In this document: positions 1 to 4,248 of the stretch, one piece after another
Layout of the letters: every line of letters begins with the position of its first letter
Numbering within the stretch: position 1 is the first letter of the stretch
Source of the DNA: a virus
Lineage: Duplodnaviria > Heunggongvirae > Uroviricota > Caudoviricetes
Reading direction: 5' to 3' (one strand)
IMG/VR virus record: IMGVR_UViG_3300014970_000027
Length of the DNA stretch: 4,248 nt
The notes under the pieces: model-generated
The model's input: only the letters and a program-made list of their open reading frames with translations
Databases searched by the model: none
Told to the model about the DNA's origin: nothing
Program-made: the position numbers and the translations under genes

Positions 1-164
1 ACGCAAAAGTTTATGTTGAAGGCGCATGGAATCGGGTTACGAATAAAAAAGGTAATACTTCACTTTATGATCACAATAATAACACTTCAGACTACAGCAA
101 AAATGGAGCAGGTATAGAAAACTATAACTTCATCACTACTGCTGGTCTTAAGTACACATTTTAA
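1..164 (+). CDS. ompT: Outer-membrane protease OmpT (omptin), 3' end only; 5' part lies outside the window
   Basis: The + frame that begins at position 3 is open from the window edge to a TAA stop at 162..164. It translates to AKVYVEGAWNRVTNKKGNTSLYDHNNNTSDYSKNGAGIENYNFITTAGLKYTF*, which I recognise as the C-terminus of E. coli OmpT. It is convergent with appY, as I recall for the E. coli K-12 locus. Confidence 0.85.
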   Translation, partial: AKVYVEGAWNRVTNKKGNTSLYDHNNNTSDYSKNGAGIENYNFITTAGLKYTF

Positions 165-182
165 GAACGCCAACTAAAATTT

Positions 183-207
183 CCCCGAGGTGAAAATCGC
201 CCCGGGG
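183..207. terminator. GC-rich hairpin in the ompT/appY convergent intergenic region; candidate (possibly bidirectional) terminator
   Basis: CCCCGAGG (183..190) pairs with CCCCGGGG (200..207) as an 8-bp stem with one mismatch, around a 9-nt loop. It lies 19 nt after the ompT stop. There is no clean T-tract on the + strand; a short T-run (AAATTTTAG) follows on the - strand. Confidence 0.35.
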
Positions 208-538
208 AATAACTAGCCATTTCAATGTAACAATTAACCCTTAAAATAAACCCAGAAGGTTATTAACTAAATCACATAGAAAACCGGTAATGCTGTCAAC
301 TTGTTGATAACTATTTTAATCTGTAGTCATTCAATCCTTGTAACATCAGGATAATCCTAGTGTCAGTGAAAATACGAAATCAACAAGTTGGTATCATTAC
401 CTAGAAAACCATCAATTATAGTATGTATAAAATAGGCGACAGCAACCCAATTACAAATTAATGGTTCCAGAATATCACATCAGAAAAAACGCTGTATAAT
501 ATTATAATTAACATGTAGACAACTTGTAATAAACATTA

Positions 539-1288
539 TCAGTCAATTGTTTTGTTTATTCCATCTGTGACGCCGATTATTTTCTCAAAATAATGAGATG
601 GCGTGACACCATAATAATTTTTAAATGCACATATGAAATATGAAGTACTGTTATAGCCACATTTCTGGGCTACGACATTGATAGAATAAGAATTTGAAGT
701 TATGAGTTTTTTTGCATACCTCATCCTAGTATCTCTCAATATTTCAGTAAATGACGTTCCTTCATCCCTTAATCTTTTTTTTATTAAACTTTCACTCGTA
801 TAAATCAATTCCGCAATATCTTTTAAATGCCATTGCCGCTCAATATTAAAACTGATTATTCCAGTAATTTTACAGGTGAATGTATTTATATTTGTTAGTA
901 TAAAAGAATTTACACTTTCGCGTTTTTTGAACATGGCAAGTAAGGATATACATAGTCTTTCTTTTAACCAAAGGGAGTGTGAGTCTGCTATTTTAATCCC
1001 TTCAAACAGAGAAAAAACAAGCGATAATGGAGGTTCCTCTTCAGCAATATAGCCATTCTTATCAAGAGTAAATTTGCCAGGCAGCTCATTATTCACGTCG
1101 ATAAAAAAGGATAAACATGTTTTCTTATCTATATCAACAATTCTTAGTTTAGAGGGGCATACTGGTAACTCCCTTCTAATTTTGTCGCTTACAATAAACA
1201 ATGAATTTTTTTTGAACGAGATAACTCTCCTGTTTATAATTAAATCAAATGATTGACAGATGAAAACTACGGAGCAAACATAATCCAT
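539..1288 (-). CDS. appY: AraC-family transcriptional activator AppY (249 aa)
   Basis: Complete ORF from ATG at 1288..1286 to its stop, preceded by an AGGTGCAGG Shine-Dalgarno-like sequence. The translation begins [27 protein letters not shown], which I recognise as E. coli AppY. The C-terminal ~100 aa has the typical AraC/XylS double helix-turn-helix region (...[40 protein letters not shown]...[23 protein letters not shown]). The gene is AT-rich (about 32% GC in a hand-counted 60-nt sample at 601..660). Confidence 0.9.
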
Positions 1289-1860
1289 CCTGCACCTATC
1301 ATAAAATTAAAACAAGTTGATAGCAGTCAAATAACAACCAATTAAATACACAATCATAATCAGGATGATGTGCATTTATATTTTTATACACAAAATTATA
1401 GTTTGCAAATTTTAATAAATTTCATTTAAGATTAAATTATTATATGTATATTCTTTTTTATTCTAACGTATTTCAAAGTTACATTTTTCAACGCTTACTA
1501 TACTTTTTATTAACATAAACTCACTACAACGCACCTGAAACCTCTTGCTATATATATGTCAACCGTTTGAATTTAAAATAAAAAGAGTATCATTTTTACT
1601 TGCATTTCTTATCAAGTCACATTCAACAACAGTAAAAAAACATTATTAGAACCATTCAATTAACAAAAAACCAACATCCAGCTTGCTTAATTTTTCTTTA
1701 TTAAACGATATTGAAAATCAATTGATAAAATACATCTAAACAACCTTTTGGGGCGCAAAAGCATAACATCAAACAAACAAATAACACACCGAAAAAACTC
1801 ACAATTAATAACCTATGATATACATACTGTTTATTATGGTTGAATAAGCCACTCGATATC
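1289..1860 (-). promoter_or_regulatory. Extremely AT-rich, ORF-free upstream/leader region of appY; presumed promoter and nucleoid-protein (H-NS-type) silencing region
   Basis: The six-frame track shows no ORF of 60 aa or more on either strand. A hand-counted 60-nt sample at 1381..1440 is about 12% GC. The region sits directly 5' of the appY start on the - strand. Exact -35/-10 elements were not assigned. Confidence 0.5.
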
Positions 1861-1913
1861 TGGTGCTACGGAAGTGTCCACACGGTTTAGCAGCACCCGA
1901 TACTTTTTCCAGG

Positions 1914-1923
1914 NNNNNNNNNN
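1914..1923. other. Run of 10 ambiguous bases (N); assembly gap or masked sequence
   Basis: Literal nnnnnnnnnn in the sequence, located in the intergenic region 50 nt downstream (on the - strand) of the 97-aa gene stop. Confidence 0.99.
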
Positions 1924-1972
1924 AAGAAAAATTTAGTTTTCTTCCTCCGTTGCATATACAGCTCACCTTTTT

Positions 1973-2266
1973 TCACCCACGATTAACCAACAGCCAGACC
2001 AGCAGACACGCCACCACCGGCACAGCAAAATCCATCAGGCTTGCCACATCCCATGCACGTGTATCAAAACCGCCCCACCACGGCATATTCATTCGCTTGC
2101 CATGCCCGAACATTTCGATCCAGCGATATTCTGCCTGGGTGTGTTCACGCGCAATGAAGAACGTACAACCGGCTATCGCCCCGTAAGCCCAGTTTCCGGT
2201 AAAAAGACCAACCAGTACCTGCGCAGCCACAGCACAAAGTGCATGAAGGAAAGGTGTTATATCCAT
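1973..2266 (-). CDS. Small predicted multi-pass membrane protein (97 aa), unknown function; last gene of the tail-fibre operon
   Basis: ATG at 2266..2264 is preceded by a strong Shine-Dalgarno sequence (AAGGAGG, complement of 2271..2276) with a 4-nt spacer, 10 nt after the stop of the upstream 234-aa gene. The translation has two long hydrophobic stretches (about residues 9-38, ALCAVAAQVLVGLFTGNWAYGAIAGCTFFIA, and about 75-93, LMDFAVPVVACLLVWLLV) separated by a charged, aromatic-rich loop (REHTQAEYRWIEMFGHGKRMNMPWWGGFDTRAWD). No lipobox was found. Confidence 0.6.
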   Translation of the reverse strand: MDITPFLHALCAVAAQVLVGLFTGNWAYGAIAGCTFFIAREHTQAEYRWIEMFGHGKRMNMPWWGGFDTRAWDVASLMDFAVPVVACLLVWLLVNRG

Positions 2267-2270
2267 TACG

Positions 2271-2276
2271 CCTCCT
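2271..2276 (-). promoter_or_regulatory. Shine-Dalgarno sequence (AGGAGG) for the 97-aa membrane protein gene
   Basis: The - strand reads TAA-AGGAGG-CGTA-ATG; this is a perfect consensus ribosome-binding site at optimal spacing. Confidence 0.65.
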
Positions 2277-2981
2277 TTATCCGATATCGCTTCGGGAAGT
2301 TAATAACAACTTTAATTCTGACTCAAGTTCATCAACTCTTTCAGTCAGTTTCTGGATATGGTGAATCAGTGGAACAACCAGACGTTCGTACATTACACCT
2401 TCGGCAACAAGGCCATTGCTGGAAATAGCTTCAGGAGCATCATCTTCGTTAGCTGGTCGCCAGTGTACAAACTGAGGGGCAATTTCTCCTACTTCCTCGG
2501 CAATCAATCCGTAGAACCCCCAGTCACGCCTGTCATTTTCGCATTGCGACCTGTACCACACAGGGCGCATCCTGAAAATGACATCGGCGTGCTCTGAATC
2601 TATCGTCTCTACTGAATGTTTATAGCGAATAGACGATGTTGACCGCAGTACAGACGAAATTGCAGGGTCAGGATTAAGATAAAGGTTTGCCGCCGCTGTA
2701 GTCGTGCCCAATCCCCACAAATAAAACGCTTCACGGCCAGTCAACGGGTAAAAATCTCCACCATAACGACCGCTTTCCAGATCGTTCACTTCCAGTTTGT
2801 TTTTCAGCTTATTATCAACTTCAGTTTTTGTGTATCTGGTACTGATATCCTGCTTTGCACTGGTCATATCAGTCTGAAGCGTTGATACTTTTCCGTTAAT
2901 TGAGGAAATATCTTCCTTAGTTTTACTGACATCTCCCTTTAGCGTGGTGATATCTCCTGGAATTACTGTCGATGTAGCCAT
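2277..2981 (-). CDS. 234-aa protein: N-terminal coiled-coil region plus C-terminal intramolecular-chaperone-like domain (peptidase S74 / 'chaperone of endosialidase' type); probable short fibre or fibre-tip protein
   Basis: ATG at 2981..2979 with a GAGGGAG Shine-Dalgarno sequence immediately upstream, overlapping the stop of the 93-aa gene. Residues ~10-70 are heptad-like and rich in K/E/D/S/T (DITTLKGDVSKTKEDISSINGKVSTLQTDMTSAKQDISTRYTKTEVDNKLKNKLEVNDLES). Residues 116-234 carry the motifs I associate with the self-cleaving C-terminal chaperone domain of phage tail fibres/tailspikes: S-x-x-R-x-K (S116-S-I-R119-Y-K121, nt 2619..2636), then PVWY, GFYGLIAEEVGEIAPQFV, and YERLVVPLIHHIQKLTERVDELESELKLL. 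Confidence 0.7.
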   Translation of the reverse strand: MATSTVIPGDITTLKGDVSKTKEDISSINGKVSTLQTDMTSAKQDISTRYTKTEVDNKLKNKLEVNDLESGRYGGDFYPLTGREAFYLWGLGTTTAAANLYLNPDPAISSVLRSTSSIRYKHSVETIDSEHADVIFRMRPVWYRSQCENDRRDWGFYGLIAEEVGEIAPQFVHWRPANEDDAPEAISSNGLVAEGVMYERLVVPLIHHIQKLTERVDELESELKLLLTSRSDIG

Positions 2982-2985
2982 TTGT

Positions 2986-2992
2986 CTCCCTC
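2986..2992 (-). promoter_or_regulatory. Shine-Dalgarno sequence for the 234-aa gene, overlapping the stop codon of the 93-aa gene
   Basis: The - strand reads TGAGGGAGACAA-ATG, a 9-nt intergenic spacer. Confidence 0.55.
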
Positions 2993-3272
2993 ACATCCAG
3001 CCACGAAGTTGATGCTCAACAACAACCGCGTATTTATCGAATATTGACGATTTTTTTGCATCATTAATGATGCGCACGTTTACAAAATATCCGTCTTCCT
3101 TAACACATACCGGTTCGCCATCTTCAGTCAGTTCTCCGGTTTCTTTGTACACGTTACCTATCACGTCAATAAGAATATCATCCTGCATCGACTCGTCATC
3201 ATAATAGCCAATACTCTCCATAAAGGCCGAAAAGTCGGCCCTGTCTGCAAATTTGAGTGTTAAATCTTTCAT
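2991..3272 (-). CDS. Small acidic hypothetical protein (93 aa), translationally coupled between the tail-fibre gene and the 234-aa gene
   Basis: Its ATG (3272..3270) overlaps the TGA stop of the tail-fibre gene (3271..3269) in an ATGA arrangement. A GGGGGAG Shine-Dalgarno sequence lies 8 nt upstream (complement of 3281..3287). The translation MKDLTLKFADRADFSAFMESIGYYDDESMQDDILIDVIGNVYKETGELTEDGEPVCVKEDGYFVNVRIINDAKKSSIFDKYAVVVEHQLRGWM is strongly acidic and has no hydrophobic segment. I recognise no family. Confidence 0.6.
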   Translation of the reverse strand: MKDLTLKFADRADFSAFMESIGYYDDESMQDDILIDVIGNVYKETGELTEDGEPVCVKEDGYFVNVRIINDAKKSSIFDKYAVVVEHQLRGWM

Positions 3273-4248
3273 TTAATACTCTCCCCCATTTGCGCATCAG
3301 TTAATTCTTTATGCCAGATACGCAGATTACGGATATGACCAAAAAGATGATACTCCCCATTAGTGCCCTGCCCTCCAATTCGCAATACTGCCCGTGGAAC
3401 AATTGAAGTCCATGTTGTTTTTGCCGCAACAGATAATTCACCATTACATACGGCCTGAACATCTCCATCAGCGCCACAACGGAAGCCTGAAATGATTTTC
3501 CTCTGGGTTGTTGCCACATATTTATTACACCCTCCCATAGAAATAAAAGGAGAACCGGCATCAGAGAAATTATTACCACGGAATCCATGCGTGAACAGAC
3601 CATTTTCCTGATAATCTTTAACATTAAAGATTAATGGTGATTTGCTGGGAGGGATATCCCAGTTTTTATTAACTTCAACAAGAGCACTGAATGGTAATCG
3701 GTGAATATTGTTTCTTACAGGTATTGTCACCATGTCGCTGGAGCGAGTGCCAGGAGCCCCTTCAGTAATGATAAATGACGTCCTGTACGACCCAATCTCC
3801 GCCTGAGGCATCGCAATATCTAACGTAGAGCCATTGGGGATAATACTGATTCCAGGCATCGCCAGGATTTCAAATCTTGAGCTGATTATCATTTCCGCAT
3901 CTGCAAAAAGAGTGGCGGTAAACAACCACCATTCACCGACTCTTTCTGCCGTCACCGTCACATTATTTCCATGAACAACATTTCCCGTAACAGGATCCAG
4001 AGCTGCATCTGAATGAAAAACAAACGCACCATTATCAGACATTTTTCCGAACCTTGCACGACACCGGGAATTATCACTTTTCGTCAGACACGATATCGTC
4101 GTATAAGAACCTGCCGGGCAGGTGTAAGCATCATTCGTGTTTACAGCAATTGCCTGATATCCTTGTGCTGTCGGATTTTCATTAATAACAGTTATCCTTC
4201 CATAGTTAAACCCCTTATCACTGTCGAACGACTCAACAGACACACTAA
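3269..4248 (-). CDS. Phage tail-fibre / host-specificity protein, C-terminal region with lectin-like (LamG/concanavalin-A-like) distal domain; 5' end probably outside the window
   Basis: The reading frame is open to the window edge; the first in-window candidate start is a GTG at 4243..4241, so the gene is probably longer. Stop is TGA at 3271..3269. The C-terminal sequence ...RIGGQGTNGEYHLFGHIRNLRIWHKELTDAQM resembles the terminal signature of LamG_3-type jelly-roll domains (F-x-G-x-I-D-E-V-R-I-Y-N-R-A-L-S-x-x-E-I). The translation is rich in G/S/T/N and beta-strand-like. About 52% GC in a hand-counted sample at 2401..2460 of the same module. Confidence 0.7.
   Translation of the reverse strand, partial: SVSVESFDSDKGFNYGRITVINENPTAQGYQAIAVNTNDAYTCPAGSYTTISCLTKSDNSRCRARFGKMSDNGAFVFHSDAALDPVTGNVVHGNNVTVTAERVGEWWLFTATLFADAEMIISSRFEILAMPGISIIPNGSTLDIAMPQAEIGSYRTSFIITEGAPGTRSSDMVTIPVRNNIHRLPFSALVEVNKNWDIPPSKSPLIFNVKDYQENGLFTHGFRGNNFSDAGSPFISMGGCNKYVATTQRKIISGFRCGADGDVQAVCNGELSVAAKTTWTSIVPRAVLRIGGQGTNGEYHLFGHIRNLRIWHKELTDAQMGESIK

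What the first reader, a model, noticed from the sequence alone, without database searches (positions are those of the whole stretch)
1860..1972. Abrupt compositional junction between the phage module and the AT-rich appY island
Hand-counted GC content drops from about 52% (2401..2460) in the fibre module to about 12% (1381..1440) in the appY upstream region. The transition falls within roughly 100 nt just downstream of the 97-aa gene stop. This suggests a recombination or insertion boundary that joins a tail-fibre module of one origin to the AT-rich appY/ompT cargo. The sequence directly at the boundary is partly unknown (N-run), and a short inverted repeat (AAGAAAA...TTTTCTT, 1924..1943) abuts it.
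Basis: seen in the sequence. Interest (0 to 1): 0.45.

Follow-up and report, generated by a model that had tools for sequence, protein, structure and literature searches.

The report
Prophage tail-fibre/cargo seam at appY
The GC drop is real and marks the ordinary seam in a DLP12-type E. coli prophage where the tail-fibre genes end in a dead tail-fibre-assembly gene fragment and the AT-rich accessory genes appY and ompT begin.

Summary
The composition step is real, but it lies at 1847/1848, just left of the reported interval. GC is 25% across 1289-1847 and 47% across 1848-1953. The 97-aa gene is 53%.

It is the homologue of K-12 tfaX and matches Pfam Caudo_TAP. The step falls exactly where this relic stops resembling other tfa alleles.

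The locus is the right arm of a DLP12-type lambdoid prophage: Stf, 93 aa, 234 aa (S74 chaperone), 97 aa, tfa relic, AT-rich region, appY, ompT. Two deposited phage genomes, Kati and PhiR68_2, carry tfa relic, appY and ompT; in Kati, whose record reaches that far, an integrase gene lies just beyond ompT. The cargo therefore lies inside the phage, where lambda has its b region. There is no att site or integrase remnant at this junction.

The relic/AT-rich seam is unchanged in 832 of 5426 complete E. coli genomes. The variable breakpoints lie further right, at about 1954, 2267 and 3273.

The N-run and the 11 bases beside it are the window's only substantive difference from strain ECCWS199. Those bases were found in no other genome, so an assembly artefact is likely. 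The inverted repeat is at chance level.

Verdict: ordinary and already known in kind.

The parts
1..165 (+). 3' end of ompT (omptin outer-membrane protease)
   Evidence: 100% identical to the annotated ompT of ECCWS199 and K-12. In about 2300 genomes that lack appY, homology ends at 167-169.
539..1288 (-). appY, an AraC-family transcriptional activator (249 aa, intact here)
   Evidence: ORF. Pfam HTH_18 and HTH_AraC. Annotated as appY in relatives. GC 31.6%.
1289..1847 (-). AT-rich region upstream of appY (25.2% GC), presumed appY promoter and regulatory DNA
   Evidence: Composition. 99-100% identical in all DLP12-locus genomes examined and in phages Kati and PhiR68_2. Absent from the Qin- and Rac-type prophages that share the fibre module. 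The promoter scan was not above chance. Regulation by H-NS, ArcA and RpoS is taken from PMC10057817.
1834..1953 (-). Relic 3' end of a tail-fibre assembly gene (tfa; homologue of K-12 tfaX). Stop codon at 1834-1836. Homology to other tfa alleles ends at 1848.
   Evidence: 1834-1911 translates to WKKYRVLLNRVDTSVAPDIEWLIQP*. It matches Pfam Caudo_TAP positions 106-130 of 131, E = 2.7e-10. The N-free relative gives ATEEENSLLEAWKKYRV..., positions 95-130, E = 2.7e-15. PGAP annotates it as an incomplete tail fiber assembly protein. Alignment A2.
1914..1934 (.). 10-N run plus 11 private bases (AAGAAAAATTT) that replace 12 bases found in relatives (13 if the shared A at 1935 is counted); probable scaffold or assembly artefact
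   Evidence: ECCWS199 is otherwise identical over the 4.2 kb, apart from a 1-nt indel at 775 and an end-of-alignment mismatch at 4248. It has CTTCCAGCAACGA here. No match covers these bases in 1711 E. coli records. No exact match in the species-representative genomes or in metagenomes.
1954..1972 (-). Spacer between the 97-aa stop and the tfa relic; the junction where the 97-aa cassette truncates tfa
   Evidence: It is shared by the DLP12-, Qin- and Rac-located copies aligned, and K-12-type sequences diverge exactly here. 1679 genomes carry the stretch 1935-1995 with at least 80% of the query covered.
1973..2266 (-). 97-aa ORF with two strongly hydrophobic segments, function unknown (53.1% GC)
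   Evidence: ORF. phrog_1443, E = 1.7e-58. No Pfam or NCBIfam family. 469 homologues, all named 'hypothetical'. Hydrophobic stretches at about 3-24 and 72-96.
2277..2981 (-). 234-aa tail-fibre-domain protein with a Peptidase_S74 intramolecular chaperone domain
   Evidence: Pfam PF13884, E = 4.9e-6, above the curated cut-off. Tail-fibre PHROGs. PGAP name 'tail fiber domain-containing protein'.
2991..3272 (-). 93-aa phage ORF of unknown function within the fibre module
   Evidence: phrog_1361, E = 1e-46. Conserved position in relatives.
3269..4248 (-). C-terminal part of the side tail fibre protein (Stf; the ORF runs off the window)
   Evidence: phrog_1419 'tail protein', positions 465-793 of 793. 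In ECCWS199 it belongs to a 782-aa 'prophage tail fiber N-terminal domain-containing protein'.

Best explanation
The junction is the downstream end of the late (tail-fibre) operon of a DLP12-type lambdoid prophage.

Window 1834-1953 (- strand) is a dead fragment holding the last roughly 36-40 codons of a tail-fibre assembly gene, tfa. To its right sits a fibre-tip cassette that has replaced the 5' two-thirds of tfa. The cassette comprises Stf, a 93-aa protein, a 234-aa protein with an S74 self-chaperoning domain, and a 97-aa hydrophobic protein.

To its left, from 1847 downward, begins AT-rich accessory DNA. This is appY with a roughly 550-bp upstream region, followed by ompT. It occupies the place of the lambda b region, between the fibre genes and attP-int.

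Shown: the anatomy, the homology end-points, the population counts and carriage of the cargo by deposited phage genomes.

Inferred: the composition step records an old illegitimate join of AT-rich 'moron' DNA inside the last codons of tfa. That join has since been inherited unchanged. Present-day strain-to-strain mosaicism comes from homologous exchange within the conserved tfa 3' segment and at gene boundaries in the fibre module. The N-run and its 11 neighbouring bases are an assembly artefact at this multi-copy repeat.
For: - The tfa relic is seen in the window's own sequence (Caudo_TAP, E = 2.7e-10), in the N-free relative and in the PGAP annotation.
- The GC change-point at 1847 coincides with the end of homology to other tfa alleles at 1848.
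- Deposited phage genomes Kati and PhiR68_2 carry stf, tfa, an invertase, a methyltransferase, the tfa relic, the AT-rich region, appY and ompT; Kati's record also shows an integrase gene just beyond ompT.
- The K-12 annotation includes appY and ompT inside DLP12.
- 832 genomes carry the relic/AT-rich seam at 95-100% identity. 236 carry the 97-aa cassette next to it.
- The same cassette plus relic lies in Qin-type and Rac-type prophages with different downstream cargo. The tfa 3' part is only 83-86% identical there.
- Segment-by-segment identity shows further breakpoints at about 1954, 2267 and 3273.
- The window equals ECCWS199 except for a 1-nt indel at 775, an end-of-alignment mismatch at 4248, and the stretch 1914-1934.
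Against: - The mechanism of the original join cannot be observed.
- No genome was found with an intact tfa directly upstream of appY, so the ancestral state is inferred.
- The exact crossover point inside the relic (somewhere in 1870-1953) rests on only three informative positions.
- That the 234-aa S74 protein makes Tfa dispensable is inferred from the domain assignment, not tested.
- The private 11 bases could be a real strain-specific change.
- Many of the 832 genomes are K-12 laboratory derivatives, so the count overstates independent lineages.
Confidence: 0.85

Rival explanations
1. The junction is the edge of an independent genomic island (appY/ompT) that integrated next to the prophage using its own att site and integrase, as the reader suggested looking for.
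For: Sharp GC step. A 30-nt imperfect inverted repeat flanks appY at 407-436 and 1812-1841.
Against: That repeat has 23 of 30 matches, and 15 of 60 simulated sequences do as well or better. No integrase or tRNA gene lies in the window. In phage Kati the integrase gene and a tRNA-like feature lie on the far side of ompT, and the cargo lies within that deposited phage genome. The K-12 DLP12 annotation spans appY and ompT.
Confidence: 0.03
2. The junction is a scaffolding artefact: the N-run joins two contigs that are not adjacent in the real genome.
For: The 10-N run sits at the junction. The bases next to it match nothing. The flanking tfa-relic/97-aa stretch (1935-1995) occurs up to 4 times per genome, a typical place for contigs to break.
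Against: 236 complete genomes have the same adjacency in continuous sequence. ECCWS199 is 100% identical on both sides. Only about 21 nt are in doubt, not the adjacency.
Confidence: 0.03
3. The AT-richness is only that of an intergenic regulatory region, with no difference in origin.
For: 1289-1833 is non-coding, and intergenic DNA is usually more AT-rich than coding DNA.
Against: The appY coding sequence is itself 31.6% GC. Homology to other prophages carrying the same fibre module stops exactly at the step. About 2300 of the genomes that carry the ompT 3' end lack the appY cassette.
Confidence: 0.05
4. 1868-1975 (- strand) encodes a small RNA of the Rfam IS009 family.
For: Rfam hit to RF02111, E = 0.0011.
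Against: The score is 27.6 bits against a gathering score of 117. The family's K-12 member lies inside the tfaD coding sequence. The hit therefore reflects only tfa sequence homology.
Confidence: 0.02

Closest known systems
Right arm of E. coli K-12 cryptic prophage DLP12 (tfaX - appY - ompT)
   Same: Same order and orientation of tfa relic, AT-rich region, appY and ompT. Identity is 99.2% over window 402-1913. The window's relic continues K-12 tfaX directly: TfaX matches Caudo_TAP positions 75-105 and the window matches 106-130.
   Different: K-12 has a longer relic with a TGA stop where the window has TGG. Upstream of it K-12 has the ybcY methyltransferase pseudogene and tfaD. The window instead has the 97-aa/234-aa/93-aa/Stf cassette from 1954 onward.
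Phage lambda b region and phage 'morons' (accessory genes placed after the late operon)
   Same: The cargo lies between the end of the tail-fibre genes and attP-int. Its composition differs from the phage body. appY is treated in the literature as a prophage gene that benefits the host (PMC10057817).
   Different: The cargo genes are different. An autonomous promoter and terminator, part of the classical moron definition, were not demonstrated here.
Tail-fibre module shuffling through conserved tfa and fibre segments in lambdoid, P2 and Mu-like phages (established from my own knowledge of the literature, e.g. Haggard-Ljungquist 1992, Sandmeier 1994; not read here)
   Same: A 16-nt stretch, GCAACGGAGGAAGAAA, is invariant in all nine sequences aligned, and the tfa 3' segment after it is well conserved. 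They separate different fibre cassettes from different downstream cargo. Some prophages carry chains of tfa relics.
   Different: Here tfa is no longer a gene, only a relic of about 120 nt.

Membership tests
Tail-fibre assembly protein gene (Pfam PF02413 Caudo_TAP) | Sequence match to the family profile above the curated cut-off | tested here: met
   Window 1837-1911: 41 bits against a cut-off of 22.1, E = 2.7e-10, profile positions 106-130 of 131. The N-free relative: 57 bits, positions 95-130.
Tail-fibre assembly protein gene (Pfam PF02413 Caudo_TAP) | Complete ORF covering the whole domain, as in the 191-aa Tfa of phage Kati | tested here: not met
   Only the last roughly 36-40 codons remain, and there is no start codon. 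The window also has an in-frame TAA and the N-run. It is therefore a relic or pseudogene, as PGAP annotates it.
DLP12-type lambdoid prophage, right arm | Synteny of tfa relic, appY, ompT (then envY, ybcH, nfrA outside the prophage) | tested here: met
   The window matches K-12 and ECCWS199 loci that have this order.
DLP12-type lambdoid prophage, right arm | Integration at the argU tRNA gene with a DLP12-type integrase | not testable with these tools
   This lies outside the 4.2-kb window. In a degraded B2-strain version, int' and tRNA-Arg flank the locus.
Phage moron / b-region-like cargo | Located between the end of the late operon and attP-int inside a phage genome | tested here: met
   Phage Kati shows it fully: tfa relic, appY, ompT, then a tRNA-like feature and an integrase gene. 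PhiR68_2 carries tfa relic, appY and ompT close to the end of its linear record, where no integrase is listed.
Phage moron / b-region-like cargo | Composition distinct from the phage body | tested here: met
   GC is 25-32% against 43-53%. Change-point 2*deltalnL = 95.6.
Phage moron / b-region-like cargo | Own promoter and terminator, giving expression from the repressed prophage | tested here: inconclusive
   The consensus scan found 4 promoter-like sites against 4.4 expected, and no terminator. The literature reports regulated appY expression in K-12 lysogens (PMC10057817, PMC11228462).
Integrative genomic island with its own att and integrase at this junction | Flanking direct repeats (att) and an integrase gene or remnant | tested here: not met
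   Only chance-level repeats were found. There is no integrase ORF or tRNA gene in the window.
Rfam IS009 small RNA | Score at or above the family's gathering threshold | tested here: not met
   27.6 bits against 117.

The most novel reading that the evidence does not exclude
The unit 'tfa 3' relic + AT-rich region + appY' may move between lambdoid prophages as one cassette. It would recombine through the conserved tfa segment on one side and just past the ompT stop codon on the other. The relic would then be retained as a working recombination handle rather than as debris.

This fits three observations. The cassette is present in only about a quarter of ompT-bearing genomes. Its ends fall at 167-169 and within tfa. 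The DLP12-specific tfa allele always travels with appY.

A lesser possibility is that the 21-nt stretch 1914-1934 is a real strain-specific replacement.
Probability: 0.25. Interest if true: 0.25.

Novelty: already known. Interest (0 to 1): 0.1.

Why it matters
It matters little beyond annotation. The result shows that a sharp GC step beside an N-run is an ordinary, long-fixed prophage module seam. It corrects the boundary to 1847/1848 and identifies the unannotated stretch as a tfa relic. It also flags about 21 nt of the window as unreliable.

It illustrates how appY and ompT, two genes that affect E. coli physiology and virulence, ride in the accessory region of DLP12-like phages. Some of these have been deposited as complete phage genomes.

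Tried and rejected
- Exact-pattern scans for the bases beside the N-run found nothing in the species-representative genomes or in metagenomes. A megablast of 1924-1995 against 5426 E. coli genomes gave no match covering the first 11 bases. The content under the Ns could not be recovered.
- Att-like or terminal repeats were sought with the repeat finder.
- The Rfam scan gave only a sub-threshold IS009 hit. That family turned out to lie inside the tfaD coding sequence. No tRNA genes were found.
- The promoter and terminator scan of 1200-2300 was uninformative.
- The 97-aa protein has no Pfam or NCBIfam family. Its PHROG has no known function. A 5.8-billion-protein search returned only 'hypothetical protein'.
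- Literature searches for a published description of this exact junction found nothing specific. They yielded only general statements that appY is a DLP12 gene (PMC10057817) and that the context of ompT varies between strains (PMC6854850).
- My first hand count put the tfa stop at 1824. Translation showed the error, and the correct position is 1834-1836.

Full report
**What the window is**

On the + strand the window holds the last 165 nt of ompT. On the - strand it holds, in order:
- appY (539-1288);
- a long non-coding AT-rich stretch;
- a 97-aa ORF (1973-2266);
- a 234-aa ORF (2277-2981);
- a 93-aa ORF (2991-3272);
- the C-terminal part of a large ORF that runs off the window (3269-4248).

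Pfam assigns AraC-type HTH domains to appY and a Peptidase_S74 chaperone domain to the 234-aa protein. PHROGs assign the 234-aa protein and the large ORF to tail-fibre or tail families. The 97-aa and 93-aa proteins fall in phage families of unknown function.

The window is identical to the chromosome of E. coli ECCWS199 over all 4248 bases except for three things:
- a 1-nt indel at 775;
- an end-of-alignment mismatch at 4248;
- the stretch 1914-1934.

In ECCWS199 the locus runs nfrA, ybcH, envY, ompT, appY, 'tail fiber assembly protein (incomplete)', hypothetical protein, tail fiber domain protein, hypothetical protein, prophage tail fiber protein. This is the DLP12 prophage locus. In K-12 the annotated DLP12 feature includes tfaX, appY and ompT and ends before envY.

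**The observation**

The N-run is 1914-1923.

A likelihood scan for one change-point places it at 1847. GC is 30.1% to the left and 44.8% to the right, with 2*deltalnL = 95.6. No further split passed the threshold I set.

GC by feature:

| Segment | GC |
|---|---|
| 1289-1847 | 25.2% |
| 1848-1953 | 46.9% |
| 1954-1972 (19-nt spacer) | 31.6% |
| 97-aa gene | 53.1% |

The step is real and abrupt. It sits 13 nt left of the reported interval, which at 43.7% GC is already on the high-GC side.

The 7-nt inverted repeat exists but is not above chance. The window has 6 such repeats, against 3.0 +/- 2.0 in simulated sequences.

**What lies in the interval**

Read on the - strand, 1834-1911 translates to WKKYRVLLNRVDTSVAPDIEWLIQP*. 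This matches the last 25 positions of Pfam Caudo_TAP, the tail-fibre assembly protein family (E = 2.7e-10, 41 bits, cut-off 22.1).

In ECCWS199, which has no Ns, the frame continues upstream as ATEEENSLLEA. The match then covers profile positions 95-130 (E = 2.7e-15).

The K-12 tfaX ORF covers positions 75-105 and ends at a TGA where the window has TGG. The window's relic is therefore the direct continuation of tfaX. The relic spans 1834-1953, and PGAP annotates it as an incomplete tail fiber assembly protein in every relative examined.

A weak Rfam hit to IS009 covers the same bases (27.6 bits against a gathering score of 117). The K-12 member of that family lies inside the tfaD coding sequence. 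The hit therefore only re-reports tfa homology.

**Where homology begins and ends**

A nine-way alignment and a segment-by-segment identity table show three boundaries.

1. At 1847/1848, inside the last five codons of the relic, the DLP12-type sequence stops resembling tfa alleles of other prophages. The endings are ...DIEW|LIQP* here, ...DIEW|PALP* in a Qin-type prophage and ...DIEW|PTNPVRE* in a Rac-type one. Left of this point the Qin- and Rac-type prophages share nothing with the window. This boundary coincides with the GC change-point.
2. Within 1848-1953 the DLP12 allele is 98.9-100% identical in all DLP12-locus genomes, including K-12. It is only 83-86% identical to the Qin and Rac copies. 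The 97-aa gene just to the right is 97-98% identical to those same copies. A 16-nt stretch, GCAACGGAGGAAGAAA, is invariant in all nine sequences.
3. At 1953/1954 the K-12-type sequences continue as tfa (...DAVDLEI|ATEEE). All genomes carrying the 97-aa cassette switch here to a 19-nt spacer followed by the 97-aa stop codon.

Further right, EC11 diverges at about 2267, and ST70 and Z1002 diverge at about 3273. The fibre module is therefore itself a string of exchangeable cassettes with breakpoints at gene ends.

**Population picture** (5426 complete E. coli genomes)

| Feature | Genomes |
|---|---|
| appY upstream region present (any match to 1500-1913) | 848 |
| At least 80% of 1500-1913 matched (the relic/AT-rich seam), mostly >=99% identical | 832 |
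| 97-aa gene joined to the seam, as in the window | 236 |
| 97-aa-end/tfa-relic stretch (1935-1995) present, up to four copies per genome | 1679 |
| ompT 3' end present | 3115 |
| ompT continuing into appY | 828 |

- Among the loci examined, those without the 97-aa gene next to the seam are K-12-type.
- In the genomes where ompT does not continue into appY, homology stops at 167-169, just past the ompT stop codon.
- A B2 strain has ompT, a methyltransferase, a tfa relic, int' and tRNA-Arg.
- O157:H7 carries ompT at a different locus.
- This agrees with the published note that the context of ompT differs between strains (PMC6854850).
- Many of the 832 genomes are K-12 laboratory derivatives, so the counts are not independent lineages.

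**The cargo is inside a phage**

Two records deposited as complete phage genomes carry the seam.
- Phage Kati has J, lom, stf, tfa, a DNA invertase, a methyltransferase, the tfa relic, the AT-rich region, appY, ompT, a tRNA-like feature and an integrase gene.
- PhiR68_2 has the same order up to ompT, which lies close to the end of its linear record.

The AT-rich genes thus occupy the position of the lambda b region, between the fibre genes and attP-int. That comparison with lambda is from my own knowledge.

No att or integrase remnant lies at the junction. The longest repeat flanking appY has 23 of 30 matches, and 15 of 60 simulated sequences equal or exceed it.

**How it most likely came about**

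Shown: the anatomy, the end-points and the counts above.

Inferred:
- AT-rich foreign DNA was joined by illegitimate recombination within the last codons of tfa in an ancestral DLP12-like phage. That seam has been inherited unchanged ever since.
- A fibre-tip cassette whose 234-aa protein carries its own S74 chaperone displaced most of tfa, leaving the relic. That this makes Tfa dispensable is a guess from the domain assignment.
- Different fibre cassettes were later brought next to the appY arm by homologous exchange within the conserved relic.
- appY is on the same strand as the late genes, so late-operon read-through into appY is possible. This was not tested.
- Published work describes appY as a DLP12 gene controlled by H-NS, ArcA, RpoS and DpiA/B. 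It affects acid resistance, biofilm formation and motility (PMC10057817), and it is induced after replication stress (PMC11228462).

**The N-run**

Relatives have CCAGG-CTTCCAGCAACGA-GTTTTCTTCC here. The window has CCAGG-N10-AAGAAAAATTTA-GTTTTCTTCC, which is 9 nt longer and introduces an in-frame TAA.

The 11 bases AAGAAAAATTT occur in this context in none of the 1711 matching E. coli records. They are also absent from the species-representative genomes and from metagenomes.

The rest of the window is identical to ECCWS199, and the break sits in a multi-copy repeat. A scaffolding or assembly artefact is therefore the most likely cause. A real private change is not excluded.

**Verdict**

This is a real and correctly sensed composition seam. 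Interest is low.

Noticed in passing
window 286-401 (flanking copies of TAGAAAACC at 277-285 and 402-410): A 116-bp insertion relative to K-12, with 23-nt imperfect terminal inverted repeats (GGTAATGCTGTCAACTTGTTGAT / ATCAACAAGTTGGTATCATTACC) and a 9-bp target duplication. The ends resemble the IS1 ends seen in TW10598 (19 and 20 of 23 positions, counted by eye), so it looks like an IS1-related miniature element. It occurs in only 35 of 5426 genomes, and 27 of its 41 copies are on plasmids.
   Followed up: partly
window 166-170: Homology to about 2300 ompT-bearing genomes ends at 167-169, immediately after the ompT stop codon. appY and its flanks are therefore a separate cassette from ompT, present in 828 of the 3115 genomes that carry the ompT 3' end. 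A B2 strain has ompT followed directly by a methyltransferase, a tfa relic, int' and tRNA-Arg.
   Followed up: partly
L002 (K-12) 5857-6055; window 1868-1975: The K-12 match to Rfam family IS009 (RF02111), at 227.8 bits, lies wholly inside the tfaD coding sequence. This family may describe a conserved tfa coding segment rather than a small RNA.
   Followed up: partly
window 775 (poly-T run in appY): ECCWS199 lacks one T here, and its appY is annotated as frameshifted. The window's appY is intact at 249 aa. Other relatives have IS1 inserted in or next to appY: EC11 and TW10598. appY seems to be disrupted often.
   Followed up: no
window 1973-2266: The 97-aa ORF has the highest GC in the window (53%). 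It has two strongly hydrophobic segments and no known function. Its homologues reach Salmonella, Citrobacter, Leclercia, Aeromonas and Comamonas. It takes the position normally held by tfa at the end of the fibre module.
   Followed up: partly
L004 3482-5016 (strain MEC2025-PR, prophage next to the trp operon): A chain of remnants follows the 97-aa gene: a tfa relic, a methyltransferase, a second tfa relic, a DUF4376 fragment and an ompW fragment. Repeated tfa relics appear to mark successive cargo additions. AMSHJX01 and phage Kati likewise carry an intact tfa plus a downstream relic.
   Followed up: no
window 2531-2583: A 24-nt inverted repeat, 79% complementary with a 5-nt loop, lies inside the 234-aa tail-fibre ORF. 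Its significance was not assessed.
   Followed up: no

What the first reader, a model, noticed from the sequence alone, without database searches (positions are those of the whole stretch)
1973..4248. Tail-fibre distal operon with non-canonical gene content (no Tfa-type assembly chaperone)
Four - strand genes are packed with an ATGA overlap and 9-10 nt spacers, each with a Shine-Dalgarno sequence, which implies co-translation as one unit: fibre (LamG tip), 93-aa acidic protein, 234-aa coiled-coil/chaperone-domain protein, 97-aa membrane protein. Lambdoid side-tail-fibre modules normally end in stf followed by tfa. None of the three downstream ORFs shows the conserved Tfa C-terminal region as I know it. 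The module therefore looks like an uncharacterised variant of the host-recognition apparatus.
Basis: partly seen in the sequence, partly recalled or inferred. Interest (0 to 1): 0.6.

Follow-up and report, generated by a model that had tools for sequence, protein, structure and literature searches.

The report
Two-part side tail fibre cassette
This is the end of a prophage side-tail-fibre operon that uses a widely shared, Tfa-free cassette (lectin-tipped fibre, small partner protein, self-chaperoning mini-fibre, small membrane protein); the layout is common in coliphages, but two of its small proteins have no known function.

Summary
Four tightly packed minus-strand genes (Stf C-terminus, 93 aa, 234 aa, 97 aa) are present, with an ATGA overlap, 9- and 10-nt spacers and Shine-Dalgarno sites. 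None is a Tfa by Pfam, profile-profile or fold comparison.

The arrangement is not an oddity. The Stf tip (~315 aa, lectin-like) and the small protein always occur together, in lambdoid, T1-like, Dhillonvirus, 9g-like, T5-like and rV5-like phages. The T5-like BASEL phage IrisVonRoten has the same three genes in the same order; published models treat two of them (Gp22, Gp24) as a proximal and a distal fibre. The 234-aa protein is a short distal fibre: a conserved N-terminal motif, a coiled coil, and a Peptidase_S74 intramolecular chaperone with its Ser116/Lys121 dyad intact. That domain does the folding job Tfa does elsewhere.

The 97-aa three-helix membrane protein is a separate family. It sits next to receptor-binding genes in most of the otherwise unrelated phages examined, nearly all temperate.

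A Tfa 3' remnant lies 18 bp downstream, marking an old cassette replacement. The best-matching annotated genome places this copy in a defective DLP12-site prophage beside appY and ompT.

Verdict: an ordinary member of a known kind of module. The 93-aa and 97-aa proteins remain uncharacterised.

The parts
3269..4248 (-). C-terminal ~325 residues of the side tail fibre Stf, which is 782 aa in the identical gene of strain ECCWS199. This portion is the conserved fibre tip module. The ORF continues beyond the window edge.
   Evidence: The window portion is 100% identical to residues 459-782 of WP_105166098.1. It is 33-38% identical (E 1e-43 to 1e-60) to the last ~315 aa of lateral fibre proteins of IrisVonRoten, tinuso, rolling, ESCO3, CarlMeissner and lambdoid phages. 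It matches phrog_1419 'tail protein' at 6.9e-86.
3740..4186 (-). First beta-sandwich domain of the tip (residues 20-168 of the window ORF), similar to the GTA head-spike-fibre domain.
   Evidence: NCBIfam NF048003 GTA_spike_fiber, 43.9 bits against a cut-off of 36.
3290..3460 (-). C-terminal part of a LamG / concanavalin-A-like lectin domain. It ends in the motif HLFGHxRNxRIWHKxLTDxQ, which is conserved in all homologous fibres.
   Evidence: Pfam Laminin_G_3, weak: 16.7 bits, below the gathering score. The motif is seen in all 11 fibre tips compared. The orthologous domain of IrisVonRoten Gp22 is described as galectin-like in PMC11990801.
2991..3272 (-). 93-aa acidic small protein (phrog_1361), translationally coupled to Stf through an ATGA overlap. 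It is an obligate partner of the lectin-type tip. Its probable role is joint/adaptor or tip cap.
   Evidence: The AF2 model has pLDDT 83.7 and a small alpha/beta sandwich fold. There is no significant PDB match.
2277..2981 (-). 234-aa short distal fibre: N-terminal docking motif (MATSTVIPGDITTLK), coiled coil to about residue 66, a small tip region, then a Peptidase_S74 intramolecular chaperone.
   Evidence: Pfam PF13884. phrog_3299 and phrog_454 match the C-terminal ends of tail fibres. The DT57C LtfA chain 8hqz_d matches at E 2e-7. It is 57% identical over its full length to the 224-aa protein of the lytic phage tinuso. The N-terminal motif is shared with Tritos, ESCO3, tinuso, rolling and IrisVonRoten Gp24.
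2280..2636 (-). Intramolecular chaperone (S74) region, residues 116-234, with the predicted autocleavage dyad Ser116/Lys121 (SSIRYK).
   Evidence: The Ser and Lys columns are invariant in the six second-fibre proteins aligned.
1973..2266 (-). 97-aa membrane protein with three helices (phrog_1443) and an invariant REHTQAEYRW ... MPWWGGFD loop. It is a separable family found beside receptor-binding genes, mainly in temperate phages.
1843..1953 (-). 3' remnant of a Tfa tail-fibre-assembly gene (pseudogene), interrupted in the window by a masked run of 10 N at 1914-1923. It is the scar of the cassette replacement.
   Evidence: RefSeq annotates it as 'tail fiber assembly protein, incomplete' in L001. 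Translation is and the alignment. The same remnant lies at a fixed distance after the membrane-protein gene in 49 of 90 IMG/VR loci.

Best explanation
The region is the distal end of a lambdoid side-tail-fibre operon that carries a horizontally shared lateral-fibre cassette in place of the classical stf-tfa pair.

1. Stf is the proximal fibre. Its last ~315 residues form two lectin-like beta-sandwich domains, one GTA-spike-fibre-like and one LamG/galectin-like. These vary strongly between otherwise near-identical cassettes. I infer that they bind surface glycan (O-antigen or LPS).

2. The 93-aa acidic protein is made in step with Stf through the ATGA overlap. I infer that it stays with the tip as a small joint or cap protein, and that it forms the docking site for the next protein.

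3. The 234-aa protein is a short, separate distal fibre.
- Its conserved N-terminal ~15 residues are inferred to attach it to the Stf tip / 93-aa junction.
- Its coiled coil is inferred to trimerise.
- Its C-terminal Peptidase_S74 intramolecular chaperone would fold the trimer and then cut itself off before Ser116. This follows from established knowledge of endosialidase and T5 pb1 chaperone domains.
- That would leave a mature piece of about 115 residues. This built-in chaperone is why no Tfa is needed.

4. The 97-aa protein is not part of the fibre. It is an inner-membrane protein that travels with receptor-binding genes, mainly in temperate phages. My best guess is that it alters or masks a cell-envelope step, acting in superinfection exclusion or surface conversion. 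This is the weakest step.

What is shown: gene order, coupling, homologies, domain content, distribution, and the absence of Tfa. What is inferred: who binds whom, autocleavage, and the role of the membrane protein.

In the best-matching annotated genome the cassette lies in a deleted, DLP12-site prophage, so this particular copy is probably cryptic.
For: Anatomy.

S74 domain and dyad.

Same three-gene order with the same overlaps:
- IrisVonRoten bas32_0022 to 0024. Gp22 and Gp24 have been modelled as a proximal fibre with a galectin-like tip plus a distal fibre carrying an intramolecular chaperone (PMC11990801).
- Also tinuso, ESCO3, rolling, Tritos and PhiR49_1.

Tip and small protein always adjacent: seen in all 165 IMG/VR loci that could be assessed and in all annotated phage loci examined.

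Evidence that the tip is the variable, receptor-facing part: its last 120 aa range from 41% to 100% identity among cassettes whose small protein stays at >=91%.

Link between the small protein and the second fibre: small-protein divergence tracks the second fibre's N-terminal 25 residues (r = 0.91) and not the tip (r = -0.08) over 21 pairs. The conserved N-terminal motif of the second fibre lies directly after the small gene in every record where the two hit lists could be cross-checked.

The short second fibre is a real protein: 57% identical over its full length to that of a lytic T1-like phage.

Membrane protein beside receptor-binding genes of unrelated types:
- after a P22-like tailspike;
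- after Tfa in phiHAP-1;
- after a P2-like fibre in Aeromonas;
- shortly after gpJ in Comamonas, with one 72-aa gene between;
- between two tailspike genes in Salmonella;
- after a large unannotated protein at the end of the late-gene block in phage HC6.

The membrane-protein gene is absent from the lytic phages that carry the fibre cassette.

Defective prophage context.
Against: - No experiment or complex model places the 93-aa protein or the 234-aa protein in a virion. I could not run multimer predictions.
- The small protein persists, intact and conserved, in a large lambdoid clade with no second fibre (47 IMG/VR loci; Lambda_ev203; PhiR41_1; CarlMeissner). A pure adaptor role therefore cannot be its only function.
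- The correlation rests on 7 non-independent modules, and the genes compared are physically linked.
- The short second fibre has only about 50 residues between the coiled coil and the cleavage site, and may not bind any receptor.
- The LamG assignment by Pfam is below threshold.
- For the membrane protein, no promoter of its own was detected. There is no similarity to any known exclusion or conversion protein. In phiHAP-1 and the Aeromonas prophage it sits inside a late operon. Partial homologs also exist in some lytic or jumbo phages, one of them not beside a receptor-binding gene.
Confidence: 0.6

Rival explanations
1. The 234-aa protein is not a fibre. It is a trans-acting chaperone or transient cap for Stf: a free-standing intramolecular-chaperone-like domain that helps the Stf trimer fold and then leaves.
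For: - BASEL GenBank records name the homologous gene in Drexlerviridae (PeterMerian, KarlJaspers) 'putative lateral tail fiber chaperone'. Other records call it 'endosialidase chaperone'.
- There is a precedent. Separately encoded chaperones of Alteromonas phages V22 and A5 resemble intramolecular chaperone domains and are proposed to act as transient caps (bioRxiv 10.1101/2023.03.07.531524).
- The mature part of the short form is very small.
Against: - Homologous Stf tips occur without any such gene in 47 lambdoid loci and in isolated phages of the Lambda_ev203 type. The tip therefore does not need it.
- The protein has a conserved fibre-type N-terminus and a coiled coil. Longer alleles carry 120-350 extra residues between the N-terminus and the chaperone domain (Tritos 346 aa, ESCO3 351 aa, IrisVonRoten Gp24 574 aa). 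Gp24 has been modelled as a T-shaped fibre with two receptor-binding domains.
- The cis-cleavage dyad is conserved.
- Stf ends in globular lectin domains, not in the triple-beta-helix type of substrate that S74 chaperones are known to fold.
Confidence: 0.15
2. The 93-aa protein is a functional analogue of Tfa. It would be a dedicated folding helper or permanent tip subunit for the lectin-type Stf tip, with no role in attaching the second fibre.
For: - It is strictly adjacent to the lectin-type tip, with a start/stop overlap in every group examined, including modules that lack a second fibre.
- It occupies the position that Tfa occupies after stf.
- Tfa-type proteins of Mu and lambda are known to stay on the fibre tip (established knowledge, North et al. 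2019, cited).
Against: - There is no sequence or fold similarity to Tfa.
- Its sequence does not co-vary with the tip (r = -0.08), although it does with the second fibre's N-terminus (r = 0.91).
- It stays at >=91% identity while the tip drops to about 41%. That is unexpected for a chaperone that must recognise the variable domain.
- This rival is not exclusive of the adaptor role.
Confidence: 0.35
3. In this genome the module is simply a non-functional relic of a decayed prophage. Its intact reading frames reflect recent decay, or use only as recombination material for incoming phages.
For: - In strain ECCWS199, which is 100% identical across the finding's 2276-bp query (window 1973-4248), the prophage at the DLP12 site has a J fragment fused to a terminase fragment and lacks head and tail-shaft genes.
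- The window itself carries the neighbouring ompT 3' end and appY.
- A Tfa fragment lies downstream.
Against: - All four reading frames are intact. They are over 90% identical to those of inducible, plaque-forming phages such as PhiR49_1 and IdasGreatGrand.
- This rival concerns the local copy only. It does not say what the cassette is.
- The window does not show the upstream part of the prophage.
Confidence: 0.7
4. The 97-aa membrane protein acts during lytic growth rather than in the lysogen, for example as a lysis-timing or holin-like factor, or as a membrane factor for maturation of receptor-binding proteins.
For: - It has no promoter of its own and sits 10 nt behind a late gene.
- It lies within late operons in phiHAP-1 and in an Aeromonas P2-like prophage.
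- In Aeromonas phage 62AhydR11PP it lies among small unannotated genes.
- It is a small three-helix membrane protein.
Against: - It is absent from all lytic phages that carry the same fibre cassette.
- The lambdoid and P22-like hosts already have complete lysis cassettes elsewhere.
- The most conserved part is a polar loop, not the helices.
- In P22-like phages it occupies the slot after the tailspike gene where surface-conversion genes are usually found. This last point rests on my own knowledge of P22, Sf6 and related phages.
Confidence: 0.15

Closest known systems
Lateral tail fibre locus of the T5-like phage IrisVonRoten (Bas32): Gp22 proximal fibre, Gp23, Gp24 distal T-shaped fibre (PMC11990801)
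   Same: - Three genes in the same order, with an ATGA-type overlap and a 9-nt spacer.
- The Gp22 tip is homologous to the Stf tip: 36% identity over 333 aa, E 1.5e-60.
- Gp23 is a homologue of the 93-aa protein: 38% identity, E 4e-16.
- Gp24 shares the N-terminal motif and the S74 chaperone.
   Different: - Here the proximal fibre has a lambda Stf-type N-terminus and is mounted on a lambdoid tail.
[quoted passage not shown]
- A fourth gene, for the membrane protein, follows.
- The paper does not discuss the small protein.
Lambda / Rac / e14 stf-tfa side-tail-fibre modules
   Same: - Same position after J (and after lom in lambda and PhiR49_1), same Stf N-terminal domain, same late operon.
- A Tfa 3' remnant still marks the old module.
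   Different: - The distal half of Stf and the whole of tfa have been replaced.
- No intact Tfa is present.
- Folding of the distal element is provided by a cis-acting S74 chaperone. The tip is lectin-like rather than a gp37-like fibre tip.
Branched LtfA/LtfB lateral fibres of the T5-like phage DT57C (PMC4728585, PMC10713586)
   Same: - Two-protein lateral fibre in which the second protein hangs on the first.
- The S74 chaperone of the 234-aa protein matches the DT57C chain 8hqz_d, named 'L-shaped tail fiber assembly', at E 2e-7.
   Different: - LtfA itself ends in an intramolecular chaperone.
- I did not check the DT57C locus for a lectin-type tip or a small partner gene.
- The attachment site is not comparable.
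T4 long tail fibre gene order gp34-gp35-gp36-gp37
   Same: An analogy in working principle only: gene order follows the order of parts, and a small joint protein lies between the proximal and distal fibre proteins. This rests on established knowledge; see also the abstract of PMC5537660.
   Different: No sequence or fold relationship was found. T4 uses the separate chaperones gp38 and gp57A.
Exclusion and conversion genes linked to receptor-binding genes (T5 llp, phi80/T1 cor, P22 gtrABC/sieA, HK97 gp15)
   Same: The 97-aa gene sits directly beside receptor-binding genes and is almost confined to temperate elements.
   Different: - No homology to any of them: Pfam, NCBIfam and PADLOC are all negative.
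- It is not a lipoprotein.
- No promoter of its own was detected.
- It accompanies many unrelated receptor-binding protein types.

Membership tests
Tfa-type tail fibre assembly chaperones (lambda Tfa, Mu/P2 type) | Sequence match to a Tfa profile or to lambda Tfa | tested here: not met
   No Tfa family for the 93-, 234- or 97-aa products at E<=1 in Pfam. hhalign of the 93-aa family against lambda Tfa gives probability 0.07%. BLASTP of the 234-aa protein against Tfa gives E 1.6.
Tfa-type tail fibre assembly chaperones (lambda Tfa, Mu/P2 type) | Fold similarity to solved Tfa structures | tested here: not met
Tfa-type tail fibre assembly chaperones (lambda Tfa, Mu/P2 type) | Gene immediately downstream of, and coupled to, the fibre gene | tested here: met
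   ATGA overlap between stf and the 93-aa gene. This is positional evidence only.
Peptidase_S74 intramolecular-chaperone fibre/spike proteins (endosialidase, T5 pb1 type) | C-terminal S74 domain above Pfam's gathering score | tested here: met
   PF13884, residues 116-172, 27.2 bits against 22. Supported by phrog_454 and phrog_1699 fibre C-termini and by 8hqz_d.
Peptidase_S74 intramolecular-chaperone fibre/spike proteins (endosialidase, T5 pb1 type) | Catalytic Ser-Lys dyad at the cleavage site (S-x-x-x-x-K) | tested here: met
   S116 and K121 (SSIRYK). Both columns are invariant in the six aligned second-fibre proteins.
Peptidase_S74 intramolecular-chaperone fibre/spike proteins (endosialidase, T5 pb1 type) | Autoproteolytic release of the chaperone after trimer folding | not testable with these tools
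   Needs protein expression of the wild type and an S116A mutant.
Peptidase_S74 intramolecular-chaperone fibre/spike proteins (endosialidase, T5 pb1 type) | Trimeric fibre or spike body upstream of the chaperone | tested here: inconclusive
   There are only about 115 residues upstream. Residues 1-66 give weak coiled-coil-type hits (LPP, P22 gp26 needle). No structure was predicted for this protein.
Two-part lateral fibre cassette (lectin-type tip + small protein + S74 distal fibre), as in IrisVonRoten Gp22-24 | Homologous ~315-aa fibre tip ending in HLFGHxRNxRIWHKxLTDxQ | tested here: met
   33-38% identity, E 1e-43 to 1e-60, to seven phage groups.
Two-part lateral fibre cassette (lectin-type tip + small protein + S74 distal fibre), as in IrisVonRoten Gp22-24 | phrog_1361 small protein directly after the tip, with start/stop overlap | tested here: met
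   phrog_1361 at 1e-46. Adjacency holds in all loci examined.
Two-part lateral fibre cassette (lectin-type tip + small protein + S74 distal fibre), as in IrisVonRoten Gp22-24 | Distal fibre with the conserved N-terminus M[AV]TxTxIPxDIxxL and a C-terminal S74 domain | tested here: met
Two-part lateral fibre cassette (lectin-type tip + small protein + S74 distal fibre), as in IrisVonRoten Gp22-24 | Distal fibre carries recognisable receptor-binding domains (the T-shaped dual domains of Gp24) | tested here: not met
   The 234-aa form aligns to Gp24 only at residues 1-28 and in the chaperone region. The central domains are absent, as in the 224-aa tinuso protein.
Two-part lateral fibre cassette (lectin-type tip + small protein + S74 distal fibre), as in IrisVonRoten Gp22-24 | Physical attachment of the distal fibre to the proximal fibre | not testable with these tools
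Published models exist only for IrisVonRoten (PMC11990801).
Known superinfection-exclusion / surface-conversion membrane proteins | Homology to a described family (SieA, gp15, Cor, Llp, Gtr, Oac, or PADLOC models) | tested here: not met
   Pfam, NCBIfam and PADLOC are negative for the 97-aa protein. All 120 listed homologues that carry a name are 'hypothetical protein', and none has a Pfam domain.
Known superinfection-exclusion / surface-conversion membrane proteins | Moron-like autonomy (own promoter or terminator; expression in the lysogen) | tested here: not met
   No minus-strand promoter-like site lies between 2266 and 4248, and no terminator-like site lies after 1973. These are consensus scans only. 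Expression was not tested.

The most novel reading that the evidence does not exclude
Two unnamed protein families in this operon could each define a new functional class.

(a) phrog_1361 (the 93-aa protein) could be a dedicated joint protein. It would cap lectin-tipped lateral fibres and provide a standard socket for interchangeable S74 distal fibres. That would make it a plug-and-play connector shared by siphoviruses, and by at least one myovirus group, of enterobacteria.

(b) phrog_1443 (the 97-aa protein) could be a new, widespread envelope-acting protein that temperate phages of all three tail types place next to whatever receptor-binding gene they carry. One example would be a general blocker of O-antigen- or LPS-dependent adsorption, or of DNA entry.
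Probability: 0.35. Interest if true: 0.55.

Novelty: new member of a known kind. Interest (0 to 1): 0.3.

Why it matters
For annotation: stf loci in E. coli prophages that lack tfa are not defective or exotic. They carry a common alternative cassette whose distal fibre folds itself. Some part of it is present in about a third of complete E. coli genomes.

For phage engineering: the conserved junction (tip end, small protein, 15-residue N-terminal motif of the distal fibre) is a natural swap point used across phage families. It could be exploited to retarget lambda-type particles without co-expressing Tfa.

For basic biology: the 93-aa and 97-aa families are clear, tractable targets. The first always accompanies one type of fibre tip. 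The second accompanies receptor-binding genes of many types in temperate phages. Neither has any assigned function.

Tried and rejected
- Sequence search of the PDB with the Stf tip, the 93-aa and the 97-aa proteins: nothing meaningful.
- Foldseek of the 93-aa model against viral predicted structures: only uncharacterised small phage proteins, TM 0.5-0.6.
- The afdb50 fold library was unavailable.
- PADLOC defence models: no hit.
- Rfam: no RNA family in the window.
- Exhaustive HMMER search with the 93-aa family profile: only 101 clusters. The few long multi-hit proteins turned out to be TPR or PKD repeat proteins, that is, spurious matches.
- Tail-assembly-interference (Tai) systems were considered for the small proteins. 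They are mostly encoded upstream of the packaging module and target J or the needle, and I found nothing linking them to this module. I ran no sequence comparison against Tai proteins.
- The Eligo lambda-STF engineering preprint and the Cronobacter Drexlerviridae fibre paper contained nothing on this cassette.
- An internal promoter for the 97-aa gene: not found.
The folds of the tip and the 234-aa protein therefore rest on profile hits and on the published IrisVonRoten models.

Full report
**What is in the window**

The window runs from the 3' end of ompT (1-161, + strand) through appY (539-1288, minus strand, intact 249 aa). An AT-rich spacer of 23-32% G+C follows.

It then enters a block of 41-53% G+C that holds four minus-strand genes:
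- the C-terminal ~325 codons of a side-tail-fibre gene (3269-4248, running off the window);
- a 93-aa gene (2991-3272);
- a 234-aa gene (2277-2981);
- a 97-aa gene (1973-2266).

There is an ATGA stop/start overlap, spacers of 9 and 10 nt, and GGAG-type ribosome-binding sites before each downstream start. No promoter-like site lies on the minus strand inside the block.

**Genomic setting**

The region is 100% identical to several complete E. coli chromosomes. In one of them, strain ECCWS199, RefSeq annotation shows it at the DLP12 attachment site. The flanking genes are intD and tRNA-Arg on one side and appY, ompT, envY and nfrA on the other. That prophage has lost most morphogenesis genes: a J fragment abuts a terminase fragment.

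The full fibre gene there encodes 782 aa, with a lambda Stf-type N-terminus.

Eighteen base pairs beyond the 97-aa gene lies an annotated Tfa fragment...[26 protein letters not shown]. In the window it is interrupted by a masked run of 10 N at 1914-1923. The same fragment follows the 97-aa gene at a fixed distance in 49 of 90 IMG/VR loci with enough downstream DNA. The cassette therefore replaced the distal part of an ancestral stf-tfa pair once, and that junction has been inherited widely.

**Is any product a Tfa?**

No.
- Pfam at E<=1 gives no Tfa family for any of the three downstream proteins.
- The profile of the 93-aa family aligned to lambda Tfa gives probability 0.07%.
- The 234-aa protein against Tfa gives E 1.6.
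- In the viral structure library that model matches only uncharacterised small phage proteins.

**Is the arrangement unusual?**

No.

- *Small protein.* tblastn with the 93-aa protein finds 186 phage records. They include lambdoid phages, Drexlerviridae, Dhillonvirus, Queuovirinae (Nonagvirus), T5-like Tequintavirus, rV5-like Vequintavirinae and a 108-kb circular phage record (PhiR41_1).
- *Adjacency to the tip.* In every locus I opened, the gene overlaps the stop of a fibre gene. The last ~315 residues of those fibre genes are homologous to the window's Stf portion: 33-38% identity, E 1e-43 to 1e-60. They all end in HLFGHxRNxRIWHKxLTDxQ.
- *Tip domains.* The tip matches NCBIfam GTA_spike_fiber above threshold and Laminin_G_3 weakly.
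- *Larger samples.* In 80 IMG/VR loci with a near-identical small protein, every locus with enough flanking DNA has the order tip, small, second fibre, membrane protein. In 85 further loci drawn with other small-protein clades, tip and small protein are again always adjacent.
- *IrisVonRoten.* This T5-like BASEL phage has the same three genes with the same overlap and a 9-nt spacer. Its Gp22 has been modelled as a proximal fibre with a galectin-like C-terminal domain. Its Gp24 has been modelled as a distal T-shaped fibre with an intramolecular chaperone (PMC11990801). The small Gp23 is annotated 'tail fiber protein' but is not discussed.

**The 234-aa protein**

- *Domains.* It has a Peptidase_S74 domain above Pfam's threshold. 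It matches the C-terminal ends of long tail-fibre families in PHROGs and the DT57C lateral fibre chain 8hqz_d.
- *Cleavage dyad.* The Ser116/Lys121 pair (SSIRYK) aligns with invariant Ser and Lys columns in all second-fibre proteins compared.
- *N-terminal motif.* Its first ~15 residues (MATSTVIPGDITTLK) are conserved in the second fibre of Tritos, ESCO3, tinuso and IrisVonRoten Gp24. The motif is also present in an unannotated ORF that runs off the end of the Dhillonvirus 'rolling' record. In the 60 phage records holding this motif, it lies directly after the small gene wherever the two hit lists could be cross-checked.
- *Length variation.* Between the N-terminus and the chaperone domain the length varies greatly: 224-234 aa in total here and in tinuso, 346-351 in Tritos and ESCO3, and 574 in IrisVonRoten.
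- *The short form is real.* It is 57% identical over its full length between this prophage and a lytic T1-like phage.

I read it as a separate distal fibre that folds through its own chaperone and then sheds it. That follows from what is established for endosialidase and T5 pb1. It explains the absence of Tfa.

The rival reading, a trans-acting chaperone for Stf, matches some GenBank names and has a precedent in Alteromonas phages. But homologous tips exist without this gene in a large lambdoid clade, which argues against it.

**The 93-aa protein**

- It is always with the lectin-type tip, including in modules with no second fibre: the Lambda_ev203 type, PhiR41_1 and CarlMeissner.
- Its sequence does not follow the tip. 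Among cassettes with >=91% identical small proteins, the last 120 residues of the tip range from 41% to 100% identity.
- Over 21 pairs of seven modules, small-protein identity correlates with the second fibre's N-terminal 25 residues (r = 0.91) and not with the tip (r = -0.08).
- The family is narrow: 360 clusters at 90% identity and 101 at 50%. It has no Pfam family.

My best reading is a joint or cap protein that sits on the conserved end of the tip and offers the socket for the distal fibre. A Tfa-like folding or tip-subunit role is not excluded, and the two may coexist. This step is inferred, not shown.

**The 97-aa protein**

- *Structure and conservation.* The AF2 model is confident (pLDDT 93): three helices at 4-23, 26-53 and 74-96. 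Conservation is concentrated in the loop REHTQAEYRW...MPWWGGFD, with 23 invariant positions in 46 sequences.
- *Family.* It has 469 clusters from Escherichia to Aeromonas and Comamonas. All are unnamed or 'hypothetical', and there is no Pfam, NCBIfam or PADLOC match.
- *Separable from the fibre cassette.* The lytic phages that carry the cassette lack it.
- *Beside unrelated receptor-binding genes.* It appears:
  - after a P22-like tailspike;
  - after Tfa in Halomonas phiHAP-1;
  - after a P2-like fibre in an Aeromonas prophage;
  - shortly after gpJ in Comamonas, with one 72-aa gene between;
  - between two tailspike genes in Salmonella;
  - after a large unannotated protein at the end of the late-gene block in phage HC6.
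- *Exception.* In one Aeromonas jumbo phage a partial homologue is not next to a receptor-binding gene.

I propose an envelope-acting exclusion or conversion role, with low confidence. It has no detectable promoter of its own, and in two phages it sits inside a late operon.

**Verdict**

The finding is real and correctly described. Its claim of a non-canonical module reflects comparison with lambda alone. The cassette is a common, cross-family lateral-fibre module, and part of it has already been modelled in the literature. This copy is a new member of that kind, probably cryptic in its defective prophage.

The residual interest lies in the two unnamed small proteins, whose genomic behaviour is now clearly defined but whose functions are untested.

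Noticed in passing
window 1914-1923 and flanks (about 1900-1935): A run of 10 N (masked). The 12 bases after it (AAGAAAAATTTA) differ from the otherwise identical ECCWS199 sequence (CTTCC...AGCAACGA). The masked stretch therefore hides a small local difference inside the Tfa remnant.
   Followed up: partly
window 539-1288 (- strand): appY (AraC-family activator) is an intact 249-aa ORF here. The same gene is annotated as frameshifted in strain ECCWS199, which is otherwise 100% identical over the fibre cassette.
   Followed up: no
window 1-161 (+ strand): The 3' end of ompT (...NYNFITTAGLKYTF*). The window therefore spans the ompT-appY-prophage junction of the DLP12 region.
   Followed up: partly
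window 1290-1800: A very AT-rich (23-28% G+C) non-coding stretch between appY and the prophage end, with strongly negative GC skew. It was not examined further.
   Followed up: no
L014 (Escherichia phage rolling, MN850575.1) 4772 to the end of the record: An unannotated ORF begins right after the small gene (MVTKTNIPADITALQ...) and runs off the end of the linear record. It carries the same conserved N-terminal motif as the second-fibre proteins. It was missed in the GenBank annotation because of where the record was opened.
   Followed up: yes
L001 (NZ_CP032237.1) 15704-16803: In the DLP12-site prophage of ECCWS199, a J C-terminal fragment is directly fused to a terminase small-subunit fragment. 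This is a large internal deletion that removed the head and tail-shaft genes but left the fibre cassette intact.
   Followed up: no
L003 (Lambda_4C10) 6753-9169; L013 (Lambda_ev203) 5177-8626: In the lambda-like phages of the ev203/4C10 type, the sitABCD manganese/iron transporter operon lies immediately beyond the 97-aa gene as cargo. In 4C10 an IS element has in addition been inserted into the stf tip.
   Followed up: no
L184 (Escherichia phage HC6, OL362274.1) 3501-3659: An unannotated stretch encodes a homologue of residues 41-93 of the 97-aa membrane protein. It lies just after an 859-aa unannotated protein at the end of the late-gene block, in a 47.7-kb phage record. The same is seen in ZCEC08, ST1UNAM and PBM-3.
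   Followed up: partly
IMG/VR loci L015-L094 and L099-L178: The cassettes are strongly mosaic. Near-identical small, second-fibre and membrane genes are combined with Stf tips that are only about 41-60% identical. Two second-fibre alleles (234 aa and about 346 aa) alternate behind the same small protein.
   Followed up: partly

What the first reader, a model, noticed from the sequence alone, without database searches (positions are those of the whole stretch)
1973..2266. Small membrane protein at the very end of the tail-fibre module: candidate superinfection-exclusion or lysogenic-conversion gene
The position immediately downstream of host-recognition genes is where several phages place receptor-masking or exclusion factors (T5 llp next to its receptor-binding protein gene; cor in phi80/HK022/N15 after tail genes; lom in lambda). 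This 97-aa product has two hydrophobic helices flanking a Trp/Arg-rich loop (MFGHGKRMNMPWWGGFDTRAWD). It has a consensus AGGAGG ribosome-binding site, the strongest in the window, consistent with expression. A small inner-membrane protein here could block DNA entry or modify the receptor targeted by the adjacent fibre.
Basis: inference. Interest (0 to 1): 0.5.

Follow-up and report, generated by a model that had tools for sequence, protein, structure and literature searches.

The report
Small membrane protein beside tail fibres
This is a real, strongly conserved 97-residue membrane-protein gene that many kinds of phage keep directly behind their host-recognition genes; its bacterial relatives sit inside capsule-export gene clusters, so it probably acts on the cell's surface sugars, but nobody has tested what it does.

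Summary
The ORF is real: minus strand, 1973-2266, 97 aa, AGGAGG 4 nt before the ATG, last gene of a tail-fibre operon in a DLP12-type prophage remnant beside appY/ompT. It is under purifying selection (pN/pS 0.13) and occurs in 1900 of 5426 complete E. coli genomes, always annotated 'hypothetical protein'. It belongs to an uncharacterised family: phrog_1443, with no Pfam, NCBIfam, PADLOC or PDB match and no informative fold match. The family has 439 clusters at 50% identity, all about 90-140 aa, with an invariant core H8...R40-E41-x-x-Q-A-E-x-R...R58...W72...D79...P83. In siphoviruses, myoviruses, podoviruses and a jumbo phage it lies directly downstream of tail-fibre or tailspike genes, often overlapping them. 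Most of these are polysaccharide depolymerases. Cellular homologues in Sphingomonadales and Hyphomicrobiales lie inside Kdo-type capsule loci (Poly_export, KpsC/S, KdsA, KpsU, KpsF). The best reading is a late-expressed inner-membrane effector acting on lipid-linked surface-polysaccharide assembly or export, which alters the receptor glycan. This rests on association only (confidence about 0.4). A link to receptor glycans is plausible. Prophage expression and a block on DNA entry have no support.

The parts
1973..2266 (-). 97-aa small membrane protein gene (phrog_1443 family). Three predicted helices: 4-23, 26-53, 74-96. Conserved core H8, R40-E41, Q44-A45-E46, R48, R58, W72, D79, P83.
2271..2276 (-). 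Shine-Dalgarno AGGAGG, 4 nt before the ATG and abutting the TAA stop of the upstream gene. The layout suggests translational coupling and leaves no room for a promoter in the spacer.
2277..2981 (-). 234-aa free-standing 'tail fiber domain' protein. It has an N-terminal coiled coil and a Peptidase_S74 intramolecular-chaperone domain (residues 116-172). It equals the last ~240 residues of 1385-aa fibres (phrog_3299). It is the immediate upstream partner here and is absent at this spot in phage 21.
2991..3272 (-). 93-aa acidic protein of unknown function (phrog_1361). Its start overlaps the stf stop. It accompanies the 97-aa gene in lambdoid phages (phage 21, PhiR41_1).
3269..4243 (-). C-terminal part of the side tail fibre (cut by the window end). 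It carries a GTA head-spike-fibre domain and a weak ConA-like lectin match, and hits phrog_1419 'tail protein'.
1863..1972 (-). Downstream flank: about 70 nt after the stop are conserved with phage 21, followed by a tail-fibre-assembly pseudogene remnant (RefSeq annotation). It contains the masked N-run 1914-1923. No terminator-like site was found.

Best explanation
The gene encodes a small (three-helix) inner-membrane protein. It is made together with the phage's receptor-binding proteins, from the late operon. It acts at the inner membrane on the assembly or export of lipid-linked surface polysaccharide (capsule, O-antigen, EPS or a Kdo-linked glycolipid). It may bind the lipid-linked intermediate, or a conserved component of the export machinery. 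The likely binding site is the conserved polar cluster at one membrane face (H8, R40, E41, Q44, E46, R48, R58, W72, D79). The expected result is a change or shut-down of the glycan that the neighbouring tailspike or fibre recognises. That would give receptor-level exclusion of related phages and less loss of progeny on cell debris. Shown: the gene is real and under selection; it is membrane-embedded by prediction; it is linked to receptor-binding genes in many phage types; cellular homologues lie in capsule loci. Inferred: the target pathway, the direction of the effect (inhibition or modification) and the benefit to the phage.
For: (1) Position. The gene lies directly behind receptor-binding genes in a lambdoid siphovirus (phage 21: stf, 92 aa, 97 aa). 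The same holds in a P2-like myovirus (phiHAP-1: fibre, Tfa, ORF19 with a 4-nt overlap, then the sheath gene) and a P22-like podovirus (JEP4: tailspike, then the gene with a 4-nt overlap, then int). It also holds in a Comamonas prophage (gpJ, 72 aa, gene) and a jumbo Aeromonas phage (between a 1125-aa protein and a tail fibre). (2) In 160 diverse IMG/VR loci, 146 have a same-strand upstream ORF. Of these, 53 overlap the gene and 56 end 0-30 nt before it. The 131 that end within 120 nt collapse to 61 clusters at 50% identity. The PHROGs these clusters match most often are all tail-spike, fibre or tail families. By Pfam, 24 of 61 carry a pectate-lyase-like domain, 8 Peptidase_S74, 8 End_N_terminal, 7 Beta_helix and 2 P22 Head_binding. 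These are glycan-binding or glycan-degrading tailspike types. (3) Cellular homologues with the full motif sit in Kdo-type capsule loci. Aurantiacibacter: Poly_export, then the gene 17 nt later, next to PhyH, KdsA, KpsF, KpsU, Capsule_synth and glycosyltransferases. Novosphingobium pentaromativorans and a soil contig show similar loci. Aureimonas: Poly_export, OMP, gene, KdsA, KpsU, KpsF on one strand. Devosia: Poly_export, gene, Capsule_synth, KpsF. In all, 19 of 80 genome loci have such genes within 5 kb, in two separate branches of the family tree. (4) The hosts are all Pseudomonadota or Desulfobacterota, apart from one Dehalococcoidia MAG. They include Sphingomonadales, which to my knowledge lack LPS. 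(5) The strictly conserved polar/aromatic core fits a conserved ligand or partner better than a phage-specific target. (6) Precedent: small stand-alone phage proteins that alter O-antigen in both lytic and temperate phages (Gnarl1-3) and the small polymerase inhibitor Iap (PMC12373910).
Against: There is no phenotype, interaction or expression data for any family member. The capsule linkage is recurrent but not universal: 3 of 6 distinct, well-annotated sphingomonad contexts. The others are PPIase/DsbA-like/SMC and Gcw_chp/GST neighbourhoods. The 80 genome loci are phylogenetically non-independent and were selected by similarity to one seed. Some upstream partners are not glycan enzymes, for example gpJ-type central fibres. 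E. coli B, C and K-12-like hosts that carry the gene lack O-antigen or group 2 capsule (my knowledge), so the target there would have to be something else, such as core LPS, ECA or colanic acid. Late expression alone cannot remove glycan already on the surface. Topology is unresolved. K+R counts put 5.3 positive charges in the 40-73 loop, against 0.08 in the helix 1-2 turn and 0.65 in the C-tail. Yet alphaproteobacterial members have strongly basic C-tails, and the GenBank TMHMM note says N-in/C-in with 2 TMDs. No glycan-modifying partner genes (Gtr, acyltransferase) lie downstream.
Confidence: 0.4

Rival explanations
1. Envelope or membrane housekeeping factor unrelated to phage receptors. 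A small membrane protein with a general role (lipid or ion homeostasis, envelope stress) that phages carry as a moron. It lands at fibre-gene boundaries only because these are recombination hot spots.
Against: The placement is precise: 109 of 160 loci have the gene overlapping or within 30 nt of a same-strand upstream ORF. It also sits inside structural modules, not only at operon ends (phiHAP-1, ACP1, Aeromonas 4_4512). The capsule-locus linkage recurs in two orders with rearranged gene order.
Confidence: 0.2
2. Superinfection exclusion by blocking DNA entry at the inner membrane, like T4 Imm, P22 SieA or HK97 gp15.
For: It is a small inner-membrane protein encoded by many temperate phages. 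It sits in slots where exclusion genes are known (the P2 Z/fun slot; the region downstream of the tailspike in P22-like phages). It is widespread in E. coli prophages: 1900 of 5426 genomes, up to 7 copies.
Against: It has no homology to any annotated exclusion family. The core is near-invariant across hosts from E. coli to Comamonas, Halomonas and Sphingomonadales, and across sipho-, myo- and podoviruses whose DNA-delivery machines differ. Clearly cellular, vertically inherited homologues exist in capsule loci with no phage genes nearby. No promoter-like site was found for prophage expression.
Confidence: 0.12
3. Helper for maturation or assembly of the receptor-binding protein, or a minor virion or ejection component, co-translated with it.
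For: There are start/stop overlaps with the upstream fibre or tailspike gene in many phages, and the gene is present in a jumbo phage that is probably virulent. In lambdoid phages it travels with a second small conserved protein, phrog_1361.
Against: It is a three-helix hydrophobic protein with almost no soluble part. It accompanies structurally unrelated receptor-binding proteins: beta-helix depolymerases, S74 fibres, gpJ and lectin-like Stf. Cellular homologues sit in loci without any phage gene. It matches no Tfa/Caudo_TAP family. Intact alleles (38 of 38 unique) include copies in defective prophages like this one that can no longer build tails.
Confidence: 0.1
4. Lysis-related membrane protein (holin, antiholin or accessory) placed after the tail-fibre gene, as the T7 holin is.
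For: In 28 or so of the 160 metagenomic loci the next ORFs are small hydrophobic proteins of unknown function: 55 aa (phrog_8494) and about 160 aa (phrog_1544). The T7 holin gene 17.5 follows tail-fibre gene 17 (my knowledge).
Against: Phage 21 and the P22-like phages are expected to have complete lysis cassettes elsewhere, as lambdoid phages do (my knowledge; not checked in these records). The prophage behind this window has its lysis genes more than 7 kb away. No endolysin or annotated lysis PHROG lies downstream. There is no charged C-terminal tail (3 residues after the last helix). The strict polar motif and cellular homologues in capsule loci are unlike holins.
Confidence: 0.06

Closest known systems
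Gnarl1-3 (small phage accessory proteins that alter O-antigen; Nat Commun 2025, PMC12373910)
   Same: They are 40-90 aa stand-alone phage proteins without enzyme-like size, found in both lytic and temperate phages. They are proposed to exclude kin phages or stop progeny sticking to debris.
   Different: There is no sequence relationship: the family motif is absent from that paper's supplements, and the source phages are not among my hits. Gnarl3 binds the soluble enzyme GalU, whereas this protein is an integral membrane protein. Gnarl2 is Mu gene Mup07 near the start of that record, an early-region gene to my knowledge; none of the three is described as lying next to receptor-binding genes. 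The effect of the present family on glycans is untested.
Iap of Pseudomonas phage D3, and the alpha-polymerase inhibitor of Salmonella phage epsilon15
   Same: They are small hydrophobic phage proteins that act at the inner membrane on O-antigen polymerisation. In epsilon15 the gene lies just downstream of the tailspike gene (my knowledge; Iap is cited).
   Different: They are much shorter (31 and about 66 aa, from memory) and have a narrow host range. They work with a phage-encoded replacement polymerase. There is no homology and no cellular homologues in capsule loci.
T5 Llp and phi80/N15 Cor
   Same: They are accessory genes placed beside the receptor-binding genes. They protect the infected cell or lysogen and the progeny at the receptor level.
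   Different: Llp and Cor are outer-membrane lipoproteins specific for one protein receptor (FhuA). The present protein has no lipobox: C11 is preceded by Leu and is not conserved. It is an inner-membrane helix bundle and is conserved across hosts with unrelated receptors.
GtrABC / Oac seroconversion cassettes of P22-like and Shigella phages
   Same: They occupy the same slot, between the tailspike gene and int/attP, in P22-like genomes (slot from my knowledge). They act on lipid-linked glycan at the inner membrane.
   Different: They are enzymes or flippases with Pfam families (GtrA, GT2, Acyl_transf_3), none of which matches here. They have their own promoters and are prophage-expressed. No such partner genes lie next to this family.
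ExoX / Psi of rhizobia (small membrane inhibitors of exopolysaccharide synthesis)
   Same: They are cellular inner-membrane proteins of about 10 kDa, encoded in polysaccharide loci, that modulate EPS production post-translationally (my knowledge).
   Different: No homology was detected in the Pfam scans. The role of the cellular homologues of the present family in capsule loci is unknown.
P2 Z/fun, HK97 gp15, T4 Imm, P22 SieA
   Same: They are phage accessory genes for exclusion. Z/fun sits in the same slot as phiHAP-1 ORF19, between the tail-fibre assembly gene and the sheath gene (slot from my knowledge).
   Different: They are unrelated in sequence and are narrow families. They act on DNA entry or abortive mechanisms, not on glycans.

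Membership tests
phrog_1443 (uncharacterised phage protein family) | Full-length match to the family profile | tested here: met
   E 1.7e-58, residues 1-96 on profile positions 1-96 of 97. A second PHROG (phrog_34165) covers the C-terminal half.
phrog_1443 family as delimited here | Size of about 90-140 aa, three hydrophobic helices, and the motif H...G-R-E-x-x-Q-A-E-Y-R...R-x-N-M-P-W-W-G-G-F-D...W...D...P | tested here: met
   H8, R40, E41, W72 and P83 are invariant. Q44, A45, E46, R48, R58 and D79 are at least 90% conserved in 63 diverse members. AlphaFold2 predicts three helices.
Receptor-blocking lipoproteins (T5 Llp, phi80 Cor) | Signal peptide with lipobox Cys; outer-membrane lipoprotein | tested here: not met
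   There is no basic n-region. The only N-terminal Cys (C11) follows Leu and is Ile in most members. The protein is predicted to be an all-helical membrane bundle.
Receptor-blocking lipoproteins (T5 Llp, phi80 Cor) | Specific binding to the receptor used by the phage's own receptor-binding protein | not testable with these tools
   This needs binding or adsorption assays.
Holins | Gene adjacent to endolysin or spanin genes | tested here: not met
   Endolysin or spanin genes are not adjacent in phage 21, JEP4, phiHAP-1 or the RefSeq prophage. No lysis PHROG or Pfam family appears among the downstream neighbours.
Holins | Charged, hydrophilic C-terminal tail after the last TMD; lethal hole formation | tested here: inconclusive
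   The tail is only N-R-G here, which argues against a holin. Lethality was not testable.
Seroconversion enzymes (GtrA/GtrB/Gtr-type, Oac acyltransferase-3) | Match to PF04138, GT2 or PF01757 | tested here: not met
   No Pfam hit better than E 0.058 for the window protein, and none of these families for 10 other members.
Tail fibre assembly chaperones (Tfa / Caudo_TAP) | Soluble protein with a Tfa domain | tested here: not met
   No Pfam, NCBIfam or PHROG Tfa match. The protein is hydrophobic throughout.
Known anti-phage defence proteins (PADLOC) | Match to any PADLOC model | tested here: not met
   0 families at E up to 1.
Small phage modulators of surface-glycan synthesis (Iap, Gnarl, ExoX-like; a functional class, not a homology family) | Expression changes O-antigen, capsule or EPS without a phage-encoded enzyme | not testable with these tools
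   There is association evidence only: glycan-specific receptor-binding proteins upstream and cellular homologues in Kdo-capsule loci.
Lysogenic-conversion morons | Own promoter and terminator; expression from the repressed prophage | tested here: inconclusive
   There is a 10-nt spacer to the upstream gene, no sigma-70-like site on the minus strand and no terminator-like site in 1300-3400. The scan is crude and no RNA data were found.

The most novel reading that the evidence does not exclude
The family is a previously unrecognised small inner-membrane component or regulator of lipid-linked (Kdo-type, ABC-transporter-dependent or related) surface-polysaccharide export in Gram-negative bacteria. 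Phages of every tail type have captured it and welded it to their receptor-binding genes. They would use it as a general-purpose switch that shuts off or alters the very glycan their tailspike recognises. This would be a widespread, enzyme-free route to receptor-level exclusion and protection of progeny.
Probability: 0.25. Interest if true: 0.75.

Novelty: new variant of a known kind. Interest (0 to 1): 0.55.

Why it matters
About a third of complete E. coli genomes carry this gene, often in several copies, and every record calls it hypothetical. It is one of the few small phage accessory proteins with all of the following: a strictly conserved motif, a fixed genomic partner (the receptor-binding gene) across phage morphotypes, and clearly cellular homologues in capsule loci. 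If it does control surface-glycan display, it would explain part of prophage-mediated resistance to phages that target capsule or O-antigen. That is relevant to phage therapy and to host-range prediction. It would also add an unknown player to group-2-like capsule biogenesis, and it would be a handy genomic marker for finding receptor-binding genes in metagenomic phages. The hypothesis can be tested directly with one plasmid and standard LPS/capsule gels plus adsorption assays.

Tried and rejected
Homology routes all failed to name a function:
- Pfam gave only a sub-threshold PhoR N-terminal hit, E 0.058, and nothing for 10 other members.
- NCBIfam gave nothing, and PADLOC gave nothing.
- A PDB sequence profile gave only a chance hit, E 1.7.
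- Foldseek against BFVD gave nothing at E <= 0.001.
- The AFDB50 library was unavailable.

Other leads that went nowhere:
- A UniRef label 'DUF2809' on one member was not reproduced by hmmscan.
- No domain fusions exist among the best 150 of 439 clusters.
- Kapi1 hyp24, lying between tailspike and integrase and tested for O-antigen conversion, turned out not to be this family: it is 34 aa on the opposite strand. That negative experiment therefore does not apply here.
- Gnarl proteins are not homologues.
- The phage 21 genome paper says nothing about gp24.
- The first genome-contig scan with the broad alignment failed for lack of a conserved 7-10-column stretch.
- The first viral scan returned only near-identical E. 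coli prophage copies, so I re-ran it with divergent seeds.
- The holin idea was considered because some metagenomic loci have small hydrophobic ORFs downstream. PHROGs gives these no lysis annotation.
- Topology could not be settled from charge counts.

Full report
**Where the window comes from.**
The window matches E. coli chromosomes at 99.6% identity over its full length. RefSeq annotation of one such genome gives the following order:
- the 3' end of ompT;
- appY;
- a tail-fibre-assembly pseudogene remnant;
- a 97-aa hypothetical protein;
- a 234-aa 'tail fiber domain-containing protein';
- a 93-aa hypothetical protein;
- a truncated side tail fibre fused to a truncated portal gene;
- then head-tail joining protein, terminase, nohD, lysis genes and quuD.

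This is the distal end of a DLP12-type defective lambdoid prophage. All the phage genes listed lie on the window's minus strand.

- The ORF lies at 1973-2266 on the minus strand. It has an ATG start and encodes 97 aa, including the quoted loop.
- AGGAGG lies at 2271-2276, 4 nt before the ATG. It directly abuts the TAA stop of the 234-aa gene.
- Hydropathy shows a long hydrophobic stretch (residues 4-39), a polar Trp/Arg-rich stretch (40-73) and a second hydrophobic stretch (74-94).
- AlphaFold2, run with a 27-sequence alignment, gives mean pLDDT 92 and three helices: 4-23, 26-53 and 74-96. The first stretch is therefore probably a helical hairpin, not one helix. The phage 21 GenBank record notes 2 TMDs, N-in/C-in, from TMHMM.
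- No sigma-70-like site on the gene's strand and no terminator-like site were found in 1300-3400.

**It is a real gene and very common.**
- Among 82 full-length copies in fetched loci there are 38 unique alleles, all intact, with pN/pS 0.13. The 93-aa gene gives 0.31 and the 234-aa gene 0.16.
- The gene is present in 1900 of 5426 complete E. coli genomes, with a median of 2 copies and a maximum of 7. It is always annotated 'hypothetical protein'.

**What family it belongs to.**
- It matches phrog_1443 (unknown function) full length at E 1.7e-58.
- It matches nothing meaningful in Pfam, NCBIfam, PADLOC or PDB sequences.
- Fold searches return only generic helical matches.
- A word-indexed search found 469 relatives.
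- An exhaustive profile search found 439 clusters at 50% identity with E <= 0.001. All listed members are stand-alone proteins of about 60-140 aa, with no fusions.
- In 63 diverse members, H8, R40, E41, W72 and P83 are invariant. Q44, A45, E46, R48, R58 and D79 are at least 90% conserved.
- On a helix, R40/E41/Q44/A45/R48 fall on one face. In a three-helix antiparallel bundle, H8 and D79 would lie at the same depth on the same side (my inference; no coordinates were available).
- Such a strict polar core across very distant hosts points to a conserved ligand or partner.

**Genomic partner in phages.**
Named phages of different types show the same arrangement:
- Phage 21 (siphovirus): side tail fibre, 92 aa, then the gene, followed by sitABCD cargo on the other strand.
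- PhiR41_1: Stf, Stf, 92 aa, gene.
- phiHAP-1 (P2-like myovirus): fibre, hypothetical, tail-fibre assembly protein, ORF19 with a 4-nt overlap, then the sheath gene. To my knowledge this is the slot that Z/fun occupies in P2.
- JEP4 (P22-like podovirus): tailspike, then the gene with a 4-nt overlap, then integrase. To my knowledge gtrABC or oac sit in this slot in relatives.
- A Comamonas prophage: a 2520-aa gpJ, 72 aa, then the gene.
- Aeromonas phage 4_4512: inside the structural module, after a 698-aa protein.
- The 236-kb Aeromonas jumbo phage ACP1: between a 1125-aa protein and a tail fibre.

All of these copies are intact family members. The virulent-looking phage HC6 keeps only a degenerate, unannotated remnant behind a fibre whose C-terminus looks like an S74-type chaperone domain by eye.

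**A wider sample.**
I fetched 160 divergent loci from IMG/VR with two different seeds and called ORFs naively.
- 146 of 160 loci have a same-strand upstream ORF. Of these, 53 overlap the gene and 56 end 0-30 nt before it. In 76 loci the gap is <= 30 nt and the upstream ORF is >= 340 aa.
- The 131 upstream ORFs that end within 120 nt collapse to 61 clusters at 50% identity.
- The PHROGs matched by most of these clusters are all tail-spike, tail-fibre or tail-protein families: 23, 21, 21, 21, 19, 18... of 61.
- By Pfam, 24 carry a pectate-lyase-like domain, 8 Peptidase_S74, 8 the endosialidase N-terminal extension, 7 Beta_helix and 2 the P22 head-binding domain. These counts overlap and are lower bounds.
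- Downstream neighbours are heterogeneous, with no lysis, Gtr or acyltransferase genes.

**Cellular homologues: the most informative result.**
A scan of one genome per species returned 168 relatives. The best 80 to the chosen seed are mostly Sphingomonadales. Hyphomicrobiales, Comamonas, Aeromonas, Halomonas, Trichlorobacter and Desulfovibrio also appear. Contexts with precomputed or fresh Pfam annotation:
- Aurantiacibacter flavus: the gene follows a Poly_export/SLBB (OPX) gene by 17 nt. The surrounding cluster has glycosyltransferases, UDP-GlcNAc 2-epimerase, UDP-sugar dehydrogenase, PhyH, KdsA, KpsF, KpsU and Capsule_synth (KpsC/S).
- Novosphingobium pentaromativorans and a soil contig: the gene lies next to PhyH, Asp_Arg_Hydrox, KdsA, KpsF, KpsU and Capsule_synth.
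- Croceibacterium and Erythrobacter sp. WG: the gene overlaps the end of a Capsule_synth gene.
- Aureimonas (another order): Poly_export, OMP beta-barrel, the gene, KdsA, KpsU and KpsF all on one strand.
- Devosia: the gene lies between Poly_export and Capsule_synth.

By blastp, 19 of the 80 loci have such genes within 5 kb. In a neighbour-joining tree the sphingomonad copies form one clade, with 64 of 68 leaves genome-derived. The Aureimonas and Devosia copies fall next to viral-contig copies. The capsule linkage therefore appears in two separate branches.

The linkage is not universal. Other sphingomonad contexts are PPIase / DsbA-like / SMC and Gcw_chp / GST.

**Interpretation.**
Two independent associations point the same way. 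In phages the gene is tied to receptor-binding proteins, most of which bind or degrade surface polysaccharide. In bacteria it is tied to loci that make and export a Kdo-type capsule. The simplest explanation is that the protein acts at the inner membrane on lipid-linked surface-glycan assembly or export. The phage copy, made with the late tail genes, would then change or stop display of the receptor glycan.

Small stand-alone phage proteins with this effect are now known, in both lytic and temperate phages. They are Gnarl1-3 and Iap (PMC12373910). They have been proposed to exclude kin phages or to prevent progeny sticking to debris. They are not homologues of this family.

I put this reading at about 0.4, because no member has been tested and the link is guilt by association. 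The rivals are a general envelope factor (0.2), a block on DNA entry (0.12), a helper for receptor-binding proteins or a virion component (0.1), and a lysis-related role (0.06).

- The description is correct apart from the helix count.
- The idea that the gene is an exclusion or conversion factor tied to the adjacent fibre is partly supported in its 'modify the receptor' form.
- The Llp/Cor analogy fails on the defining features: there is no lipobox, and the protein sits in the inner membrane.
- Nothing supports expression from the repressed prophage.
- The family is not restricted to temperate phages.

**Caveats.**
- ORF calling in fetched loci was naive (longest ORFs, greedy selection) and is noisy in high-GC genomes.
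- The locus sets are the best 80 matches to particular seeds and are not independent samples.
- Family counts from alignment-wide scans overlap.
- The promoter scan is a crude consensus match.
- Membrane topology is unresolved.

Noticed in passing
window 1-164 (+) and 539-1288 (-): The window starts with the 3' end of ompT and contains appY (249 aa, AraC family). The AT-rich stretch 165-1900 is the junction between the chromosome and the DLP12-type prophage remnant.
   Followed up: partly
window 1914-1923: A run of 10 N. Aligned genomes and phage 21 read CTTCCAGCAACG-like sequence here. The bases just after the N-run (AAGAAAAATTTA) also differ from those references. The run lies in a tail-fibre-assembly pseudogene remnant.
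   Followed up: partly
window 2277-2981 (-): The 234-aa ORF is a free-standing copy of the last ~240 residues of 1385-aa fibres (phrog_3299). It consists of a coiled coil plus an S74 intramolecular-chaperone domain. It is inserted between the 93-aa and 97-aa genes relative to phage 21. Three of 22 unique alleles in fetched loci are disrupted. Whether it is functional or a recombination relic is open.
   Followed up: partly
window 2991-3272 (-): A 93-aa acidic protein of unknown function (phrog_1361) whose start overlaps the stf stop. It precedes the 97-aa gene in phage 21 and PhiR41_1 but is absent in P22-like carriers. Its pN/pS is 0.31.
   Followed up: partly
L002 15260-17136 (RefSeq NZ_AP025220.2): In this prophage a truncated portal gene abuts a truncated side-tail-fibre gene. 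One deletion therefore removed the whole head-tail module but spared the three small genes at the fibre end.
   Followed up: no
L007 4965-5120 (Escherichia phage HC6; same in ST1UNAM, PBM-2, PBM-3): An unannotated, degenerate 51-codon remnant of the family (RRRANIPWWGGFDWRAWDLPSLLD) lies right after an 859-aa fibre whose C-terminus looks like an S74-type chaperone domain by eye. These phages look virulent.
   Followed up: partly
L172 6087-6254, L184 6057-6557 and similar IMG/VR loci: Recurrent downstream ORFs that look hydrophobic by eye: 55 aa (17 loci, weak phrog_8494 hit, usually overlapping the family gene by 4 nt) and about 160 aa (12 loci, phrog_1544). Both are of unknown function and could be a membrane-protein cluster or lysis genes.
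   Followed up: partly
L330 10300-16495, L331 12894-20213, L338 8339-15668: Sphingomonad loci combine Kdo synthesis genes (KdsA, KpsF, KpsU), KpsC/S-like Capsule_synth, a His_Phos_1 phosphatase, and PhyH and Asp_Arg_Hydrox dioxygenases. The latter is the Pfam family that, to my knowledge, includes LpxO. This is an unusual Kdo-glycolipid or capsule cluster in bacteria that, to my knowledge, lack LPS.
   Followed up: no
L001 9386-12835 (phage 21): Phage 21 carries a complete sitABCD iron/manganese transporter cargo immediately after the 97-aa gene, on the opposite strand.
   Followed up: no
P0148 and P0203 (family members, 140-142 aa): Two clusters carry a ~45-residue insertion in the conserved loop (…KPFQTPADYAEWHYK…). 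The insertion duplicates the QAEY-like motif. They are the only size variants seen.
   Followed up: no

What the first reader, a model, noticed from the sequence alone, without database searches (positions are those of the whole stretch)
2277..2981. Stand-alone coiled-coil protein carrying a tail-fibre-type self-cleaving chaperone domain
The intramolecular chaperone domain (peptidase S74 type) is classically the C-terminal extension of a large tail fibre or tailspike (K1F endosialidase, T5 L-shaped fibre pb1, phi29 gp12). It drives trimerisation and then removes itself via a Ser-Lys dyad. Here an apparently complete version (S116-x-x-R119-x-K121, then GFYGLIAEEV... and YERLVVPLIHHIQKL...) is encoded in a separate 234-aa ORF with its own ribosome-binding site. 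It is fused only to a ~70-residue heptad coiled coil and a short Gly/Thr-rich linker (GDFYPLTGREAFYLWGLGTTTAAANLYLNPDPAISSVLRSTS). If it self-cleaves before S116, the product would be a ~115-aa trimeric coiled-coil stub. That is far too small to be a conventional fibre, so it may be a minimal fibre, a fibre-tip adaptor, or a trans-acting scaffold for the LamG-tipped fibre upstream.
Basis: partly seen in the sequence, partly recalled or inferred. Interest (0 to 1): 0.72.

Follow-up and report, generated by a model that had tools for sequence, protein, structure and literature searches.

The report
Minimal self-cleaving side-tail-fibre end piece
This small prophage gene most likely encodes the shortest version of the outer segment of a multi-protein phage side tail fibre, which folds as a trimer with a built-in chaperone that then cuts itself off; it is common in E. 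coli and already annotated, so it is an untested variant of a known kind, not a new system.

Summary
The ORF is real: minus strand, 2277-2981, 234 aa, with a GAGGGAG ribosome-binding site. Its C-terminal half is a genuine intramolecular chaperone (Peptidase_S74) domain. Pfam scores it above the curated cutoff. S116 and K121 are invariant in 32 homologues. The only significant PDB fold matches are to the MyRF ICA (intramolecular chaperone auto-processing) domain.

It is not a frameshift remnant. The gene is intact in 740 of 5426 complete E. coli genomes, and dN/dS is 0.14-0.27.

It is the third gene of a conserved module: a proximal fibre with a LamG/galectin-like end, a ~93-aa protein, then an S74 protein. 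The module occurs in lambdoid, T1-like, Nonagvirus and T5-like phages. Third-position proteins share a ~25-residue N-terminus (M-x-T-x-T-x-IP-x-DI-x-x-LK), have variable bodies (221-574 aa in total) and end in a C-terminal chaperone domain. One is IrisVonRoten Gp24, a published distal fibre modelled as attached to its proximal fibre.

The window protein keeps the shared N-terminus, six heptads, the conserved pre-cleavage cap and the chaperone, but has no receptor-binding body.

Best reading: a minimal distal fibre subunit that matures to a ~12.5 kDa-per-chain trimer. A role as a trans-acting chaperone is less likely.

Cleavage, virion presence and docking are untested. Novelty is modest.

The parts
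2277..2981 (-). Complete ORF of 234 aa (26.2 kDa): the minimal third-position (distal) subunit of a side/lateral tail-fibre module.
   Evidence: One search lists the ORF. It is intact in 740 of 5426 E. coli genomes. dN/dS is 0.14-0.27. Homologues occur in intact phages.
2986..2992 (-). Shine-Dalgarno-like GAGGGAG. It overlaps the stop codon of the 93-aa gene, 9 nt separate that stop from the ATG, and translational coupling is likely.
   Evidence: Read directly from the sequence. Conserved in PhiR49_1, IdasGreatGrand and E. coli 042.
2907..2981 (-). Residues 1-25, the conserved N-terminal 'anchor' MATSTVIPGDITTLKGDVSKTKEDI. It is the candidate docking peptide for the proximal fibre.
   Evidence: The same motif opens third-position proteins of 221-574 aa in lambdoid, T1-like, Nonagvirus and T5-like phages. 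Its N-terminus also matches the N-termini of PHROG families 4563 and 19752. Docking itself is inferred.
2829..2954 (-). Residues 10-51: six heptads of a predicted trimeric coiled-coil shaft (~6 nm).
   Evidence: Heptad a/d pattern. AF2 helix 11-47. Family length differences of -7, +14 and +21 residues.
2637..2828 (-). Residues 52-115: a short helix plus the conserved pre-cleavage cap (YTKTEV...GTTTAAANLYLNPDPAISSVLRSTS). Presumed to be a triple-beta-helix-type trimer nucleus.
   Evidence: Homologous to the last ~65 mature residues of long fibres of several architectures. The typical match in 3623 representatives starts at query residue ~85. dN=0 for residues 71-115 between the window and PhiR49_1. 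The fold is not resolved in the monomer model (pLDDT below 50).
2619..2636 (-). Predicted autocleavage site and catalytic dyad: S116 (2634-2636) and K121 (2619-2621). Cleavage is expected between S115 and S116.
   Evidence: Both residues are invariant in 32 homologues. Pfam model position 1 aligns to S116. The i/i+5 dyad spacing matches MYRF S578/K583 and the endosialidases (PMC3742443). Cleavage was not tested.
2280..2636 (-). Residues 116-234: the intramolecular chaperone (Peptidase_S74 / ICA) domain ending in a C-terminal helix. The predicted released fragment is 13.8 kDa.
   Evidence: (DT57C LtfA, 8hqz_d, E=2e-7).
2991..3272 (-). 93-aa partner gene (PHROG family 1361). It always lies between the proximal fibre and the third-position protein. 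Its role is unknown; it is a candidate assembly factor or connector for the GTA-spike/LamG fibre end.
   Evidence: AF2 gives an alpha/beta sandwich (pLDDT 82). No informative fold match was found. In an rV5-like phage it accompanies the fibre end without any S74 gene.
3269..4248 (-). 3' part of the proximal Stf-type side-tail-fibre gene (GTA-spike-fibre-like plus LamG/galectin-like distal domains). The gene continues beyond the window.
   Evidence: PHROG family 1419 'tail protein', E=7e-86. Weak Laminin_G_3 match. NCBIfam GTA_spike_fiber on the PhiR49_1 orthologue. Homology to the PhiR49_1, KarlJaspers and IrisVonRoten fibres.
1973..2266 (-). 97-aa small membrane protein (PHROG family 1443) directly downstream. 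It follows the third gene in lambdoid versions of the module only.
   Evidence: Two strongly hydrophobic segments at residues ~1-27 and ~72-96. Function unknown.

Best explanation
The ORF encodes the minimal form of the distal (third-position) subunit of a three-gene side/lateral tail-fibre module.

Proposed mechanism:
1. The gene is probably co-transcribed and translationally coupled with the proximal fibre gene and the 93-aa gene.
2. [quoted passage not shown] This nucleates the conserved beta-structured cap (residues ~71-115) and lets the six-heptad coiled coil (residues 10-51) zip up.
3. Once the trimer is folded, S116 and K121 cut the chain between S115 and S116. A 13.8-kDa chaperone fragment is released.
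4. A 12.5-kDa-per-chain trimeric stub remains. Its conserved N-terminal ~25 residues dock it on the proximal Stf-type fibre, probably near the conserved ~90-residue block at the junction of shaft and globular end.
5. The stub therefore forms a short terminal segment or branch of the fibre. The variable GTA-spike/LamG domains of the proximal fibre carry the host specificity.

Shown here: domain identity, dyad conservation, purifying selection, module conservation and the shared N-terminal motif.
Inferred: trimerisation, cleavage, docking and presence in the virion.

In the defective DLP12-type prophage where this sequence sits in some strains, the partner fibre is truncated. There the gene is probably inactive cargo.
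For: Chaperone domain:
- Pfam match above the curated cutoff.
- Invariant S116 and K121 plus the PVWYRS and GLIAEE motifs.
- Confident AF2 domain whose only significant PDB matches are to an ICA domain.
- Sequence match to the C-terminus of DT57C LtfA.

Functional gene:
- Intact in 740 of 5426 E. coli genomes.
- dN/dS 0.14-0.27 and a conserved Shine-Dalgarno signal.
- About 60% identical orthologues in T1-like phages.

Conserved module:
- Between lambdoid and T1-like phages the fibre is 44% identical over 547 aa and the 93-aa protein 54%.
- The T5-like IrisVonRoten fibre is 46% identical over 767 aa.
- The same gene order occurs in 2G7b, JenP1, ESCO3, PhiR47_1, KarlJaspers, swan01 and E. coli 042.

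Anchor:
- The first 25 residues are 44-92% identical to the window's in the seven other third-position proteins compared, even where the bodies are unrelated.

Published model:
- IrisVonRoten Gp24 is modelled as attached to a proximal fibre whose galectin-like domain protrudes at the C-terminus (PMC11990801).

Cis substrate:
- Residues 50-115 are homologous to the last mature residues of long fibres with the same chaperone. The typical match among 3623 representatives starts at residue ~85.

Coiled coil kept in register:
- Length differences come in multiples of seven residues.

Where specificity lies:
- Window versus PhiR49_1: the fibre end is 37-44% identical, the 93-aa protein 91% and the S74 protein 96%.

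Operon structure:
- No promoter- or terminator-like sites on the coding strand inside the module.
Against: - No experiment on any member of the minimal class was found. One virion proteome of a carrier phage (swan01) detected only five abundant proteins and no fibre components, so it is uninformative.
- The trimer, the cap fold and the docking could not be modelled; only a monomer prediction was possible, with pLDDT below 50 for residues 62-111.
- The BASEL annotators call the T1-like orthologue a 'putative lateral tail fiber chaperone'.
- A stub with no receptor-binding body has no obvious adsorption role.
- The candidate docking block on the proximal fibre rests on a single comparator lacking a partner.
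- Several T1-like phages isolated on K-12 carry a frameshifted copy. The gene is therefore dispensable at least on rough hosts, unless these are sequencing errors.
Confidence: 0.6

Rival explanations
1. It is a non-structural assembly factor. The protein, or its released chaperone trimer, acts in trans as a trimerisation scaffold or chaperone for the LamG-tipped proximal fibre and is not retained in the virion. This is the sense of the BASEL annotation and the reader's third option.
For: - It is annotated 'putative lateral tail fiber chaperone' in KarlJaspers and PeterMerian.
- It always lies downstream of a fibre that has neither its own chaperone domain nor a Tfa-type gene.
- It lacks a receptor-binding body.
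- It is highly conserved while the fibre end varies, as expected for a generic helper.
Against: - The chaperone domain has its own conserved cis substrate (cap plus coiled coil), shared with thousands of fibres.
- Larger proteins with the same N-terminal motif and position are clearly fibres with bodies of ~200-460 residues. One is modelled as attached to the proximal fibre.
- The same fibre end plus the 93-aa gene exists in an rV5-like phage with no S74 gene beside it.
- The 93-aa protein is a better candidate for the dedicated helper.
- In MYRF a construct lacking the ICA domain fails to trimerise, so the domain acts on its own chain (PMC3742443).
Confidence: 0.15
2. It is an independent minimal receptor-binding fibre. 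The small cap exposed after the chaperone is released binds a conserved surface structure such as LPS core or an outer-membrane protein. This would make it one of the smallest phage receptor-binding proteins, whether docked on the proximal fibre or elsewhere on the tail tip.
For: - In long single-polypeptide fibres the same cap is the extreme distal end after cleavage.
- The cap is strongly conserved (dN=0 for residues 71-115), which would suit a conserved ligand.
Against: - Receptor-binding regions of lateral fibres are usually the most variable part. Here the variation lies in the proximal fibre end.
- Long fibres carrying the same cap also carry recognisable binding domains upstream of it, such as gp37_C.
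- There is no binding data.
Confidence: 0.15
3. It is a functionless leftover. Either it is the 3' end of an older Stf-type fibre gene displaced when the LamG-type end and the 93-aa gene were inserted, or it is a distal fibre that lost its binding body and is carried along neutrally.
For: - The C-terminal ~190 aa are 49-59% identical to the ends of long Stf-type and other fibres. One of these occupies the same J-lom-stf locus.
- Tail-fibre loci are mosaic.
- Frameshifted copies exist in some T1-like phages.
- The window itself lies in a decaying prophage region with a Tfa remnant and, in some strains, a truncated fibre.
Against: - dN/dS is 0.14-0.27.
- Reading frame, start codon, Shine-Dalgarno signal and the 9-nt gap after the 93-aa stop are conserved among the lambdoid copies; the T1-like and T5-like loci keep the start codon with similarly short gaps.
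- The dedicated N-terminal motif is absent from the long fused fibres but shared with other third-position proteins.
- Length changes preserve the heptad register.
- The gene is intact in 740 genomes.
Confidence: 0.08

Closest known systems
IrisVonRoten (Bas32, T5-like) Gp24 'T-shaped' distal lateral tail fibre with proximal fibre Gp22 (BASEL collection, PMC11990801)
   Same: - Same three-gene module: the proximal fibre is 46% identical over 767 aa to the lambdoid Stf, followed by a 92-aa gene and then a third gene 9 nt downstream.
- Same N-terminal motif, MVTKTVIPTDITKLK.
- Same C-terminal S74 chaperone.
- Modelled as attached to the proximal fibre.
   Different: Gp24 has 574 aa and two receptor-binding domains (Gp12-like and T5-like) between anchor and chaperone. 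The window protein has only six heptads and the terminal cap. Identity outside the anchor and chaperone is negligible.
345-351-aa third-position fibre proteins of lambdoid 2G7b (gp24) and Nonagvirus JenP1 (gp25) and ESCO3
   Same: Same position after the fibre and the ~93-aa gene, the same anchor motif, and a C-terminal S74 domain with a Ser-Lys dyad.
   Different: They carry a ~200-residue beta-rich body before the cleavage Ser (S227) and belong to a different chaperone subtype (SDRDLK). The window protein lacks the body.
Single-polypeptide Stf-type side tail fibres ending in the same S74 module (for example P0186 at 735 aa and P0187 at 958 aa)
   Same: The last ~190 aa (end of shaft, cap, chaperone) are 57-59% identical. 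P0187 occupies the same J-lom-stf locus.
   Different: They are one polypeptide with the prophage tail-fibre N-terminal domain. They have no LamG-type end, no 93-aa gene and no anchor motif. The window gene is a separate ORF with its own start.
Phage T5 pb1 and DT57C LtfA/LtfB L-shaped tail fibres
   Same: They have a C-terminal intramolecular chaperone (8hqz_d match, E=2e-7). In DT57C the fibre is built from two proteins, with LtfB attached through LtfA (PMC10713586).
   Different: These are proteins of ~1000-1400 aa with large binding tips, and their attachment domains differ. No 115-aa mature product is known in that system.
K1F endosialidase C-terminal chaperone and the MYRF ICA domain
   Same: Same fold, the same Ser-Lys dyad at i/i+5 spacing, and a conserved ~40-residue segment before the Ser.
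   Different: The cargo differs: an endosialidase tailspike or a eukaryotic transcription factor, against a short coiled coil here. As in MYRF, the role here may be mainly trimerisation rather than folding of a large beta-helix.

Membership tests
[quoted passage not shown] | Significant profile match to the family model | tested here: met
   PF13884 matches residues 116-172 to model positions 1-57 of 58, at 27.2 bits against a cutoff of 22. All 32 aligned homologues share the motifs.
[quoted passage not shown] | Catalytic Ser and Lys five residues apart at the start of the domain | tested here: met
   S116 and K121 are invariant in 32 sequences. The spacing matches MYRF S578/K583.
[quoted passage not shown] | ICA fold ending in a C-terminal helix that forms a trimeric coiled coil | tested here: met
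   AF2 gives pLDDT 80-94 for residues 122-230 and a helix at 198-233. Foldseek top hits are 7dc3 (significant), then 3gw6 and 3gud (not significant). The model is a monomer only.
[quoted passage not shown] | Located at the C-terminal end and preceded by a conserved beta-helix-type segment that it templates | tested here: inconclusive
   The C-terminal position is met. Residues ~85-115 are homologous to the pre-cleavage segment in 3623 representatives. Their fold is unresolved in the monomer model (pLDDT below 50).
[quoted passage not shown] | Trimerisation-dependent autoproteolysis | not testable with these tools
   Needs expression followed by SDS-PAGE or mass spectrometry. Predicted fragments are 12.47 and 13.76 kDa.
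Third-position (distal) subunit of the Stf/LTF - 93-aa - S74 fibre module (IrisVonRoten Gp24 type) | Encoded directly after a GTA-spike/LamG-ended proximal fibre gene and a ~93-aa gene | tested here: met
   Window gene order. The same order occurs in nine other loci from four phage groups.
Third-position (distal) subunit of the Stf/LTF - 93-aa - S74 fibre module (IrisVonRoten Gp24 type) | Conserved N-terminal motif M-[AV]-T-x-T-x-IP-x-DI-x-x-LK | tested here: met
   Present in all third-position proteins compared.
Third-position (distal) subunit of the Stf/LTF - 93-aa - S74 fibre module (IrisVonRoten Gp24 type) | Receptor-binding body between anchor and chaperone | tested here: not met
   Only six heptads and the ~65-residue cap lie between anchor and Ser. 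The protein is therefore filed as a body-less variant, not as a typical member.
Third-position (distal) subunit of the Stf/LTF - 93-aa - S74 fibre module (IrisVonRoten Gp24 type) | Physical attachment to the proximal fibre in the virion | not testable with these tools
The published model covers Gp24 only. The swan01 proteome is uninformative.
Tfa-type tail fibre assembly chaperones (lambda Tfa / Mu gpU) | Profile match to Tfa-type families | tested here: not met
   No such Pfam, PHROG or NCBIfam hit. A separate Tfa pseudogene remnant lies further downstream.
P22/Sf6 gp26-type tail needle | Homology beyond heptad repeats | tested here: not met
   Only a weak heptad-level match to 4lin (E=0.005, residues 7-58) and to PHROG family 1219 (E=0.0055).

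The most novel reading that the evidence does not exclude
The body-less distal subunit is neither a degenerate fibre nor a mere spacer. Instead it is a dedicated cap or 'terminator' whose docking, gated by trimerisation-dependent self-cleavage, is needed to complete or activate the LamG-tipped proximal fibre. Alternatively, its 45-residue cap is itself a receptor-binding tip for a conserved ligand. Either way it would be the smallest natural substrate of an intramolecular chaperone with a defined virion function.
Probability: 0.2. Interest if true: 0.55.

Novelty: new variant of a known kind. Interest (0 to 1): 0.33.

Why it matters
- **Annotation.** The gene family is present in about one in seven complete E. 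coli genomes and in many T1-like phages, but is labelled inconsistently as 'hypothetical', 'chaperone of endosialidase' or 'tail fiber chaperone'. Placing it as the third, anchor-bearing subunit of a widespread three-gene fibre module would improve prophage and phage annotation. It also gives a rule for finding interchangeable distal fibre subunits by their N-terminal motif.
- **Protein engineering.** At 234 aa it is a compact natural example of chaperone-driven trimerisation and self-cleavage. It could serve as a model or as a self-removing trimerisation tag.
- **Fibre biology.** It raises a specific question: what is the use of a distal subunit with no binding body?
- **Limit.** None of this changes current understanding of phage fibres, so the importance is modest.

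Tried and rejected
- **Frameshifted remnant of the upstream fibre.** Rejected. The gene has a constant 705-bp length in 740 genomes, low dN/dS and a conserved start and Shine-Dalgarno signal.
- **Virion proteomics for a carrier phage** (swan01, PMC6563131 supplement). Only five abundant proteins were detected, so it is uninformative.
- **SH6 T1-like proteome paper.** It concerns a different, large S74 fibre.
- **CBASS-escape preprint.** Its mutation is in the large lateral fibre, not in this gene.
- **Literature on trans-activity of the endosialidase chaperone.** No usable statement was found in the held library. The cis argument rests instead on the MYRF paper and on the conserved cis substrate.
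- **NCBIfam.** No hit for the S74 protein, the 93-aa protein or the 97-aa protein.
- **Tail-needle (gp26) relationship.** The similarity is at heptad level only.
- **Regulatory signals and RNAs.** Rfam found nothing, and the promoter and terminator scans found nothing on the coding strand within 1700-3400.
- **Trimer or heteromer modelling.** Not possible with the tools; only a monomer could be predicted, and it left residues 62-111 unresolved.
Full report
**1. What is in the window**

The window is an E. coli chromosomal segment at the ompT/appY end of a DLP12-type lambdoid prophage. It matches many E. coli chromosomes at 99.6% identity over its full length.

All prophage genes lie on the minus strand, in this order:
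- the 3' part of an Stf-type side-tail-fibre gene (3269 to the window end);
- a 93-aa ORF (2991-3272);
- the ORF in question (2277-2981, 234 aa);
- a 97-aa membrane-protein ORF (1973-2266);
- a tail-fibre-assembly pseudogene remnant next to a run of N (1914-1923);
- an AT-rich spacer;
- appY (539-1288).

The 3' end of ompT (1-164) is on the plus strand.

In the best-matching strain the fibre gene is truncated and fused to a portal remnant. In other strains with equally good matches it is annotated as a fibre with the prophage tail-fibre N-terminal domain.

**2.

The ORF starts with ATG. A GAGGGAG Shine-Dalgarno-like sequence (2986-2992) overlaps the stop codon of the 93-aa gene, and 9 nt separate that stop from the ATG.

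Evidence for the chaperone domain:
- Pfam Peptidase_S74 matches residues 116-172 above the curated cutoff.
- In an alignment of 32 homologues, S116 and K121 are invariant, as are the PVWYRS and GLIAEE motifs.
- The AF2 model is confident for residues 122-230.
- Its only significant matches among solved structures are to the MyRF ICA domain. The K1F endosialidase and GA-1 chaperone domains rank next but are not significant.
- By sequence, the closest solved chain is the C-terminus of DT57C LtfA.

Residues 10-51 form six clean heptads with beta-branched or hydrophobic a/d positions. Residues 11-47 are predicted helical.

The ORF is on the minus strand, which the finding did not state.

**3. It is a maintained gene, not debris**

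- The 705-bp gene is full length in 740 of 5426 complete E. coli genomes, at 90-100% nucleotide identity. It is always annotated as a separate 'tail fiber domain-containing protein'.
- Pairwise dN/dS against copies from intact phages is 0.14-0.27. There are no non-synonymous changes in residues 71-115 between the window and PhiR49_1.
- Orthologues at ~60% identity occur as separate genes in about 40 T1-like Drexlerviridae.
- Length variants differ by 7, 14 or 21 residues within the coiled coil, which preserves the heptad register.

**4. Context: a conserved three-gene module**

In the intact temperate phages PhiR49_1 and IdasGreatGrand, and in the E. coli 042 prophage, the order is J, lom, Stf-type fibre (731-812 aa), 93 aa, 234 aa, 95-97 aa. 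In T1-like phages it is lateral tail fibre (651-659 aa), 92 aa, 221-225 aa.

All three proteins are homologous between these groups:
- the fibre at 44% over 547 aa;
- the small protein at 54%;
- the S74 protein at ~60%.

The 93-aa family is also found in Dhillonvirus, Nonagvirus, T5-like and rV5-like phages.

**5. The key comparison: the N-terminus**

The first ~25-32 residues match the N-termini of differently sized proteins. Every one of these proteins occupies the same third position:

| Phage (group) | Third-position protein |
|---|---|
| 2G7b (lambdoid) | gp24, 345 aa |
| JenP1 (Nonagvirus) | gp25, 351 aa |
| ESCO3 (Nonagvirus) | 351 aa |
| PhiR47_1 (lambdoid) | 294 aa, truncated in the chaperone |
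| IrisVonRoten (T5-like) | Gp24, 574 aa |

- All carry Peptidase_S74 at the C-terminus.
- The shared motif is M-[AV]-T-x-T-x-IP-x-DI-x-x-LK.
- After the motif the proteins diverge completely.

IrisVonRoten Gp24 is the published 'T-shaped' distal fibre. AlphaFold-Multimer models place it on a proximal fibre whose galectin-like domain protrudes at the C-terminus (PMC11990801). That proximal fibre is 46% identical over 767 aa to the lambdoid Stf of this module.

The window ORF therefore sits in the distal-subunit slot of a known multi-protein fibre. It has the slot's N-terminal motif and C-terminal chaperone but no receptor-binding body.

**6. What the 'linker' is**

An exhaustive search found 3623 representative proteins. 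The typical match covers query residues ~85-225 at the extreme C-terminus of proteins of 200-1300 aa.

Closer relatives (49-59% identity from residue ~24-49 onward) are long fibres of several architectures:
- Stf-type, with the prophage tail-fibre N-terminal domain;
- gp34/gp37-like;
- tail-collar type.

Aligning them shows that residues 50-115 of the window protein correspond to the last ~65 mature residues of those fibres. This is a terminal cap that travels with this chaperone subtype.

One such single-polypeptide Stf (958 aa) occupies the same J-lom-stf locus with no 93-aa gene after it. Split and fused architectures are therefore alternatives at one locus.

**7. Where host specificity probably lies**

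- Among lambdoid copies, the distal 320 aa of the proximal fibre are only 37-56% identical. The 93-aa protein stays at 80-98% and the minimal S74 protein at 93-96%.
- The fibre ends are mosaic across phage families. For example, swan01 and IrisVonRoten are 72% identical there.
- This points to the GTA-spike-like and LamG domains of the proximal fibre as the specificity determinants, and to a structural role for the minimal distal subunit.

**8. Testing the trans-chaperone rival**

- In the rV5-like phage CarlMeissner, a 1479-aa fibre ends in the same GTA-spike/LamG module (36% identity over 447 aa) and is followed by a homologue of the 93-aa gene.
- The next gene there has neither the anchor motif nor S74.
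- The 93-aa protein is thus tied to the fibre end, and that end does not strictly need an adjacent S74 protein.
- Together with the conserved cis substrate of the chaperone, this makes a purely trans-acting role less likely. It does not exclude it.

**9. A lead on docking**

All nine proximal fibres that have an anchor-bearing partner share a highly conserved ~90-residue block: QPLPDVWIPFNDSLDMITGFSPSYKKI...ITMPGDKVV...ATYINKSGV...EPRFE..GLLIEGQRTN. It lies at the junction of shaft and globular end.

The rV5-like fibre without such a partner lacks two segments of this block, DMITGFSPSYK and ITMPGDKVV. With a single comparator this is only a hypothesis for the docking site.

**10. Verdict**

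- The rarity of the arrangement was overstated. The gene is widespread and annotated, and 23 of the 142 closest representatives are shorter than 300 aa.
- The most likely mechanism (confidence about 0.6) is chaperone-driven trimerisation, self-cleavage before S116, and docking of the 12.5-kDa-per-chain stub on the proximal fibre through its N-terminal motif.
- Cleavage, virion presence and docking remain untested. No experimental paper on this minimal class was found in the held library.
- It is a new variant of a known kind, of modest interest.

Noticed in passing
window 2991-3272 (-); also L004, L007, L008, L010, L012, L013: A ~93-aa protein family of unknown function (PHROG family 1361) always follows fibres that end in the GTA-spike/LamG module. 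It occurs in lambdoid, T1-like, Dhillonvirus, Nonagvirus, T5-like and rV5-like phages, and in 985 of 5426 E. coli genomes. The AF2 model is an alpha/beta sandwich (pLDDT 82) with no informative structural neighbour. It may be the dedicated assembly factor or connector of that fibre end.
   Followed up: partly
L002 residues ~370-456 of the Stf; alignment: All proximal fibres with an anchor-bearing partner share a ~90-residue, near-invariant block (QPLPDVWIPFNDSLDMITGFSPSYKKI...GLLIEGQRTN) between the helical shaft and the globular end. The rV5-like fibre without such a partner lacks two short segments of it. It is a candidate docking site, based on one comparator only.
   Followed up: partly
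window 1973-2266 (-): A 97-aa ORF (PHROG family 1443, unknown function) has strongly hydrophobic segments at both ends. It follows the third fibre gene in lambdoid versions of the module but not in T1-like ones. It may be a membrane 'moron' such as a superinfection-exclusion or conversion protein.
   Followed up: no
window 1914-1923 and ~1834-1944 (-): A run of ten N interrupts the sequence inside what RefSeq annotates, in the matching strain, as a tail-fibre-assembly (Tfa) pseudogene remnant lacking its N-terminus. This marks the decayed end of the prophage.
   Followed up: no
window 1-164 (+), 539-1288 (-), 1289-1800: The 3' end of ompT and the appY regulator gene flank the prophage end. The appY gene and the spacer up to ~1800 are very AT-rich (23-31% GC), against 41-53% GC in the fibre module.
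   Followed up: no
L005 (phage orkinos) 4001-4739: The T1-like orthologue is split into two overlapping ORFs by one extra C in a C5 run. It also carries a 63-nt (three-heptad) tandem duplication in the coiled coil. Four other K-12-isolated T1-like phages also give two-piece matches. These are either homopolymer sequencing errors or real inactivation on hosts lacking O-antigen.
   Followed up: partly
L009 (PhiR47_1) 4501-5385: The third-position protein of this induced ECOR prophage stops inside the chaperone domain (294 aa against 345-351 aa in relatives). It may be unable to fold or cleave.
   Followed up: no
L004 (KarlJaspers) 6989-7666: The annotated start (GTG, giving VGLIMATVT...) lies four codons upstream of the conserved ATG that begins the anchor motif in all other family members. 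The start is probably mis-called.
   Followed up: no
L001 19504-20136 / 18260-19507: In strain 2017.11.01CC a deletion joins a portal-gene fragment directly to the C-terminal part of the fibre gene. This removes the head and tail genes but leaves the 93-aa, S74 and 97-aa genes intact.
   Followed up: no
PMC11990801, Fig. 12 legend versus main text: The BASEL 2025 paper calls the IrisVonRoten proximal fibre Gp22 in one place and Gp23 in another. In the genome, bas32_0022 is the 796-aa fibre and bas32_0023 is the 92-aa homologue of the window's 93-aa protein, which the paper does not discuss.
   Followed up: partly

What the first reader, a model, noticed from the sequence alone, without database searches (positions are those of the whole stretch)
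2991..3272. Orphan acidic 93-aa protein translationally coupled to the fibre gene
The ATGA stop/start overlap with the fibre gene implies stoichiometric coupling to fibre synthesis. The protein is strongly acidic (many D/E, e.g. YYDDESMQDDILIDV, ELTEDGEPVCVKEDGY) with no hydrophobic segment. I cannot place it in any family. Candidate roles are a dedicated fibre assembly/folding factor replacing Tfa, or a fibre-associated accessory protein.
Basis: inference. Interest (0 to 1): 0.42.

Follow-up and report, generated by a model that had tools for sequence, protein, structure and literature searches.

The report
Small companion protein of lectin-tipped phage fibres
The 93-residue acidic protein is a real, conserved gene that sits at the stop codon of one type of phage tail fibre (a lectin-like tip) in every locus I examined, across at least seven phage lineages, so it is most likely that fibre's assembly helper; its function has never been tested.

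Summary
It has an ATGA stop/start overlap with the fibre gene and a GGAG ribosome-binding site. It has pI 4.3 and no hydrophobic segment.

It is not an orphan. It belongs to PHROG 1361 (function unknown). tblastn finds it in 186 GenBank phage records and it is common in E. coli prophages. It matches no Pfam, NCBIfam or PADLOC model and no solved structure.

Comparative genomics shows:
- It always directly follows a fibre ending in the same C-terminal module, a GTA-head-spike-fibre domain plus a LamG/galectin-like end. This holds in lambdoid, T5-like, rV5-like, Drexlerviridae, Dhillonvirus and Queuovirinae phages and in an unrelated temperate siphovirus group.
- Of 76 loci chosen only by the fibre's C-terminal motif, all 76 carry it, and 75 overlap the fibre stop by 4 nt or 1 nt.
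- It persists where no distal fibre gene follows.
- It stays 88-100% identical while the fibre tip falls to 32-41% identity.

Best reading (about 0.5): a dedicated, non-Tfa assembly factor acting on the conserved core of this fibre tip. Main rival (about 0.25): a structural joint between the proximal and distal fibres.

The window lies at the appY end of an E. coli DLP12-like prophage. Interest is moderate.

The parts
3269..4248 (-). 3' part of the side tail fibre gene (Stf; C-terminal 324 codons in the window, gene runs off the window end). This is the lectin-type tip module.
   Evidence: ORF. It is 100% identical to the C-terminus of the 781-aa 'prophage tail fiber N-terminal domain-containing protein' of E. 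coli B REL606. NF048003 GTA_spike_fiber matches at E = 3.5e-11, above cut-off. Laminin_G_3 matches weakly, below cut-off, at residues 262-318. PHROG 1419 'tail protein' matches at E = 7e-86.
3279..3287 (-). Shine-Dalgarno run GGGGGAGAG for ORF93, lying inside the last codons of the fibre gene.
   Evidence: Read directly from the sequence. The GGAG core ends 8 nt before the ATG.
3269..3272 (-). ATGA overlap: the fibre TGA stop shares bases with the ORF93 ATG start.
   Evidence: The same 4-nt overlap, or a 1-nt (TAATG-type) overlap, occurs in nearly all related loci and in 75 of 76 loci picked by the fibre motif alone.
2991..3272 (-). ORF93: 93-aa acidic soluble protein of PHROG 1361, the finding itself.
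   Evidence: The AlphaFold2 model built on a diverse alignment has pLDDT 86 and pTM 0.71, with an alpha/beta sandwich fold.
2277..2981 (-). ORF234: short distal fibre-like protein. It has the N-terminal motif MATSTVIP.DI..LK, then a coiled coil, then a Peptidase_S74 intramolecular-chaperone domain. It starts 9 nt after the ORF93 stop behind GGGAG.
   Evidence: (PF13884, E = 4.9e-6, above cut-off). It alternates with a 346-aa allele that shares only the first 27-32 residues.
1973..2266 (-). ORF97: small membrane protein (PHROG 1443), last gene of the module. It follows ORF93 directly in temperate phages that lack a distal fibre gene.
1834..1953 (-). Remnant of a tail fibre assembly (Tfa) gene, interrupted in the window by an N run at 1914-1923.
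   Evidence: Coordinates are transferred from the REL606 annotation, which calls it 'tail fiber assembly protein, incomplete, missing N-terminus'. The N run is shown.

Best explanation
ORF93 is the dedicated accessory (assembly) protein of tail fibres that end in the 'GTA-head-spike-fibre domain plus LamG/galectin-like' C-terminal module.

Proposed mechanism:
- Ribosomes finishing the fibre reinitiate at the overlapping ATGA, so ORF93 would be made in roughly equal amounts to fibre chains.
- The small acidic alpha/beta protein then binds invariant elements of the nascent C-terminal module. Candidates are the conserved N-flank and the last ~40 residues (IRIGGQ..RHLFGHIRNFRIWHKELTD), not the hypervariable lectin loops.
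- This helps the C-terminal end fold and register, which is where fibres normally nucleate.
- It thus does the job that Tfa or an intramolecular S74 chaperone does for other fibre types. It may stay on the tip as a small cap.

Shown here: the gene is real and under purifying selection; the start/stop overlap is conserved; co-occurrence with this fibre tip is complete in the sample; it does not depend on a distal fibre; it does not track the fibre-tip allele.

Inferred: physical binding, chaperone activity, and the protein's fate after assembly.
For: (1) Position and coupling. An ATGA or 1-nt overlap with the fibre stop is seen in nearly all of 96 loci: lambdoid prophages, T5-like IrisVonRoten and AKFV33, rV5-like CarlMeissner, Drexlerviridae swan01 and PeterMerian, Dhillonvirus Ioannina, Queuovirinae JenP2 and phiG7, and the unrelated temperate siphovirus contigs L086-L088.

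(2) Co-occurrence. All 76 IMG/VR loci selected only by the fibre C-terminal motif (and with enough downstream sequence) carry a family member at the fibre stop. tblastn finds 205 phage records with the fibre tip and 186 with ORF93, with almost the same organism breakdown. The three sampled cases that looked like exceptions are divergent members by profile search, E = 1e-19 to 1e-22.

(3) Shared fibre module. Every upstream fibre tested has NF048003 above cut-off, followed by about 150-170 further residues to the C-terminus. This includes L086 and L089, which BLAST did not link to the window's fibre.

(4) Independence from a distal fibre. The gene is intact in phages with no distal fibre gene: mEp460_4F5, the lambda-like 1W and 4A7 group, and L086-L088.

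(5) Allele independence. ORF93 stays 88-100% identical across at least 11 fibre-tip alleles that are only 32-41% identical to the window's. It combines freely with both downstream fibre types. This fits binding to the conserved core.

(6) No other chaperone. The fibre tip has no S74 domain, and tfa is only a remnant here.

(7) Gene position. Established phage biology, from my own knowledge: fibre chaperones (lambda Tfa, P2 G, Mu U, T4 gp38) are encoded directly downstream of the fibre they serve.
Against: - Only two structure jobs were allowed, both spent on the monomer, so no complex prediction was run.
- No virion proteomics covers a 10-kDa protein. The AKFV33 study analysed four gel bands only (PMC3326045).
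- Gene order (proximal fibre, small gene, distal fibre) also fits a structural joint.
- High conservation next to a hypervariable tip could partly reflect its place in a conserved recombination flank rather than binding constraints.
Confidence: 0.5

Rival explanations
1. Structural joint or adaptor. ORF93 stays in the virion at the end of the proximal fibre and forms the socket on which distal fibres dock through their shared N-terminal peptide (M[AV]T.T[VI]IP.DI..LK). This would be analogous in role to T4 gp35/gp36 between gp34 and gp37.
For: - In most loci it lies between a proximal fibre and a second fibre gene that starts 9-12 nt after its stop.
- Distal fibres of otherwise unrelated sequence and length (about 224 to 586 aa) share the N-terminal motif across lambdoid, Drexlerviridae, T5-like and Queuovirinae phages.
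- The recombination boundary in the 346-aa allele falls just after that motif.
- The overlap suggests equimolar synthesis.
- The BASEL authors annotate the IrisVonRoten homologue (gp23) as 'tail fiber protein'. They model Gp24 as attaching to the proximal fibre Gp22 (PMC11990801).
Against: - The gene is retained intact where there is no distal fibre gene at all: mEp460_4F5, the lambda-like 1W and 4A7 group, and L086-L088.
- It is also retained where the next fibre has an unrelated N-terminus: Ioannina, IME178, CarlMeissner and L181.
- No similar chain is found in any solved phage structure.
Confidence: 0.25
2. Transient cap or inhibitor. ORF93 masks the glycan-binding site of the lectin tip inside the producing cell, preventing binding to cell-envelope precursors or debris, and is released later.
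For: - The pairing with a lectin-type tip is strict and the overlap suggests equimolar synthesis.
- The concept has precedent in the 'transient chaperone caps' proposed for Alteromonas phage fibres (PMC10579305).
- The acidic surface could mimic anionic glycans. This last point is my own inference only.
Against: - ORF93 does not co-vary with the hypervariable region of the tip, which presumably holds the binding site. The same ORF93 alleles pair with tips 32-41% identical to the window's.
- The Alteromonas caps resemble S74-type chaperone domains, which ORF93 does not.
Confidence: 0.1
3. Unrelated passenger gene. ORF93 is a moron, an anti-defence protein or a DNA mimic that merely rides in the conserved flank of a recombining host-range cassette.
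For: - Small, very acidic phage proteins are often DNA mimics or anti-restriction proteins (my own knowledge).
- ORF93 sits in the conserved flank next to a mosaic region.
- The function is unknown in every database searched.
Against: - It is never found away from the fibre stop codon. It holds the same position and overlap in virulent and temperate phages of at least seven lineages, down to 28% identity.
- It lies in the late structural operon, not among early genes.
- It has no PADLOC or Pfam anti-restriction match.
Confidence: 0.08

Closest known systems
Tail fibre assembly proteins of the Tfa type (lambda Tfa, P2 G, Mu U; Pfam Caudo_TAP)
   Same: Small gene immediately downstream of, and tightly coupled to, the fibre gene. 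It travels with the fibre's C-terminal module during horizontal exchange. In this prophage it occupies the place where a Tfa gene has decayed to a remnant.
   Different: No sequence match for any of 17 diverse members, even at E <= 1. It is roughly half the size of lambda Tfa or P2 G (sizes from my own knowledge). The fold is a single alpha/beta sandwich with no informative PDB neighbour. It serves a lectin-type tip rather than Tfa-dependent tips.
Intramolecular chaperone domains (Peptidase_S74; T5 pb1, K1F endosialidase) and the free-standing S74-like 'chaperone caps' of Alteromonas phages (PMC10579305)
   Same: They solve the same problem, nucleating folding at the C-terminal end of a fibre. 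An S74 domain is present in the very next gene, ORF234.
   Different: ORF93 has no S74 match and a different secondary-structure make-up. It is a separate polypeptide, with no evidence of autoproteolysis.
T4 long-tail-fibre joint proteins gp35/gp36
   Same: A small gene encoded between the proximal and distal fibre genes. This is the gene order seen here in most loci.
   Different: No sequence similarity was detected in Pfam scans. ORF93 persists in phages with no distal fibre.
IrisVonRoten (Bas32) lateral fibre locus Gp22-Gp23-Gp24, described by Humolli et al. 2025 (PMC11990801)
   Same: A direct homologue of the whole arrangement. Gp22's C-terminal 'galectin-like' region is 36% identical to the window's fibre tip, Gp23 is 38% identical to ORF93, and the overlap with the fibre stop is also 4 nt.
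   Different: The distal fibre there is a 574-aa T-shaped dual receptor-binding protein instead of the 234-aa stub. In the passages I retrieved, the paper does not assign a role to the small Gp23 protein.

Membership tests
PHROG 1361 (phage protein family, unknown function) | Full-length match to the family profile | tested here: met
   E = 1e-46 over residues 1-93 against profile positions 1-92 of 92. All 17 diverse homologues also match it.
Tfa-type tail fibre assembly proteins (Pfam Caudo_TAP and related) | Sequence match to the family model | tested here: not met
   No Pfam family at E <= 1 for ORF93. No Tfa-type family among the weak hits of 17 diverse members. No NCBIfam hit.
Tfa-type tail fibre assembly proteins (Pfam Caudo_TAP and related) | Encoded directly downstream of the fibre gene it serves | tested here: met
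   4-nt overlap in the window. A 4-nt or 1-nt overlap in 75 of 76 loci chosen by the fibre motif.
Tfa-type tail fibre assembly proteins (Pfam Caudo_TAP and related) | Required for folding or trimerisation of the fibre tip | not testable with these tools
   Needs co-expression and solubility assays, or phage deletion mutants.
Intramolecular chaperone (Peptidase_S74) | S74 domain with autocleavage motif | tested here: not met
   No PF13884 match in ORF93 or in the fibre tip. The match is in ORF234 instead, at residues 116-172.
Known anti-phage defence or anti-defence proteins | Match to a PADLOC model or to a Pfam anti-restriction family | tested here: not met
   No PADLOC hit at E <= 1. No relevant Pfam hit.
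Virion structural fibre component (joint or adaptor) | Detected in purified particles, or similar to a chain of a solved phage structure | tested here: inconclusive
Companion of fibres carrying the GTA_spike_fiber (NF048003) plus LamG-like C-terminal module (grouping proposed here) | The upstream gene ends in this module | tested here: met
   NF048003 scores above cut-off in the window's fibre and in the fibres of IrisVonRoten, CarlMeissner, L086 and L089. The fibre tip is homologous by tblastn in the 88 loci L001-L085 and L090-L092.

The most novel reading that the evidence does not exclude
ORF93 stays in the virion as a small hub at the tip of the proximal fibre. Interchangeable distal fibres would plug into it through the shared MATSTVIP-type N-terminal peptide. 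That would make it a universal 'socket' for modular, branched fibres that has spread among lambdoid, T5-like, T1-like and Queuovirinae coliphages.
Probability: 0.2. Interest if true: 0.6.

Novelty: new variant of a known kind. Interest (0 to 1): 0.4.

Why it matters
Lectin-tipped lateral fibres of this type are thought to decide which O-antigen or LPS types many coliphages can reach (PMC8594841, PMC11990801). They are obvious parts for host-range engineering. If the 93-aa protein is the obligatory helper of this tip, grafts of the tip onto other phages or delivery particles will have to carry it along.

The family would also add a fold-distinct class of fibre helper, besides Tfa, gp38/gp57A and S74 domains. 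It would give a function to a gene now labelled 'hypothetical' in at least 186 phage genomes and in E. coli genomes generally. It is a well-defined, testable lead rather than a surprise, because accessory genes downstream of fibre genes are the rule in phages.

Tried and rejected
- **Profile and sequence searches.** Pfam, NCBIfam and PADLOC scans of ORF93 and of 17 diverse homologues gave nothing usable. PDB sequence searches with the single protein and with a profile gave only chance-level hits.
- **First structure model.** AlphaFold2 on 24 near-identical sequences failed (pLDDT 41). A second run on the diverse alignment worked.
- **Locus searches.** The genome-contig scan returned only Escherichia-type loci. 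A word-indexed search with the divergent member P0160 returned only itself. The L086-type homologue has no match in GenBank phages.
- **Domain fusions.** None found. The long proteins in the representative search match only short repeat-like stretches.
- **T5-like 'lateral tail fiber assembly protein'.** It is unrelated to ORF93, hhalign probability 0.1%.
- **Literature.** The Eligo lambda-Stf paper, the DT57C LtfA/LtfB paper (both fibres there carry S74 domains and no small ORF is mentioned), the AKFV33 proteome, and searches for PhiR49 and GTA head spikes say nothing about this protein.
- **Co-variation of ORF93's variable segment (residues 71-85).** Alleles are freely shuffled against fibre-tip allele and distal fibre type, so this does not discriminate between the explanations.

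Full report
**Where the window comes from.** Bases 1800-4248 match 145 complete E. coli genomes over at least 80% of their length. E. coli B REL606 matches at 98.7% and other strains at 99.3%. In REL606 the region lies between appY and the tail genes of the DLP12-like lambdoid prophage. The window holds appY (539-1288, minus strand; HTH_18/AraC) and an AT-rich spacer. It then holds a tight minus-strand operon of four genes:
- the 3' end of the side tail fibre gene stf (3269 to the window end);
- ORF93 (2991-3272);
- ORF234 (2277-2981);
- ORF97 (1973-2266).

A Tfa pseudogene remnant follows at about 1834-1953.

**Checking the observation.**
- The minus strand reads ...GGGGGAGAGTATTAAATGAAAG... 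The fibre's TGA and ORF93's ATG share the bases ATGA at 3272-3269. A GGAG core lies 8 nt upstream of the ATG.
- The protein has 20 acidic and 10 basic residues, pI 4.31, and no hydrophobic stretch.
- It is a real gene. 39 nucleotide alleles give dN/dS of about 0.30. Relatives down to 28% identity keep the length and a characteristic pattern: MKDLTLKF...(L/I)D.IG...DGYFVN.R...P.R.WA at the C-terminus.

**It is not an orphan.**
- The 5.8-billion-protein search found 228 clusters at 90% identity. Every hit that carries a source name is called 'hypothetical protein' or 'prophage protein', and nearly all named ones are from E. coli.
- The exhaustive search of 1.84 billion cluster representatives found 50 representatives at E <= 0.001. 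About 20 of them are full-length divergent members.
- It matches PHROG 1361 (unknown function) end to end.
- tblastn finds it in 186 GenBank phage records.
- Pfam, NCBIfam, PADLOC and PDB sequence searches are empty or at chance level.

**Structure.** AlphaFold2 on near-identical sequences failed (pLDDT 41). On a 17-sequence diverse alignment it gave pLDDT 86 and pTM 0.71. The model is a compact alpha/beta sandwich in the order beta-alpha-alpha-beta-beta-beta-beta-alpha-beta, with a less confident conserved C-terminal tail.

**The constant upstream partner.** In every locus examined, the family member starts at the stop codon of a fibre gene. These fibres have unrelated N-terminal parts:
- the lambda Stf N-terminal domain in prophages;
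- the lateral-fibre position of T5-like phages (IrisVonRoten, AKFV33, IME178);
- a TSP1/Gp66-type N-terminal domain in rV5-like CarlMeissner;
- lateral fibres of Drexlerviridae, Dhillonvirus and Queuovirinae.

All of them nevertheless end in the same module. NF048003 'GTA_spike_fiber' scores above cut-off and is followed by about 150-170 further residues to the C-terminus, with a LamG-like ending. The Pfam Laminin_G_3 match is weak and below the gathering score. Humolli et al. 2025 describe the homologous end of IrisVonRoten Gp22 as a protruding 'galectin-like domain' (PMC11990801).

The same holds in two further cases:
- A temperate siphovirus group not related by BLAST (L086-L089). The small protein there is about 28% identical and the fibre was not linked by BLAST, but it matches NF048003 at E = 1e-16 to 1e-29.
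- A 35% GC metagenomic contig.

**A less biased co-occurrence test.** I fetched 80 IMG/VR loci using only the fibre's C-terminal motif (RHLFGH..N.R.WH). All 76 with enough downstream sequence carry a family ORF. In 75 of them it overlaps the fibre stop by 4 nt or 1 nt.

In GenBank phages the fibre tip is found in 205 records and ORF93 in 186, with nearly the same organism breakdown. Three sampled cases that looked like exceptions (AKFV33 orf136, phiG7_31 and the PhiR55_1 89-aa ORF) are divergent members by profile search, E = 1e-19 to 1e-22.

**The variable downstream partner.** In most loci a second fibre gene starts 9-12 nt after the ORF93 stop. These include:
- the 234-aa coiled-coil plus S74 protein seen here;
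- a 346-aa allele;
- the 574-aa T-shaped Gp24 of IrisVonRoten;
- AKFV33 orf135 and phiG7_30 (557 and 586 aa).

They share only an N-terminal motif, M[AV]T.T[VI]IP.DI..LK. Other loci carry fibres with unrelated N-termini: Ioannina, IME178, L181 and CarlMeissner.

Several loci have no second fibre gene at all. In mEp460_4F5 and L086-L088 the next gene is the ORF97-type membrane protein. In phage 1W the ORF97 match begins 6 nt after the ORF93 match ends, and 4A7 shows the same ORF97-only match to the window. ORF93 is therefore tied to the upstream fibre tip and not to a distal fibre.

**Allele relationships.** E. coli prophages carry at least 11 fibre-tip alleles below 80% mutual identity, each 32-41% identical to the window's. 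The tip is conserved at its N-flank and over its last ~40 residues and is hypervariable between them. ORF93 stays 88-100% identical across all of these alleles. ORF93 sub-alleles, tip alleles and the two distal fibre types occur in free combination. Whatever ORF93 touches must be a conserved element, not the variable (presumably glycan-binding) loops.

**Interpretation.** I favour an assembly factor that acts on the conserved core of the tip and takes the place of Tfa or an S74 domain (confidence about 0.5). The reasons are:
- the gene position typical of fibre chaperones;
- the overlap with the fibre stop, which suggests coupled translation;
- the lack of any other chaperone for this tip;
- the decayed tfa gene in this prophage;
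- persistence of ORF93 without a distal fibre.

A structural joint between the proximal and distal fibres is the main rival (about 0.25). Gene order and the conserved docking-like N-terminal peptide of distal fibres support it. Loci with no distal fibre weaken it. A transient cap on the binding site (about 0.1) is disfavoured by the lack of co-variation with the variable loops. An unrelated passenger gene (under 0.1) is disfavoured by the invariant position in late operons of both virulent and temperate phages.

Nothing here demonstrates binding, chaperone activity or presence in virions. The one relevant proteome (AKFV33) examined only four large gel bands and is uninformative.

**Comparison with what is known.**
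- By function, the closest known things are Tfa-type assembly proteins, but the sequence membership test fails.
- By locus, the closest published case is IrisVonRoten Gp22-Gp23-Gp24. In the passages I retrieved, the small protein is not assigned a role.
- BASEL annotations call the ORF234-type protein, not the ORF93-type protein, a 'putative lateral tail fiber chaperone'.

**Verdict.** The gene belongs to a catalogued but uncharacterised family whose strict partnership with one portable fibre-tip module is documented here. I rate it a new variant of a known kind (a fibre accessory protein) and of moderate interest (0.4).

Noticed in passing
window 1973-2266 (-): ORF97 is a 97-aa protein with hydrophobic N- and C-terminal segments (PHROG 1443). 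It follows ORF93 directly, with a 4-nt overlap, in the unrelated temperate siphovirus contigs L086-L088 (29-30% identity). It also follows ORF93 in lambda-like phages that lack a distal fibre. It was not detected in the virulent T5-like, rV5-like and Drexlerviridae loci scanned (L090-L092), and none is annotated after the distal fibre in the Dhillonvirus Ioannina or Nonagvirus JenP2 loci. It may be a lysogen-related membrane function or a partner of ORF93.
   Followed up: partly
window 2277-2981 (-): ORF234 is mostly a Peptidase_S74 intramolecular chaperone. If it autocleaves near residue 113, the mature product would be only a coiled-coil stub of about 113 residues. It alternates with a 346-aa allele that shares only residues 1-32. 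Every common fibre-tip allele occurs with both. BASEL annotates homologues as 'putative lateral tail fiber chaperone'.
   Followed up: partly
window 3272-4243 (-), and L001 7461-9806: The fibre's C-terminal ~400 residues are mosaic. The N-flank and the last ~40 residues are conserved, and the core is hypervariable, with at least 11 alleles below 80% identity among E. coli prophages. This looks like a cassette built for exchange by homologous recombination.
   Followed up: partly
window 1834-1953 (-), N run 1914-1923: A tail fibre assembly (Tfa) pseudogene remnant lies downstream of the module. The window has a run of 10 N here. The REL606 match is 9 bases shorter than the query over the matched span.
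   Followed up: no
window 539-1288 (-) and 1289-1800: appY (an AraC-family regulator) lies here, followed by a very AT-rich spacer (23-28% GC). This marks the prophage/chromosome boundary next to ompT in E. coli B.
   Followed up: no
GenBank records MG065635, MG065652-MG065655, MG065666, MG065676, OR848352, OR847733: Records named 'Campylobacter phage' and 'Listeria phage' carry rV5-like or T5-like coliphage fibre modules up to 100% identical to Escherichia phages. They are probably mislabelled or contaminated records.
   Followed up: no
L003 (JAGZNZ010000051.1, 'Collinsella sp.' MAG): A 2.8-kb contig binned into a Collinsella MAG encodes ORF93, ORF234 and ORF97 at 96-98% identity to this E. 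coli prophage module. It is probably a binning error. The upstream fibre ORF there is disrupted: its stop lies 36 nt before the ORF93 start.
   Followed up: no

What the first reader, a model, noticed from the sequence alone, without database searches (positions are those of the whole stretch)
3269..4248. Lectin-like (LamG/concanavalin-type) receptor-binding tip on the tail fibre
The final ~150 residues end in ...GEYHLFGHIRNLRIWHKELTDAQM, matching the terminal motif of LamG_3 jelly-roll domains. A lectin-fold tip would suggest a carbohydrate receptor (LPS core, O-antigen or capsule) rather than a protein receptor. Because the gene runs off the window edge, the shaft and attachment domains are not visible.
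Basis: partly seen in the sequence, partly recalled or inferred. Interest (0 to 1): 0.45.

Follow-up and report, generated by a model that had tools for sequence, protein, structure and literature searches.

The report
Lectin-fold end of prophage tail fibre
The region encodes the last 324 residues of a side tail-fibre protein of a defective E. coli prophage. It ends in two lectin-type beta-sandwich domains of a kind already seen in many coliphage lateral fibres, so it is real but ordinary.

Summary
On the minus strand, 3269-4248 is an ORF that is open at the window edge. It is the C-terminal 324 aa of a 781-aa lambda-Stf-type side tail fibre of the DLP12-type cryptic prophage next to appY. The quoted motif sits at nt 3287-3358.

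The last ~150 residues (D2) are a LamG_3-type jelly roll:
- The Pfam hit is below threshold (16.6 bits against 27.6).
- A D2-only profile reaches bona fide multi-repeat Laminin_G_3 proteins at E 1e-14 to 3e-7.

A second, more variable jelly roll (D1, NCBIfam GTA_spike_fiber, 66.8 bits) lies just upstream. The fibre belongs to a conserved module with a tightly linked 93-aa protein and a second S74-chaperone fibre. Published work on the IrisVonRoten homologue Gp22 calls it a proximal fibre with a "galectin-like" possible extra receptor-binding domain, not the tip.

Glycan binding is plausible, because D1's family is named for the capsule-binding RcGTA head-spike fibre, but it is untested. In the complete E. 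coli genomes I examined the prophage lacks a tail. This is a new member of a known kind and of low interest.

The parts
3269..4248 (-). 3' part of the side (lateral) tail-fibre gene 'A': the last 324 codons plus stop of a 781-codon gene. The ORF runs off the right edge of the window.
   Evidence: ORF. (full-length copy in E. coli C, L001:15001-17346, WP_000290529.1). (PF08400 N-terminus). (PHROG 1419 'tail protein', E=0, full length).
3740..4248 (-). Domain D1: an NCBIfam NF048003 GTA_spike_fiber-type beta-sandwich (full-length residues 434-625; the first ~22 residues lie beyond the window edge). It is the most variable part of the family.
   Evidence: 66.8 bits, cut-off 36, E 3.5e-18. (six phage homologues score 48-75 bits). 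(AF2, pLDDT above 90 in model 2). (mean pairwise identity 35%).
3734..3793 (-). Conserved connecting segment (ORF residues 152-171, ...GSYRTSFIITEGAPGTRSSD). T167, R168 and D171 are invariant. It overlaps the end of the GTA_spike_fiber model.
   Evidence: invariant columns. (69% pairwise identity). (pLDDT below 50 when the hub is absent). (pLDDT 78-79 when the hub is present).
3287..3733 (-). Domain D2: the C-terminal LamG_3-type (concanavalin A-like) jelly roll, ORF residues ~172-320. This is the domain the finding is about.
3287..3358 (-). The quoted terminal motif GEYHLFGHIRNLRIWHKELTDAQM (ORF residues 297-320). This is the most conserved stretch of D2.
   Evidence: position. (block entropy 0.37-0.56 bits). 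(aligned to Laminin_G_3 profile positions about 125-149).
2991..3272 (-). Gene 'S': a 93-aa acidic protein of unknown function. Its start overlaps the stop of A by 4 bp. It is the invariable partner of this fibre type.
   Evidence: (phrog_1361, unknown function, E 1e-46). (present downstream of A in all 9 phage loci inspected). (186 phage records, against 205 for the A C-terminus, with the same taxon spread).
2277..2981 (-). Gene 'B': a 234-aa short second fibre protein. It has a conserved N-terminal adaptor (MATSTVIPGDITTLKG...), a coiled coil and a C-terminal Peptidase_S74 intramolecular chaperone domain.
   Evidence: PF13884, 27.2 bits, cut-off 22, residues 116-172. (phrog_3299 C-terminal part). 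(N-terminus shared with IrisVonRoten Gp24, phA11, JK16, PeterMerian and JenP2 B proteins).

Best explanation
Positions 3269-4248 (minus strand) encode the distal 'head' of a trimeric lambda-Stf-type side tail fibre of the DLP12-family cryptic prophage. The full 781-aa protein has these parts: an N-terminal tail-attachment domain; a long Ala/Ser/Thr-rich helical shaft; a very conserved ~100-residue hub; and then, on each chain, two tandem concanavalin A-like beta-sandwiches. D1 is of the GTA head-spike-fibre type. D2 is of the LamG_3 type and carries the quoted motif.

Most likely mechanism (inferred): the six jelly rolls at the end of the trimer act as non-enzymatic lectin modules that bind a surface polysaccharide (O-antigen, capsule or LPS) reversibly. 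They serve as primary-receptor adhesins, with the hypervariable D1 contributing most of the specificity and D2 acting as a second, more conserved binding or scaffold domain. The same fibre end also carries a second fibre protein (B, via its conserved N-terminal peptide), giving a branched fibre. It also depends on the co-translated 93-aa protein S, probably as an assembly factor or connector.

Shown: gene identity, domain composition, fold, family relationships, module synteny and the conservation pattern. Inferred: glycan binding, the roles of S and B, and trimer geometry. In the host genomes I could inspect, the prophage has lost its tail genes, so the gene is probably an unexpressed or unusable relic that can serve as recombination stock for incoming phages.
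For: Identity: PF08400 at E 6e-67 and a position directly after a J-like gene. PHROG 1419 'tail protein' matches full length. Homologues are annotated lateral or side tail fibres in T5-like, T1-like, Dhillonvirus, Nonagvirus, lambdoid and rV5-like phages.

D2 is LamG_3: 19 of 36 family members hit PF13385 at the C-terminus. The D2 profile hits proteins that score 125-448 bits on PF13385.

D1: NF048003 scores 66.8 bits here and 48-75 bits in six phage homologues. The protein that family is named after, the RcGTA head spike fibre, binds capsular polysaccharide experimentally (PMC10218006).

Specificity-like variation: hub 70%, D1 35% and D2 49% mean pairwise identity. Against the window copy, hub is 50-87%, D1 24-42% and D2 36-49%.

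The module persists without B in Perceval, Lambda_ev203 and Mangalyan, where the jelly rolls are the only distal domains.

Literature: lateral fibres of these phage groups are held to bind O-antigen (PMC8594841). IrisVonRoten Gp22's galectin-like domain is proposed as an additional RBD (PMC11990801).
Confidence: 0.6

Rival explanations
1. Docking platform rather than adhesin. The tandem jelly rolls, together with the hub and protein S, mainly form the structural junction that holds the distal fibre B. Receptor recognition is done by B, and in genomes without B by something else.
Against: The part conserved enough to bind a conserved B peptide is the hub (70% pairwise identity), not D1 (35%) or the middle of D2 (43%). 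The A+S pair persists where B is absent (Perceval, Lambda_ev203, Mangalyan). In T1-like phages B is only 224-231 aa, with no room for a large RBD. D1 belongs to the family of a capsule-binding protein.
Confidence: 0.22
2. Protein-receptor adhesin. The jelly rolls bind an outer-membrane protein, as lambda Stf binds OmpC, rather than a glycan.
Against: The C-terminal region shows no similarity to the Stf or gp37 tips. D1's family prototype binds capsule. The many CBM40, CBM22, galectin and pentraxin hits are sugar binders. Lateral fibres of the T1-like and T5-like groups that carry this module are regarded as O-antigen binders.
Confidence: 0.08
3. Inert relic. In this genome the gene is a decaying remnant of a cryptic prophage and has no present function, whatever the domains did in the ancestral phage.
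For: In E. coli C the J-like gene is N-terminally truncated and abuts the small terminase gene, with no head or tail genes. In strain 2017.11.01CC the fibre gene itself is truncated and fused next to a portal remnant. In strain PKF8 an IS1 lies within the matched stretch (H1). A tfa pseudogene lies downstream.
Against: The ORF is intact over all 324 codons in the window, and 165 records are at least 99% identical. This reading does not exclude the biochemical one, because it concerns use and not mechanism.
Confidence: 0.1

Closest known systems
Escherichia phage IrisVonRoten (Bas32) Gp22, the proximal lateral tail-fibre protein (PMC11990801, Fig 12B)
   Same: A direct homologue. It is 36% identical over window ORF residues 12-324, and by part 87% in the hub, 31% in D1 and 43% in D2. 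It scores 56.9 bits on NF048003. It has the same A-S-B gene order with a 4-bp A/S overlap. The published AF-Multimer prediction shows a 'galectin-like domain' protruding from the C-terminus.
   Different: It has the N-terminus of a T5-type fibre rather than lambda Stf PF08400. Its B partner is a 574-aa T-shaped dual-RBD protein, against 234 aa here. It sits in a functional lytic phage rather than a defective prophage.
Rhodobacter capsulatus RcGTA head spike fibre (rcc01080), the prototype of NCBIfam NF048003 (PMC10218006)
   Same: D1 matches the family model over its full length (positions 1-181 of 182, 66.8 bits). The AlphaFold model described for the prototype is also a beta-rich 'quasi-two domain' lectin-like structure, and the protein binds capsule.
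   Different: It is attached to the capsid through a 10-residue N-terminus rather than to the tail through a coiled-coil shaft.
Pfam PF13385 Laminin_G_3 (clan Concanavalin, CL0004)
   Same: The C-terminal motif aligns to profile positions 93-149. The D2 profile retrieves genuine PF13385 repeat proteins. The fold matches PAPP-A, laminin, perlecan and neurexin LG domains.
   Different: This copy and the nine homologues scanned one by one score below the gathering threshold, the best reaching 27.0 bits against 27.6 (the batch scan also peaked at E 5.6e-06). Only the C-terminal third to two-thirds of the profile aligns.
Lambda Stf side tail fibre
   Same: The N-terminal PF08400 domain and the gene position after J.
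   Different: The distal half is unrelated. There is no gp37-like tip and no intact Tfa chaperone gene, only a 111-bp tfa remnant downstream. Instead the module is jelly rolls plus S plus B.
DT57C / DT571-2 LtfA-LtfB branched L-shaped fibres (PMC4728585)
   Same: The concept is the same: a proximal fibre protein carries a second fibre protein through the latter's conserved N-terminus, and both may bind receptors.
   Different: LtfA ends in its own S74 autocleaving chaperone domain. Here A ends in jelly rolls with no S74, and a 93-aa gene lies between A and B.
Pseudomonas phage Pa193 gp46 / E217 baseplate wedge subunit (PDB 9b45, 8env)
   Different: It is a myovirus baseplate triplex subunit that anchors the fibre gp47, not a fibre. 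There is no detectable sequence similarity.

Membership tests
Pfam Laminin_G_3 (PF13385) | Score at or above the curated gathering threshold (27.6 bits) | tested here: not met
   The window ORF scores 16.6 bits at E 0.0087. The family is not reported at all on the full-length protein. The best homologues score 27.0 and 26.3 bits.
Pfam Laminin_G_3 (PF13385) | Homology to accepted members shown by profile search | tested here: met
   The D2-only profile (A3) hits P0158, P0174, P0181, P0188, P0193, P0192 and P0211 at E 1.3e-14 to 3.4e-7 in a library of 1.84e9 proteins. These score 125-448 bits on PF13385, with matching positions in P0193 and P0211. 19 of 36 family members hit PF13385 at E<=0.01, always at the C-terminus.
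Concanavalin A-like lectin/glucanase superfamily (LamG, pentraxin, galectin-type beta-sandwich) | Two-sheet curved jelly-roll fold superposable on solved members | tested here: met
Lectin (functional sense) | Demonstrated carbohydrate binding or a recognisable sugar or Ca2+ site | not testable with these tools
NCBIfam NF048003 GTA_spike_fiber domain | Score above the curated cut-off (36 bits) over the whole model | tested here: met
   66.8 bits, E 3.5e-18, model positions 1-181 of 182, full-length residues 434-625. Six phage homologues score 48.3-74.6 bits.
Lambda Stf-type side tail fibre | N-terminal PF08400 attachment domain and a gene position downstream of the J tail-tip gene | tested here: met
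   PF08400 at E 5.8e-67, residues 1-131, in the full-length E. coli C copy. A J-like 'phage tail tip domain' pseudogene lies immediately upstream. Both lie outside the window itself.
Lambda Stf-type side tail fibre | Cognate Tfa assembly chaperone gene immediately downstream | tested here: not met
   The genes downstream are S (93 aa, no Tfa similarity), B and a 97-aa ORF. Only a 111-bp tfa pseudogene remnant follows.
DT57C-type branched LtfA/LtfB fibre | The proximal subunit ends in its own Peptidase_S74 autocleaving chaperone domain | tested here: not met
   There is no PF13884 in protein A. It is present only in B (27.2 bits). For LtfA see PMC4728585.
IrisVonRoten-type A-S-B lateral fibre module | Gene order A (hub + GTA_spike_fiber + LamG-like end), a ~92-aa S gene overlapping A by 4 bp, and B with the conserved MxTxTVIPxDITxLK N-terminus and an S74 C-terminus | tested here: met
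   The window has A at 3269-4248, S at 2991-3272 and B at 2277-2981. The same order occurs in IrisVonRoten, phA11, JK16, PeterMerian and JenP2.

The most novel reading that the evidence does not exclude
The interesting unit may be the conserved 'hub + tandem jelly rolls + 93-aa protein S' cassette rather than the LamG domain alone. This cassette is shared by lytic T1-like, T5-like and rV5-like phages and by temperate lambdoids. It could act as a universal plug-in fibre head: a lectin adhesin in its own right, and also a socket, built with the uncharacterised protein S, onto which interchangeable distal fibres (B, 224-586 aa) are mounted. If so, S would be a new class of tail-fibre assembly or connector protein, and the cassette a general route to branched, dual-specificity fibres in siphoviruses and myoviruses.
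Probability: 0.25. Interest if true: 0.45.

Novelty: new member of a known kind. Interest (0 to 1): 0.2.

Why it matters
The practical value is modest. The analysis supplies a domain map (hub, D1 GTA-spike-fibre type, D2 LamG_3 type) for a widespread coliphage lateral-fibre family that standard Pfam annotation leaves blank after the N-terminal domain. It identifies D1, not the LamG domain, as the most likely host-range determinant. It also flags the always-linked 93-aa protein as an untested partner. This could guide fibre swapping in T1-like and T5-like therapeutic phages. It also shows that cryptic DLP12-type prophages hold a ready-made fibre cassette that incoming lambdoid phages could capture. 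None of this changes current understanding of phage adsorption.

Tried and rejected
1. A sequence search of the C-terminal 432 aa, and of the D2 profile, against all PDB chain sequences gave only chance-level hits. The structural relationship is visible only by fold.
2. Megablast against the phage collection found only a 119-bp match at the S-proximal end. Protein-level search was needed.
3. I considered the DT57C LtfA/LtfB model as the template and rejected it for membership, because LtfA ends in S74.
5. Model 2 (438 aa including the hub) was meant to show how the hub packs against D1. As a monomer the hub did not fold (pLDDT 33-44), so the junction geometry remains unknown.
6. Protein S gave no Pfam, NCBIfam or meaningful PDB hit.
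7. Literature searches for LamG plus tail fibre plus O-antigen returned nothing relevant.

Full report
**What is at the coordinates.** The feature lies on the minus strand. An ORF has its stop codon at 3269-3271 and is still open at the window edge, 4248.

The window is the appY-proximal end of a DLP12-type prophage of E. coli. The 249-aa AraC-family ORF at 539-1288 corresponds to appY. The target ORF is 99.9-100% identical to a gene present in many complete genomes. In E. coli C the gene is intact: 781 aa, WP_000290529.1, 'prophage tail fiber N-terminal domain-containing protein'. It lies directly downstream of a truncated J-like tail-tip gene. The ORF is not a chance reading frame. The C-terminal 432 aa match 2490 database proteins at E<=1e-3, and 205 phage genomes match the window ORF by tblastn.

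**Architecture of the whole protein.**
- Residues 1-131 are Pfam phage_tail_N (E 6e-67), the lambda Stf attachment domain.
- Residues ~110-345 are Ala/Ser/Thr-rich repeats typical of a helical shaft.
- Residues ~350-456 form a 'hub' that is nearly invariant across the family.
- Residues 434-625 match NCBIfam NF048003 GTA_spike_fiber over the whole model (66.8 bits, cut-off 36).
- The last ~155 residues carry the only Pfam signal in the window part, Laminin_G_3.

PHROG 1419 ('tail protein') matches end to end. The window therefore contains most of the GTA_spike_fiber domain (D1, nt 3740-4248) and all of the terminal domain (D2, nt 3287-3733).

**Is the last domain LamG-type?** On its own the Pfam evidence is weak: E 0.0087 and 16.6 bits against a 27.6-bit gathering score, covering only residues 263-319 (profile 93-149 of 151). 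The hit disappears when the full-length protein is scanned. Three independent lines make the call solid.

1. The signal is family-wide and positionally constant. 19 of 36 diverse homologues hit Laminin_G_3 at E<=0.01, always at the extreme C-terminus. The best are 27.0 and 26.3 bits, and one alignment reaches profile positions 40-149.
2. A profile built from D2 alone (alignment A3) was searched against 1.84 billion representative proteins and found 275 hits. Among them are large repeat proteins at E 1.3e-14 to 3.4e-7. Seven of the ten intermediates I scanned score 125-448 bits on Laminin_G_3, and two more score just below the cut-off. The Pfam domain coincides with the matched stretch where I could check (P0193 and P0211).

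Foldseek aligns both domains at once to tandem-repeat galectins and to neurexin LNS5-EGF-LNS6. In the viral structure library, the hits after the direct homologues are mostly proteins labelled 'Concanavalin A-like lectin/glucanases superfamily'. So the fold claim is right, and it applies to two tandem domains rather than one.

**Context that changes the 'tip' reading.** Downstream on the same strand lie three further genes:
- A 93-aa ORF (S, 2991-3272) whose start overlaps the fibre's stop by 4 bp.
- A 234-aa ORF (B, 2277-2981) with a Peptidase_S74 intramolecular-chaperone domain (27.2 bits, cut-off 22).
- A 97-aa hydrophobic ORF (1973-2266), followed by a tfa pseudogene remnant.

The A-S pair recurs in every phage locus I opened: IrisVonRoten and phA11 (T5-like), JK16 and PeterMerian (T1-like), JenP2 (Nonagvirus), Ioannina (Dhillonvirus), Lambda_ev203 and Perceval (lambdoid), and Mangalyan (rV5-like). 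S is found in 186 phage records against 205 for the A C-terminus, with the same taxon spread.

B is present with a conserved N-terminus (MxTxTVIPxDITxLK) in six modules, but its length varies from 224 to 586 aa. It is absent from Perceval, Lambda_ev203 and Mangalyan.

The literature already covers one member. In PMC11990801 (Fig 12B legend), IrisVonRoten Gp22 is described as a proximal fibre to which the T-shaped, O16-targeting RBP Gp24 attaches. [quoted passage not shown] The DT57C LtfA/LtfB branched fibre (PMC4728585) is conceptually similar but differs in architecture, because LtfA ends in S74.

**What the conservation pattern says.** Mean pairwise identity across 36 homologues:

| Region | Mean pairwise identity |
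|---|---|
| Hub | 70% |
| D1 | 35% |
| D1-D2 connector | 69% |
| D2 overall | 49% |
| D2 middle | 43% |
| D2 terminal stretch | 57% |

Against the window copy, nine phage homologues are 50-87% identical in the hub, 24-42% in D1, 36-49% in D2 and 38-54% in S. All six phage A proteins tested pass the NF048003 cut-off.

A constant hub with a rapidly diverging D1 is what one expects if the hub makes conserved protein contacts (trimerisation, S, the B N-terminus) and D1 faces a variable ligand. The conserved C-terminal motif of D2 is also the most conserved part of Laminin_G_3 generally, so it is best read as a core strand and not as a functional site. When modelled as a monomer the hub does not fold (pLDDT 33-44), which fits an oligomer-dependent structure.

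**Most likely mechanism.** I commit to the following at about 0.6. The six jelly rolls at the end of the trimeric fibre are non-enzymatic lectin modules that bind a surface polysaccharide reversibly as a primary receptor, with D1 the main specificity determinant. The same fibre end carries B, giving a branched fibre, and needs S.

Support for glycan binding is indirect:
- The prototype of D1's family, the RcGTA head spike fibre, binds capsule (PMC10218006).
- Sugar-binding CBM40, CBM22, galectin and pentraxin domains are prominent among the fold matches.
- Lateral fibres of these phage groups are generally assigned to O-antigen (PMC8594841).
- The module stands alone without B in some phages.

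Independently of mechanism, the copy in the complete genomes I inspected sits in a prophage without tail genes. In some strains it is itself truncated or IS1-disrupted, so in situ it may be an inert relic.

**Novelty and verdict.** The kind of object is already known: a lectin-fold C-terminal domain on a coliphage lateral or side tail fibre. It has a curated NCBI domain model for D1 and a published structural prediction for a 36%-identical homologue. This DLP12 copy is a new member of that kind.

What this analysis adds:
- Proper evidence that D2 is LamG_3-related.
- Recognition of the tandem arrangement.
- The uneven conservation pattern across hub, D1 and D2.
- The tight linkage to the uncharacterised 93-aa protein.

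Interest is low (0.2). The most novel reading not excluded is that hub + jelly rolls + S form a general plug-in socket and adhesin cassette for branched fibres (probability about 0.25).

Noticed in passing
window 2991-3272 (-): A 93-aa acidic ORF (phrog_1361, unknown function) whose start overlaps the fibre stop by 4 bp. It follows this fibre type in all 9 phage loci opened and occurs in 186 phage records against 205 for the fibre C-terminus. It has no Pfam, NCBIfam or PDB match. It is probably an obligate assembly factor or connector, and is uncharacterised.
   Followed up: partly
window 2277-2981 (-): A 234-aa 'mini-fibre': a conserved N-terminal adaptor shared with IrisVonRoten Gp24, a coiled coil and a Peptidase_S74 chaperone domain (residues 116-172). 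After autocleavage only about 115 residues would remain. The same short form (224-231 aa) exists in the lytic T1-like phages JK16 and PeterMerian, so it is not simply a deletion remnant. What such a stub does is unclear.
   Followed up: partly
window 1973-2266 (-): A 97-aa hydrophobic ORF (phrog_1443, unknown function). In the lambdoid phages Perceval and Lambda_ev203 a 97-aa ORF with a near-identical N-terminus follows S directly, in place of B, and is itself followed by a sitABCD cargo operon (L004, L011). It may be a membrane moron or a superinfection-exclusion gene.
   Followed up: no
window 1915-1924, within about 1834-1953 (-): A run of 10 N inside the remnant of a tail-fibre-assembly (tfa) pseudogene. 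The bases flanking the N run differ from E. coli C, and the window is 9 nt longer there. This may be a masked or unresolved stretch rather than biology.
   Followed up: partly
window about 1290-1950: There is a sharp composition step. GC is 25-32% through the appY region and its upstream intergenic stretch (lowest over 1251-1750), and 41-49% in the fibre genes from about 1950 onward. This marks the junction between phage structural genes and the AT-rich appY/ompT/envY segment.
   Followed up: no
L001:16027-16347 (-), i.e. protein residues ~350-456, just outside the window: The 'hub' upstream of the jelly rolls (QPLPDVWIPFNDSLDM... FKRASGATYINKSG... EPRFEREGLLIEGQRTNY) is 67-87% identical between this prophage and lytic T5-like and T1-like, Dhillonvirus, Nonagvirus and lambdoid phages, and 50% in the rV5-like phage. 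The adjacent D1 is only 24-42% identical. The hub fails to fold as a monomer in AF2 (pLDDT 33-44). It is the likely true docking or trimerisation element.
   Followed up: partly
L001, L002 and hit H1 (E. coli C, strain 2017.11.01CC, strain PKF8): The fibre locus is decaying in different ways in different strains. In E. coli C the J-like gene is truncated against the small terminase gene. In 2017.11.01CC the fibre gene itself is N-terminally truncated next to a portal remnant, and RefSeq then names it 'phage head spike fiber domain-containing protein'. In PKF8 an IS1 lies within the matched stretch.
   Followed up: partly
phage hits (e.g. MG065654.1, OR848352.1): Records labelled Campylobacter phage (135 kb, rV5-like in size) and Listeria phage (short unannotated fragments) carry this E. 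coli-type fibre module. These are probably mislabelled or contaminated records rather than cross-phylum transfer.
   Followed up: no
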